A DNA stretch of 62,771 nucleotides, filler included, from Globobulimina sp. (lineage: Eukaryota), in assembly GCA_003354225.1 (NCBI GenBank). It is 43 parts of 43 records of this genome, joined end to end, with 100 filler letters (N's around TTAATTAATTAA, not from the genome) between each part and the next. Parts side by side here need not be neighbours in the genome. Positions count along the whole stretch, not along the records: positions 32,182 to 33,543 come from PIVH01017935.1; 42 more parts are not named here. The stretch is one strand, 5' to 3'. A program made the position numbers and the translations under genes. Under the pieces are notes generated by a model, which made no database searches, was not told the DNA's origin, and saw only the letters and a program-made list of their open reading frames with translations. This document shows positions 1 through 62,771 of the stretch, piece by piece; position 1 is the first letter of the stretch, and every line of letters begins with the position of its first letter.

Positions 1-1364
1 TAATATCCTTTGCTTTGTCAAATTGTTTTTGTGATTTAATATTTATATATTTTAAATGCATATTTTTATTTAATTTTTTGTATTTTTGAGCAATATTATT
101 CAAAGCATTTACAGCGGAATAATCATAAACAATGCAATTTTCTAAAGATACCTGAACAAGGTCAGGGTCATGATTCCAATCAAAAATGGTGGCCAATACA
201 TGAGAATTGCTAAACATTAATGGTCCATTTAAAGTATATATTTTAATCCCATCTGCTAAGTTGGAGCATGATTTTAATTCTTTTGCCGAGTCTCTGCTAT
301 ACATTAACGAAGCAAACACCACGCCGCAAATTATCGCAATCCCCAAATTGGTTGCAATTGTCAGCGAAGTCACCAATACAATGATAAAAGCATCACTTCT
401 ATGTATTTTGCGATGCAGTCCATATTTGTTTCTGATTGTCTGTGGTAAAAATGTAACAATTATTATCGGGATAGACGACCATTGAAATGTATGGTATACC
501 ACAACGATCATCAAACCAATTAATGCCGCAGCGGGGACTGAGGCCAATGCAGACGATGCAAAAAATACAATGAAAAATGTCGATATTGAACAGGTTACAC
601 CACTCCAACGATAACGTCCATTCGCTACATAACAATTCACTGTCGATAAGCCAATGGTGGAGCCGCCACTTTTCATATATTATTATTATATTTTGTATTA
701 TTACTATTTGTATATAGATAAAATATATAAATGTTTACATACCCCATTGCGCCCAAAAAACCGCATGCAAAATTTGCAGCTCCCATTGCGATAATTTGTA
801 ATTTTGTGATGAGCTCACATTTCTCGACGCTTTGCGGTCTCGTATTGGTCAAATCGTGTACGACTTCAATAGTTAATAAATCCTCAACGGTCGACACCAA
901 AGCAACAGTAACTGACGGTACTAATATTTTCTTTAATGTCGCAAAATTGATTGGTGGCAATGGATCCCAATACGAATCGACAAATGGTATTTTTGGCAAA
1001 CCTCCAGATAAGTCACCTAAATCTCCAATTAATACCGTTTCCAATTTGAATATATAGCGAACAACCACCCATTCAATAAATGTGCCAATAAACAATGCAA
1101 TTAATGTCGATGGCAAAAATTGAAAATAACGCGGCAAATATTCAACAATCAAAAGCGTCATTATCGTAATGAATATCATTAGAAACAATTCAATATAAAA
1201 AGAATCGTTTTTGTGTTCGTGTTTGTTATTCAATTCATCGAAAGCAGTGAATTGACTCATTGCTATGATCACAGCCCCACCATTGACAAAGCCAATCATA
1301 CACGAATGGGGCACCAATGTTATTAATTTGGGGACTCAGAATAAAACCCGTACCAATATAATGA
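1..1364 (-). CDS. SulP/SLC26 anion (sulfate/bicarbonate) transporter with STAS domain, partial, spliced
   Basis: Motifs VPHSCMIGFVNGGAVIIAMSQ, GAANFACGFLGAMG|GGSTIGLS and LNGPLMFSN..YDYSAVNAL (STAS). A GT-AG intron at 742..669 joins the exons in frame. Confidence 0.9.
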
Positions 1365-1464
1365 NNNNNNNNNNNNNNNNNNNNNNNNNNNNNNNNNNNN
1401 NNNNNNNNTTAATTAATTAANNNNNNNNNNNNNNNNNNNNNNNNNNNNNNNNNNNNNNNNNNNN
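1365..1464. other. Artificial contig linker (first of 42), N44-TTAATTAATTAA-N44
   Basis: An identical 100-nt spacer recurs about every 1.46 kb. TTAATTAATTAA gives stops in all six frames. Contigs decrease from 1364 to 1361 nt, indicating a size-sorted concatenation. Confidence 0.98.
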
Positions 1465-2621
1465 AAAACACCCTCATAATGCAACAGATTGTCGCGTAAA
1501 TAAGCGGGCCGAATGGGAGTAAATGGAGTCAGCGCAGAAAGAGGCTCCGTCAACGCGGCACTGCCAACCACGTCCAATGTGGCGATAACTTGTCTGCCTC
1601 CGTTCGTGTCATACGTCCAAAAATCAAACGAGCCGCCGGGACATGACACGGCGACGTCCGCTCGGCCTGATTGCGGCAAAAAAACGGCATTCGTGACCAG
1701 TCTGGGCATATCCTCGTCATTTTCGCCGTGCACTATCACGCCGTCTCTGGCCAATAAATATATGGTGCACTCACCGTCGGCAATGTAATAAGTGGGCGGC
1801 ACCTCAGTGGTTTCGATCACAGCAATCCTGAACTTCAGCCATGTCCCGGCCGTCATGCATACGCTGGGCGCAAACTGCCCGTTTACGAAATAGGTGTCGA
1901 TGGAGCCGGGTTGTCCGGCGGAGGGCTTAGTGTAATCCCAGACATAGTCCCAAGTGCGGTTCAGCATCGTCCCGTATTTCAGGAAGTGAATGTGTGTGAT
2001 AAAGAATATGATCTCTTCCATATTGCTGTACCAAGCAGGCAATCCCTCCATTTCTACGTCGTCTTCGATGATAAGTGCCCCGGCGGCACCCGCTGCGACC
2101 TGCAAATGAGTGGATCCGTGGTGGTGAGGGTGCCACCAATGAGTGCCTCCGGAATGATCGCAAGGCACATTGTAAATATATGTGTGTTGCTCGCCGGGCG
2201 CTATGTTGACGAAGACCGAATCTCCGGCGCTCGTACCGCTGATATGACATCCGTGGGTGTGCATGTTTGTGGTGTTTGGGTCTTTCCACACATTCATTGT
2301 TGTCGGATTGTACGGCGATTCTGGCCCCAAATTATTTATTACAGTCACTTGATACTGATTGCCGCGTTCAAAGCGCACAGTTTGTGACGGGAACGAATCG
2401 TTGAATAAACGAGTGGTTATTTGCGCATTGATGTTGGCTGCTGGCCAGGATATTGTTGATACGTCGAATACAAATGTGGTGGCATATACATTGGCTGATA
2501 CTGTCGTCCATTCAATATCATTGCCACTGGCTCCATGCCGAATTGCTTGAGGCTCTGTTAAACATAAACAACGCAAAAGGCCAATATTATGGACCACGCA
2601 AAACAGAAACAACAACAACAT
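1465..2621 (-). CDS. Secreted multicopper oxidase (laccase/CueO-like), 3' truncated
   Basis: Hydrophobic N-terminus MLLLFLFCVV. Copper motifs TNMHTHG and HWWHPHHHGS. LLARDG and SGRADV in cupredoxin domain 2. Confidence 0.9.
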
Positions 2622-2990
2622 TTTTATTCGATTTTTATTCGGGAAAACGAAATGATGAGTTAGTTGCCACTTCAAGAAAAACTTAAGTATGACACATTTC
2701 GATACAAAAATAAATATCCTCAAACATCATATAAAATATGTCCATAAATCACGTAAAATACCACAATGCAGTGGTGTATCGGATAAGTTGAAGATGATAA
2801 ATCAAAATATGATCATATACAAGAGCANNNNNNNNNNNNNNNNNNNNNNNNNNNNNNNNNNNNNNNNNNNNTTAATTAATTAANNNNNNNNNNNNNNNNN
2901 NNNNNNNNNNNNNNNNNNNNNNNNNNNAAATTAACATTAAATTCTCCAAAACAAAAGTCAATTAACAAATACACTTTAAACATTGTTTTT

Positions 2991-4290
2991 TCATCTTCTT
3001 GGAGGTGGTGGATATTGTTGCGGAGGATATGGATAATTTTGTGGTGGTCCATAATTTGGCACATGTGGTTGTTGTGGATATGAACCAGGACCAGGTGCAC
3101 GTTGTGGTGGTGGATATGCATAATTAGAATTTGGTGGTGGTGGTCCAGGAGGATATGAATGAGGTGGATATGGATGATAATTGGGATGAGACGATGGTGG
3201 ATAATTTGAATATTGTGGATGCGGTGGTGGTTGTTGTTGTTGTTGTGATGGTGGAGGTGGTGGTGGTTTATGTGGCCGTACTGGTTTTTGCTGCTGTTGC
3301 TGTTGTGGCGGTTGCCGTGGTTTATTATTTTTTATTTCCTGTCCTTGCGAATTAAATTCTCTTTTATTATTTGGATACAATTTATGACAACCAACCTTTG
3401 GATGTGAACCATGGCAATAATGGCAAATATGTCGCCTATGACAGGAGCCCCTCGCATACCAACATCCAGCACCGCCCTTATTAAACATATTGCAAACTTC
3501 ATTGTTTTTGCATCTCTTGCAGCGATAAATGGGTGTTACTGCATTGCAGCCCACACAAACATGCTTGAATTGACACCTTTCATTCTGGCAGCCAGAGCCT
3601 CGTTTGTTAAAATAGGGACAGGGCTCAATCACTTCTTCCAAACCACTGCGATGTTTGTCTGAATTACAATGCACAAAATACTGTCGACAATTCTTGATGG
3701 ACTCGGAGCACACTTGACATTCATACAAATTGCTATTGTTATTGTTGACAATCTTGCAACGCAGCAATGACAACATCATCAATATGTTACTATTGTCGTG
3801 CGAAGTGGATTTGACATGGTCACACATGGTGGCATTGATCACATTCAATCCACATAAAATACATTCATTTATATTCACATTTTCTGGCACAAAATTATCA
3901 CTGTTATTGTTTGTCTGCCGATGTAACACTGAAAGATGTGAGCTGGACAACAAATGTTGTCTTAATAAGCCATACTCAAATAAACCAACATCACAATGTG
4001 TGCAATAATATAAATGTTCATGTACAGGCACTTCATCCTTGGTCACCAACGCCAATGTTTTATCCGTATCTTTTTCTTCTTTCTTGTCCGGTTCTTCTTC
4101 TTTGTCATCAAACACTGAGATGTTGAGTTCTCGCGCTTGCATGGAACAGCCATCCAATAATCTAAATGCGTGCTGTCGGTCAGTTACAGACAAAAAGGAA
4201 ACTATCCAGTTCGACTGCGATGCAGTACTTTGTATCTTGACGATATTTCCAATTTTTTTCTCGTGAAATAACAATTTCAATTTATTCTCC
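2991..4290 (-). CDS. Multi zinc-finger protein (three matrin-like C2H2, CCCH-like fingers, Pro/Gln-rich tail), partial
   Basis: CTHC..HLLSSSH, CILC..HVKSTSH, CQVC..HCNSDKH, CPYFNKRGSGCQNERCQFKHVC, CNMFNKGGAGCWYARGSCHRRHIC. Confidence 0.75.
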
Positions 4291-4561
4291 NNNNNNNNNN
4301 NNNNNNNNNNNNNNNNNNNNNNNNNNNNNNNNNNTTAATTAATTAANNNNNNNNNNNNNNNNNNNNNNNNNNNNNNNNNNNNNNNNNNNNCAAGGAGAAA
4401 AATGAGGAACAAAAATACGAATTATGAATGTGATAGAATACTTTGTGAGCGGTTTTTTTTTTAAGTTCAAAAATAAATATAGGCATCGTGCAAGGATAAA
4501 GTATTATAATTCAGTAGACCCAAAAAAAAAAATTGTCGTATGCATGATACGCCGAATAGTA

Positions 4562-5379
4562 TCATAACAATTGATGATCACCAAAATTCTGCACAGCCAT
4601 ATCAAGGACCTGCACAGTGCCTTTTCCCTTTGTCGTTTTGCTGACTAAATCGCAGATTTTCCTATATTTGCCTGGATCAATATAGACCGTTAACTGATAG
4701 TTCATTCCAAACAATTCCTTTTCAATATTTATAACCAAGCCTTGTAACTCAGGTTTTATTTTTTTCCCAATATTTTTTGGTATATCAATTTTCAACTTCA
4801 TCTGAGCCCTTTCAATCTGCATTCCATTGTCTTGTAACACCACAATTAATTCCACCGCCTGTACTTTGGAGGATTTATTCATTTTTATATTAAAATGTAA
4901 CTCTTTCATTGCATTTTCAATCACAGAAACTGGAAACGGTTTTTTTGTTTCGCAATTCACGCATTTATCACATATTATACTGGCAACTTCTTTGAATTTG
5001 GCTTCCAATCCATCCTTCCTCTCCTTTTTAGAAACTTGGAGCTGTCCCTTTTCTAAAATTATTTTGCAAATTGCGGTCTCGTCGGTGGTCTTAAAGGCTT
5101 GTTTTAAGTCCTTTGCTGGCGCTGAAATTCCACGTTGGACATTTTTGAAAATAGTCTCCGTCTGCAATACCTCGGAAATGTCTTCTTCGATTCCTTTGCG
5201 CCAACTTAATACTTTATTTTTGTAGCAGGCTATCTCGAATCTTTTGTTACAAATTAAAGTGTTTGTTATTTTGATGAATGTGATAAAGAAACACACCGTT
5301 TGTTTTTGTATTTGTATCGAACGACAGCTACGTTTGTCAAAGGCTTTTGTGTTTGAGGTTGTTTTATTGGTGCTGCCAT
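4562..5379 (-). CDS. SBDS: Ribosome maturation factor SBDS/Sdo1, two exons
   Basis: MAAPIKQPQTQKPLTNVAVVRYKYKNKR|FEIACYKNKVLSWR, joined across a GT-AG intron at 5296..5241. Also ILEKGQLQVS and ERAQMKL. Confidence 0.95.
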
Positions 5380-5546
5380 TTTTGAGTATTGCGGTTAAAC
5401 TCCACAAATAAATCAAAAGAATACACGTTAGCTGTAAATTGATATGGTTGCTTACGGTTCGTCTATTATTTAAATGAATGTATTAAAACGAAATGTGAGT
5501 TTTTTTACTTGAAAAGTTTGTATTTTAAACTTTACTAAACAAAACA

Positions 5547-5753
5547 ATGTCGTTTTCAGTCTCCACCTTGAAAGGGGTTAAAGTTTACAATCTAACATTT
5601 GGTAAAACCGCAGATCAATGGAAAGAAGAACAAAGAGCCGGCCATATCCATTCATTGCGCTACAAAGAAGGTAAAAACGTAAAGCTTTGCATTTTAACTC
5701 ACCATCAAAATAAAAAAAAATTAACATTTAATCAAAAAAACACAGAGGACCGT
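5547..5753 (+). CDS. NOL10: Nucleolar protein 10 / Enp2 N-terminus, partial
   Basis: MSFSVSTLKGVKVYNLTFGKTADQW resembles the conserved NOL10/Enp2 N-terminus. Probable intron after YKE. Confidence 0.7.
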
Positions 5754-5853
5754 NNNNNNNNNNNNNNNNNNNNNNNNNNNNNNNNNNNNNNNNNNNNTTA
5801 ATTAATTAANNNNNNNNNNNNNNNNNNNNNNNNNNNNNNNNNNNNNNNNNNNN

Positions 5854-6101
5854 ACAGTCCGGCAGAGTTAGGATTGGACGCATTTGGTTTTGGTGCATCC
5901 AGCGATATGAATATTAATCCAAAGGGATCATTTTTTCAAGTGAGGAGAATATGTTATAATGAATATTGCAGGAAATCCATTGCGATCGAGAAGCGTAAAA
6001 AAATTGTGTGTAAAAGATGCAAATCTGCTTTTTATTGCACAAGGAAATGCCAGAAAAGAGATTGGAAGTTTCAGCATCGTTATCATTGTTTTGTCACATA
6101 A
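5854..6101 (+). CDS. MYND zinc-finger protein, C-terminal part
   Basis: CYNEYC..CKRCKSAFYCTRKCQKRDWKFQHRYHC. Confidence 0.9.
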
Positions 6102-6215
6102 AAGTCAAAATAAAATGATCAATGAGATTGTTGTTTGATTCTTGTCTGATCTTTGTAATTTTCAAAGATTTGTTATTATTATAAAAAGCTAGTACTCAAA
6201 ATGGTATTTTGTTGA

Positions 6216-7216
6216 ATGGCAACGATCTCAGTTTTTGTGTGGTTAGCGCTGCTGCAACATATTGGTGCATACGTTATAATTGATGCACACTTGGCCGGCT
6301 TAACGTGGTACGCGGCAGAAGCATATTGCAATAATATATGTGGCAGTCATTTAGCCAGCATCCATTCAAACGAGACATTCAAAGAGATATTAAACCTAAC
6401 TAAAGAATATTGGAACAATGGCGGAGTTGGAGATTATTTATGGTTTGGGCTATCAGATATTTATGGTAATAGCAGCTTTAAGTTTACGGACGGCACTCCA
6501 TTTGATTATGGAACTACATTAGGTCAATATCCTTGGCAAATAGGTGAACCAAATTCCACTGATCACAGATGTGTAGTTATTACTTTTGAATACCTGTGGG
6601 AAGATTCCGCATGTAATGTTTGGGAATTTTTCCCTTTTGTTTGCGAAGGAAATTGTGGCGCAACGGATCAACCAACGACAAATCAACCAACAACTACATC
6701 TTTAAATGGCTCATCAACCTCAATTACAGGTATATAATATCAACAAGCTACATAAAATATTAATATATCTGCCTGACCAATATAAAAAATAAACATGTTC
6801 AAAAGTGCGCACCTCGTCATCAATCCCCATCAATTCAAGTACCGTTATACGGACAACATCAGCTATTATTTCTACAGAAACAACAAACACATTTCTCAAT
6901 AAAGCTGCTCCGCTGGCAATTACTGCGTCGTTTATTTGTTTAATTGTATCACTATTAATATTGTATGATTTCTTATCATCACTACGATGGCATAAATGGG
7001 AAAGTAAACGTATAAAATACTTTGGTGGAACATGTATATTGGCATATATTTTATCATTATTATTTGCTGCAATATCACATACATTATATTCAATTAACTC
7101 ATCCATTGATACCTTCATTGGATTGTACGAATTTCAATTATTTTTTTGGGGACTGGCTAAGTGTCTGACTTATATTATATTTGGTGAAAGGTTGCATCAT
7201 TTGTTTGAAAACACAG
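6216..7216 (+). CDS. Signal peptide + C-type lectin domain + Ser/Thr stalk + multi-pass (7TM-like) receptor, 3' truncated
   Basis: CTLD motifs TWYAAEAYC, HLASIHS, WFGL, GEPN and WEDSAC. An intron at 6730..6805 joins in frame to the stalk and three TM helices ending YIIFGERL. Confidence 0.8.
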
Positions 7217-7371
7217 NNNNNNNNNNNNNNNNNNNNNNNNNNNNNNNNNNNNNNNNNNNNTTAATTAATTAANNNNNNNNNNNNNNNNNNNNNNNNNNNN
7301 NNNNNNNNNNNNNNNNTTTTGTCAATTCAAAACAATGATAAAACAATCCAAAGAAATAAAAAAAATAAACA

Positions 7372-8535
7372 GCTCCTGTGAGTCCTGTCGACTGTACTAT
7401 CTGTCAACACAGTTATTATGATGGATGTAATACGTGTTCCTGCGACGCGCGAGGTTCACCATCCTGTACAGATATTAGTTGTTATACACTCGGTGATCCA
7501 TATTGCATCGAACCAACGTTAACCACAACAACAACACGTTTGTAAAAAACAATATATACAACAAAAAAGTACGCAAAATCACACAATACAATTTTCCAAC
7601 AACAAATAGCAAGCGCCACTTATGACTGTGGTAATTGCAACACGTATTATGATGGATGCAATGAGTGTTCGTGTGGTGAGAGAGGAATCGCAGTCTGCAC
7701 ATTAATGTATTGTCCAGCTGAAGAAATGGGGGCTGCGGTTTGCCATGAATGTAAAGCAGGATCCATTAAAAAGGATGGTGACTGTGTAAGTATTGACTGT
7801 CTTAGTTGTCAGTCATACAATGATGGCTGTAATGATTGTAGCTGTGGTGAGGGCTCTGTATTAGCGACATCACCGACATGTACAGAAAAATATTGTTTTG
7901 CCGAAGGTGTAGCGTCTTGTACAACCTGTGTGGATGGCTATAATTTAGATTTTTATGGTGGTGAATGTGTGAGTTGTGAGCCTGTAAATTGTTTTGTGTC
8001 GCCCTGTGCAGTAACGAGTGCAACCTGTTCCTATCCAGGTGCTGTATGTATGGATGATTATTCATGTGGTTGTGATTTTTATTTTGCCGATGGACATGGC
8101 ACTGCATTGACTGCAGAACAGTGCACTGCTACAACTGCAGAACCTGTGAGTACAGCACAAACAGCTGCGGGTGGTACGGGTATAACAAGTGTGGGAGATA
8201 TTGGCTGTGATACATGTGATGGACTGTATTATGATGGATGCAATCATTGTGTTTGTGACGAGCGGGGATTGCCAGTATGTACAGAGAGGGCATGCTTTGT
8301 TATGGGAGAAGCATTTTGCACGTATGATTGTAGTAATTGTCAAGCATATTATGATGGATGTAATGATTGTGAGTGTGATGGGAATGGTGCAGTAAGTTGT
8401 ACTGAAATGGCTTGTGATGGAAATGAAGCAACAACGCCGTATTGCGATGTGTTTCACTCAGTGGGAGAAGCAAATAAATTTGGAACAGTGGTGGGGATTT
8501 TATGTGGTGTTACAATAATGTTATCTTTCATATAA
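7372..8535 (+). CDS. Cys-rich surface protein with five pacifastin-like repeats and a GPI-signal-like C-terminus, 5' truncated, spliced
   Basis: Five copies of Y[YN]DGCNxCxC..CTxxxC. Hydrophobic C-terminus with no cytoplasmic tail. Confidence 0.75.
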
Positions 8536-8809
8536 ATAGTGATTTGTCTTCGTTTTAAACAACGATGTAGTGTTGCAATGTTATCTATTCTTAGTTGTAA
8601 ATCTAAATAATTATCCATTTAGTATGGTTTATTTTTGCTGAAAGGTTTTCACAGAAATTATATTAACGCATTATTAAAANNNNNNNNNNNNNNNNNNNNN
8701 NNNNNNNNNNNNNNNNNNNNNNNTTAATTAATTAANNNNNNNNNNNNNNNNNNNNNNNNNNNNNNNNNNNNNNNNNNNNGACAAACCGTCTCTTGCTCCA
8801 ATCATAATA

Positions 8810-9687
8810 TCATAAAACAATGATAAAATAAACGCAACTGATTCTTTTAATTGTGTTGTTTGTGTTGTTTGTGTCAATGATATATGTTTTTGTTTGCGTT
8901 TCTTGTGATATATGAAACGGAATAATAACAACATAACAATGGCAGCACATGAATGGTCTGATAAACAGATACAAACACAAACGAGAATGGCAACCTTTTC
9001 TTTTCCTGTTTAAAATTGTTTTTATGTGCCACCGCATATACAATGACATATAATATATAATACATACGTGAACTAAATAAAATTGGTAATAATGAGGCAA
9101 ATGCTAACACAGACAATGCATAATAACGCCTACATATTGTGTTAAACGCATTCATTTCGTTGGCAGTGTCGGGCGGTGCTAAACGTGTATACGCGGATAT
9201 TGATGATCTGGCAATGTTATCGACTGAATAATTCTGAATGTGATATAATTTATATATATTATCATATTAAAATCGAATGCGAATATCTTAACTAATTTAG
9301 GTTTATCAAACCATAATAATTCTGGAATATTATGGAGGGATATATTGGTATTTGGGTTGTTTTCATCAATGGCAATGTTGTCATATATTTTGGAATCGAT
9401 CGTTTGTGAAAAATAAGGGATAATAATGTTGAGATTTGTGGTATACATATTATATACGAATGACTCGGTGATATTGATATTTGTGGCGTTTACGATTGGA
9501 TGACTGCTATTTTTAGTATACGTTGTTTTGTATATGGTTTTGAGATGAAAATAACGGTATGTATATTAAATATAGATTACGTTGAAATGTTTGAATGTAC
9601 AGTTTGTCTGTTGACTGTTTGATTGTTGGTAGGAATGCAGGAATTGAGAGCGAGACACAATAACGAGGGCAAAAAAAGAGACATCAT
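8810..9687 (-). CDS. Hypothetical secreted or membrane protein, spliced
   Basis: Signal-like MMSLFLPSLLCLAL. A GT-AG intron near 9580..9509 joins in frame to ORF 9179..9448. Hydrophobic segment downstream. 3' boundary uncertain. Confidence 0.4.
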
Positions 9688-10242
9688 TTGAAGAGGATCA
9701 GAGGATGTGAGAGGTCTTACTAAAGGTTTTCACTTCACTTATCAAATAAGGGAAAGAGTAAAAAGTGTGTTCATATATATATATATGAGTGAATGGTTAT
9801 ATGCACATATGTGTATATTAAAGTCGAATGGTACTGGTATCGTAATGGTTTATGTTGAGTTGGCTTAGTTAATTTATAATTATAAATACATAAAATCTAT
9901 TGGCTTTTGGTGATCAATACAGGCAATATTTGCTAATGAGTAACACTAGTTTTTCTTTTTCATATACAAAACAATGCAAATGACAGAAACAATAAATTAT
10001 TTATCTTAATTCGCCGGCATCATTGCCCAAACGCAATGAAGATGGTGTTGCAAGCGAATAGTGTCCAAATTGCGATGATGTCGGAGTAGTAACATCAGAT
10101 TCGATATTCATATTTCTCTCCGATTGTATCGGTGATAAAAATNNNNNNNNNNNNNNNNNNNNNNNNNNNNNNNNNNNNNNNNNNNNTTAATTAATTAANN
10201 NNNNNNNNNNNNNNNNNNNNNNNNNNNNNNNNNNNNNNNNNN

Positions 10243-11605
10243 TCTGGCTTTAATTTGATTAAATTTGAACTCATTACCTAAAGTAATATTATTCCGTATA
10301 TTTTTCTGTATATTTTCATGTAATAAACCTTGATAACACTGATTCACATATGACACATGCTGATTTATGGATAATTTATGTCCACAAAACACATGTTTAC
10401 CAAATACAAAAACCATCACATTGCCGTCATGTGTCGACGCCATTAAAATGTCACCACTGCGACTCCATGACAAATCCAATACGGATTCCTTACCGATTTC
10501 TGTCAACACAATGATCGGTTTTTTTGCATTGGTGCACCAAATACTTAATTTACGGTCCATCGAACCGACTGCTGCAACATGAAACATTTCAGCTTTGCCA
10601 TCAGCGGACTGATAAATGCGTGGATTCCATTTACTGACAGTGGTCGGTTTACAGTGTCCAACAAAACTATGTTCATTGCTGAAGTTGTCCCGATGATACA
10701 TGGGAGATATAAATATGTTATCTTGAGTCACACCAAACGAGGTCAATAGATGTAACCCATCCGGACTCCAACTGCCACGCTGGCACACATCCAAACGGGT
10801 TAAATCATCGTTGGCATTCTTTCGAATAAAATGAGAACGTTTCTAAGTATTTTAACTATTTTTCAGTGTCGAAATTCGCACTGACAACAAAAAACAAATG
10901 GTACAGTACCTTGAATTGTGATGTGATTTTTTGATGCATGGTGTATCCATTTTGTACGGACCATACTTTGGCAGAACCATCAGCACTTTGAGACAGTACA
11001 AAATCACCAATCGGATCAAAGGATAAACCTAAGATAATATCATCATGCGCACCTCTGATTGTTTGCATACATTGGAACATGTTGTTGTTATTATTTGTTT
11101 TATTCCAAATTATAATGTTATGATCCGAGCCGGCTGAAACTAATTGTTTATCGTCTGGCGACCACACAATATCCTGTACGTCTGTAGTTAATGTATTTGC
11201 TTCGTCTCTATGTTTGGTTAATTGCTGGGCGATCACCCAATGTTCAATATTTTTATTGTTATGGTTATGATTGTGATTAGGATTATGATTGTTATTATTG
11301 TTAAATTTGTTATTGGTATGACTTGCATTATTATTTTTATTTGAAAGTTTCCAAATTGTAACAATGCCGTCAGCAGCTCCTGATGCTAAATTTACTCCGT
11401 TGTTACTCCATTTTACACAATGAATTGTATTGTTAAAGGTTTGATTGTTTGTGTTTTGATTTGAGGTTTGATCATATTTGCATACACATAATAATTTATC
11501 GACACATTCACTCACTTCAACATTGACATTGATGATTGGCGCCATGGACCAAATTTTGATTTTTTGATCGGCGCCACAAGTCGCAAAGCGTGAACCATCC
11601 GGATG
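10243..11605 (-). CDS. HIRA: Histone chaperone HIRA/Hir1 WD40 region, partial, spliced
   Basis: HPDGSRFATCGADQKIKIW, DVQDIVWSPD, FDPIGDFVLSQSADGSAKVW, RGSWSPDG, AVGSMDRKLSIW, VLDLSWS. Confidence 0.92.
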
Positions 11606-12611
11606 NNNNNNNNNNNNNNNNNNNNNNNNNNNNNNNNNNNNNNNNNNNNTTAATTAATTAANNNNNNNNNNNNNNNNNNNNNNNNNNNNNNNNNNNNNNN
11701 NNNNNCATTTATTTTTAAAATGGGCTGGCTGGGCTGGGCTGCCAAAAAGCCGGCCCATGCTCTTCTCTAGGAGCAGCATCCAATTTTCGCGCCGCGCAAT
11801 TGGGGCTCCACCTAACCTTTCTGAGCCGCATTTTGGGCTCCAAGGCTATTGCCCACCACTGATTTAGAAGTTTTGTCGTTTTTCAGTTGTACAACAATGT
11901 TACTCGCTGTTTGGTTATTGCTTCTCTTACTACCGACATCAGTAACACCAAGAAAAAATAAATTGAAGAATGTATGCCACAAAAGTAATCATTTGGTTGG
12001 ATTCAACTTCCAACCAATAAAGAAATCGAAACCGATAACAATCAAGTGCAGTCCATTGCGCAAAGGTTGTAAGGTAATGTCGTTTTCAGCTTTTGAGTTT
12101 TAATACCAGGTGACTGCATCATTTTTAGACCGAATGCAGATGGGCTAATAGTTGCCGTGAATCGAAAGTATGGTCTGATTCTGGAAACCACACTTATGTT
12201 ACTGGTCTTATGATACGCAAGCCGCCCAAGACAGAGTAATTTCCTCATTTCCTCATATAAATTAACTAGACTTTCTATTTTTAGATTTCGATTCCTCAGA
12301 TGCTGTAATACAACTGGTTATAATATGATTGATTGTAAAAACATTACAAGATTGACGCCAAAAAATAGAAAACGGTTTCGCATGGGCAAACTAAAATCAA
12401 AACGGAATCGTTATGTCATCCGTGACATGTTCTTCGAAGATCACCCACGACGGTATGTAAAAATAATTGTTGTTCAAATAATTATAACTTTTTCTGGGGG
12501 CGTGGCGTTAAACCCCATGCCCCCTATGCTACCGACCATGTCCATTTCTCCGTATATCTGTGGTTCTGCGTCCTCTTGCATCCACTGTTGCGCCTGATGG
12601 AAATTTCGCAC

Positions 12612-13068
12612 CTTAGTAAAGTAATAGTAAAGTAAAAGCTCCAAAAAATCTTCTTAGTTAGTAATTAGTAAGTTACTAAGCATCCAATTTTAACTAAGTA
12701 ATTACTTAGTAAAAAGCTTAGTAATTAGTAAAATCGTTAGTAAAAATTTAAGCCAAATTTTCATCTGAATCTTCATTTCTAGCATCATATAAACTAAAAA
12801 TTTACCAAGTAATGGCTCAATTCTTGGATCCATTAAACAAATAATATCAAAAAAGGACACTTGCACTTTAAACTTTAGATTTTGAGCTCAGTTTCTCGTT
12901 ATTTTTGACAAAAATGATTGTCACACGTGACAATAAGCATGTACTTACCAAGTAAAATTACTTAGTAAATTTACTTAGTTACTTCAAATTTAACTAAGTA
13001 ACGCCAAAAAAATAGGCTAAGTAAAAAGTAAACGTAGTAAATTTTCAAATGTTACTAAGTTAGTAAAG
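12612..13068. repeat. Cluster of TTAGTAA/TTACTAAG motifs in both orientations; probable DNA-transposon subterminal region
   Basis: Many AGTAA/TTACT copies in two blocks (about 12612-12745 and 12940-13068). Confidence 0.55.
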
Positions 13069-13326
13069 NNNNNNNNNNNNNNNNNNNNNNNNNNNNNNNN
13101 NNNNNNNNNNNNTTAATTAATTAANNNNNNNNNNNNNNNNNNNNNNNNNNNNNNNNNNNNNNNNNNNNTGTCACTACTAAATTTCTCAGCACCTTAAGTC
13201 TGAGGCAAAAGTTATTGCAGCCTTGATTTAGATACGAAATACTCTTAAAATTGTATATGCTGCTTTACTTGCAGATAATACAGAAAAAAGTTTTTACTGC
13301 TAAAAAAGAAAAAAATACATTTCAAA

Positions 13327-14531
13327 ATGGCAGATACGGAATGTAAAGAAGTTGAAAATAATGGAAGCAATGCGAATAAAGATAATTCCTTACAAGCGAA
13401 TAAAACACCTGGTAAGAAATTATCCGCATTATCAGCAAATGCTCCCGTTTTTGATGTGTCTCGTTCGCCAACACTCGATCCATACCAAGGCCCAAATGGT
13501 ATACGCACCCAACCTTGCTATGTCCCACCGGCCACCATCCCGCCGCCTGCTGCTCAAATACCACCACAGCCACAACCACAACAACAACAACAACCCCCTC
13601 CGCGCCAACAAAACCAATCACCGCAACAAGCACCAAGCCAGCAACCACCACCAACACATCATCACCATCACCAAACCCCACAACAACGACAAAAACAACA
13701 AAGACACAGACCGCCAACACAACAATATCCAGGTCAAGGTACTGTACCACACACTTTCATATATGATATATCCCACAAATCACACTCTGCCACATGCGAA
13801 TTTGCGTCGTGATACATACAAATTGAAACATTATATAGTTTATGACCCACAGCATCCCCACGGCCATACACAGCGATCCCCCGAACAAGATCGCCTCTAC
13901 CAACAATATCAAAATCGTCGGCATCCTCAACAAGCCCACCCCCGCTCGCAATATCCGCCAATGCCCCACCCCAAATATCAGAATTACCCTCAAAACTATT
14001 ACCGACCGCCACCTCTCCCACAGCCCAAAAAGGAGGAAAACACCGCACCACTCAGTCCCAATAAAAAGCACAACGCCAACACCAACGCCAACGCCAACAC
14101 CTCGCCAAACACCACAACCAATACCAACAACAGCACCAACGCCGCAGCGCCGGCCACCACCAACAACGGCACCGCCAACAAGGTGCAATTTAAGACCTTC
14201 ACCCACCAAAAAAACGCGCGCGCCGTCGGCAGCACCATCGCCTACAAACACCCTTCGCGTTCTCATTACGGGCAGCCGGACGCTTCTTTGCGTGATCCCA
14301 AGTTCACGAACCCTTCGGGTCTGACCCATATCCAACGATGGGAGCTCTTGGAGTCGGCCAAGCGATGGTTGCCCGGCGAGGGCACCTTCATTACTTGGAA
14401 GAAGTTCCGCTATTTGATAGGGCCGCCCATCCATATGGGCATGAACGGGCACATCCATTATTGCTACAAATACCCGCTGCCATCGACGCCGACGGACAGC
14501 ACGGCAGTCTCTAGCAACAACCTCAAGACCA
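13327..14531 (+). CDS. Pro/Gln-rich protein with PAM2-like motif and probable start of a protein kinase domain, partial
   Basis: LSANAPVF (PAM2-like). An intron at 13739..13838 joins the frames. YLIGPPIHMGMNGHIHYC resembles a divergent Gly-rich kinase loop. Confidence 0.55.
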
Positions 14532-14631
14532 NNNNNNNNNNNNNNNNNNNNNNNNNNNNNNNNNNNNNNNNNNNNTTAATTAATTAANNNNNNNNNNNNN
14601 NNNNNNNNNNNNNNNNNNNNNNNNNNNNNNN

Positions 14632-15994
14632 TGCGCTAAATAGTTTTCTTGATAAATATCGCCTTTATCAAAGAACTGCTTACATTTAGCAATAGCTTTA
14701 TGTTCCTCTTCTTCTGCCAAATGCGTTAATATTAAAAAGACCCATGAGATTATATCACGTCTCTCATCATAGCCTAACTTTGCTATGGCATACACCTGTT
14801 TTATTTTTGTTAAATCGAAGATCAACGTACTCAACAAAACAATGACGTAAGTCGGCGCACTAAAAATTGTTAAACAACTAATTATTAATTCAAACTTCAC
14901 CAAACAATCATCATCGTTTTCTACTAAATCGGATAAACCAGCGGTTATGGAATTTATTCCAACAAACAATGCCAACGCAACATACAAACTTAATATACCA
15001 ACCATAACATTGTAACTATACGGTCGAACATCTATATATATTCAACAAATGTATCGGAATATCACTACATAACATTTGAGAAACAAAGCGTACCCAACAA
15101 TTTCTTCGATTCTCTGGTTCTTCGATTGAACTCTGTCCAGTCGAATTTCGATAATGTAGTATACAGCTCGCTATTTAGCAATAATTCCAATGTTCCCGAT
15201 GGCTCAGCAATTACATTCAGCAATGGACCAATACTTAAATATAACGATAACGCCAGCCATCCAGTTGACAGCTCAACGTTAGTACCAATGACAGATTTTG
15301 CTATTTCTACCTGATGCATAATAAAAGATTGCGATATAATATTTAATTTTATGTCGCTGACGACCTGATTGAGTGAGGCACCGACACCGATATATCCATC
15401 CAACGTAACCAGTACACTGAGACCAATTGTAATAAATGCAATGGACGATGCTGCAAATGCGAGCAGCACATTATGGAATCTTTTCGCAACATATGTTTGT
15501 TGAGCGGATAAAAAATCCCAGCCCCGAAGTATAAAAAATGAATGGATTAAAAACAATAACCAATATTGAGCAACAAAATAGGTCGTCAATATTACAGAGG
15601 GTGTCAATAACAGTGTTATTATGATAGTGATGGGATCCGCAGAATAAATAATAAATACAACGATCATTGTAATCAATTGAAATACTAAAATTAACAGAAA
15701 TAACTTATTTTTAAAGTTAATGAAATCTTTCATTGATGGTAATAGCTCGGCTTTGTTGGTTAAAAACATCATCGGTGAGGCAAATAAAATAAGAGCTGAT
15801 ATGAAGATCCATATTGTTAATGTCGTTAAATATAAATTCTTGACTTTGGATGATTTATCAACACTTGGATCGATTGTGGAGCCAATGTAAATCAACACTG
15901 CAAAGGCAAACCAAGATAGACTGAGAGGTATTGCCAATATAGTTTTGCCATATTTATCTGCCATGTCGCCTAATTCCACTGTTTTATATAAACC
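14632..15994 (-). CDS. Multi-pass membrane protein of unknown family, partial, probably spliced
   Basis: Two long hydrophobic ORFs (15065..15979 and 14632..15005) separated by a short probable intron. Confidence 0.65.
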
Positions 15995-16094
15995 NNNNNN
16001 NNNNNNNNNNNNNNNNNNNNNNNNNNNNNNNNNNNNNNTTAATTAATTAANNNNNNNNNNNNNNNNNNNNNNNNNNNNNNNNNNNNNNNNNNNN

Positions 16095-16463
16095 AAAATG
16101 TGTGCGACGAATAAGATTTATCTGTGAAACCTATGTGGAATGGGTCAAAGCAAAGGTTGCGGGAACGGGAAAGAGCGAAGAAAGTGGGATGAATATATAT
16201 GATTTAATAACAGTTGGATTTGATATTAATTATGGAATGAATGGTTTTTTAGCCGATTATCGATTCGTTGTACATACAAAACGGGATTGTTTGGGTTGTG
16301 ATAATTTAATGTTTGGGAATGAAGAAAAAGAAAAAGAAAAAGAAATGAATTTGGAATTGGAATGTGATATAAATAATTGTTTTATTGTTGGACGATCGAA
16401 TCGAAACAAAGGACGAATGACAATTAATAATAACGAGCGGGAAACACTATTTTTTGTGTCGCA

Positions 16464-16495
<32 letters not shown>

Positions 16496-17457
16496 ATAAA
16501 AATATTTGTATGCAACAGATATTGGACACATTACATTGTTGGATCTATCACACTCCGAAAATCAATATAAATATAAATGAATTGCAAGATATTGGCAATG
16601 AAAACAATGAGAATGAGAGTGCAGAGATAGATGTATTGATTGTCGATGATATTGTTTCCAAAATAGGCGAAATTATCAGAAAAACAAAAGAATCATCGAA
16701 ACGGTTTAGAAACGCAAGAAATGCACGATATGAATCTGAAAAAATCAATAAATTTGTTACGGCGCAAAATTATAAGCAATCAATGACCGGAAAAGAAGCA
16801 GAAAACGAAGAAATGGAACAAGAAAAGGATAATATTGCTGTATATCAAAGCGTTGTTTATGGCAATGACCAATTATTATTATCAAAAGCAAGAAAGAAAA
16901 AGAAAAAAGTTGTAATTAGCCAAGTAAACAAAAGTTGGATGGATGAGTTTTATAAAGAAATGGAAAGAGGACAAATAAAAAGAAAATTAATGTGGGAAAT
17001 GTATGCATTTATTAATCAACAACAGTTTGAATCTGACAGTATTTATTATGATATTTCAAACCAAAAACAATCGAATTTATTATATCAATTTAGCAAAAAA
17101 ACAGAAGAAAACAAATTAAATCGGATATTAGCTATCATTTTAACCGAATGCGATATGGATAATAATTTATATGACGCCGGCTTTAGGTTCTTTTATTGGG
17201 CGCATTACGAAAATAATAATAATGAATGGAATGTGTTATATAATGAACAAAGGAGTGGCAGTCCAGTGGTTGAAGGCAATGCCGGCTATTCTTTGCGTGA
17301 TTGGTCTATCCATAAAAAATATGCAGATTTTAAGCAAGAATTATTAACAAATAAAAGTAGCCCGTTTTCATTATCTCAGTATCAAAATATATTATTAACA
17401 GCAACAGAAAAACGAGCGAATTGGATCAAGGATCCAAATGTCCGCAAATTAGAATGT
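16095..17457 (+). CDS. Large hypothetical protein, partial at both ends
   Basis: Open across the whole contig. Motifs LDTLHCWIYH, GFRFFYW and KYADFKQELL. Confidence 0.75.
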
Positions 17458-17557
17458 NNNNNNNNNNNNNNNNNNNNNNNNNNNNNNNNNNNNNNNNNNN
17501 NTTAATTAATTAANNNNNNNNNNNNNNNNNNNNNNNNNNNNNNNNNNNNNNNNNNNN

Positions 17558-18664
17558 GAGCAATCTGGTTTTTAATCCATAATGTTGTAGCTCTTTTTCA
17601 ATCGTATCATTTAATTGCATGTAAATTGCAGATCTTAATTGGAAAGATTCTTCCTCAATTTCCCGAATTTTATGTGCCAAACTGTTGCATTTCAATAACA
17701 TCATTTGCATTGTTGCTTTTTTGCCATTATTTAGCCATTGCTCTAAAATATCGATGCATTTATCATACTCCCTCGCTGTGTAATATCCCCTCATTATGTC
17801 TGCAATGTTTATCTCTGTTAATTCCAATCCATTGTTTTCCATTAAGTTGACAGCATCTTTCATTCCAACAATATCCCCATCTCTACAAAACACATTTAAA
17901 TAAGCACCAAATGTGGTGGCATTGCAGGGCAATAAATTATTCTTCATTTTATCCAAATATTCATTGAATATTATAACGGCTTTCTCTTTTTTATGTGCCA
18001 CTGAATACACACTTATTATTTCAGAGTATGTATATTTATCCGGTTGTATACCGTATTCATTTATCATTATATCCCAATATTTCTCTACAAACTCAACGTT
18101 TCCTTGTTTTCTAAACGATTTTAATAAGGTCGCAAATACGATGACATTGGGGGTTATCTTGTATTTGTTTACCATTATTTCAAAGTATCCAATACTTATT
18201 TGTGGAGAGTCTGAGTGGGCCATGCTGTTAAAAAATATGTTGAATTCAATAACAGAGGGTGTATTTTCAGATTTTACTAATGTTTCCATTATTTTATGCA
18301 CCGATCGCCAATCACGAGGTAAGACTTTGTTGCATTTTTGCATTGCTTTACCAAAAATAGATGCATGTTGTATGGTATTTACATTTTGCTCTATAGTGGA
18401 TACGAGTTTTTTTGTCTTCGTGCTTTTAGTGATTAACTGTTGAATATCTTGGTTAAGATTTGTTGATACATTGACTGGATTCCGTACGCGTTTTGTGCCT
18501 TCTAATTTCTTTTTCGTTTTTTCATTGTCTATCCATGATTGTTTGTACGTGTTTGACAATGAATGTTTACTTGATTTGGATGTAAAAAATAGATTTTGAT
18601 GCACATTTATTCGAATTAAACATCTTTTGGGAAGTGCAACACGTGGAAATTGTAACCGTAACAT
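17558..18664 (-). CDS. Pentatricopeptide repeat protein with mitochondrial-type presequence, partial
   Basis: About 35-aa repeats: PSVIEFNIFF, PNVIVFATLL, PDKYTYSEII, CNATTFGAYL. Basic, Ser-rich N-terminus. Confidence 0.9.
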
Positions 18665-20483
18665 AATGTTTTTTATTTAAAAAATCAAGCAGCTAATGAA
18701 GTTGCCTGACATCTGGCCAGTGTTTAATTTAATTAATTTAATACTATTGGACGACGTCGACAGAAAAGTTAAATCAGCGAATGATACAGATTCCTATGTT
18801 TGGTATACAGAATTAATAGTCCGTCACCTGCGATTATCCACATATTTAATTGTTAGCGGATTGGTTTATCATTTCACTTTTCCGACACATTCAGAATTAT
18901 TAGCGGAAGATGCTACATTANNNNNNNNNNNNNNNNNNNNNNNNNNNNNNNNNNNNNNNNNNNNTTAATTAATTAANNNNNNNNNNNNNNNNNNNNNNNN
19001 NNNNNNNNNNNNNNNNNNNNCATAACTCGACCATTAATAATCGGTCGGACCTGAAATTAAAAACTCGAAATTTCGATTTGGCATATATTGCTATTACCAT
19101 TTCTGAACATGAAGAGTATAGTGCCTAAGTGTACGAGCTATGTAACACTGTTGCCCCGTAACGCTTACGAATTACAATCGATTTAAAATCTTATACATCG
19201 ACCGTGAAATTGCATGCATTGGTCGTAAATTTCCCACTCATATATGCATTGACCGTAAATTACCGTTGGCACACACCCTTGACACCGTCTCAGTCGTCAC
19301 AGTGTCAAGGCGGTGTAATACAAATTAATGTTGCGACTGTAAATTTATTGACCAGACAGGTCTAAGACCGGCCGGTATACACACATAAAACGTTAAATTT
19401 AACAATGAGCCGTTTAGTTTTAACAACGACTGTAGTCATTTTTACATTTTACCTTGTTAGGTGTGTTTGTTCGGAATGTCACGGCGCTCTAATTATTTTT
19501 ATATATGTTTTCAATCAAAATTATGCGTCATGGATAGTTTTTTATTCCCAAAAAATGGTATAGCATAAAACCATATTAACCGTAATGACTATCAGGGCAT
19601 CCCTGATCGTGTACAGATTACATACAAAGTATATGTCTAAACAGATATTTAACTAAGGTTTAATAAAATGTTTAATTTTATTGTTAGGACCCAATACTCA
19701 AAGTACGGTGGGTAAAAATACTTACTTCCACGCTTCTATACACATTTAATATAGTCGGGTCAAAAATATAATAATGGGGTACATTTTGGGTCTTAGAATG
19801 GTTAAATAAGTTTGAAAGTGCTTAATTATCTAATAGTAGAAACCTGGTGAGCATAGAAGCATATTGTACAATTACAGTGAAATTATTCTTATTTCTTCTA
19901 TATCATTATAATAATAACAAACACACAATATCTGACACAACTTTGGACAAATAAAATCGATAGAAACAGTCAAAATCAGAAAAAAGCTCAATGAATGTAA
20001 CAGTTGAAATTTTGAATGTTTAGGAGCAAATAATAACTCAAAGCATATTTCAACAAACAGCGTGAACTGTATACCTGTCTATTGCCGTCACATGAATAAA
20101 AATCGTATGCATAATACTATAATGAAATGATAACAAAATAGCCCCATCTATAGTAGTCCATCTAAACAACTCTGATCAATCATACATGCCTACGGCTTGT
20201 TTATGACGATAGCGTGTAGTGGCATACAACAGAATTAGAGAGTAAACCTCAACCGTATAATCCATAAAGACCTGTATCACAAACCGGGTGTTTACCGATC
20301 GCTAGAGGGGTAGTTAGAATACTGGATAAAATGGTAAAAATTAAAAAATGTTGATATCTTTCCATACGACTTCCTCATCAAATNNNNNNNNNNNNNNNNN
20401 NNNNNNNNNNNNNNNNNNNNNNNNNNNTTAATTAATTAANNNNNNNNNNNNNNNNNNNNNNNNNNNNNNNNNNNNNNNNNNNN

Positions 20484-20719
20484 AATATGATTGCCAGTAC
20501 AAATATAATTATTGTAATAAATGATACAAAAGATATTAATTTATGTAACGGAAGTTGTTTGAATTTAGAATTTGGTTTTGAGATTACTAGTATTTCATGT
20601 TTGCAATATTTGTACACGTGCAATGACAACAATCCAATGCAAAAAATACTGCAAACACATGCATTAATGATGGTAGAGACCCAGTAAGTTGTCCGTGTTT
20701 CAAGTGTTTGGACTGCCAT
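20484..20719 (-). CDS. Orphan 7TM-like receptor N-terminus, partial
   Basis: Two hydrophobic helices, layout similar to 54204..55349. Confidence 0.55.
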
Positions 20720-21046
20720 GATCTAAACTATAAAAGTTTTCTTCTGAACTTTGTGCAACTTTCCGAGCGTCATTAATATGTCAGCAGAAGAAGAAGATAA
20801 TAAGGATGTTGAATCCTTGATCGACAAAATTGATAAATGATTCAATATTAATTATTTCAAATGATTCGAATTCAGAGATTTATAATGTCAGATATTACGA
20901 CGCTTTATTTGATATCAGTACATACCAAACCAGTGGGAATATCAAATATAATTTTTACAGCTGCAGCAATTATGATTAATGATTATGATTTATAAAAATA
21001 TGAATAGAATCTATTTTGGGAAACTATCAGTTTTATAACCTTTAAA

Positions 21047-21846
21047 ATGTCGCATATTTTAGGATTGGATGCTTTTTGCGGATTTAAAATTGAATTTAGT
21101 GAGTTAGACGAACGAGAAAAACGCTATTTGTCATGTTGTGATCGATTCAGAAAGGGCTGCTGTAATAATTATTGTAAAGCGGAAAAATATGGAAGAAAAT
21201 TATTAGCAATAAAGCCCAATTGTGCAAAATATCATTTTTTAATGTGTCAGATTTATACTTTGAGCGTGGTCTGCTACAAATTCCCTGACAAAAACATGGT
21301 TTCTACGTATACAGAAAAATATAAATATCATATACATAAAGCTTTGGAGCTTGAACCAAATCATCCACTTTTTTTAACACATTGGGCTCAATTATTTATT
21401 GATGCTCATTCAGCAATTCTTCATTTTAATAAAATAAATTCATTACTAAAAGATACTAAATATCTCACAAAATATACATCAGAATTTAACACTGACGAAT
21501 TTGAGCTGCAATTCCAATTGTTATATATCATGAGTTTGCACAAAATTGACGATTACGACGGTTTGAGCAATAAATTAACGGAGTTATATCCCAGATATGT
21601 TTCTATTATGAGGAACATTCAAAGTATCAACAATTCGCAATTAGGAATATATTATGCTATATGGTTCGGACAAGAAGGAAAATATGGAAAAGCCTTTGAA
21701 GCGTTGAGAATGCAATATAGTAAACATGATTATTCTGCATCTGCGTTATCTCGACGTACCATTTATAATCATATTACAACCTATTTAGCAGTAAATAAAT
21801 ACACTGAAACATATGAATATATTTCACATATTTTAAACAATTACAA
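21047..21846 (+). CDS. TPR-like helical repeat protein, partial
   Basis: LLAIKPNCAKYH, KALELEPNHP, GKYGKAFEAL. Confidence 0.6.
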
Positions 21847-22329
21847 NNNNNNNNNNNNNNNNNNNNNNNNNNNNNNNNNNNNNNNNNNNNTTAATTAATT
21901 AANNNNNNNNNNNNNNNNNNNNNNNNNNNNNNNNNNNNNNNNNNNNACATTCCTATTGCTTAATTACTTTTCCTTTGTGGTTGATAAGTAGTTGAAGATT
22001 AATGCGGTATATAATCAATTATGATCATAATAATTCATAATCGACAGTCTGCTCGGCGCAGCTGCAAATAATACTTTATATATACATTTGCAACTTGTAA
22101 ACCATGAGTAACTTGATAAAATACTGAAGTAACTAAACAAACAAACCATCTGCTGGTCTTTTTGCTGATTCTTTTAATTGCCGCCCTCAATGTGAGCCCT
22201 CACAAACAGAATTATTTTATGAAGACGCTGCAAATTTTACTGATTGGATATTCGACACTGATGGTGCTGCTCAGACAGGGTCTCAACCATTAATGAATCA
22301 TAACGCTTGCTATCGATGATTGCTATCTT

Positions 22330-22842
22330 ATGTCTTATATCGACGTCGATTCAGTGATAAAAACACCGAATTTCGTATCCAAATTAGGATTAATATCCAC
22401 TGTGGGCTATAGCGATATTACTATTAATTATGCATTAAATAACTTGGCGATAGGCCAGAGTAGGTCGAGTTATTTGTTTTTTAATGCTAATGTTAGTGCA
22501 GAGTGTGGAACTAGTTATACGGTGAATGGAGAAGTTTTTTCAACACTTGATTTACGTGACGCGGAAACTGGCCTATCCTTTGACCAATTTTACAATTTAC
22601 CTCCTGTGATAATTACAGCGTCATTTGGTGCAGATGCGAGTGACACCACAGCACTTCAAATTAGATGGCAACAAACATCATTGTTGGCAGAAAATTATAC
22701 AGATGCGTATCTTTATCATTTCTGTCATATCGATGAAATTAGAGTATGTGGCACTGTCATAAGTGTTATTGGTGGTGTTTCTCTCACTCAACAAACATAT
22801 ATCAATTTATTGTTGATGTTTGGATTAATTTTGCATTTGTAA
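22330..22842 (+). CDS. Hypothetical surface protein with GPI-like hydrophobic C-terminus; 5' part possibly frameshifted
   Basis: 170-aa ORF ending INLLLMFGLILHL. A signal-like segment upstream near 22150 is in another frame. Confidence 0.5.
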   Translation: MSYIDVDSVIKTPNFVSKLGLISTVGYSDITINYALNNLAIGQSRSSYLFFNANVSAECGTSYTVNGEVFSTLDLRDAETGLSFDQFYNLPPVIITASFGADASDTTALQIRWQQTSLLAENYTDAYLYHFCHIDEIRVCGTVISVIGGVSLTQQTYINLLLMFGLILHL

Positions 22843-22982
22843 TTGTGACAAACTGTTTATATATTTATCAACATAAACCACCGCCATCAGCCACAAATAT
22901 TGTATGAAATGTAGTTAACAATTAATTATTTCTCTATTTTTTTATTTTGCTATTATTTATTATTTCTCTATTTTTCTATATT

Positions 22983-23128
22983 GGCTCAACGCCGGTTAGG
23001 TGACAGTACATTACACCTATAATTATACAATTATACTTGTAATTGTAAGTATAATGTGTATAATACAGAGTGTAATTATAGTGAATATAATATATATAAT
23101 TGTACTGTCACCAAACCGCCGTTGAGCC
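22983..23128. mobile_element. MITE-like element with 28-bp terminal inverted repeats
   Basis: GGCTCAACGCCGGTTAGGTGACAGTACA versus the reverse complement of 23101-23128, GGCTCAACGGCGGTTTGGTGACAGTACA (26/28). AT-rich interior, TATA on both flanks. Confidence 0.8.
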
Positions 23129-23777
23129 TCTATATTTATTATGTTTTTTCTTGTGTCTTTTTTTTTAATTTGACGTACGTTTGCATCTTATTTAGCTAAC
23201 ACAAAAACTTTGCTAATTTTTTTTTTTCGATGAACCAAGCCTATATTGGCCCGAAACTGCAAGGTCTTAATTTAATTAAACACATTCAAAGATTCACGTT
23301 ACTACAATCNNNNNNNNNNNNNNNNNNNNNNNNNNNNNNNNNNNNNNNNNNNNTTAATTAATTAANNNNNNNNNNNNNNNNNNNNNNNNNNNNNNNNNNN
23401 NNNNNNNNNGATGGTTCAATGATTATTAATGATGATCAGCAGAGTGTGTTATATCGGGTATGGTATGATGCCTCATATGATACACCTGGAGCGCAGCAAA
23501 AATATAAAATTGAAAAAGAAAGATTAAGACAAGCTTATCATGATGCATATGACAGATTTAATTAATAATGTTTGCTATTTATAAATAATGTTAGAATACT
23601 TTTCCCCCTCTAGCCATTGGTTTGGAGGGATTGTTTTTTAGAATTATCCTCGCACAGAGTACGGGAAAGTATATTCGTATGCAAGTGCTTTTCAATAAAT
23701 TAATTATACTCGAAAGGTTTTCACTTCCAAAACAACATTTCTTCATCAACCACTGACAATATAATTTAGACAACGAA

Positions 23778-24771
23778 ATGGAGGATGTAGCACCTCATAT
23801 TATAATTGACAATGGCTCTGGATTTACGAAAGCCGGCTTGTCTATAGATAATGTTCCCAGCGTCGTAATGCCGACAGTCACTGGTCACGGGGTATGTTTA
23901 CCTACATTTATGTACAGTATATACCCAAAGCAAACTGTCTATTCGTTAAATATAGGGACAAAAATGGCTATATATTGGCGATGAAGCACTTGAAACGCAT
24001 TTTTTAACACTCAGATATCCCATGGAGTATGGCATTGTCACCAATTGGGATGATCTGGTATGTAATATTTCTGCTATACATCCTCGTATATATTCATATA
24101 TTATAATCAACAGCAATACGTATGGGATCACATATTTTATAAGGAGTTAGGAGTGGCTCCAGAAGAGCATAATGTATTAACAACTGACGCCCCATCGACG
24201 CCTAAAGCGCACAGAGAGCGAATGACACAAATAATGTTTGAGAGCTTCAATGTACCAAACTATTATGTTGCTATGCAATCTGTGTTATCTCTATACGCAT
24301 CTGGTAAGACTACGGGCATTGTATTAGATTCTGGCAAAACTGCAACTTACACAGTACCCATTTATGAAGGATATGCGTTTCCGCATGGTATAGGCAGACA
24401 AGATTATGGAGGTCAAAATGTGACACAATATTTAAATACTTTGTTAATCAAAAAAGGTTATTCATTTCAAACGAGAGCAGAAAAAGAGATCGTTAATAAT
24501 ATGAAGGAGGAATTATGTTACATTGCAATGGATTATGAGAATGAATTAAGTGAATGTAAAAATAAACTCAATTCTAAATGTATTGAAAGGGAATTTGAGT
24601 TACCCGATGGACAAATTATAACTATCGATGAGGAGAGATTTATATGTATGGAAACATTATTCGATCCAGTCAACGCACTGCAAATTGCAGAAACGAAAGG
24701 CATTCATGGAATGATATATGATTCTATCATGAAATGTGATGTTGATTTAATTGAGGATTTGTTCAAAAATA
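23778..24771 (+). CDS. Divergent actin / actin-related protein, 3' truncated, two introns
   Basis: [71 protein letters not shown]. Introns at 23892..23955 and 24058..24113. Confidence 0.95.
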
Positions 24772-24871
24772 NNNNNNNNNNNNNNNNNNNNNNNNNNNNN
24801 NNNNNNNNNNNNNNNTTAATTAATTAANNNNNNNNNNNNNNNNNNNNNNNNNNNNNNNNNNNNNNNNNNNN

Positions 24872-25569
24872 ATATGTTGTGCATTTCCTTTATTTACTGT
24901 ACCATTTGTAAACAAATACTGATGTAATATATGTTGATAATCGGTATAAATATGCTCATTTGTTTCAAAATATTGCAATAATAAATCATTATCGATATCA
25001 ATTTGCTCACCTAATGATTCATAAAAATGCAATGCCATAATAACTCTCTTTAAAGCTTTACATTTTTTGAGTGATTTGCATTCAATATACTCCTTTTTCT
25101 GTTCAATATTTGTATACTTGTTATAATTCAAAAGGATTTGATATTTTTTCCATTGCGATTGCACCCATTCTAATCTATTTAAAATGACTTTGTGTTTAAT
25201 TGGTTTTGTTTGTATATTTGTATGAATTTTATTTTGCAACACATTCCATATCCAATTGCAATCAAAATCAGATTTGGATTCTTGTTGAGACACAATGTGT
25301 ATCATCTGATCAAAGTCTCGCTTTGTGAAATTACTAAGGAAAAATTTACCCGTTAATCGTTGTTGATAGATAAATTCAGATAATTTATTGGCAACAATAA
25401 GGTCATTTAAAGAGCATGAATCATTTGTGTTATGTTTCGAATCTGATAGTTCTTTATGGTGTGGCAATTGTAATATATAACGGGATAATTTGTGTGGAGA
25501 ATCCAGCTCATTCAGAGCCGTTTGTAAAAAGAAGCTACCGATATCAGACATTATACTCTGTGTAACCAA
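24872..25569 (-). CDS. Hypothetical protein, partial
   Basis: Long ORF open to the contig end. Confidence 0.6.
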
Positions 25570-25605
25570 GTGTTTTTGTACTTTGCACTTTTAATATAAA
25601 TCAAG

Positions 25606-26233
25606 ATGGACAACATCAAAGTCACTGATATTGCGTCGCTAAAAAAAAGCACAAAATGGACAGAAATATTGCTCACTGTAATTGAAGAACAATCCATTAG
25701 TTTGGATTTTGGTACATTAACGCAAAAAGAAGTTGATACAATGCCATGGGAATTATTATTGAAATGTACCTCTGTCATTAATTTGATAATTGATTCATTT
25801 CCAGCACCAAATATATCAACAAAAGAACCTTGTCAAATATTTGAGCGTTTATTTCCTTGTCAAATATTTGCAATGACGAACCTTCAGGTTTTATCAATGA
25901 ATTATTATCCATTTGCATATATATCGCCCAAAATAGGGCAATTAATTAATTTAAGCCGACTACGCATGTTAGGATCAAAAATCATCTGTTTGCCGACTGA
26001 AATTGGTAAATTAAAAAAATTACAATGCATTGAACATTATTGTTCATATTCAATATGTTTCTCGCCGTACGAAATAATGAATTGTGCAGTGACTAAAACA
26101 TATATCAGCAGACGAACAAATTATATCTATAATAATGAATTATTGCCTCCATTGCCAAAACCAACTCCGTTGAAGGATGTCATTGCTGATTTAAAGGCAG
26201 CCTTTGTTGAATATGGATTGATTGCAGGTTTCG
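25606..26233 (+). CDS. Leucine-rich repeat protein, partial
   Basis: MTNLQVLSM, ISPKIGQLINLSRLRM, LPTEIGKLKKLQCI. Confidence 0.8.
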
Positions 26234-26419
26234 NNNNNNNNNNNNNNNNNNNNNNNNNNNNNNNNNNNNNNNNNNNNTTAATTAATTAANNNNNNNNNNN
26301 NNNNNNNNNNNNNNNNNNNNNNNNNNNNNNNNNAACAAAAATAATAAAATGTGATGATTGGGATTGGAACCCAAATCTTCTTTAAATATATGCTTTCCTT
26401 AAGCTATCATCACAATAAA

Positions 26420-27530
26420 TTAGACGCCGTACATTATCACATTCTCTTCGTTCTCATTCACATAAATACCACTTAAATCGACTATCATCAAACACATAAT
26501 CGCACCTTGTTTATTAATACGTATAATATCAGTAAATATTTTTAAAAAAAAGTGATCCATTTCTCTTTATTCACCATTAAATTCATTAATTTTTTCCTTT
26601 GATTATAATTTATATTGATTTCATAGGGACAGTAATCATTTTTATTATGAATATATTTGGCAAATAGTTGGCATGCTTTTATCTTATATTCTGTCAATAC
26701 GTCCTGCTTTGTCACTGGCTTATTGTTATAAGCCACAGTCGTAAATACAATAAAACTCTTTGGCACACAAGCAGGGATTGACAGGTTGATATTTCGTGTC
26801 TACTGTGTACATTTTGTATATTTTGCATGGAATAATCAGTCATCGAAGAGCCAGAGCCAGAGCCCGAAGTGATGAGTATAGGCGGCGTCGGTGATAACGA
26901 TGAATTTGAGGGCAAGTCTTCTATGTTAGAACAGGATGAAATGCGGCGATATTGAGCGTCGAAAGGATGAAGGCAAACACAATTGATTTGCCCCTAATAC
27001 ATCGGTGTATGAGTAGGATAAGCATTTCAGCAGACATTCATAGCAGACATTCATGGCTGAATTCATGAAACAATTAAAACCCTGATTACATTGCAGACAT
27101 TCATATAATTTCAACTGTCTGCCATGTGGTGAGATGGTGGATAACTTGCGATGGTTGTTTTTGTTATGAATTATCGCCGAATTTGATCCAACCGCAGATA
27201 AAGAACGTAAGGAGCGAATGGCTGCAGACGCGGTTGGCGTTGTACTGGTCGATGTGTTGCTGTTGACGTTGCAAATATGGCAATGTCCTTCGTACAGATT
27301 ATTATAATACAAAATGCAAATATTATGCCGCTCCATGACTTAATAAATAGGAATGAGATGTTACCGATAGCCATGACTGAATCTGAATGAATCACCATAT
27401 AATATTTAAGAATGAGCAGCCAAAATAAAAACACCATTCGATTACACATAATACGATGATATAAATATATTCCATATAAAATTAAATCCAGTTCTTATCC
27501 ATTCCAATATCCTCCATACGACGTCTAATG
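26420..27530 (-). pseudogene. 7TM-RGS (regulator of G-protein signalling) gene, frameshifted
   Basis: TM helices followed by LYECLQCNQGFNCFMN and ACQLFAKYI..YEININYNQRKKL (RGS). Several frame changes lack clear splice signals. Confidence 0.6.
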
Positions 27531-27795
27531 TCTATATATATGATTTCATTTTTTATTTTTTTTTTATTTTTATTGCAAAATCGCATGTTGTTTTTGAGAC
27601 TGCTTTTAAACTAAGATAGCATATGCATATGTTACATAGATGTTTCGTATGTAAACCGCTATCGTAGTTTAAAAATCCAATCTCGGCTAGAAGTGNNNNN
27701 NNNNNNNNNNNNNNNNNNNNNNNNNNNNNNNNNNNNNNNTTAATTAATTAANNNNNNNNNNNNNNNNNNNNNNNNNNNNNNNNNNNNNNNNNNNN

Positions 27796-29157
27796 GTTTA
27801 TAGCGTATAATAAATGTATGATGAGATTGGAAATCCCATTCATTCTCTTCCTTTTCCTCAACATTTAATTCATTTGTATCATATTTACTCACTTTAAACA
27901 ATTTCGTCGGTATTAATATATCTGCCAATGGTTTCACAATTTCTTTAATAAAATAGCTCCATGCTTTTGTCATTCCAATCGAATTCAATCCCAAACCATA
28001 ACTGTTCATTGAATTTGGTCGAATAATTGGAACTAATCCAGAATTCTTCGCATATAGTGATGGTTTAATATAATTTTCCGATTCTTCCAATAATTTGTCA
28101 CATACCTCCTGAGTGAAAACACCTAATACATACACACCGCCGATCGGATTTATAATGAAATTGCTCGGATCCTTACTGTATTTATCAATAATTTTCAACT
28201 TGATATCAATATCAGTATTCTCCTTCAATTCTTTTACAAATTTTAATAATGTTTTATCTAATAACTCCAATGGAAAATACTCCTTTTCTGTTTGAAAAAA
28301 TAACTCTGAATATTTAGGTTTATAATTTTTGGTAATATTCATTTGTTGTTGTTTCTCTTTATTATCTTTATCCGTTTTAATGCGTTGTCTTATCTTTAAA
28401 TGATAATTTCTTTTCATTTGCTTCCTTTCAGATTCATTTGGTATATTATCATTTAATGATTTTAATATTCCAACTGTTTCTGTATTATTTCGGATAAAAT
28501 CATTTAACAATCCAAGCATTTCGGATTTATTATGCATTCTGGCGGTGTCCATTGCAGTCATTCCATTAAAATCTTTTTTGCATAATATATCAATCATTTT
28601 CGTAGAATGATATTGCTTCATATAATTTAATATTAATTTACAACATTCAGTTGAATCTGTTTCAGCCGCTTGATGTAATATGGTTTTCCCGCCACAAATA
28701 TATATCGGAAAACCTTTTTTGTTTGTTCCAGACGTAAAAAACAATTGCGCTAAAATAGAAATTACAAATTACAAATTACAAACCAGTGGCATGGATTGCA
28801 CAATCTTTGCTGATTAAATCCAATCTGGGTTTAAATTCTAATAACTTTGCTACACATTCATTGCTCCATTGATTAACACTGTAAAATAACGGTGAATAAC
28901 CATCAATATCTACCTCATTTATATTTATATGATATTTGCGGATTAATACTTCAATCAATTCATCACACTCATTAATGCACGCACAATGTAATAAATTCAT
29001 TGCTCGCTTATCACGCACATCTTTGAGAAAATCGTTTCCTTTTTCTTTAATTATATCAATATTATCAAATAAATATTTCTCAAAATTGACACTGCTCTTT
29101 GTCGCTTCAAATGGGAATTCGTCTTTCTTACAGGCAAAATCTTTAGTTTCTGTCTCT
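27796..29157 (-). CDS. Ankyrin repeats fused to an OGFOD2/ICU11-like 2OG-Fe(II) oxygenase, partial
   Basis: Ankyrin: LLHCAC, DGYSPLFYSV, GKTILHQAA, GMTAMDTA. Oxygenase: RPNSMNSYGL, SHHTFIIRYK. A 34-nt intron at 28783..28750 joins the ORFs. Confidence 0.8.
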
Positions 29158-29549
29158 NNNNNNNNNNNNNNNNNNNNNNNNNNNNNNNNNNNNNNNNNNN
29201 NTTAATTAATTAANNNNNNNNNNNNNNNNNNNNNNNNNNNNNNNNNNNNNNNNNNNNTTCATAATATTCCTTCCACATCAAATATTGACCAAAGACCAAC
29301 CAATTAATGTATTTGATAACATTTACTGGCAGATGGATGCATTTCGAATGCGTATTTTCCAAACAAAATAAAAATTCTATTTATTAGTTTGACAGGCAAT
29401 AATAAAAAAAAGTTGAATGGTGTCAGTAAAAAACAACAACAAAAATCAGACTAACATAAAAACACAAAAACACAAACATATAATAAGACGGTACAAATTA
29501 AGAAACCTGGTCAGTACTGCTGCATTTTGTGTTGTTAGACATCATATAT

Positions 29550-30323
29550 TTACGCATTATGTTTGATTCCACGTAAACTGAGTAATTGAAACATCTTCAA
29601 ACCTTTGCCATTCTTTTTATTTTTCCTCACATGCGCACAATTTAAATGCGATTGTAAATCATCTCTATTTGCAAATGTCAACACACATTGACAACATTGA
29701 TAACGCCCATCTTTCATTATCATGCCGCCTCCAAATGCATTGATATGTTTTTTTAAATCCATTTGCTTTTTAAATTGACATCGACAAAAATTACATTTAT
29801 TATTTCCATTTGTAATCATATGATTATTATAATGTTTGACATATGCAAAAAAACGGCAATATTGTTTGTCACAAAACTCACATTCAAATTTTTTTCGTCT
29901 TCTTTTATTTGATATATTGACAACATCAACATACTCATCATCAGAATTGTACATATCATCACTTTCTTTATTCATTTTACTGAACACTCGCTTTCGTTTT
30001 CGTTTACTTTTTTTTCTGTGTTTAGAATTCTTTGCTTTCTTTTTTTTGTCTGTTTTAAAATGTGATTTCTTAAGATGTGATCTCCATTGTTGTGCTGTAT
30101 CAAAATCTTTGTTACAAAAAGTGCATTCATAGCGATGATCGCTATCACTGTCACTCTCATTATCTCCCAAACAAATACTGGAAGCATCTGATGAAGAGTC
30201 ATTGTATCCAAATGTTGTGGGAGGTGGTGGTTTTGGTGTAGCTGTTGGACTTAATGCAATTGTTGCTTTTTGAGACGAAGTTGATGTTGATGTCGAAATA
30301 TTAGATCCGGGCAACATATTCAT
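29550..30323 (-). CDS. C2H2 zinc-finger transcription factor (upstream exon likely)
   Basis: YECTFCNKDF..HLKKSH, FECEFCDK..HYNNH, CCQCVLTF..HLNCAH. Basic NLS-like stretches. Confidence 0.85.
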   Translation of the reverse strand: MNMLPGSNISTSTSTSSQKATIALSPTATPKPPPPTTFGYNDSSSDASSICLGDNESDSDSDHRYECTFCNKDFDTAQQWRSHLKKSHFKTDKKKKAKNSKHRKKSKRKRKRVFSKMNKESDDMYNSDDEYVDVVNISNKRRRKKFECEFCDKQYCRFFAYVKHYNNHMITNGNNKCNFCRCQFKKQMDLKKHINAFGGGMIMKDGRYQCCQCVLTFANRDDLQSHLNCAHVRKNKKNGKGLKMFQLLSLRGIKHNA

Positions 30324-32181
30324 TTCAGCCGACTGATTGCCTAAATATTTTGTTATATGTTATACGAGTTATATCCACATATATAACTCTCTCATTTTGT
30401 CTTTTTTGAACCGTAAACTCAAATCAGTATTATTGTAAAAAATATATGTTTACGCACCATATGTTTAACAAGTGCATAAAATATTTAATTTGCATATCAT
30501 AACAAATTATACATATACCTGACTTTTATGATGTTAAATTATCTTTTCGCAACGCATTTGCGGTATTATTGAGAGTGGTTGTGGTGTTAACTGCAGATGA
30601 AGGTAAAATGTTGGTCGGTNNNNNNNNNNNNNNNNNNNNNNNNNNNNNNNNNNNNNNNNNNNNTTAATTAATTAANNNNNNNNNNNNNNNNNNNNNNNNN
30701 NNNNNNNNNNNNNNNNNNNAGCTGTTTGGCAGTGTCATCTATTCGGAGTGGCAAATTATACACAGTTTGTGGCTTCAGAGCTATTTCAGTGTGGCATATA
30801 GCAACAGTTTGGCCGTCAGATCTATCTCAGAAACGGTTTTGCATTCAGACTCATTTCGGAGTGGCAAATATAAACAGTGTGGCATTCAAATGTACGAAGG
30901 ACTTTTGTTTTGGTGCAAGGATTGGAGTGTAAAGGAAAAGAACCTATAAAAACGCCGTCGTTTTTATGGGTTGCAAGCAAGTTTTGTTTGAAAAAATGTG
31001 GAAAACCAAGGATGTACGAAACAAACCGCTGTACATACTTTGTCATGTATTGTAGCTGTGGATCGCGCTGGTTTTGCCGTCGTAGACGCCGCAAAAGAGA
31101 CATTTTTCTTGGTTTATATTTGGTTCGTTGGTTTGCGTTCCGTTTTCGTGTTGATCCAGCTTCAAATACTCCGTCGTTGGCAATATTCATCACAACACCA
31201 TAGCCATCACGCTCTAACAAGTTATTTGAGGATGGTTTGCTACGTAAACATAAACGACTGTGTTTGCAACCATGTTTGTCTGGTCATTTGTATCGGGTTC
31301 ATCATGGGTTTGTGTTGGGTTCGTGGGATATTTGCATCGTTCGTTGTGTTTCTAACGTTGCTGTCCATCTTGTGTTGGATCACCGGATCGCAAAGATGTG
31401 CTCGATGCTAGTTTCTATGCCCCAACAATATGTAGGTCAGGACGTGATACAATTATCTGTTCTGGGATAGCCATGCGCGTATTGGATTTTTTGTTGATAA
31501 TGGATGTGTCAGATCAATCATACGGTGTTGAATCAACACCAATCTGTGCAGTTTCTTTCCCACGTATTATTTTAACTGTAATGAGATCAATATCGTTACT
31601 GGCAGCCATATGGCTGACTGTCGTATGAATGTACTGTGTGTTTGTAAAGGATAAAGGTAATAGAACAAAGGGTGTGTGTTATGTTAAAGGTATATAATTT
31701 GTAGGGATATAAATAGGATTAGTTTGTTTTGCTTTTTCCTTCGTGAAGGCATTATGGTATGCAAAGGAAGTAAGAAGAAGATTTTCAAAGTCTGATGAAA
31801 GCTACTTCGAAGCTAGTAAACTAAAGATAGAAAACAGATTATTCGTTCTCGCCGCAATAACCTTGTAAGTCTGCAGGTATTCGACTGACTGCAATTATTG
31901 CTACTTCAAGAACTCAAGGTTTTCAAGAATAAATAATTCAATTTAATAAATAAATAATAAAGAAAAACAAATATATAGTTTGTTAACGTTCTTCACGTTT
32001 GCAGGTAATGTCGGTAGGATCCAAACCAAAGACTAAGATATATATTATCAAAAGTTTATAATTACCGGTTATTAATTCAACNNNNNNNNNNNNNNNNNNN
32101 NNNNNNNNNNNNNNNNNNNNNNNNNTTAATTAATTAANNNNNNNNNNNNNNNNNNNNNNNNNNNNNNNNNNNNNNNNNNNN

Positions 32182-33543
32182 AATTTCACAAAACAAACCC
32201 AAAAAAAAGTACCAATAAACTCAGCCATATATTTGGATATAGGCGTACTTCGACGGTCCTCATCCTTCCACAAATACCTTATAAACAAACCAGCAGCAAC
32301 ACCGGCTAACATCTCACTACATACATAAACCCAAAAATATTCAAATTTGATACTGTGTAACGTATCAGTAACACACGCGGCACTCATTATTGTCCCAAAC
32401 CAAACAGCCGGATTTAAACAGCAACCACTCACTGTATCTAATGACCCAATGGCGCCAATTGCCGACATTACCGTCCATCCAACACTTATCCCGCTGCTGT
32501 TACACGGAATGCCATTGCCCGGATTGGTTAACGTTACATTAACGATCGTTAAACAAACCAATAAAAAGGTAAACATAAATTCTGCGCCAAAAACCTGATA
32601 ATTCTCTTTTTCGATCCGAATGTGCGGATATATGTCGCCTGCATTGTCCCCACCGACTCCCCATGCCATTAAACCACCGGTAAAGCCGCCTAATAATTGA
32701 AGGAGAATATACATGCCTATATTTACGTAATCGTCCAATTCAAAGCCGTCAATATCAGCATGCAGCCATACACCGATAGTTATTGCCGGGTTAAAATGCG
32801 CTTGCGATATATAACCCCATTGATAAACAAGTGCAATTAATCCAAATGCTACGCCGAGTGAGGCGGTGATTGTTGGCGTAAACCCATTGTCCGCGCCGTT
32901 GTCATACGATGCTGAGACGAGTTTGATAATAAATACAAGGTATGCCGTGCCAACAAATTCTGCAACATACCGTCTTAAAACAGATATGAATGTATAACAT
33001 TTCTCAGTTATTAAATGGTGGAGTTTCATTCAAGTAAATCTGCTCAGAAACGTTTCTCAAAAGATTTACTTGAATGCAACTCCGTCATTTTAAAATTGCA
33101 TTTCATATATACCTTAATTGATGTTTAGTTTTTTCGCCAGCATAAGCTATCTCAGATTCTAAATCATAATCTTGATATAAATATTTATACAATACGCCTG
33201 AAAGTACGGCACCAACCACTGGCCCAACCATATAAATCCACAGATGATCCCACTGCAACTCGCTCCATTCAGTGCCAGCAGCCAACGCAGACGCTGTCGT
33301 TCCAAACCACACCGCAAAATTCAAACAAGCACCGGATATCCCATTAATGCCAACCGCACAAACTGCAGCGCCCAGAGCTGAGCCAATGGCTAAACCATAA
33401 AACGCATTTTTTTTAATCGCACTGGTCGCAGTGTGCAACACTGTATTTACTAAAAAAAATGTAAAGGCAACCTCTCCACAAAATGCCTGGGTCACTGTAA
33501 AAGTGTCCTTATTGTAACGCATACGAATTTGCCCAATGTCTTC
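32182..33543 (-). CDS. Multi-domain aquaporin: at least three tandem MIP units in one spliced reading frame, truncated at both ends
   Basis: Unit A C-half (SGACLNFA). Intron 33112..32974. Full unit B (YVAEFVGT, AHFNPA, CCLNPA). Unit C start (KYMAEFIGTF) follows with no stop. Confidence 0.85.
33013..33090. repeat. Fold-back inverted repeat within the aquaporin intron
   Basis: GGAGTTTCATTCAAGTAAATCT pairs with AGATTTACTTGAATGCAACTCC (21/22), around a central palindrome AGAAACGTTTCT. Confidence 0.85.
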
Positions 33544-33664
33544 NNNNNNNNNNNNNNNNNNNNNNNNNNNNNNNNNNNNNNNNNNNNTTAATTAATTAAN
33601 NNNNNNNNNNNNNNNNNNNNNNNNNNNNNNNNNNNNNNNNNNNTTTTTTTTTTCATCCGGGTGA

Positions 33665-33720
33665 CTTGAGTTCAAGTCCGTGATCATACATATGTATGAT
33701 CATATGGACTTGCACTCAGG
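33665..33720. repeat. Palindromic hairpin
   Basis: Perfect 22-nt palindrome TGATCATACATATGTATGATCA (33681-33702) with imperfect outer arms. Confidence 0.8.
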
Positions 33721-35105
33721 CTGAACCGCATGAGCAAAAAACGAAATTTGAAGCAATGTCAAAATTTTTACGTCACTAAACTGCTATATATTTGCTGTGA
33801 TTTGTAAAAAAAAAAATTGAAAAAAGTGAAATTTTGCAATTTTTACAACCGTTTATATTTGGGGGTATCAGCCTAATACCCCTTAAATGATCAGAATTGG
33901 TGTATATGATACGATGTACACATAATATATATACATGTGTGTCATGAGTGCACAAATACATAATTAAGACACTGAAAGTGTGAAATGAAAAGCAAAGAAG
34001 TCATAAGACATCAAACAAACTTAAAATACTTGTCTTATGACTTGTTTTTTTTCTTTTCATTTTTTTTTTTTTCTCAAAAAATTACTATTATGTCATGCAT
34101 CTATATGGCATATATAAAAATAAAATAAATAATATAATATAATATATAACTAATAAGTACAATAATAAAGTATTTTACATTAAAAAGATTAAAGCAGATT
34201 TAGCAGCGGATAAAAATAGAAATCCAACTGCTATCAAACAAAAACATAATTAAACACAAAAAATAAACGGACCAAATAAAACAAAATTGCACATTTCATC
34301 CATGCTCAGTGTTGTTGTTATTATTTTTGCGCTTCCGATGATGTGATCGACCGCCATTATTATTATGTCATCATCATCATCATCGCGATCATTTTCATTA
34401 TCCCGACAGTACGGATATGTGTCGGAATATGCCCCATAACCAATTAAAGCCTTCTTTTCGTCGATATTTAATGTTTTTAACATTTCCAGTGTTAATGGCT
34501 GTATTTGCAATCTCGACCAATGTGTTTCTCCATTCTTAATATTTATCAATAAAGATAGTAATTGTGGCGATTTAATCACTCCAAATGCTAATATTTTAAT
34601 AATTAACATTCTCATTTAAATGTCTTTTGAATACATTGACATATGAATTAAAATAATTATTATGAATTTTTATAATATGCATTAACAAATCCTCGACCAT
34701 ACGAACTTCATACAAACGGAAAAAGGCATCATACACCCAATTTAATAATACAATAGATAAATCATTTGTTTCTTGCAATTTACCGGATAATATTAATGAT
34801 ATTACTTCATTTGTATACTGCTCTGGACAAATAACTTGCATATCAATCACTGTTCGATTATTACAGCCCAATGTTATACGTTTGGCGAGTTAATGGAATT
34901 TCGAAAAGCACCAGTGTAATAGCACCAGTGTAAGTCTTCAATATAAAATGTACATTTCTATTCGCCATTTTACACTGGTGATTTTATATTGGTGCTTTAT
35001 ATTGGNNNNNNNNNNNNNNNNNNNNNNNNNNNNNNNNNNNNNNNNNNNNTTAATTAATTAANNNNNNNNNNNNNNNNNNNNNNNNNNNNNNNNNNNNNNN
35101 NNNNN

Positions 35106-36467
35106 TCTTACTCAAAAAACATTTCGTTTTTTTTTGTTTGAAAGCCTGGTGCTGTTTTATAATCTGGCCAGTGAGGAACAAATAGATGCTTTGATGAACC
35201 ATATGTTTGCTGGCAACAGATCGAGTTTATTAGAATCATTATCTGTGTTATTAGCACTGTTGCATCATTATCCCAATGTATCTGCAGAAAAACAGCAATT
35301 TGGTAACAGCAATTAGGTGATGATAATTTTGATATTTCAGGTGCTTATGAAGTTAAAACAGGACAGAATATCGATGAACTTATCGATAAACAATATAACC
35401 CCATAAATGGAGAGGATATTTTCATTGCGATTAGTGATTTTAGTGGTACTTTTATGGAAGACGTACTGATAAATGGTAATGAAAATTTGCAGAGGAATTT
35501 TGATATAGAAAATCCTCTACAAAATGAAGAGTATTGTTCCTTCCCTTTTTAATATAATTATAAATAGTGATTTTTTCTCAGTTTGTATACCCCTGGCAGA
35601 TTTTTTGTATATATATATATGATTTGATCAATTACAAATAACTTTTTTGGCTTAGTTTCATTTCATTTCAACGATTGGCAAGGTTTTTGGGTTAGCAACT
35701 AGGAATACTAGGATTACTACATTACTAGGTCATCGAATACTAGGTCAACTAGGGTTGAGCACACTAACTCTGTCGTCATTTTGCTTGCTTTGTTTGTTTG
35801 GTATTGTGTGTGTATTGTATCAATCAGACAGATCCTAAAAGGAAAGACTTCAATTCCTCGATTTGGCAAAGTTAGATTCATCGGCAATAATCGGTTTGAA
35901 AAGTCAAGCGATAACAATCATCAATCCATACACAACAACCATATATTCCATGATTCAATAATCAATTATTGTTCCATAAAAATCATATGATAATTCCATA
36001 AAAATCCAGTTTGAAATCATATGATAATTCCATTTTGCATGATTTTGCGTTACAGTTTGAAACTGAAACATTTTTTTCTGATTTAGTTGGTAATCGCACT
36101 CGGTTGGGATCCAGCAATCGAAGAATTAAAGGAATTGGATGAAGTGGCGGATTGGATGTACAAAGAAGAGTTAGTGCCCAAATTAATAGCTACATTGTCG
36201 CCGACCCATACACCCGATGAGCATTCTGCCGCATCATACACTTTAGTCGATATCGTGGCAAAAACATCTCGTTCTACAAAGTTAAGTACACACACACTTC
36301 TCACGATGACATGTTTAAAAAAGGTTTTTTTCAACTTAAACTTCAAAGTCTTACTCAAAAAACATTTCGTTTTTTTTTGTTTGAAAGCCTGGTGCTGTTT
36401 TATAATCTGGCCAGTGAGGAACAAATAGATGCTTTGATGAACCATATGTTTGCTGGCAACAGATCGA
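35106..36467 (+). repeat. Contig with 119-bp identical terminal direct repeats (circular or tandem unit of 1243 bp)
   Basis: 35106-35224 is identical to 36349-36467. Confidence 0.92.
36087..36290 (+). pseudogene. SAPS/PP6R (SIT4 phosphatase-associated) gene fragment, continuing through the repeat into 35106-35420
   Basis: WMYKEELVPKLIATLSPTHTPDEHSAASYTLVDIV resembles the SAPS domain. The next exon (LVLFYNLASEEQIDALMNHMF..SLSVLLALL) lies at the contig start and meets a stop. Confidence 0.65.
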
Positions 36468-36786
36468 NNNNNNNNNNNNNNNNNNNNNNNNNNNNNNNNN
36501 NNNNNNNNNNNTTAATTAATTAANNNNNNNNNNNNNNNNNNNNNNNNNNNNNNNNNNNNNNNNNNNNCTTTTTTTTTTTGCTTGTTTTTTTGTCATTATT
36601 TTTTTATTTTTAAGGGGTATATTTTATGTTTAGGTTTTAAAAAATTTTGGAGGTTACCATTGTTTTAAAATTTTTTTATCACTCCATAGGTTTGATTGAA
36701 AAAAGTGTTTTGCACTGACTGGCAACGCTTTTTTCAACATCATGGTTGACTTTAATGGTTAAATTAATATTGTTTAAAAAAAAACA

Positions 36787-37929
36787 TTACATCGGTTGTT
36801 GCGATGCGTTGGTATGACTTGCATCAACATTCATTTTTGAGATTGATTCGTCGGATTTATCCACTTCGACATTAACAAATTCAGAACTTTTACCAGACGC
36901 TGCATCATCAATGTCATGCGCCACTACAACATATTCATCCGTTTGTTCTCTATCTAAATTTAATGCATTTCCAATTTCATCCATCGCATTGTTGTTATTT
37001 TTACCATCCAACGCATGCTCTTTGCTGTCATCAACTTTTTCCTCATTTGCATTTTCCTCAATTTCAACATTTATTTTACCTTTTTCTTTATTCTCACTTT
37101 TATTTTCCACCACAATATTATGATTATTTGCTGTTTTATTTTCATCGGTTTGCATTTTTTTAACATTATTCTCGTATTCTTTGTTCGCATTTGTTTTGTA
37201 TTCGATAGTTTCATTATTCTCTTTCTTTTTAACTTTATTAATAACTCTATCTTTAAATCCTTTTATTTTGCTAATCAGGTTCGGCTTTGAATCCGTTTTC
37301 GTAAATTTATTGTTATATTGTTTCTGTAATTTAAAACCAATTAAACTTAAATCAGTACTCATTTGAGCATAATCTATGTTATTTACAATATTTTCTTTTA
37401 AAAGATGAATATCTTTGCATTTATTATAATCAATTTGAAGATATGTGGCCTCGCACTGATTCATCATATCGCCGTATAACCCATAGTCCCCATTTAAGTC
37501 CACAAAAGGAAATAACATCAAAAGATATTCATTCAATAATGTTGCATCTATAGTTTTGCATAAAAATACAATTTAATTCACGACAATTAAACAACAAATG
37601 AAACGAACCTGTAAATATCAAGAAATGTGAGCCATTTAATCCTTTCTCGCGTCGTGGATGTGAATCATACAAAACATATTCTTTATTTTTATGCATTTTA
37701 TGCACAAATATACTCTCCGGCGGTTTAGTGATTATACAAGAGACGTCGTGTTGACTTTGATTTGCATTTTTATCTAAAATACGGAGCACTTTACGTATGT
37801 TTCTTACATTACATTGCATCCAATCAATAGATTTAAGCATGGATTTGTAGCGTGTGACATGAGGCAATACGTCGCCTACTCCGGTATGCATTGACGAGGT
37901 ATATAAAGAAGCCATGCGTAGCACATCAT
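36787..37929 (-). CDS. Hypothetical protein with YDSHPR motif (possible papain-like peptidase fold) and acidic tail, spliced, partial
   Basis: CIITKPPES..YVLYDSHPRR. Probable intron near 37607..37550. Confidence 0.5.
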
Positions 37930-38029
37930 NNNNNNNNNNNNNNNNNNNNNNNNNNNNNNNNNNNNNNNNNNNNTTAATTAATTAANNNNNNNNNNNNNNN
38001 NNNNNNNNNNNNNNNNNNNNNNNNNNNNN

Positions 38030-38420
38030 CGAATAAAAAGAAAATAACATGGAAACAGTTACATCTGTCGCTACCTAAACAATTGGCTAATTTCGGACAT
38101 ACATTGGTTAGATTTAATAATCAAGAATATATATTATTGTTTGGTGGCATGCCCGGTGATAACCGTTCGATTTACATATGGAACGTATTGACAATGACTA
38201 TCACGCAAAGTGCAACAAAGTGTCCATTGGGTGGAAGACTTACTGCAATTTGCGATTATGCAAAGGTATTAAATATATGCATTGCATGTTATGTATTTAA
38301 TTTGAGCTATTCAGGTAAAGAGTGAACTGTTGATTTACGGTTTTACGAGAAACATAAACTCCGCATTTTTGATAGAGGATATAATGATGCTCATTAATTT
38401 GTGGACTGATAGATCTGAAG
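38030..38420 (+). CDS. Kelch-repeat protein C-terminus, partial
   Basis: LPKQLANFGHTLV..ILLFGG..SIYIWNV..KCP. Confidence 0.65.
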
Positions 38421-38866
38421 ACTGTGTGTATTTATTACACGCATCTGGACGTCTGTGGAAAATATGCTTAAAGGAATTATTTCAGTGAAACATGGATTAA
38501 TTCGAAATTGTCCTATGTTTATGTTGTGAATGTTTGCGCATTTCTTGCATCTATTCAAAACTTTTAGAATTTTAAATTTATGCATTCGTAGCGCATGCTT
38601 AAAAATGAAATCCGATCACCACAGTGATGTCGCACTACTACCACATTTTTTCTTTTTATTTGTCAATTAAGGCCGAGATGTCGTTGCTATGTTGTTAGGA
38701 ATAGTTTATATGTCTTATGGTTGTCAATTGTTTGGGAGTGAATGGTGATTATATTCGACACTTTGATTGAAAAAATAATATTAAACCAACTATTGTTTGA
38801 GATATATACAATGTACATGTTAATTGCATTAGATAATATTTAGATTTGGTCTATTTTGGCGCGCTA

Positions 38867-39391
38867 TCATTGCAAAGTGACTTCTTTGTCATTACCACCT
38901 TCCTTTTGTTGAATATCTTGTTCAATAACCAATGGTACAGACGGTTCAATGTCTTCCTGTCCATGTTGTGGTACTGATTGATATCCTCCTTTATTATCTT
39001 CATTCATATCATTTTCTTGTCTATTATCTTCATTTGGTATTGACTGATATTCATATCCTCCTTCATCATAATAACAGCCACACCGACATAACCAACATAA
39101 TCCTAAACAAAATATGCATTGTAATGTATAGATTAAACAATTACAACATCTCCTATATGGTCCTGGAGGATGATGTCTGTATGCCGTTGGGAATGCTCTT
39201 GGTCCACCAATTCTAAATCTAAACCAACGTCTTGGTGGACCTCGGCCTCTTCCCCATCTTCCCCGTCCTCCTCTTCCTCTGCCTCTTCCTCCTCCCCACC
39301 CTCCTCTTCCTCCTCTTCCTCCTCTTCCTCCTCTTCCTCCTCTTCCTCCTCTTCCTCCTCTTCCTCCTCTTCCTCCTCTTCCTCCTCTTCC
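38867..39391 (-). CDS. RGG-repeat protein with Cys-rich hydrophobic segment and acidic tail, 5' truncated (absent from the ORF track)
   Basis: Continuous frame: (GRG)n..WGRGRGPPRRWFRFRIGGPRAFPTAYRHHPPGPYRRCCNCLIYTLQCIFCLGLCWLCRCGCYYDEGG..EVTLQ*. Confidence 0.7.
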   Translation of the reverse strand, partial: GRGGRGGRGGRGGRGGRGGRGGRGGRGGRGGWGGGRGRGRGGRGRWGRGRGPPRRWFRFRIGGPRAFPTAYRHHPPGPYRRCCNCLIYTLQCIFCLGLCWLCRCGCYYDEGGYEYQSIPNEDNRQENDMNEDNKGGYQSVPQHGQEDIEPSVPLVIEQDIQQKEGGNDKEVTLQ

Positions 39392-39491
39392 NNNNNNNNN
39401 NNNNNNNNNNNNNNNNNNNNNNNNNNNNNNNNNNNTTAATTAATTAANNNNNNNNNNNNNNNNNNNNNNNNNNNNNNNNNNNNNNNNNNNN

Positions 39492-39938
39492 GTACGCGTT
39501 GTTACGTAATTCGCTGCGAACGCGCGGTTTAATGGCTTCGATGTCGTGCTGCGTTTTATGTTTTAATTTGGATTCGTAATGTTTGGACATTCCAAGGGCC
39601 CATTCGTGTAATGCTTCGGCGGTATAATCTGGACCACGCTCTGAGCCGTCACCTAAAAAGGAGCCGTAAGCCATTAATCCGCGTAAATGGAAGACTTCCT
39701 CGCCGTGATTGATACTCTTACCGCTGATAACCACACTGCCATCAGGACCTACGAAATCACACAATGGTGGCACTTCATAATGAGCCACTTCACCGAAATA
39801 ACCAATGCCACCTACACAGATTGCTACAATTACGAGGAAATAAAATGCCCAGTAATTCTTATTCGATAATGTCGCGATCCAATTCGTTTTCGCTGGACGT
39901 AAAATCCATTCATCTTCGTTTGCTACTTCGCTTGCCAT
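39492..39938 (-). CDS. Quinol-type nitric oxide reductase (qNor/NorZ) family, NO-dismutase-like, N-terminal part
   Basis: N-terminal TM helix, then PPLCDFV..GEEVFHLRGLMAYGSFLGDGSERGPDYTAEALH..VRSELRNNAY. Confidence 0.88.
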
Positions 39939-40519
39939 AACTATATGGAATATGTAATTAGATATATATTTTTTTGTTACATTGCTATTATTTCGTGCAT
40001 TAATTGGAAAACGATGCTGTATGTATCAAATTCTGTATGTATCACATCTTTTTTTATTTTCGTCTTGCAATCAAACTAGCAATGTAAGCAATGTAACCAA
40101 TGTTAAAAAAGGACAGAACTGTTGACAGTATCGAAGGGATAATCGGGTGTAAACAAAGATTAGAAGGAAGGAATGAGAGGTAAGTTGGTTGGTTTTTTTT
40201 GTTGTTGATGTTTACTAACAGAAGTTAGAAAATTTCTAATACTTATATGGACTACGACCACTACGACATTGGCAATTACGCAGATAATCAATGTCAAGGT
40301 GTTTGTATTTCAGATAATCAATTGATTGATTGCATTCTGTTTAATTATGATACGTGCAATATCTATACAATAATATGTAACAACGTTTTCGCGCAAAACC
40401 GAAAGCAAATCTGACAGAAGGGATTTGGAGCAAATTAATTATTAATTAGATAAAATAACATAAGTTTATTTGTTGCTAATCGTAACGATGTGTTGTATGT
40501 CATTTTTGTCATCAACAAA

Positions 40520-40853
40520 TCACCTTTTTTTAGCAAAAAAAAATCTTCCTCTGCCCATTTGTCCGCTTCTTTTCAATATCCCCTCATTCACCATTTTATT
40601 CAAATTATTTCTAATCTCATTCCTCTTTAAATCATGATAATGTTGCACTAATTTTGAAATTACACATATTTTATTTTTTAATACATATTTTTTAAACTCA
40701 TTATATTCACTTTCATCACTTTCATCATCTTCCTCTTCCTCTTCCTGTTCCTCTTCCTGTTCCTCTTCCTCATCATTGCTGGATTCACTTAAATCCTCAT
40801 TCTCTTCCAATTCATATTGTTTTTCATTTTTATATTTCTCATTGTCCGTTCTC
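40520..40853 (-). CDS. Acidic low-complexity protein with C-terminal winged-helix-like domain, partial
   Basis: Poly-E tract followed by EIRNNLNKMVNEGIL. Confidence 0.55.
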
Positions 40854-41029
40854 NNNNNNNNNNNNNNNNNNNNNNNNNNNNNNNNNNNNNNNNNNNNTTA
40901 ATTAATTAANNNNNNNNNNNNNNNNNNNNNNNNNNNNNNNNNNNNNNNNNNNNAAATAAGCGTAAATAATGGAAAAAAAAAACAGAATTAAAAATAGTAA
41001 ACATTTAAAAGAGACAAATAATGAATCTG

Positions 41030-41593
41030 TTAATTGATATGAAGCATGCAACCATCGCTAATTGTTTCTGTCTCAGATTGCTGGACTGACATACAAATAG
41101 AATGTGAGGTCGGTGATTGCATTATGTCCTGATATAATATCCATGGCGTCGATGCATTGGATGTCTTGGACGGTGATGCATTGTTATTGCTGTATGGATT
41201 ACTCATTGATGTCCATGATGGAGAAGCTCCCGATTTATGGTCACAGGATAAATGCAAAGGGGACAAATGCAAAGGTGTTAGAATCAGCGGTGGCAAATTC
41301 TTTATATATATCCTCACCTTATCTATATTCAATGAGCGTGGCGAAGCGGAGGGCGATGGCAATATAATAGGATATACTGCGGAGAGCGGAGAACACGGAG
41401 AAGCTGACGGCGATGCGATTGCAATGGCAAAGGGCTTCTTATTATTCAGCTTACTTTTTGCAGGTAGTTTGTGAATAGGTTTGTTGTTTCTGCTGCTCAG
41501 TTTGGTTTTGGTGAGGTTCATTTTGGATTTGTATGACAATGGTTGTGGTAATGTAGCAAGTTCATTTTTTAAAAGGTCCAGTTTGTTCCCCAT
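41030..41593 (-). CDS. Ser/Pro-rich hypothetical protein
   Basis: ORF from MGNKL (possible myristoylation) with repeated SPSASP. Confidence 0.5.
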   Translation of the reverse strand: MGNKLDLLKNELATLPQPLSYKSKMNLTKTKLSSRNNKPIHKLPAKSKLNNKKPFAIAIASPSASPCSPLSAVYPIILPSPSASPRSLNIDKVRIYIKNLPPLILTPLHLSPLHLSCDHKSGASPSWTSMSNPYSNNNASPSKTSNASTPWILYQDIMQSPTSHSICMSVQQSETETISDGCMLHIN

Positions 41594-41679
41594 GCTCTGA
41601 TTGTAAGTAAGTTGTATGACTGACAAAAAAAAACTGTATATTTAATAGTATTTAAAATTTCTTCAAAACTAATTAAGTG

Positions 41680-42315
41680 TCAAACGTTAACATCAGTGCA
41701 ATGCCAATCGAATTTAAGACTTGTCTTTGATAATTTATTAGTATTTTTGCAAATATAATTCTGAATCGGCGGTTCTTTGGTCAATCGAATGCATGGAAAT
41801 TTCCCTTTGGTTTCGCCATTCATGATATCCATTAATTGTTTCCCATCAAATAAATCGTAATCCTTTGAATTGGTAAAAGTACCGAGCGTGATATGGAACG
41901 ATTGCTGATTTATCTCTCTTTTAAACGTCAAATCGACATTGAATTTATTCTCTTGTATTTCCTCTGTTTTATGGATTAATTTAAACATCATTTCTTGTGA
42001 TTTTTTATCTAAATATAAATTATAAGTAACACCGCCCAAATAATTGTCATTCATACAAAGGATTGAATCGAAGCACACTTTGACATCACCCCATGATTTA
42101 TATCCATATTCTTGCAAAATAGCATCATATTCCTCAGTATTGTCTGTATTGACAATGTTGTCCCATTCATCATGGATGGTTTTAACTTCTTTTTCAGTCT
42201 GACATGACGTATATAAATAGGTCAAATGCAATCCATCGCTCCTTTTTATTCTCTTTATGTCCGCATTGTAATCCGTACCATTCTCGATCCTATGTTTCAA
42301 TCTATTAAACGTATC
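41680..42315 (-). CDS. 2H phosphoesterase-family protein, partial
   Basis: Two Hx(T/S) motifs, LHLTY and FHITL, about 110 aa apart. Confidence 0.65.
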   Translation of the reverse strand, partial: DTFNRLKHRIENGTDYNADIKRIKRSDGLHLTYLYTSCQTEKEVKTIHDEWDNIVNTDNTEEYDAILQEYGYKSWGDVKVCFDSILCMNDNYLGGVTYNLYLDKKSQEMMFKLIHKTEEIQENKFNVDLTFKREINQQSFHITLGTFTNSKDYDLFDGKQLMDIMNGETKGKFPCIRLTKEPPIQNYICKNTNKLSKTSLKFDWHCTDVNV

Positions 42316-42415
42316 NNNNNNNNNNNNNNNNNNNNNNNNNNNNNNNNNNNNNNNNNNNNTTAATTAATTAANNNNNNNNNNNNNNNNNNNNNNNNNNNNN
42401 NNNNNNNNNNNNNNN

Positions 42416-43777
42416 GATGAGGAGAACAACGAATTGGTTGAAGAATACGACACAGAGCTGCACACTATGCAGACGGAGTGCCAGAGTCAAGTGGAAAAGC
42501 TACGCAATGACAATGTGACCATGGCGCGCGACGTAGAAGTATTAACCAACGGCATCAACGAACAAAAGCAGCAAATCGACGAATTGGAGTTGGAGTTAAA
42601 GGAAGTTTCTGAGAATTTGGAGCATCGCGAATTGGATTGGAACGGCCACCAAGAAATCTGTCCATTGCTGAACGCAGAGCTCAGCAAAGAGTTAGCTCGC
42701 AAACGCAAAGAGGAAATCAATGCATTGAAGTCCGGTTCGCAGCAATTGGACGCCTCTTTGGGCAAAATGTTGACTGAGAACAAGGAGATGGAGGACAGCA
42801 TCAAGTTGCTGAACGAGAGGATTGTGACTAAAGACTCGCAGATTGAACACCGCAATGTGGAGATTGATAAATTGCGCGCCGAGTTGGAGGAAATCAAAGG
42901 CGCATATAACAAGAATATGGGCGCCGTGGACGAGTTGCGAGCGAGAGCCGATGACGAACAACGACAACGCGTCGAATTGGAGCAGGAACTGCAGAAATTG
43001 GGCAATGAATTTGATATGTTAATGGCTTACAGCAATGAACAATCGCAGGTGTTGGATATGGCTGAATTTGCACCCACTGGTATTTTTTTATTATTTTTTT
43101 TTACGATGCAACCAATCAAAAAATGAAAATATTTTTTTCAAGCCTTGGATTATCAGTTTGCAACCAATCGAAAATTATCACATATTTTTTTCTTGATTTT
43201 TATAGTTCGCAACCAATCAAAAACTGTTTTTCAAGCTTGTATTCTAAAATAAATTCACGTGCATAAAAAAAAAAGGTGTGGATCCGGACAAGTTCCAGGC
43301 AGTCAAGAATAAGAGCAAATTGTTTGCGAACCGGCCCAATGCGCGGAGTTTCGTGCAATCGATGGGCGGATTTAGCGAGTTTGCAAACCATATGCGTACC
43401 ATTAGCGATATGAGCGATGCGCTGCGATCCGGAGCGGCCATATTTGCGCAAGATATGAAAATGGCGGATTCTGCCACCACAGCCAGCGAGTACTCGTATG
43501 CGAGCAGCACGGACATTGGCAGCATAGCTACGAATTTCACGCGTTATTCCTTTCGTAGGTACCATACACATGACGCGGGCCGCGAGTTTTTCTTCTTGCT
43601 GTGTTTGTGCGTAAAGTTGTCGTTGGCTCATAAGTACGGGGTGTCGCCCGATGTGGCGCCGAACAACGAAAATCTATGGAAACAGGCGCTGTCAAACGAT
43701 ATAAAGTTCCATGAATACTATGATTTTTTGTATAATGAGTTGACCAATTTGTATGAGTATAAGTTTAAGACTTCGCA
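42416..43777 (+). CDS. Long coiled-coil protein, spliced, partial
   Basis: Heptad-rich exon up to about 43079, an AT-rich intron, then a second exon at about 43276-43777. Confidence 0.7.
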
Positions 43778-43877
43778 NNNNNNNNNNNNNNNNNNNNNNN
43801 NNNNNNNNNNNNNNNNNNNNNTTAATTAATTAANNNNNNNNNNNNNNNNNNNNNNNNNNNNNNNNNNNNNNNNNNNN

Positions 43878-44446
43878 AATTTTGTATGATCAATTAACTG
43901 TAGATAGTGTTCGACATATTTCTCTATATTTTGCACAGAATAACCATTCTCGACATCATCTTCAAACGATCGTTTGTTGTCAATTGAATAATATAATAAA
44001 ATAACATTGGATGAATGATTAATAACATCGCCAATACGTTCATCCATTTCAGATTGGGATAAAACATCATCAAATCCTTTTAAATCAAAATAACTTATTC
44101 GCAATGTGTCATTGTCAGAATATTGATAATTCATTTGATGCTGTTCCCATTGCAATAAATCATTATCTTCCGGTTCATCATCGTATTCATTATAAAATAA
44201 TCTTAACATTAAAGACGAGTTACCTGATTCTGCATGACCTAAGGCAACAATTCGCAGATCAGCAGAATCGGGATCTCCTAGGTCTATGCCCTGTGAATGT
44301 CGAACGTCTGGATCAATTTTTAGTACATTTTCAGTATTTTGTAGTACACGATCAAAATCACCATGTGCATTTGTTGGGTGATTTGCTCTATAATTTGCGA
44401 TTTGTTTTAACGAACCATCGTAACTATAACTTTTAAACATTTTCAC
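43878..44446 (-). CDS. Ras-superfamily-like protein with degenerate P-loop, partial
   Basis: LRIVALGHAESGNSSLMLRL, YFDLKG, ILLYYSIDNKRSFE. Confidence 0.7.
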
Positions 44447-44590
44447 GATATTTTTTGCTTGTTTTTAATCTTATTCTTACAAATCATGTCAACTTCAGAA
44501 CAGAAACAGGTTTGTGATTGTACGGTATTTACATAACTGAAGAAACAAAAATACAAAATACAGGAAGAAGAACGTCGAGCGCGTTTTTTA

Positions 44591-44971
44591 TTGAATATTG
44601 GTTCTTTCTGTCAAGTATATTCGCGATCGAATAAAAGATGGTATGACGGTAAAGTAAAAAAGATATTCGTAGATTATGAAACCAATCAGGAATGGATGAT
44701 AGTCAAATATGGCTCCAATAAAACAAAAAAAATGCAACGATTTTGTAGAGATTTGAAAGCTATATTGGCTCAAAACAATGCTCATTATCTTGATGAAAAT
44801 ATGAGCGATTTGTCTGATCTAGAAACAGATGAAAGAAAAACACCAAACAGACAAAAGCAAACAAATACTTCTTCAAAGCATCCAAAAGTTTTTGTTGACG
44901 CAAAGGACTGCATTGGGGATGATATGGATAATTCTACTCTCGACCATATGATTACACTGCAATTCAAATGA
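44591..44971 (+). CDS. Small Tudor/Agenet-like domain protein
   Basis: GSFCQVYSRSNKRWYDGKV..WMIVKY. Confidence 0.5.
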   Translation: MNIGSFCQVYSRSNKRWYDGKVKKIFVDYETNQEWMIVKYGSNKTKKMQRFCRDLKAILAQNNAHYLDENMSDLSDLETDERKTPNRQKQTNTSSKHPKVFVDAKDCIGDDMDNSTLDHMITLQFK

Positions 44972-45339
44972 TGGTTTTCTGCGTTGTGTGGAAATGCTTT
45001 GTCAAACGTTTTTGAGTGAAGTGTTTATATATATTCTAGACTGTATTCAGCCACAGTTTCATTTTGGCTCTTTCTGGGTAGACTGAAAACTCGTCATGTT
45101 TCAGTTGGGAAAGTGTTGACGGTATACAGTTGACTTTTTAGGCTTAAACTTCTAAACACTTCTTTTGTGATTGGCAAGGTTTTTGGGTTAGCTAGAGTGG
45201 TTTTGAACTTTGAATACTAGGATTCGAAACCTAGGTCAANNNNNNNNNNNNNNNNNNNNNNNNNNNNNNNNNNNNNNNNNNNNTTAATTAATTAANNNNN
45301 NNNNNNNNNNNNNNNNNNNNNNNNNNNNNNNNNNNNNNN

Positions 45340-46700
45340 TCATATTCTTGCAATTGTATGCTATTCCAGATATGATTGATGCTGTTCCACAATCTATGTA
45401 TGATCCGATCATGTAAGCGTGGTTTCTTATGCTTGACATCACGATAAGTCAACGCGCACGTTTCGCATAAATTATATCCATGTTTCCAATACAAACAATT
45501 CTCTGTATTCTTACAGTAATAGGTCTCCACACCTTTTTCATACGATTTACTGCAACATCTGCAGATAAAGGCATTATCACAGGAACCATGCTTAAACCAG
45601 GAACCACATAAACATAACGGTAAATATGGCTTAATCAACGAACATATCTCCTGTAAACGTAGCAAGGAAATGTATGAAACTGTGTGCACTGCCTACATTT
45701 TGACATGCACAGTCACTCAAAAAACCTTAAGTCACTTAACCGGTCATGTCACCCTTGAAAATCATGTTTGCTTTGCAGTTTGCACACAGCTTTCATACAC
45801 GTTTCACATACCTGTAATTTACTATTCATCTCGCTCAAATAGCCCACACTCAGCCACTTGACCAGCGGATCGTACTGCATCTCAAAATTATCCACCCTCT
45901 TCGCCATATCATCCTTGTGCTGTTCCTCCCGCTTCGCATTACTCACATCCAAATACAATATCTTCAACGAAGCGCGTAATCTATTCACAATCCGTAAGAT
46001 ATTATCCCCGCCATTCCTGCCCATAACATCATCTCCACGCAGTTCCATCGCGCACTCTTCACACAAATCGTAGCCAAACTGGTGATATTCGCACTCTTTA
46101 TGCACCTCACAATGGTACAAATACGTATCTTTGCTGTACGTCTTAAAGCACCTATTGCACCAATAATTATTCCCATAACATTCCGAGGCTTTGCGTCGAA
46201 ACAGCTCCTCCCCGCAGATACAGGTCGTAATCCTCTCGCCAGTCTCGCAATTAATGCCGTCCCTTATCACCTGCAGCCTACTCAGCTGATTATCGATATC
46301 CACATCGCTTTCCTGGCCATGCCGCTTCATCTTCAATAACTGCCGTCGAAATTCGGTCACATTGGCGTTCAATTTCTTGTACTCGCGCACCAAATGCACG
46401 CTATGCAACGCGTTGGAGATCTCCGTAATGGACTCATTGGTCTGCTTCAGCGTCCGCTGCACCGCGTTTTTTTTCACGATCTCGAACTCGGACGTGATTG
46501 TATTGAATTGTCCGCTGTGCAGATGTTCTTTGGTTTTGTTCAAACACGAACTGAATTGGTTGCAGCGCGATATCCAATCGTTCCAATGCTCGTTCCATTG
46601 CGTCTTGTCGTCGTTTTTGTGGCCGTGCGTGGCAATCATGTCCTGCGTGGCGGACTGCTCCAGGATTTGGATGGATTGCTGCAGCCGTTGCTCGATGCGG
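45340..46700 (-). CDS. Coiled-coil protein with two ZZ-like Cys-rich domains, spliced, partial
   Basis: CICG..CNRC..YHC..GYDLCEEC and CLCG..CRCC..YYC..GYNLCETC. Confidence 0.7.
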
Positions 46701-47046
46701 NNNNNNNNNNNNNNNNNNNNNNNNNNNNNNNNNNNNNNNNNNNNTTAATTAATTAANNNNNNNNNNNNNNNNNNNNNNNNNNNNNNNNNNNNNNNNNNNN
46801 TTTATGAAAGCAGGAAATAAATGTAATGAAGTATTGATGCACAAATTTATGTGTTGTATGATTTATATTTTATATGTGTTTTTGTTTGATGTGACAATAA
46901 ATAGAACTCGACCTCATTTATGCAAACTTTGGATGAAAAATCAAAAAACTTGTGTGAGAAAAATTAGTGAACTGTGAAAAACAATCCGTTAATTGTTTGA
47001 CTAACGTTTACATTAACACTCATTGAATTTATTCAATCGATTAAAA

Positions 47047-48161
47047 ATGGCATTGGATATTTACGATCAAAATACAACAGCATGGCTTGTATGTTTTCCA
47101 CTGTTACATCTGTCATTATCACGGCGTGCGTAAACGCATCTGTCCATTAACAAACACAACAACACAGAGTACGACAGGCAGTCAGATATTTTTTATGCAA
47201 TTAGGTATCTCTTCATCTTAACCAGAAACGCAAAATCACAAACATTTAAAAAAGGATTCTTATGTTACGAGGTCGGGTTTGTTAAACCTGTCTGGACTCA
47301 ATCAGTTATTCTCAAAAACATCGAGGATACATTTGTAGTTACGTACACATAAAATTTTTCACATATCCATATTTTTTACATACCCATACGTACAGTATCT
47401 GAATTAGCACACATATACATATATACATACACATTATATACAGGGAGTTCTTACATTTTTAGCATTAGGTTTTACACTTTCAGAGTCTGATCAATCATTT
47501 TATGGCATAATCTCCCTTCCAAAGAATCCGTTATTGATTGGTATCCCGGCAAAAGACCATGACCAAATATTAATATCTGTTGAGTTTCCATACATTCAGA
47601 TTCTCCGCATAGTCCATATACAAAAACAACTCTGTTCTTATATACTCATTTCAGGCCTTCTTTGCCTCGACCTGTGCGAGTTTAGTACATATATTTCATG
47701 CATGGTCAGCAACATAAAAACGCGTTTTTGTCAGCAATAATTAGTGGCGCGGTCTTGGAGCGAATGAAGAACAAAGCCTACATTTTGTGGTGTTTACTCA
47801 TCATATTAGTAAATTATTCGTTCGTTTCCCATTGGGTTTGGAATAAAAGTTAAGCGCAGAATACATTCCATACATTCCACACTCAACACAACAAACCCAC
47901 AAAATATAAAGAGGGCTGGTTAAATGAATTAGGTTTCGTAGATGGCGCCGGTTCCGTCGTCGTGCATACCACTGCCGGTATGGCTGCCTTTGTGGCGGTG
48001 TGGAGATTGGGGCCACGGCGCGAGTCCATCACCACTGACAATTCGGATATAAAAGAGAACGAGGAAGAGAGTGGAAACACCGCCAAATTGCCGCCCGTGG
48101 AACATGCAGCGCGACCAATCATAAATGCCATTGGCGCTTTTTTTTTGTGGTACGGCTGGTT
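47047..48161 (+). CDS. amt: Ammonium transporter (Amt), multi-intron, 3' truncated
   Basis: IFFMQLG, IISGAVLER, SHWVW, GWLNELGFVDGAGSVVVH, LGPRR and GAFFLWYGW, spread over about seven short exons. Confidence 0.92.
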
Positions 48162-48261
48162 NNNNNNNNNNNNNNNNNNNNNNNNNNNNNNNNNNNNNNN
48201 NNNNNTTAATTAATTAANNNNNNNNNNNNNNNNNNNNNNNNNNNNNNNNNNNNNNNNNNNN

Positions 48262-49443
48262 AGCCCTTAATCCGTACTTTGCACCAGATTTGATATTTTG
48301 TATTGTATACGATTCATTAATATTATTTACTTGAAATATATTTTCTTCCCATTGCAATTTAACATCATCATCAAAATTACCATCACCTTCACATAACTCA
48401 ACTTGTAAAGTCTTAATCGCATCACTCACCTCACCATAATCTGCAGTAATTTTTATATTATCACTTAAGATTTCATTCATTGTTATTTTGGGTGGATTTG
48501 GTGTCCCAATATCAATGATCCCAACCTCTGATATAAACTAATTAAATTTTCAACTTGGTACTGTATGAAAGATATAAAAAATAATAAGTTCTTAACTTTT
48601 ATGGCTGCATCTTTATTAACTTTAAGTGAGATAAATATATTTTGATCTAACATGGTTTGCGAGGCTGGATTTGTCGGAAATGATTGATGATTAACGATAT
48701 CATTCCCATTTGCAACAATTTGTTCTTTTCTGTCACTTTTATCCATTTGCCAATTCATTAATAACTCTGTATTTTTGCTTTGAAATCTTTTAATTTTATT
48801 ATTGCATTCTGTGATTTTCTGTTTTGCTGAAAGTAATGTATTTTTCTTCTCCGCACAAATATGTTGTAATTCTGCTCGTAATTCACTTCGATGCGCATCC
48901 AATGCCTGCTGTAACTCACTGAACACACTATTTATTTCATTGTAACATAATTTCTCTTTATCCGCGACAGACTCTATCAAAGTATCAATTTTTTCATTTA
49001 ACATCTTATTTATTTTGCGTTGGGTATTGACTTTGTTAATAATTTCTTCCTCCTCCTTTGATAACGTCGCAACAATTAATTTTGGCATTGTATTGTCGTC
49101 ATTGATGCCATTATTATCAGTGTTATTTTGCTGACCATAGCGGGCAGGAAATGTTTGCAATGCTTTTATAAATCGTTTTTGCAATAAACCACTAACTTTA
49201 AAATCTTTACAAAATTGGCTGTATAAAATGCATGCATGAGTTATGTGCTTTAAATATATAAAAATTTAACATGTAAACAGACATTGCTTCATTTGTATTC
49301 AAAGCAAAATCTAATAGTTCCTCTGCATTTATTTCTGCTTCAGCAAGCAATTTATTTTCCAATTTAGAGAGTCTATTCTCTTTAAGCCATTGTTTCAAGA
49401 AAGATTCGCCACTTCCTTCTGCAGTATCTGCGACTGAGGCCAT
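48262..49443 (-). CDS. SAM-like + coiled-coil (BBC-like) + fibronectin type III protein, spliced, partial
   Basis: FLKQWLKENRL..RFIKAL, then a coiled coil, then SYTIQNIKSGAKYGLRA (FN3). Confidence 0.6.
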
Positions 49444-49722
49444 TGTTATTTTGTAGTTGCTAGAGCTTTTTAGATTATTGTGTTTTTGACTTACCTGTTC
49501 AGATACACAGTTGTGAAGTTTTGGAAATGTTCAGAACTTCGTTTTTTTTTAATTGTTTCGAGATGTCATACACAGATCTCAAACCAACGCTATAATCCAG
49601 TCCTCCTATCACCTATGAACTCNNNNNNNNNNNNNNNNNNNNNNNNNNNNNNNNNNNNNNNNNNNNTTAATTAATTAANNNNNNNNNNNNNNNNNNNNNN
49701 NNNNNNNNNNNNNNNNNNNNNN

Positions 49723-50257
49723 TAGAGACCCATTGAGCTAATTTAATGAATGTAGAACCGCCATTTGCTACGCTCGAACGCAGCAAATTTAGCCAATATT
49801 CTTGAATACCAAATACATTGTAATAGGCAAAGGGGGCTAAGAATAAAACTGGCGTGAAATTGTACATTAAAAACATCCATCGCGTAAAATATAACCATAG
49901 CCATACAAACACATTGTGGTCGGGAACTGTTATGGTTTTAATAAGGTGCGCTATGGCTTCTTCATCTAATCGTTTCTGTTCTGCTTCGACTTGTATTACA
50001 TCGTCGGGTTCTATGTTAATATTGGTAGAAACACTTGATTTTGATCGATTTGATAATGCGATGCCCACTCCAGATAATGATATTAGTAATGTATATTTCT
50101 TCCAAGATTTCTTGAAATGTGAACGGTGCATATTTATGCGCGATTTGCACACATTCAGATGCATCGATTGATGACGGCACTTATAGCAGTTGTGCCTGAT
50201 GAAATTGTTGAATGGTCTCAGGATATTTGGGTTATGCAGTTGGCGAAAAGATGCCAT
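49723..50257 (-). CDS. ABC1/UbiB (ADCK2-like) atypical kinase N-terminus with mitochondrial presequence, partial
   Basis: WLNLLRSSVANGGSTFIKLAQWVS. Confidence 0.8.
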
Positions 50258-50513
50258 GTTAAGAATATTTAAAAGATGCCACAAAAGTTAGATTAAAAAC
50301 AGCTTAATATTACTGGTTTTTTGTTTGGTGTTTGTTTCTAGAAAGGGTATAAAGTTCGACGTTTCGACAAGTACTGTCTTCGTCAGGAATTGAATTTAAA
50401 AGAAAAAAAGTTTTGTGAGAAAAAATGGAGAAAGTAAAAAGTATACAAAATACACACACAATACAACAAAGCAAAAGTCAAGCAAAATGACGAAAGAACC
50501 AGTGTGGTCATCC

Positions 50514-51083
50514 CTAATTATGATTAAATGAATCACTGCTAGTAAGTGAATGAGAATCATCTACAAGGAAACCATCGACTGGACTAATCTTATTATATTT
50601 CGATTGTTTAATTGGACCAATAATTCCGTGCGCAGGCCAATGAATTAACGGATCCGGATCGTTTCCAACTTTATATCCTCGTCTCCTATATTTATCTGCG
50701 CACATCCAACAAAGTCCGCCATCTTTTGCTTTACAAACGGAACACAGAGTAGCTCCACATCGTGAACATAAACTATATCTCACTTTTTTATTATTATTCT
50801 TATTATTATCAGCTGAACACGATTCGCATCCGCTTTTTGCTAAACACCCTTTACACATTGGCACATCTACAACACCCTCTTCATAGAGCTTATAATCCTT
50901 TCCACACATTTTAAAATTTTTATTGCAATCATCACATTCCAAAGTTTTATATTTTTGCCGTTTTCTTCGTTTCTTTTTTGGTTCATCGCTTTCATCGGAA
51001 TCATCATTTTCTTCTTCAGTTTCTTTTCTTGATCGTTTTCCATTTCTTTTTTTTCGTGCTTGTTTTTTTGTTTTCTTTTTGAC
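50514..51083 (-). CDS. Lys-rich, multi-CxxC zinc-binding protein, partial
   Basis: Six CxxC pairs after a basic/acidic tract. Confidence 0.6.
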   Translation of the reverse strand, partial: VKKKTKKQARKKRNGKRSRKETEEENDDSDESDEPKKKRRKRQKYKTLECDDCNKNFKMCGKDYKLYEEGVVDVPMCKGCLAKSGCESCSADNNKNNNKKVRYSLCSRCGATLCSVCKAKDGGLCWMCADKYRRRGYKVGNDPDPLIHWPAHGIIGPIKQSKYNKISPVDGFLVDDSHSLTSSDSFNHN

Positions 51084-51183
51084 NNNNNNNNNNNNNNNNN
51101 NNNNNNNNNNNNNNNNNNNNNNNNNNNTTAATTAATTAANNNNNNNNNNNNNNNNNNNNNNNNNNNNNNNNNNNNNNNNNNNN

Positions 51184-51363
51184 TATGATGCATCCAGTTA
51201 CTTCAAATCCTGGATTATACTTACCCAAATCCTGAACAGAGCGTCTGTCTGTATTTACAAATTCAAATTTTGCTTGCTTGCGTCCACCTTCATGTATACT
51301 TTTTGATACATGAAAAGTAACGCCACGAAAACTCGCGGCATGCAGATTATCTAATAATGACAT
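51184..51363 (-). CDS. Mu-like phage DNA-circularisation N-terminal domain (tail/baseplate) protein, partial
   Basis: LHAASFRGVTFHV..GGRK..EF..VQDLG. TAATG stop/start overlap with the tape measure gene and a GGAGG Shine-Dalgarno. Confidence 0.88.
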
Positions 51364-52544
51364 TATCTTCCTCCCATAGATACACCAAGGTTCGTATCTC
51401 CATAGCCACCTTGTTTTGTTTTGATACTTTGAACTGTTCGCTCAGGTGCATTCAGCGTCATGTTAATATCAACAGATGAACGTGTTGATAGCTCAGAAGC
51501 TGCCATCGGTTGTGTTCCATAAGAGAAGTTATTTGCAGCAGGTCTACCATATCCACTGAATTGCGTACGGTTCATTTGAGCAGGAGTGGCAGGTGTATTA
51601 ATTGTAAATGTCATTGCATCGACAATAGCATTTTTTATTTCAATAAACTTGTCAACATAACCTGATATGATTGAAAACGCTTCTTTGAATGGTGCAGTCA
51701 TAGCATTGACTATTCCACTGAAATTACCACTTAGGGCGGCACTGAGTACAGCTGCTGCAGAAATTATTGGAGAAAATATTACTTTAGCCAGGTTAGATAC
51801 AGCAGTTTTAACTAGTGTAGCCAATGCAGTAAACTTCTCGGCTATATATGCATTTGTCTCGTTAACAAATGTGCGTACTTGAGACAGCAATCTATCCCAG
51901 TGTTTAACAAGATAAAGACCTGCAGCAACTAGTCCGCCTATTGCAGCAACAACTAATCCCGCAGGACTGATTAAGAACGCAAATGCCGCCGCCAATATGC
52001 CTATAGCAGTGGACGCGAGTGTTGCGACAAAACCTAAAGCACCAATGATAATAAGCATCGGAGGTATAATGGCAAGTATTCCTAAGAACAGGAATGTCAG
52101 TCTTGCAAGCTTAGGATTATTTAATACAAATTTATCCATTGCAGATTTTGCACCACCGAGGAAGTCAATGAATTTTTGCATCTTAGCTTTGATACTGAAC
52201 ATTCTATCCATGTGCATAAATACAGCCGCTGATGCAATGAACAATTTATCTTTTATGTTTGATAGTAAGCCACCTAATGTTCTAGATATGAGGTCCATAT
52301 TGTTTAGATATTTCTCAGCATGAATTTGACGCATTGCTTTATCAAAAATTTCAAATGGTATCTTACCTTTAGATGCAAGTTTCTGGAATGCAGCAACTGT
52401 CATCTTAGTACCTTTTGCCAAGGTAACTAGTAATGGCAAACCGCGCTCAGAGAACTGCATGATTTCTTCGTTGAGTAGTTTTTGTTTTGCTCGAACTTGA
52501 CCATATACAAATGCTAAATCTTTAATCGGTTTACCAGTACCCGC
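51363..52544 (-). CDS. Phage tail tape measure protein, 5' truncated
   Basis: KDLAFVYGQVRAKQKLLNEEIMQFSERGLPL..SRTLGGLLSNIKD, Ala/Gly-rich hydrophobic middle, LVKHWD. No introns. Confidence 0.92.
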   Translation of the reverse strand, partial: AGTGKPIKDLAFVYGQVRAKQKLLNEEIMQFSERGLPLLVTLAKGTKMTVAAFQKLASKGKIPFEIFDKAMRQIHAEKYLNNMDLISRTLGGLLSNIKDKLFIASAAVFMHMDRMFSIKAKMQKFIDFLGGAKSAMDKFVLNNPKLARLTFLFLGILAIIPPMLIIIGALGFVATLASTAIGILAAAFAFLISPAGLVVAAIGGLVAAGLYLVKHWDRLLSQVRTFVNETNAYIAEKFTALATLVKTAVSNLAKVIFSPIISAAAVLSAALSGNFSGIVNAMTAPFKEAFSIISGYVDKFIEIKNAIVDAMTFTINTPATPAQMNRTQFSGYGRPAANNFSYGTQPMAASELSTRSSVDINMTLNAPERTVQSIKTKQGGYGDTNLGVSMGGR

Positions 52545-52644
52545 NNNNNNNNNNNNNNNNNNNNNNNNNNNNNNNNNNNNNNNNNNNNTTAATTAATTAA
52601 NNNNNNNNNNNNNNNNNNNNNNNNNNNNNNNNNNNNNNNNNNNN

Positions 52645-53092
52645 ATTTAGAAAGTTGGAAGAAGAGGGAATTTGGCAACTAAATAATATTAATGATGATG
52701 TGAGAGAGAGATTTAATGCAGAAACAATGTATGAGATAGCTTTAAGAGAAGATATTCCATGGAGAGTATGGAGTATTTGGGCTAGAGATAAAATTACAAC
52801 ATATTTGAGGGAAAATAATTTGTTGCTTCCACCAAATTATCAGCAGATTCAGCAGCAACAACCTGTTGGACCACAAATGTATCCTTTTCCTGCTACAAAT
52901 TATCCACAACAACCAATGCATGCTTCATGCCAGCAATTGCAAACGAAACAGCAAAAGCAAATAACATTTTGTGATATATGTAAAAAGAATATTTATTTGG
53001 TGGAAACAGAGAAAGAGATGGAGGCGTATTTAGACAATGGTTCATGTGTTACCCTGTCCGGCAAATTGATACCAAATTGTGGTGTAATGTAA
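52645..53092 (+). CDS. Hypothetical Gln-rich protein, partial
   Basis: ORF open from the contig start. Confidence 0.5.
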
Positions 53093-53237
53093 ATTCTGAG
53101 ATGTGTAAGTGACTAAGTTTTTGGTCATCCATATTGTATAGAAAATATAACCCACCAAATACAATTGTTGAGAAATCAATATCGATTACGGACACCTTCT
53201 CTCGTACAAGATAACTAGTAAAGTTACTTAATTTTAC

Positions 53238-53774
53238 ATGGGGAACGAACTACATTTTAAACCACACAAATTGAAAAAATGTATTTTGAGCCAAGTAAAA
53301 TCAAAAGCATTGGCAAAAGAGATTAAAAAAAAGATATGCCAACGCAATATATTATTCATCGGAGGATCTAAATGTGGAAAAACAGAAATGATCCAAACAA
53401 TTGTTAATATTTTCAATCCAGATAGTCTTTGTTTGGCTGAATATAAGGAATACCAATACAATCTGAATGAATTTGTTGTGACTGAATATTGGCATCCATC
53501 CTTACAGAAACATGCGTTTTCATCATATCAATATTTTAATTTAATTAATCAAATCGAAAAAGCCAAAGAATTATTTTTCATGAAGAAAAAAGCAATAAAA
53601 CAAATTATTAAATCGATTGCAACGATGAAGGATAAGGATATAAAGCACATAAATGATATTAATCAGATAATTGATTATGAACTATTGGTGAAAGGATACG
53701 TTAATTTTAATTTACCCATCGATATTATTAATTTGTTGACGTTATTTTGTAAGAAACCAATGATTACTTTATAA
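53238..53774 (+). CDS. Short G-alpha-like P-loop protein (N-terminal similarity only)
   Basis: MGN start, basic helix, ILFIGGSKCGKTEMIQTI. No recognisable DxxG or NKxD. Confidence 0.55.
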   Translation: MGNELHFKPHKLKKCILSQVKSKALAKEIKKKICQRNILFIGGSKCGKTEMIQTIVNIFNPDSLCLAEYKEYQYNLNEFVVTEYWHPSLQKHAFSSYQYFNLINQIEKAKELFFMKKKAIKQIIKSIATMKDKDIKHINDINQIIDYELLVKGYVNFNLPIDIINLLTLFCKKPMITL

Positions 53775-53819
53775 AATAAAATATATTCATAATGATGAGG
53801 TATATATAGATTCATTCTT

Positions 53820-54005
53820 ATTAATGCTATATTAATGCTATGATAATTCAAAAATCTATATTGAAAATGCTATTTTCATAGCATTAACATAAAAGATGAA
53901 CATATGTTAATGCTATGTTAATGCTAAATTAGCATTAACATAAAGCATTAATATGAGTATATATTAATGCTAGATCATATTGGATCTATACTAATGCCCT
54001 ATCAA
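53820..54005. repeat. TTAATGCTA/TAGCATTAA motif cluster in both orientations
   Basis: About ten copies within 185 nt. Confidence 0.65.
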
Positions 54006-54203
54006 NNNNNNNNNNNNNNNNNNNNNNNNNNNNNNNNNNNNNNNNNNNNTTAATTAATTAANNNNNNNNNNNNNNNNNNNNNNNNNNNNNNNNNNNNNNN
54101 NNNNNTTCTTACCTTCTTCTCGATCGTAAATTATAATCATTTATATAACCATTTTCACCATAAAATAAACTAGCTTGACCTTTTAGCAACGTTACCAGGT
54201 CAA

Positions 54204-55349
54204 ATGGGCAACTTACCAATTACAGATCAATGGGTGTTTGATTGGTTAACATCAGACTATCATGTTTATGTCACAACTGTATTAACCATCATTGCAGGTG
54301 TAATACATCCGATATTATTTGGTATATATTTCTATCGTAAAATATTGAAACCCACAATTCCACCAAACAATATTAACAATGCCGATAAATCGGCAGATCG
54401 TCGTGCAGTATCACGAGCAGATAAATCACAGTCAAATGCTAACCGATCATACAGTCAGATGAATCAATACACGATGGACAAAAACATTTTGAATTTGCTG
54501 AAACGTATCATTATCGGAGTAACATTATGTGCAATTTTGTTTGGTTGGATTGCATCTATTTTATCATTGATTAATATTTTAACATTGATTGGCCATCCCA
54601 CCACATGCCAACCTTTCACAATCCTTCAAAATATATGTTGGATCTTCACCAAATTATGCATTTATAACATCATTATAATACGACTACAAATTGCGTTTTC
54701 AGGCTCTGTTTACGAATATAATCATAAAATATTAATGTTTGCATATTTTTTTGTGAATAGCATTTGCTTGGTTTGCATTGTTGGCTCAATTTTTGATGTC
54801 GATTCCATTCATTTTGTAACCGGGTGGTGTTTATTTATAATTCCTACGTGGATCATTTTGCTGCCATGCGGTTTGGACATAGTTTGCAGTTTGTTTGCAT
54901 TGTATTTATTTATTAAACCATTAAAACACATTTTGATCAAAAATTTTAGTGAAAATATGCAAAATAAAAAACACAATATTCGTTTGATTCAAATATCGCA
55001 GTTAATAACAAAGTTAATATTATTGACGATAATTGCAGTATTTTCTAATTTATTCGGTGGGATATTTTTCGCAGTCACCGATATAGCGATATTTACCTAT
55101 TTGGACACTCTCATCAATCCGATTTGTTTAGTTTTAATGGAAAACGTTAATAGAGATATTTACAAAATATTTTGCAAATATTGCCATATAAAATTACATC
55201 TCATTGTTCATTATAAAAACGATATTATTAAAACAAAACCATTTCCAGCTTCAATTGCCGTTGTTGAGATATCTGAAACCGGAAAAAAACAAATTCCTGC
55301 TCAGCAACCAACTTCTACGCCAAATGTTGTTGATACACCAGCAACATAG
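54204..55349 (+). CDS. Intronless orphan 7TM (GPCR-like) receptor
   Basis: Seven hydrophobic helices. YNIIIIRLQIAFSGSVY, LYLFIKPL, DTLINPICLVLM. Confidence 0.85.
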   Translation: MGNLPITDQWVFDWLTSDYHVYVTTVLTIIAGVIHPILFGIYFYRKILKPTIPPNNINNADKSADRRAVSRADKSQSNANRSYSQMNQYTMDKNILNLLKRIIIGVTLCAILFGWIASILSLINILTLIGHPTTCQPFTILQNICWIFTKLCIYNIIIIRLQIAFSGSVYEYNHKILMFAYFFVNSICLVCIVGSIFDVDSIHFVTGWCLFIIPTWIILLPCGLDIVCSLFALYLFIKPLKHILIKNFSENMQNKKHNIRLIQISQLITKLILLTIIAVFSNLFGGIFFAVTDIAIFTYLDTLINPICLVLMENVNRDIYKIFCKYCHIKLHLIVHYKNDIIKTKPFPASIAVVEISETGKKQIPAQQPTSTPNVVDTPAT

Positions 55350-55765
55350 TAATATACAGATAATTATTGTTTTTCTCAGACTTTCGTGTTTTTTTTTGTG
55401 TCAATGTGTGTATATATTATTTTCTTTATGATGACCACTATAATTTTAGTATATTATTCAAAACAANNNNNNNNNNNNNNNNNNNNNNNNNNNNNNNNNN
55501 NNNNNNNNNNTTAATTAATTAANNNNNNNNNNNNNNNNNNNNNNNNNNNNNNNNNNNNNNNNNNNNTTGTATGATGGATGACATTCATCAATTTGTTTTA
55601 TCAATGGATGATCATTGATGAATTCGTCACCTTGGGATGTTATATAATTGACATACTAATAACTAAAAAATCAATCCTATTGATGAAAATATATTTTGTT
55701 TACGGAATGTTGTATCCCAATTAGATTATGATGATAATGTAAACTGTGCATGTCATCATAAAGCA

Positions 55766-56269
55766 TTGTTGGAACAATTAATATCAAAAAATGAAATTTT
55801 AAAAACACTATATCGTGCAACACATAATATGGCGGTTAATTCATTGAAAAGACAAAAAAAACAAAGAGAACAATATCCAGCAATTGTAAGACCCAAAAGA
55901 GGATTAAATCGGATAAATGAGTATAAAAAAGAAATTGGAAAGCAATGTATTCAGAGGCAAATGCAAGTAAATGATACATTAAATGTTGTAAATTATCAAG
56001 ATTTACGATTGGGAGCAGTTTCGGAAATGGTCAAACAAATTACGGAAATAAATGATATGACGATAGACTTGGCAGTGATGGTTGGACATCAAGGTGAAAT
56101 AATAAGCATTATTGATGGGAATGTTATTAAAGCAAATGAAAATATGGATGGAGTAATCGGAGAATTACAGAAATATTTGGCTAAAATGACAACAAATCAA
56201 ATGTTAATGCTCAAAGTATTTGCATTAATCATATTTCTTGCCATTTTCTTTGCTATATTTATCGCTTAG
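55766..56269 (+). CDS. Syntaxin (Qa-SNARE, syntaxin-5-like)
   Basis: DLAVMVGHQGEIISIIDGNV..ELQKYL and C-terminal TM KVFALIIFLAIFFAIFIA. Confidence 0.85.
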   Translation: MLEQLISKNEILKTLYRATHNMAVNSLKRQKKQREQYPAIVRPKRGLNRINEYKKEIGKQCIQRQMQVNDTLNVVNYQDLRLGAVSEMVKQITEINDMTIDLAVMVGHQGEIISIIDGNVIKANENMDGVIGELQKYLAKMTTNQMLMLKVFALIIFLAIFFAIFIA

Positions 56270-56309
56270 TTTACTCAAAAATGGTTAGTTAGTACCATCC
56301 TTATATTAA

Positions 56310-56927
56310 ATGGCATGGCTTCCACAAGCTTGGGAATTGTATGGAAAATTGAGGAACTCGATTAAAGATCGCAACTCCAAATCGTGGGCTACAGTTGATA
56401 TTGCTTGGGGTAAAATTGAACCTATTATCAAAACATCAGATTGCAAATCATTGTTACCATTAGGAAGGATAAATGATGTGTTGCAACAACACGAATTTTG
56501 GGTCACACATGAAACGAATGTTGAACAAATTTTAAAAAACATAATATTCCATGGAAATCATATGGCAGTACATGTTTTTACTCGAGTTTATTATGGAGAA
56601 TCCATCGGAAAAAGAAAAAAAAGACAAATGTTGGTTGAGATGATAGCAGAATTACTTAATTATTGTTGCAGAGCATTCGAGAAATTCGATTTGGTATATT
56701 TTGATTCTGCATTCTGCCGCAACACAGTGTACGATGATACCGCACTAATAATAGAATTTTCTGATCAATGGAAACGCCATGATTATGAAAGCTTTTTTTG
56801 GAGCTCATTTTTTTGGTTTAATGCTTGGAGGTCATCCATGGATATTGATGAAGGCAATAAAAAGTCAATTAAAGCACGGTTGGGTTTTGTGATGGTTTTT
56901 GGTAAAGAACTGATTGAAAATATGTTA
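56310..56927 (+). CDS. Hypothetical protein, partial
   Basis: Long ORF open to the contig end. Confidence 0.55.
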
Positions 56928-57027
56928 NNNNNNNNNNNNNNNNNNNNNNNNNNNNNNNNNNNNNNNNNNNNTTAATTAATTAANNNNNNNNNNNNNNNNN
57001 NNNNNNNNNNNNNNNNNNNNNNNNNNN

Positions 57028-57815
57028 TTGATAAAGAAAATATTATGGATCCAATGTACAATGGCATATTTATTTTAGTTAAAAATAGGAGACTAAAAGA
57101 CCTCGCTGGTGATGCATATGAATCATTTATACAAATTATTGACATATTTGCTGAAATTGCAATGGGTATGTTTTATACGGTATATTTGGATTTGACTGTT
57201 TTACAGAGAAAACAATGAATATATACTGTAGATGTGGAAGATTATGAGTTATTAAAAATGGTTATAAAAATGTTAGACGATCATAGCAATCCGAATATTG
57301 AGAAACATTCTAAAGTGCGAGAATCATGTATTGGAGGCATAGGATTTGTGTTATTTGGGCTTGAAAATGAATGCGCAATAATTCCAATGGAAACAGTGCA
57401 TGAAAACGAAGATGATATAAAAGAAAATGATGGGATTGAAGTCAAATATGCTGCAAAATTATCAAAGATAATGCAACGAAAATATTTATTGCAAAATGAA
57501 GCATTTGTAAAATCACTTGGTGATATAATGAAACATGGAATTACGGACAAAAATGAATTTTGTCGAAAAAAATCATTTGAGTTACTAGGAAAATTAGATA
57601 AGTCGACAGGAAATAAGTTGGATGGAATTGCGACAAATTGGAATGTTATAATAGCCAAAAAATATAAAAGTTTCAAACAATTGCAGTTGAGAAAAAAGGA
57701 GAAAAAAAAACCATTGAAAAGAAATCAAAAAAATGCAAGAAAAAAGCAGAAAAAGAAACATAAAACAGCTCAAGAATCAAATGCAATTGATATTGAACAA
57801 CAAGGAGTCTATTAA
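57028..57815 (+). CDS. HEAT/TOG (CLASP-like) protein C-terminus, spliced, partial
   Basis: KHSKVRESC, KHGITDKNEFCRKKSFE, basic tail. Intron near 57167-57231. Confidence 0.5.
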
Positions 57816-59949
57816 TTTTACTTAATTCACTATGAGTGCTTTGTTATATGTGTACATATATAATTATGAATTGTAAATAAAATAATACACCTTTTTTTTA
57901 TCTTTCTAGTTTAGTATCCTAGACATGTACACCAGAGCATTTATGTGAAGTGAAAATGTATTCAGAAGAATATAGTGCGTAAATGGAATATCGCTGCAGC
58001 GATACAATTAGTCTTAGATTTTTAGCATGAACAATTTTTTTAGCATTGCATTGCAAACTGTCGGAGACCATCAATTTTTAGGTATTATACATCTCTTTTT
58101 CTTACTTTTTATTTTTGAGTGATTTCTATTTCTTAGTGCGAACTTCATGTTTTCTTTAATTAATTTGCAAAACTCAAATCACTTCCTGTTCTCAAAGGTC
58201 ATTGTTTCGACCGAGACGTCAACGGCAAACTTTAGGAAGGTATTATTCATTGTTGCTGTGTTGCATTAGATATTCAATCCAACGGAAATAATTTTTACCC
58301 GCGATTTATTTGATCCCAATGTATTTAGTAATGGCACTCTCAGTTTTCGCTTTGTTTTTATATGCAATTGTATTCCGCTCTTCATTTGNNNNNNNNNNNN
58401 NNNNNNNNNNNNNNNNNNNNNNNNNNNNNNNNTTAATTAATTAANNNNNNNNNNNNNNNNNNNNNNNNNNNNNNNNNNNNNNNNNNNNCTTCGCTCGGTG
58501 GATACTATTCCAATGCTCACCTAGCTTCGCTCGATACATTAATGTCAGTTTTTTACAGATTATTCAAAATAAAAACGTTGAAAGTCAAAATTGAATTGTT
58601 AAAGGTTGTGTTTCATCGGGAACCATTAACATTTTATTATTAACCTATTTTCCTTCCGTTTTTTTTGCGTTGTTATGTTATGCGTTTCCATTGTACGCAT
58701 GCAGAATATTGTCAGATCAGTGTGTACATTGGAAAGATGAATACACAATGATCTGCCTTCTCAAATGTCGCGAAAATGTGACAGATTTGTTGTAATGTTT
58801 ATATACAACAACTACATAATATAATATTGAAATTCTAGTGATATGAACGCATTGCTAGTATGTTCAAATATGAATCCCAAAATAAGCTGTTTTTCACAAC
58901 TGTGTTCTTGAGCCAATTTGGCTAGAGCTTTTACTAACGCAGTTTATTTTCTGTGACACAAAAAGTGCGTTGAAACAAAAACACAAGTTATCTTCGTCAC
59001 ACCTTTTTGAAAACTTAAGTTCAATGCATAATTGAATTACCTAGGTTGATAAGTTAGGTTTACAAAAATACCCACGTTTCTGCAATATTGAAAATAATTG
59101 AAACTTATGTATTTATATTGATTAAAACAGACCATAATTATATACTGTAAAATATTTATTAAAATGCGTTGGCTCTGCGTGGCTCTGCTATTCCGTATAA
59201 TGTCCGTATAATAGAATACTGCATGCAATAATGGTCGTTTTATCTGATTGCACCAAAGAAGCAACAACATGGCCGAAGAGAAAAATGTCACAAATTTAAA
59301 GATTTGGACACATAAAGAATTAATTTCATTATTGGAAGGGAATTTATTCCTTTGTGTTTGGCATAGTTTTTAACTTTATCACAGTTTATATTTCTGAATA
59401 TAACTTTGGTTTCCTAACATATGTTGCATGAAACTTGTGTTTGATGATAAATGTATAAACTGTGACCAGTTTATTTTGATTTTGCTTGAAACTTTGGTTA
59501 TCAGAAACCTAATTTCATATCACAGAAAAAAGTGTGCTACTAAAAGCTCTAAATTTGGCACCCTAAATAAAGAACTACTTTTCAAATTTTGCAAGGAAGA
59601 CTTACGCAACTTCATCTTTTTTAGACTCACCAAAGGATTTAATATCTAATGTGTCCGATCCTGATTCGAGTCATTCAACACCGGAATATATGTTTAGTTC
59701 AAATAGTGCATCGAATGCGGTCACACCCAGTTTAACACCGATTAAAGGAACGGAGTCTAATTCAAAACCTTTCTTATTCTCATGGAATAAAAGAAAATAA
59801 TTATTCTAACTTTTTTTTTGTCTTTTTCTCAATTATTTTTATAAATTTANNNNNNNNNNNNNNNNNNNNNNNNNNNNNNNNNNNNNNNNNNNNTTAATTA
59901 ATTAANNNNNNNNNNNNNNNNNNNNNNNNNNNNNNNNNNNNNNNNNNNN

Positions 59950-60614
59950 ACATCAGTTCTGATCATGTATTTGCAACCTTTCTGAACGACATTTGCTTGA
60001 TGACTTATGGATGGATCAAATATCAATAGACTGCCTTTTGTAGGTTGAATATTAACTGATTCATTGCGATCATTTAAATGCATGTTATTATCACTATCAA
60101 TTTCTGTAAATGCCGTTTCTCCGCCAATATAATTATCATTTAAATAAATAACAATGGTTAAACAACTCACTGTATTTTGTATTGGATGATAAAAGGGTCC
60201 ATCTTGATGACAACCAAAATATTCTCCTTTTTTATATCGACCAATTTTACATCTTGAATTTATTCCAATTACTTTATATTCGCCCCACTTATTTGGAATA
60301 AATGAATGAATTCTTTGAAATATGACATTTGAGAAATATTCAGAATCCATAAATATAACTGTATTTTTTCGGCGTTTTAAATCAACATAAAATGAACCAT
60401 TTGCTTTCAACATTCCTCGATTGTATCCATTTTTAATTTGATTCCGATTATATGACATTTTTATCAATTCATCACATTCACAGTCACTAAATACATTATG
60501 CAATAATATGGCATATTTGCCGCAATCCTCTATGGATTTAGCATATGTTCTCTCCAATCGAATTGTAGAAGTATCGCATTTAGTATTTAAAAATGTTGGT
60601 TTGAACGACTTCAT
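59950..60614 (-). CDS. Prolyl-4-hydroxylase-like 2OG-Fe(II) dioxygenase
   Basis: RYKKGEYFGCHQDG, IYLNDNYIGGET, HQANVV..KYMIRTD. Confidence 0.9.
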
Positions 60615-60698
60615 GCCTATTTAAAAGAGTAAGGCCAACTTGTTTAGTTTGAGAGGAACCCATTATTTAGCTCAGCTTGTTACTACTTACTAGTTCAA

Positions 60699-61283
60699 AT
60701 GGGAATATGTTGCTGTGCGCAGAATTATAAGTCACTTCCCCAAAATGACACACCATTCTCTGATTTAAAGATAACTCGTATATTAAATACAAAACAATTT
60801 AAAAATCAATGCCTACCGCAACCATTTTTAAAAGAAATAGTTGCGAACGAACTCTTATCATATCAATGTATTGTATCATATTGGGATTCGCAAAATATTC
60901 AACATGGACATGAAGATCATCGAATTATGCAATGTCAAGTCCGATACAATGAGTTTATGTCTAATTTTATCAATGAACTCAAAGAAAATAACATTTATAA
61001 AAATCACTTTAAATCAATTTGTGAGTTATTTGATAAATATTATCCTTTTCATATTGAAATATTATATTTTTGGAGATTACATATGTTACATCCTTACCAA
61101 TATAAAAAAGATTGTCTAAACACATTGGGATTTATTTTAAGTCCACCAAAGTATAAATACATTGTTTGTAATGAAAAAAATATATTCAAGTTCCAATCGC
61201 AACAAACCGAAACATTGCAATTGGAATGCAATTATGTGGAGACTCCTCTGGTGGTGTCGACTACTTCGCTTTGTAATCCGTAA
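60699..61283 (+). CDS. GRDP/DUF1399-like protein with N-terminal acylation motif
   Basis: MGICCC start. RYNEFM..EILYFWRLHMLHPYQYKKDC. Confidence 0.65.
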   Translation: MGICCCAQNYKSLPQNDTPFSDLKITRILNTKQFKNQCLPQPFLKEIVANELLSYQCIVSYWDSQNIQHGHEDHRIMQCQVRYNEFMSNFINELKENNIYKNHFKSICELFDKYYPFHIEILYFWRLHMLHPYQYKKDCLNTLGFILSPPKYKYIVCNEKNIFKFQSQQTETLQLECNYVETPLVVSTTSLCNP

Positions 61284-61410
61284 GGATTAATTGTCTTTAT
61301 TTAAGTATTCNNNNNNNNNNNNNNNNNNNNNNNNNNNNNNNNNNNNNNNNNNNNTTAATTAATTAANNNNNNNNNNNNNNNNNNNNNNNNNNNNNNNNNN
61401 NNNNNNNNNN

Positions 61411-61745
61411 CCGCATACATACACATACACTTTTGCCGGTTGTCCGCGAGATGGTGTCGAATGAAGCGAGTAAGGACCCAATGATATTTGACTTTGTGGT
61501 TTGGCTTTTTTCGACGGCTTACATTTTGGTGTTGGACAAAATGTAACAGAGCCATTACCATTGATTACATGTTTAGCTTTGTGTTTATGCAATGTTTGCA
61601 TTTGCTGGTTTAATTTCTCCACAACTGTCGGATCAACGGCAGGAATTGAAATGGCTTCGTCGTGTTCTTTAAGTTCCACATCTTTCTCGTCAATCTCTTT
61701 TGATTCTTGTTGTGGAATTTGTTCTTCTTGCTTTGGTGCTGCCAT
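61411..61745 (-). CDS. Hypothetical protein N-terminus
   Basis: ORF open to the contig end or an intron. Confidence 0.45.
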
Positions 61746-61857
61746 TATTATGTCAAATGTGCTGATTTAAGCTACAGTTAGGTGTTATTTTAGTGATTTG
61801 GAAGATGAGTGAGTTGAAATTAAATTAAAAAGTTTACAAGAAATGTCAAAAATGAAA

Positions 61858-62690
61858 TTATACTTTGCCCATATGACAGAATGCAGTGTTATGTCCCAAA
61901 TCATTTGCAGCAACTACCATTTTATTAAATTCATCAGGGCGATTTAAGGAGAATTCAGCAGGATCCTGGGCCCAACACACAAATAATGCTTTAATATACG
62001 ATGATAATACTTGACAGGTACCAACATAAATTAAACAGCCTAATCCCGTGGCCATTTTAACATGCTCTATGTCAATAACTTGAGCACCAGCACTGGCAGT
62101 AATACTTGACACAATGGCAACAATAAGCACACAAAATATACCCCCAACAATAATTGGATAACCACTTAAATCATCGTTGATTATTGTTTTAACACCAGTA
62201 CGCTTAAATAATTCAAATGTGTCTTTGCCAGATTGAATATAGGTTTTGCCGTACACTGCAATTTGTACATAAACATAACTATTAAAATATTCCAGGATAT
62301 CACCTAAAATACGTAAAATACATTGAAAACACCCAAATAATATCGCTAGACCATAGTTACGATCTGCTTTTGCATTATTTTTTGCCATAAATGTAAGCCA
62401 TCGTAATGCGCGAATAATTGCTGTTAATAAGGAACCAAAACAAATTGATCCAAATGAAGTTGTTATTGCTCGTTTAAATGCACCTAAAGTAACACCACTT
62501 GTATCTTGACCAAAGAACCATGCTGCCATTACACCACAGGCTGCGGCATGAGCCACATTTAATGCTACCGTTACATGCCAGCATAATGACACTAACCATA
62601 CAAAGTATAAACCAAATTTTGCTTCATCAATCACAGCAGAATGGAAGATCCACAGTGCCGCAAATGCGTCGATAACAACCAAAACAATCT
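61858..62690 (-). CDS. Choline transporter-like (SLC44/Pns1) protein, last exon
   Basis: AFKRAITTSFGSICFGSL, YFNSYVYVQIAVYGKTY, IINDDL, LFVCWAQDP. Confidence 0.93.
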
Positions 62691-62771
62691 ATGTATTGAA
62701 AATTAATTATTATTATTTTTTATAAATTTAAATTTAACGGAGCGTGCATTAAAAAAAATAAAAAAGCACGC

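Follow-up and report, generated by a model that had tools for sequence, protein, structure and literature searches.

The window, i.e., the whole stretch of 62,771 nucleotides of Globobulimina sp. that was analysed, consists of short contigs strung together with N/TTAATTAATTAA/N spacers. One whole contig (32182-33543; 1362 bp), flanked by artificial, non-biological spacers in the window layout (32082..32181 and 33544..33643), carries two reading frames of the MIP/aquaporin superfamily on its minus strand. Against the Pfam model PF00230, with its curated cut-off of 25 bits, the frame before an intron matched positions 122-222 with 56.4 bits, and the one after it positions 5-220 with 95.9 bits. 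The units are numbered here after P0003, an ortholog with four MIP units. The first exon piece (33113..33543, minus strand), which is open at the contig end and aligns to P0003 from residue 367, codes for unit 2 from loop C to helix 6, followed by most of an acidic linker 2. The second NPA box of this unit (33310..33321, minus strand) reads N-F-A and is followed by Val at the position of the filter Arg; its Pro is replaced by L, F, or G in five of five orthologous unit-2 sequences. Downstream of the intron, unit 3 is complete (32268..32972, minus strand), with six helices and two re-entrant loops, and, on trimmed columns, shares 81% identity with the corresponding unit of P0003. Its first NPA box (32784..32792, minus strand) lies in the motif SQAHFNPA, with Gln for the usual Gly in all four orthologous sequences covering the site, and its second (32403..32414, minus strand) reads NPAV, Val replacing the filter Arg according to the alignment and the filter readout. 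The frame continues without a stop through linker 3 (32220..32273, minus strand), which measures 18 residues from the end of helix 6 to the helix-1 Glu of unit 4, as it does in five of five orthologous sequences and two of two paralogs. It ends in ISKYMAEFIGTFF, the first 19 residues of helix 1 of unit 4 (32184..32240, minus strand; placed by alignment to P0003), which is cut by the contig end. Compared with the helix-1 starts of the four units of the ortholog, this tail gave scores of 51-64, and no more than 24 elsewhere, indicating that it is the start of a new MIP unit. The first-pass annotation had likewise read a complete NPA/NPA middle unit running without a stop into a further one. It had counted at least three units; what the contig itself contains is one complete unit, preceded by half a unit (with box NFA instead of NPA) and followed by the first 19 residues of another.

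Other contigs of the window carry ordinary eukaryotic genes, encoding a protein with ankyrin and an OGFOD2-like oxygenase (27740-28768), an actin family member (24066-24827), SBDS (4562-5482), and a choline transporter-like protein (61858-62688). In addition, an ORF at 7546-8535 contains three pacifastin inhibitor repeats (PF05375), and an ORF at 51363-52592 contains a phage tape-measure domain (PF20155, 43.7 bits), the latter probably representing a phage or bacterial contig in the eukaryotic assembly. A short stretch (KHMVHQSIYLF...) is shared by the ends of two contigs (35107-35230 and approximately 36280-36465), reflecting either a repeat or an assembly overlap.

The two MIP frames are joined by a phase-2 GT-AG intron of 139 nt within linker 2 (33112..32974, minus strand). 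When every GT at contig offsets 380-444 was combined with every downstream AG up to offset 619, this was the single pair that gave a stop-free frame across the contig, joining EKTKHQLR to RYVAEFVGT and resulting in a spliced frame of 407 residues. The joint was also found in sequencing runs. Seven of nine listed runs had the stretch or part of it; in all four chosen for examination (X1, X2, X6, and X7; three studies, at most three samples), contigs skipped exactly positions 32974-33112 (CT..AC on the plus strand), and read depth was zero in both bins lying wholly inside the intron. None of the nine runs was recorded as RNA, X6 and X7 being guessed to be RNA; the runs with the joint represent either spliced RNA or intron-free DNA, and both readings join the units in frame. 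The junction proposed in the first-pass annotation was thus confirmed, the TGA ending at 33103, at which a shorter protein might have terminated, lying in the skipped intron. A separate start at an ATG inside the intron (MKLHHL...) was ruled out, since this stretch is skipped in all four runs. The longest piece of X1 differed from the window at three of 792 bases. At window position 32226, all four runs read A for C, changing Met into Ile in helix 1 of unit 4, which reflects either sequence variation or a mistake in the window. Record 8 of X2 (1534 nt), a related sequence, covered on one contig the region between unit 2 and a point 112 nt outside the window contig, beyond whose end the run contigs extended by 112-357 nt. 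Over the 5' end, run contigs extended 1015-1106 nt; the 366 upstream residues of P0003 need 1098 nt. Loose ends of run contigs, when translated, read LFVYGIGG and GLFAYGIGG, corresponding to helix 3 of the ortholog's unit 2, as well as QLIGNISGA and AMCVDG, corresponding to loop E of unit 4. This indicates that unit 4 is present in the same runs on a separate contig; no contig of the four runs extended across the whole four-unit stretch.

A search for longer relatives returned P0003 (1023 amino acids), P0004 (718), P0005 (881), P0006 (1060), and P0007 (733) at the top. Two of these, P0003 and P0006, come from the foraminiferan Bolivina argentea (EukProt) and contain four Pfam MIP stretches each, and P0004, P0005, and P0007 are N-terminally cut forms. 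The spliced 407-residue frame was collinear with residues 367-769 of P0003, with 313 of 407 residues identical (77%) and no gap at the junction, so that the contig corresponds to the second half of unit 2, the whole of unit 3, and the start of unit 4. This level of identity suggests a foraminiferan, or a near relative of one, as the source of the gene. Linker 1 counts 18 residues in two of two orthologous sequences, linker 2 counts 28 in five of five (74% mean identity), and linker 3 is 62% identical over its five sequences. Junction 3-4 is in frame without splicing, and linker 2 is read through in one called ORF in P0004, P0005, and P0106. Furthermore, unit 1 (P0108), units 2-3 (P0106), and units 3-4 (P0105), each on a 13,485-nt ENA contig, appear to be one gene split by introns. 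Hence, the gene very probably encodes four units, its own units 1 and 4 being predicted from these relatives, and the earlier count of at least three is exceeded in the ortholog, for which the domain count per protein called for at that stage gave four. The canonical MIP architecture, with one unit per chain and a non-covalent tetramer, is replaced by four homologous repeats in one polypeptide, a layout resembling that of Nav/Cav channels. The acidic linker 2 (YQDYDL.SE..Y.GE; window 33113-33180) is conserved to the same degree as the units themselves and may act as a regulatory or sorting element. P0006 and P0007 represent a second four-unit paralog in B. argentea, 38% identical to the query unit, the foraminiferan family thus comprising at least two branches. 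P0118, an NCBI entry of 169 amino acids whose contig measures 740 nt, resembles a copy of the unit 2-3 region that has been broken or mis-spliced. A metagenome scan with P0003 gave 23 pattern matches and zero confirmed loci.

Each unit possesses two Asn-bearing NPA-type boxes and a Glu in both helices 1 and 4, as is typical of MIPs. All eight Asn are present in P0003, with the box variants NPC, NIA, NPS, and NLA. Unit 1 (NPC and N[I/L/P]A), unit 2 (NPS and N[L/F/G]A), and unit 3 (an SQAH motif, with loops D and E both lengthened) keep their peculiarities across orthologs, the unit-2 box variant being absent from the paralog P0006. Filter positions were assigned from their offsets to the two Asn, as in AQP1, AqpZ, and GlpF; an alignment with AqpM served to verify the Arg column, and the helix-5 position is less certain in units 2 and 3, owing to insertions. 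The ar/R filters of units 1 to 4 of P0003 read I/I/C/V, I/V/A/V, V/I/C/V, and I/V/A/V, that of unit 3 in the window being V/I/C/V. They differ by I/V and A/C swaps only, and the other pore-lining columns checked were almost constant. The filter Arg of AqpM aligns with Val. Among the 497 units of the set, this position was occupied by Arg in three and by Val in 387, indicating that the loss of Arg is a trait of a wider group and predates the fusion. Single-unit relatives likewise have an Arg-less filter of this type, along with NPA variants of a similar kind. In orthodox, water-specific aquaporins (AQP1, AqpZ, and PIP), the ar/R filter combines an aromatic residue, His, and Arg, and aquaglyceroporins (GlpF and AQP3) are marked by an aromatic filter wall and by NPARD following the second box. 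The present filter consists of I/V, I/V, A/C, and V, NPAVW stands in place of NPARD, and aquaglyceroporins were the weakest group among the PDB hits. The protein belongs to the MIP superfamily and is neither an orthodox aquaporin nor an aquaglyceroporin.

Filter residues predict the substrate poorly. In the accessible parts of PMC6937295 and PMC5436202, replacement of Arg by Val in AQP1 lets protons pass, the R195V form passes neither urea nor glycerol, and TgAQP displays water plus glycerol flux. By contrast, kinetoplastid AQPXs with comparable aliphatic filters are described as conducting water and glycerol poorly in the available part of PMC8355241. The most likely reading, with chances of about even, is that the foraminiferan protein would be a broad, leaky channel for water and uncharged small solutes, such as ammonia, and possibly for protons, instead of a strict water channel, as far as the residues at the filter can tell. 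The shared Arg-less filter type argues against four sharply different selectivities. The earlier suggestion of pores that have diverged in selectivity thus has four alike, aliphatic filters against it, and what speaks for it are the ortholog-conserved differences between the units in NPA boxes and loops. Of 17 foraminiferan units, 15 have a Lys that follows the helix-1 Glu at a distance of 12 residues (window 32927-32929 in unit 3 and 32184-32186 in unit 4), the same position being mostly Gly in other units (208 of 372). This Lys might compensate for the charge lost with the filter Arg, or play a role at an interface.

AlphaFold2 modelling of P0003, based on an alignment of 22 rows, gave a pLDDT of 81.5 and a pTM of 0.87 over 1023 residues. 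The model of this ortholog, not of the window piece, displays the hourglass fold with six membrane helices and two half helices per unit, and its unit 2 superimposed on AqpM (2evu) in a single-chain comparison with a Z-score of 30.1 and an rmsd of 1.7 over 222 residues. Approximately 9-11 residues separate each helix 6 from the next helix 1. Two of the three linkers were modelled confidently (pLDDT 78-86), the longer linker 2 having a pLDDT of 54-76. The four-unit protein P0150 of the dinoflagellate Biecheleria cincta yielded comparable values (pLDDT 83.7, pTM 0.86). The pTM of 0.87 suggests a defined arrangement among four equal domains, although AlphaFold knows aquaporin tetramers and may copy them. 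The gene would accordingly specify a protein of about 1020 residues, comprising 24 membrane helices and eight NPA-type boxes in four complete MIP units arranged head to tail. As both ends of a MIP unit are cytosolic, the short linkers would allow a packing of the four units about a pseudo-fourfold axis, giving an intramolecular tetramer of fixed order and 1:1:1:1 stoichiometry, in which every unit would act as a separate passive pore whose aliphatic filter contains neither Arg nor aromatic residues. The main gain of the fusion probably lies in the control of assembly, four paralogous subunits being locked into one heterotetramer; the locked order would allow interfaces, loops, and NPA boxes to specialise by position. 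Most likely, judging from the sequence and the model, the four MIP units stay together in one chain as an intact intramolecular tetramer, and the single-chain four-unit design envisaged in the first-pass annotation agrees with the four domains of the ortholog and the pTM of its whole chain.

To assess how widespread multi-unit chains are, a profile built from 33 hits of single-unit length was applied to 254 proteins, the frame of the window contig included, after removal of five duplicate or partial entries. Four full units were counted in 19 proteins, two in 157, one in 46, and five or more in none. The remainder comprised three full units plus a partial one (three proteins), three full units (three), two plus a partial one (three), one plus partial ones (17), and partial units only (six). 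These counts are biased towards long proteins, as two of the searches were limited to 462-2000 and 562-1791 residues, one search being without a length limit, and as whole-sequence scoring favours multi-unit chains. The three-unit cases P0200, P0146, P0004, P0005, and P0226 are cut at the N-terminus, leaving P0156 as the remaining one. Two-unit MIPs are thus very common in this set (among them P0009-P0104 and P0288-P0332), and several are named from dinoflagellates; some carry a C2 domain (PF00168; P0077, P0079, P0088, and P0251-P0253). The four-unit MIPs P0130, P0142, P0249, and P0250 have N-terminal extensions of 200-500 residues without a listed Pfam family. A search of the ESM Atlas returned generic MIP clusters only, with a low recognition score. 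Its top cluster has a representative of 946 amino acids and MIP in 99% of its 109 members, with Streptophyta as the commonest phylum (24 known), and could contain merged gene models or further multi-unit MIPs.

In a tree of 52 unit rows, from which four half-covered units were left out, units grouped by lineage and not by position. The foraminiferan units formed a group (support 97/88) inside a clade with single-unit MIPs (100/99), and the units of P0008 (99/91), of P0070 (100/96), and of P0150 with P0111 (100/99) were likewise supported. This indicates that four-unit chains arose several times in protists, unless gene conversion mimics such a pattern. Forcing all 41 multi-unit rows together versus the 11 single-unit rows was marginally rejected (p-AU 0.037); the repeated origin rests on the grouping by lineage and not on this test. 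The foraminiferan units lay apart from the dinoflagellate-type ones, in a tree without labelled SAR IX sequences, and each foraminiferan unit position formed its own starred clade. Units 1/3 and 2/4 pair clearly in dinoflagellate-type proteins. For the foraminiferan duplication order, units 1 and 3 grouped with a support of 86/49, the alternatives not being rejected (p-AU 0.20 and 0.45); site patterns were 9:6:1 and 7:1:6, and linkers 1 and 3 have the same length.

With respect to known systems, the single-unit MIPs, which form non-covalent tetramers, share the hourglass fold, the Glu of helices 1 and 4, and both Asn with the present protein, the best structural match being archaeal AqpM (2evu), with NIP2;1 (7cjs) and TIP2;1 (5i32) as further matches. 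In contrast, the present protein has four units per chain and misses the filter Arg. No MIP chain of more than 348 residues occurred among the 57 PDB sequence hits. The four-repeat Nav/Cav channels build one shared central pore, and TPC channels are two-repeat intermediates. They resemble the present case in that a tetrameric channel is made as one chain, two- and four-unit grades both being found among the MIP hits. However, their fold is unrelated, and each MIP unit would have its own pore, as the Asn pair kept in each suggests; the analogy drawn earlier therefore holds for the layout of the chain and probably fails for the pore. Fused tetramers have reportedly also been engineered from tobacco AQP1 and PIP2;1. 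An engineered four-fold GlpF fusion (WT4), with both termini cytosolic, is active according to the accessible part of PMC6412381. Such constructs share the head-to-tail covalent tetramer and the cytosolic junctions, activity being shown for the GlpF fusion, but are artificial and contain one or two subunit types, whereas four natural paralogous units with evolved linkers occur here. As described in the available portions of the sources, an aliphatic Arg-free filter is also present in kinetoplastid AQPX, TbAQP2 (IVLL), TgAQP and TIP1 (Val for Arg), and AQP11/12; all of these are single-unit proteins, TbAQP2 is an aquaglyceroporin, and the likeness noted here is one of the filter.

Multi-domain MIPs were flagged before in an Irisarri-type survey of 2024 (PMC11316224), of which the accessible part mentions 1,101 of 7,541 MIP sequences with two to nine hmmsearch hits, among which 624 multi-hit sequences in one clade with three or four NPA motifs (SAR IX, ochrophyte/dinophyte). 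Several of these hits are partial domains, and unrecognised multi-domain MIPs are considered likely to exist. As in the present case, more than one MIP domain per chain is found in uncharacterised proteins of SAR protists; in the accessible main text, by contrast, complete four-unit chains, a tetramer reading, and a multi-domain foraminiferan form are not mentioned, and the searchable part of its supplement has no Bolivina entry. The available portions of PMC3849724, PMC4203930, and PMC9799330 do not mention a multi-unit form. A natural four-unit aquaporin was not found described in the literature search, most subscription journals and the supplementary figures of PMC11316224 being outside its scope. 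The initial statement that no aquaporin with three or more fused units has been characterised thus survived this search, with the qualification that multi-domain MIP hits had already been noticed.

Alternatively, the single-chain tetramer may contain four pores with different substrates, or a unit 2 that has turned into a gated or structural element, which is compatible with the best explanation and can tentatively be envisaged. Orthologous units 2-4 are 55-82% identical, versus 39-49% for the units within one chain, the longest stem branch (1.11) is that of unit 2, and orthologs retain the unit-specific boxes of units 1 and 2 as well as, in unit 3, the SQAH motif and the extended loops. Against such a divergence of pores stand the nearly invariant filters and pore-lining columns, the occurrence of the same filter and similar NPA variants in single-unit relatives, and the lack of the unit-2 box in P0006. 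The chain could also remain whole while its units join the tetramers of different chains, forming cross-linked arrays or half-ring dimers, as the longer linker 2 with its low model confidence would permit. This is improbable, as pTM values of 0.86-0.87 in two lineages point to one intrachain arrangement and as unit counts of one, two, and four fit a fourfold stoichiometry.

Light-harvesting polyproteins of dinoflagellates and Euglena are chains that are cleaved after synthesis, and the basic pairs (RR and KK) in the linkers might suggest a similar processing into single, freely assembling aquaporins. Yet the three linkers have no spacer motif in common, each is short and constant in length, and two of the three are confidently modelled; moreover, basic residues before helix 1 are found in single-unit relatives too, and a stop at four units would not be expected of a polyprotein. 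Such cleavage is therefore unlikely. That adjacent single- or two-unit genes were merged through a wrong intron call or a chimeric assembly may be conceived because the contig is short, junction 1-2 is known from two orthologous proteins and the paralog P0006 only, and the cluster of P0150 also contains two-unit isoforms (509 and 515 amino acids); some of the non-foraminiferan four-unit entries could indeed be assembly chimeras. For the foraminiferan gene, an artefact is very improbable and is largely refuted for junctions 2-3 and 3-4, given the identical joint in three studies, the recurrence of these junctions, constant in length, in several diverged sequences of EukProt, Logan, and ENA, and the independence of junction 3-4 from splicing.

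An intact single-chain tetramer would bear on a standing question, namely why aquaporins assemble as tetramers although every monomer is equipped with a pore, which motivates the work with artificial fusions, as stated in the accessible part of PMC6412381. A natural chain of four different units in fixed order makes this question testable by pore and by interface, and offers an asymmetric particle for cryo-EM. Catalogues of protist MIPs that split or trim such proteins miss the whole architecture. As a cautious proposal, short of an even chance, natural single-chain aquaporin tetramers would represent an undescribed architecture that evolved several times in protists from Arg-less MIPs and stopped at four units, the ring positions having specialised in foraminifera. 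If so, the lineages concerned would be foraminifera, dinoflagellates, and at least two or three more, and the repeated counts of one, two, and four units would constitute a second case of the route from homotetramer to single chain that is known from voltage-gated channels. An aquaporin, which may or may not correspond to the present gene, is highly expressed during chamber formation in a foraminiferan, according to the available part of PMC10284544. Under the above proposal, one foraminiferan chain would form an asymmetric channel of fixed build, with four pores whose conductance or gating depends on their position, and might serve the transport of ammonia, protons, or gas in calcifying, low-oxygen cells.

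Follow-up and report, generated by a model that had tools for sequence, protein, structure and literature searches.

Denitrification by foraminifera is one of the sizeable sinks for nitrogen in the sea, and it is a question of biogeochemical weight whether N2O, a greenhouse gas, or N2 and O2 come out of its NO-converting step. Woehle 2018 placed the foraminiferal nitric oxide reductase (Nor) next to the putative NO dismutase (Nod) and measured N2O in Globobulimina (PMC6783311). Gomaa 2021, dealing with Nonionella stella and Bolivina argentea, proposed a putative foraminiferal Nod and described a foraminiferal Nor that is devoid of the quinol site and has catalytic mutations in common with Nod (PMC8153729). 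A separate 'eukaryotic Globobulimina clade' is remarked upon in bioRxiv 10.1101/2023.11.21.568154.

The locus described here is like these foraminiferal genes: a NorZ-family gene of bacterial ancestry lies in AT-rich, fragmented, most likely foraminiferal DNA beside eukaryotic sequence, is nested with Nod-like sequences and belongs to a multi-copy family. Its nearest relative (L088, 93%) carries the accession prefix of the foraminifer-associated metagenome of PMC6783311. Nothing substantive sets the locus apart, with the N-terminal 149 codons only being present here. Both the gene family and the oxygen-making hypothesis are already published (Woehle 2018; Gomaa 2021), and the contig is genuine and ordinary for its source. 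It brings no new kind of gene; its value is as independent support for host encoding through a probable 5′UTR intron and a eukaryotic context. Neither this intron nor the replacement of GHGxY by GDGSE was found in the available portions of PMC6783311 and PMC8153729, whose supplements (Data S1C of PMC6783311, for example) may already show them.

Three further systems are comparable. The putative Nod of 'Candidatus Methylomirabilis oxyfera' and strain HdN1 (PMC3413370) has the same qNor fold, N-terminal transmembrane helix and heme-less cytochrome c-like domain, and the relatives of our fragment share its FeB His to Asn and Glu to Gln replacements and its loss of the quinol site; a Methylomirabilota MAG (L063) combines GDGGERGPD with HNFYW and STMQ. 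Unlike these proteins, from which it differs at ~47–52% identity, the fragment belongs to a separate 18-row clade with a eukaryotic context, and the gas measured from its organism includes N2O (PMC6783311). Canonical qNORs (Geobacillus stearothermophilus 3AYF, Neisseria meningitidis 6FWF, Alcaligenes xylosoxidans) have the same domain order and fold family but are only ~30% identical; the fragment has GDGSE in place of the GHGxY Ca2+ loop, and its relatives are without His328, Glu332 and Asp746 (G. stearothermophilus numbering) and carry Asn in place of His560 and Gln in place of Glu581. Finally, the marine 'Alpha-type' and 'Gamma-type' Nods of oxygen-deficient zones (bioRxiv 10.1101/2023.11.21.568154) share the Nod-like signature, and a contig whose name is cited there (L115) is 47% identical to the fragment; these, however, are genes of bacterial MAGs in dense operons, outside the 18-row clade.

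Layout of the window and the contig

The window is the whole analysed stretch of 62,771 nt from Globobulimina sp., composed of 43 unlinked contigs of ~1362 bp each that are separated by linkers of 44 N, TTAATTAATTAA and 44 N. Because the pieces are linker-joined, physical linkage to the Nor gene is limited to the sequence inside 39492–40853. The gene that the first-pass annotation had placed at 39492..40853 is indeed present there, on the minus strand, but these coordinates delimit one entire contig of 1362 bp, and the gene itself is an N-terminal fragment. Read along the minus strand, the contig contains the last part of an acidic ORF, an AT-rich spacer of 581 nt and 149 Nor codons, with the following features:

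40520..40852, minus strand: 3′ end of a same-strand upstream gene, 110 codons plus stop (ORF calling; open to the contig end)
40120..40208, minus strand: probable 5′UTR exon 1, 5′ limit approximate (X4/X10 depth; adapter letters terminate one X4 record at 40208)
39941..40119, minus strand: probable spliceosomal intron in the 5′UTR, 179 nt, GT..AG, 27% GC (skipped in X10 and X4, present in X1; ends 2 nt before the ATG)
39492..39938, minus strand: start of a Nod-like qNor/NorZ gene (P0001), 149 codons (ORF, PF22085 and PDB matches; cut at the contig end)
39786..39854, minus strand: predicted N-terminal transmembrane helix, ~residues 29–51, YWAFYFLVIVAICVGGIGYFGEV (aligned with TM1 of solved qNORs; hydrophobic run; boundaries estimated)
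39627..39653, minus strand: GDGSERGPD loop, residues 96–104 (alignment; position of the canonical qNOR GHGxY loop, with His to Asp and Tyr to Glu)

The remainder of the window is eukaryotic. A profile search assigned Pfam families to 16 of the 40 ORFs on the other pieces, the domains including actin, SBDS, WD40, PPR, C2H2, SNARE, choline-transporter-like and C-type lectin. At least one piece is not eukaryotic, with a phage tape-measure ORF at 51366–52544. A Cu-oxidase_3 ORF at 1467–2726 was considered as a NirK candidate and rejected, its PDB matches being CueO/laccase-type multicopper oxidases and not nitrite reductases.

The Nor fragment and its Nod-like relatives

The Nor frame starts with an ATG at 39938 and remains open, with 447 intron-free coding bases, up to the contig boundary and its N-linker at 39492. 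The encoded protein, P0001, consists of a short acidic N-terminus with no extra presequence relative to bacterial homologues, one transmembrane helix and a heme-less cytochrome c-like domain of which the first half is present; its minus-strand translation contains the peptide quoted by the first-pass annotation, GLMAYGSFLGDGSERGPDYTAEALH. The qNor-family identity (heme-copper oxidase superfamily) claimed at that stage holds: residues 62–149 match positions 4–96 of the 181 of the Pfam profile PF22085 (NorB cytochrome c-like domain) with E 7.8e-18 and 65.9 bits (cut-off 29), and PDB matches are to the qNOR structures 3ayf_A (E 7.5e-11) and 6fwf_A (E 6.4e-10). Residues 27–149 can be aligned to canonical qNOR, covering residues 35–147 of 3ayf_A, and the top database relative is 67% identical (E 4.6e-56).

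Six relatives used as tblastn queries against the window matched the known fragment and no second Nor piece, and recovery of the C-terminal catalytic domain, a check proposed at the outset, was also unsuccessful with L088 from the metagenome scan. This relative is frameshifted at least twice, running through three reading frames over ~780 nt, and its Nor similarity ends at ~residue 295, just before a Pumilio/PUF-repeat ORF (E 1.8e-13) on the same contig; the frameshifts mean that non-functional copies of the gene exist. Since the catalytic domain of P0001 lies beyond the contig end, statements about its active site take the relatives as proxy.

Placement was assessed with a tree of 66 rows, built from 156 alignment columns of the N-terminal region, that included 25 rows from named bacterial genomes and 3 canonical qNors. 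The Nod-like side, on which the Methylomirabilota MAG also falls, was split from the canonical qNors with support 100/100, in agreement with the earlier suggestion of a Nod-like rather than canonical affinity. P0001 groups with L088 (98/93), its nearest relative at 93% over residues 63–136, and both fall within an 18-row clade (100/99) from which all 25 of those bacterial rows are absent. A clade member, P0004, has 56% as its best bacterial identity, there being 208 GTDB-species matches. Although the tree rows carry no foraminiferal labels, we take the clade to be probably foraminiferal from the genomic context, the published papers and the record of L088, which joins a PUF ORF with a foraminifer-study accession prefix. 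The flanks of clade members are poor in recognisable domains, with 29 of 30 ORFs (and 0 of 5 with a family in the case of L082) falling outside any Pfam family, which may weakly point to non-bacterial, gene-poor DNA. Another relative (L081, 67% identity) has a GC content of 31%, and a papain-family ORF lies beside the Nor homologue L131.

The first-pass annotation had contrasted the GHGxY of canonical qNor with a Nod-like GDGxERGPD, and this contrast held in the alignments and in the ORFs of relatives. In the qNOR of Alcaligenes xylosoxidans the heme-bridging Ca2+ ligands are Gly76 and Tyr78 (PMC6713497, Fig. 3 legend). Mapped onto this site by eye, P0001 departs from GHGxY with GDGSE, keeping the Gly and replacing His with Asp and Tyr with Glu. 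PF22085 is present in 21/21 relatives with E ≤ 0.001 (from 297 candidates), and PF00115, for the COX1-like catalytic domain of 12 helices and six conserved His, in all 16 relatives longer than 700 aa. Asp occupies the His position of GHG in 63/63 non-canonical rows. The FeB and quinol residues that the annotation had singled out for inspection could be read in the relatives, P0001's own copy lying beyond the contig: His508, Glu512, His559 and an Asn at 560 are found in 49/49 rows that reach the catalytic domain and Gln at 581 in 48/48, while among filled non-canonical rows the quinol-site columns hold His at His328 in 1/51 and Glu at Glu332 in 0/52. The canonical plasmid qNors show H, Y, H, E, H, E, H, H and E at nine alignment positions in 3/3 cases; together with the PDB entries, these three form the whole contrast set for the Nod signature. 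The closest full-length relative by identity (P0005, 66%), compared by eye with 3ayf, has I, S, N, Q and G in place of H328, E332, H560, E581 and D746, respectively.

Among loci ORFs, GDGxxRGPD is present in 154 of 160, and all 132 of those with at least 700 aa carry both HNFYW and STxQ. The genome loci were retrieved by search patterns that themselves contained the GDG/ERGPD motif, so the 132/132 count can be read in one direction only, from GDG to the Nod signature. The N-terminal GDGxxRGPD loop is thus a practical marker of a predicted Nod-type active site in these full-length relatives, by which short 5′ fragments can be assigned to the Nod-like branch.

Upstream region and evidence for host encoding

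The spacer between the two ORFs (40519..39939) contains no long ORF on the minus strand and, as first described, amounts to ~580 nt of AT-rich non-coding DNA (581 nt; GC 27% across 40001–41000). The reported lack of an obvious Shine-Dalgarno sequence is likewise borne out, a purine-rich site being absent before the ATG (...CATATAGTTATG). Neither sigma-70-like sites (8 versus 6.0 ± 2.4 in shuffles) nor terminator-like sites (0 versus 1.0 ± 0.8) were in excess.

The search for introns, another of the proposed checks, gave a positive, if thin, result in Logan contigs. In contigs of X10 (depth 561) and of X4 (depth 7.9), ~40120/40123 is connected directly to 39938/39940 and a 179-nt GT..AG stretch is skipped, whereas those of X1 read through 39918–40327 with the skipped stretch included. 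The shorter sides of these joints measure 25 and 28 letters at a minimum likeness of 88, a combination that calls for caution, and the RNA nature of the runs is a guess. The copies behind the joined forms differ slightly (2 letters between sides). Upstream of the skipped stretch, X4 and X10 show depth in bins 40090–40227 only. Depths were left out of expression ranking, and run shares below 0.2 (X6–X13) out of habitat and host claims. Skipping of a GT..AG stretch in two probably-RNA runs from two studies fits a spliced 5′UTR, making host encoding likely, and the stretch is probably a spliceosomal 5′UTR intron. The Nor gene would then be transcribed from a eukaryotic promoter, with its 5′UTR spliced.

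The upstream poly-Glu ORF noted previously was confirmed at 40852..40523 on the minus strand, open to the contig end. It encodes a Glu/Asp-rich acidic tract and then a C-terminus that may be winged-helix-like, with its stop at 40522–40520. Its Pfam matches were sub-threshold only, and its Atlas features (HTH/winged-helix clusters, mostly bacterial, ≤ 0.90) are a lead only; being diagnostic of neither eukaryote nor bacterium, the ORF was dropped as a marker of origin. It is uncovered in X4, X8 and X10. Since the Logan contigs of X1 leave 40328–40533 uncovered, its linkage to the Nor gene comes from the assembly alone; such gaps prove nothing.

These observations make it very probable that the contig is AT-rich protist nuclear DNA, most likely of a denitrifying rotaliid foraminifer, with the beginning of a horizontally acquired Nod-like qNor/NorZ gene. 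The eukaryotic encoding originally proposed is supported by the skipped GT..AG stretch (subject to the shortness of the joint sides and the presumed RNA nature of the runs), by the AT-rich, gene-poor setting and by the position of L088 beside a Pumilio-repeat ORF. Alternatively, the fragment could come from a protist-associated bacterium, the contig being either wholly bacterial or an assembler's chimera with eukaryotic DNA. The family is bacterial in ancestry and widespread, as its GTDB-species matches show, and the metagenome series that yielded L088 also contains a bacterial-type Nod-like gene (L097; 47% identity, GC 55%) that groups with a Geobacter MAG. The phage piece in the window, the X1 coverage gap and the GC content of the Nor codons (45% versus 27–30% in the flank) point the same way, as does the choice of Arg codons (CGY 6/6 in Nor versus AGR 7/7 in the upstream ORF); the last was nevertheless rejected as a sign of foreign origin, since other genes of the window mix both types (CGN 7/7 in the choline-transporter piece). 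Leu codons in Nor are dominated by TTA (8/11), just as in those genes. A bacterial source is further opposed by the strongly supported clade without a named bacterial genome and with a best bacterial identity of 56%, by the PUF and papain neighbours of relatives, by the missing Shine-Dalgarno sequence and the unexceptional counts of promoter- and terminator-like sites, and by the skipping of the GT..AG stretch in runs of two studies. In addition, an X1 contig (record 4, 39918–40063, 0 differences) crosses from the coding sequence into AT-rich DNA, and a chain of X1 contigs continues to 40327. We therefore regard a bacterial origin as highly improbable.

It is also improbable that the gene is host-encoded but that P0001 is a non-working paralogue, either dead or truncated. 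Such decay is seen in the closest relative, the visible part of P0001 is limited to 149 codons, and many sequence variants occur on the stretch in every run, as expected of a multi-copy family. Against this, all 149 codons are intact and the alignment-invariant residues are all retained, an X1 Logan contig extends 25 letters beyond 39493 with the frame, as read by eye, continuing like that of the relatives, and an 89-letter X10 contig is identical to P0001 (record 11, 39625–39713, depth 1764).

Reduction or dismutation of NO

For a functional, host-encoded P0001, the substrate would be NO from foraminiferal NirK and the site a heme b3/non-heme-metal centre. With the full-length relatives as proxy, the missing C-terminal domain is predicted to keep the heme ligands and the FeB ligands His508, Glu512 and His559, to have His560 replaced by Asn and Glu581 by Gln, and to be devoid of the quinol-binding His328, Glu332 and Asp746. 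We put about even weight on N2O as the product, formed via a non-quinol electron route, and about half as much on dismutation to N2 and O2; the remainder falls to another product or to P0001 being inactive.

A true NO dismutase, 2 NO to N2 and O2, which would provide intracellular oxygen in anoxic sediment, was put forward as a possibility by the first-pass annotation and is argued for by Gomaa 2021 (PMC8153729). It would be consistent with the full-length relatives all carrying the Nod signature of Ettwig 2012 (FeB His to Asn, nearby Glu to Gln, quinol site gone; PMC3413370) and with reports that NosZ was not found in foraminiferal genomes or transcriptomes. We nonetheless consider it doubtful. 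N2O was measured in both Globobulimina species, and the verdict of that study's authors is that the function is not Nod-like (PMC6783311), and the abundance of marine nod genes tracks modelled N2O production (bioRxiv 10.1101/2023.11.21.568154). According to the same preprint, a biochemical characterisation of Nod is not published, and our literature search on Nod biochemistry found nothing relevant among the papers listed. The PDB matches include no Nod structure, the best being the qNOR 3ayf, and the retained Glu512 and the Tyr to Glu change at the Ca2+ site add further uncertainty.

The stricter proposition, that the foraminiferal enzyme is a genuine dismutase operating without external electrons and yielding N2 and O2 from NirK-derived NO within a eukaryotic cell, appears unlikely. 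It would draw on the absence of a quinol site, the FeB His to Asn and Glu581 to Gln replacements, and a carboxylate Glu in place of the Ca2+-ligating Tyr. The dismutase idea being already in print (Gomaa 2021), only its demonstration would be new. If it were true, the O2 produced would sustain the aerobic respiratory chain of a cell living in anoxic sediment, and the missing NosZ would be explained.

The Nor gene fragment and its contig

The Nor feature is real and lies on contig 39492-40853, whose minus strand carries three features.

ATG 39938 to contig end 39492, minus strand: reading frame of the Nor N-terminal fragment, 149 sense codons
Between the acidic ORF and ATG 39938, minus strand: 581-nt spacer lacking long ORFs in this orientation
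40852..40523, stop 40522-40520, minus strand: acidic Glu/Asp-rich reading frame with a small C-terminal domain, open to the contig end

The translated fragment (P0001) matched the Pfam family PF22085, 'nitric oxide reductase subunit B, cytochrome c-like domain' (E 7.8e-18; 65.9 bits, with the cut-off at 29), as well as the solved qNOR structures 3ayf_A (E 7.5e-11) and 6fwf_A (E 6.4e-10), confirming the qNor-family N-terminus recognised in the first-pass annotation. The approximately 580 nt of upstream non-coding DNA and the poly-Glu ORF that it described are also present. Pfam gave the acidic ORF sub-threshold matches only. An AATAAA hexamer at 40466-40475 (minus), about 50 nt after the stop codon of this ORF, could serve as a poly(A) signal, but chance alone would produce such hexamers at this AT content.

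Searching a large protein collection yielded 297 candidates, 21 of them relatives with E ≤ 0.001. The top relatives are fragments (P0002 and P0003, 66–67% identity), and the full-length proteins P0005, P0004 and P0008 (769–788 aa) are 60–66% identical to P0001. No other parts of the Nor gene were found in the window by tblastn with six relatives as queries, which matched only within 39492-39923. A Logan contig of the public run X1 extends 25 letters past 39493; by eye, these letters keep the same frame and resemble the relatives. The gene thus goes on beyond the contig and was only cut short in assembly. The fragment comprises the N-terminus, one transmembrane helix and the start of a heme-less cytochrome c-like domain, in which the Ca2+ loop is altered. 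Since the N-terminus is no longer than in bacterial homologues and is net acidic before the helix, there is no obvious added presequence.

The Ca2+-site loop, the active site of relatives and phylogenetic placement

In Alcaligenes qNOR a Ca2+ ion bridges heme b and heme b3, the ligands being Gly76, Tyr78, Glu407 and heme propionates according to one figure legend (PMC6713497, Fig. 3). By count on the alignment to the solved qNORs, Gly76 falls on the second Gly of GHGAY and Tyr78 on its Tyr. The aligned loop reads LGDGSERGPDY in the window, versus LGHGSYMGPDY in Geobacillus and GHGAYQAPDW in Neisseria and Alcaligenes; the window gene (39627-39653, minus) therefore keeps the Gly, while the neighbouring His is replaced by Asp and the Ca2+-ligating Tyr by Glu.

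The first-pass annotation had taken GHGxY as canonical for qNor and GDGxERGPD as resembling the putative NO dismutase (Nod) clade, and this distinction held up. GDGxxRGPD occurs in 154 ORFs from 160 loci of genome and metagenome collections, and all 132 of these ORFs that are at least 700 aa long contain both HNFYW and STxQ. Since the GDG/ERGPD loop itself supplied the peptide patterns used to retrieve the genome loci, this result shows that GDG implies a Nod-type site; it does not show that GDG occurs in every Nod-type protein. In a 66-row alignment (residues numbered as in G. stearothermophilus qNOR), Asp stands at the position of the GHG His in all 63 non-canonical rows. His508, Glu512, His559 and an Asn at 560 are found in 49 of the 49 rows extending into the catalytic domain, and Gln at 581 in 48/48. 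The quinol-site columns have His at 328 in one of 51 filled rows and Glu at 332 in none of 52. By eye, P0005 differs from 3ayf by H328 to I, E332 to S, H560 to N, E581 to Q and D746 to G, and three plasmid qNors (Ralstonia, Fulvitalea, Shewanella) have the canonical residues at all nine positions. Relatives of the window gene thus carry the changes by which putative NO dismutases are defined by Ettwig et al. 2012 (PMC3413370), namely Asn in place of one coordinating His, Gln in place of a Glu close by, and the lack of a proper quinol site. By proxy from these relatives, the window gene is likely to be Nod-like.

The residue replacing the Ca2+-ligating Tyr varies among the 63 non-canonical rows: Glu in 54, Leu in five, Met in two, and Thr and Asp in one each. 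The Leu and Met rows constitute a deep-branching subgroup of seven (P0014, P0015, P0017, P0018, P0019, P0021 and P0022; ~40% identity), and so Nod-like subgroups may not all share the same Ca2+ site.

A maximum-likelihood tree (IQ-TREE, LG+C20+F+G4) was computed from 66 rows and 156 kept N-terminal columns. The rows were picked by hand for spread (25 named genome loci, 16 metagenome loci, 21 database proteins and three outgroups), leaving out most of the 160 fetched loci. The Nod-like rows, the window gene among them, are split from three canonical qNors with support of 100/100, placing it where the first-pass annotation had proposed. It groups with the locus L088 (98/93), nested in clades of 14 (96/91), 17 (95/82) and 18 rows (100/99). 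The 25 rows from named bacterial genomes, a Methylomirabilota MAG among them, all lie outside the 18-row clade, for which the tree supports no particular sister group. Identity to the window gene within the clade is 58–67%. A scan of GTDB (one genome per species) matched 232 stretches, 208 of which encode a relative, the best being 56% identical to the clade member P0004. The fragment probably belongs to the foraminiferal Nor/Nod-like gene family.

Likely host encoding, a probable 5′UTR intron and the possible enzyme product

We compared Logan contigs of four public runs with contig 39492-40853. X1, the best-matching run and possibly the one from which the contig came, spans 39918-40327 continuously with exact contigs. 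In X10 (depth 561) and X4 (depth 7.9), which come from two studies other than that of X1, ~40120/40123 is joined directly to 39938/39940, skipping ~181 nt; the two letters between the joined sides in each record are explained by one-base differences among related copies. The skipped stretch, 40119..39941 (minus), is 179 nt long with a GC content of 27%, starts with GTTCTG, ends with CATATAG and lies 2 nt before the ATG. It is probably a spliceosomal 5′UTR intron, with the shorter sides of the joints being 25 and 28 letters at a likeness threshold of 88, where joints call for caution, and with X10 and X4 taken, as a guess, to be RNA runs.

Beyond this intron, host encoding is favoured by composition, which the spacer and the acidic ORF share with the rest of the window, and by codon usage, TTA supplying 8 of the 11 Leu codons in Nor, as in other window genes. 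There is no Shine-Dalgarno sequence ahead of ATG 39938, in line with the first-pass annotation; 8 sigma-70-like sites were counted versus 6.0 ± 2.4 in shuffles, and 0 intrinsic terminators versus 1.0 ± 0.8. This absence of bacterial signals argues for a host gene. The neighbours of relatives are informative too. The nearest relative, L088 (93% over residues 63-136; contig of 1635 nt), has a Nor-like sequence (3-783) that spans three frames over ~780 nt, with Nor similarity ending near residue 295, and directly after it an ORF (790-1209) with a Pumilio repeat (PF00806, E 1.8e-13); L088 thus reads as a Nor copy that has decayed or was misassembled, in eukaryotic surroundings. On L131, a 1387-nt marine metagenome contig whose Nor homologue belongs to the same clade, a papain-family cysteine protease ORF (2-391, plus; PF00112, E 1.4e-11) lies directly upstream. 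L081 (67% identical) has a GC content of 31%. The flanks of other clade members hold few recognisable genes, a weak pointer, with 29 of 30 ORFs lacking a Pfam family.

Against host encoding, Nor has a GC content of 45%, above its flank, and uses CGY for 6/6 Arg codons versus AGR for 7/7 in the upstream ORF; other window genes use a mixture of both types. Moreover, no X1 contigs cover 40328-40533, so the linkage of the acidic ORF to Nor rests on the assembly, and the acidic ORF has no Pfam match above threshold. L097, which belongs to the named metagenome series that also includes L088, carries a bacterial-type Nod-like gene (1808-3061; 47% identical to the window fragment, GC 55%) that groups with a Geobacter MAG, indicating that associated bacteria have Nod-like genes of their own. 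Contamination would be expected to resemble L097, which the window gene does not, and this contrast speaks for host encoding. Taken together, these independent lines make it quite likely that the gene is host-encoded. The earlier inference of a host-encoded, horizontally acquired enzyme is right in outline and already in print: Nor homologues are reported in all ten Peruvian rotaliids sampled (Woehle 2022, PMC9231491), the dismutase hypothesis has been published for foraminifera (Gomaa 2021, PMC8153729), and a preprint names a 'eukaryotic Globobulimina clade' (bioRxiv 10.1101/2023.11.21.568154).

The fragment adds no active-site information. By proxy, the rest of the protein would form a 12-helix domain with heme b, heme b3 and a non-heme metal, having Nod-type substitutions and no quinol site, and the enzyme would act on NO from foraminiferal NirK. 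N2O was measured in both Globobulimina species, with the function judged not Nod-like (Woehle 2018, PMC6783311), and marine nod abundance tracks N2O production (bioRxiv 10.1101/2023.11.21.568154); N2O has roughly an even chance of being the product. The foraminiferal proteins 'likely function as Nod' according to Gomaa 2021 (PMC8153729), on the basis of an alignment like the one used here. That 2024 preprint states that biochemical characterisation has been published for no Nod, and the PDB matches include no structure of one. Dismutation would be a rather unlikely outcome, and another product or an inactive protein seems similarly improbable. In the parts of the literature on foraminiferal Nor/Nod available to us, we met neither the probable 5′UTR intron, nor the GHGxY-to-GDGSE change as a Ca2+-site change, nor the loop as a predictor of a Nod-type active site; the supplements may contain them.

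Make-up of the window and its other contigs

The 84 runs of exactly 44 N in the window (62,771 bases) form 42 linkers (N44-TTAATTAATTAA-N44) between 43 pieces of 1361-1364 bases. The window thus strings together contigs of similar length taken from a highly fragmented assembly. The linkers separate unlinked contigs, which voids neighbourhood arguments across any of them; since 39492-40853 is exactly one whole piece, nothing outside it is physically linked to the Nor gene. An ORF with a GAGGAA-repeat encoding poly-Glu (38870-39391) adjoins it across such a linker.

The pieces mostly have a GC content of 27–40%, and Pfam families were found in 16 of 40 long ORFs scanned, including actin, SBDS, WD40 propellers, PPR, C2H2 zinc finger, SNARE, choline-transporter-like, C-type lectin and aquaporin. 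As a whole, the pieces are eukaryotic and AT-rich. Three ORFs stand apart.

51366-52544, minus strand: phage tape-measure ORF (PF20155, E 3.9e-11)
1467-2726, minus strand: multicopper-oxidase ORF, 420 aa (PF07732)
7546-8532, plus strand: pacifastin-type protease-inhibitor ORF (PF05375, E 5.7e-16)

The piece with the tape-measure ORF probably stems from a phage or a bacterium and was binned along with the protist, so the contig set is not perfectly clean. The multicopper-oxidase ORF, with a GC content of 49% and a GC3 of 0.54, well above the window norm, may be another acquired or contaminant gene; we rejected its identification as a copper nitrite reductase because the PDB entries that it matches are oxidases of the CueO/laccase type (best E 9e-14). 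Pacifastin-type inhibitors are known chiefly from arthropods, so the domain is an odd one for a protist assembly.
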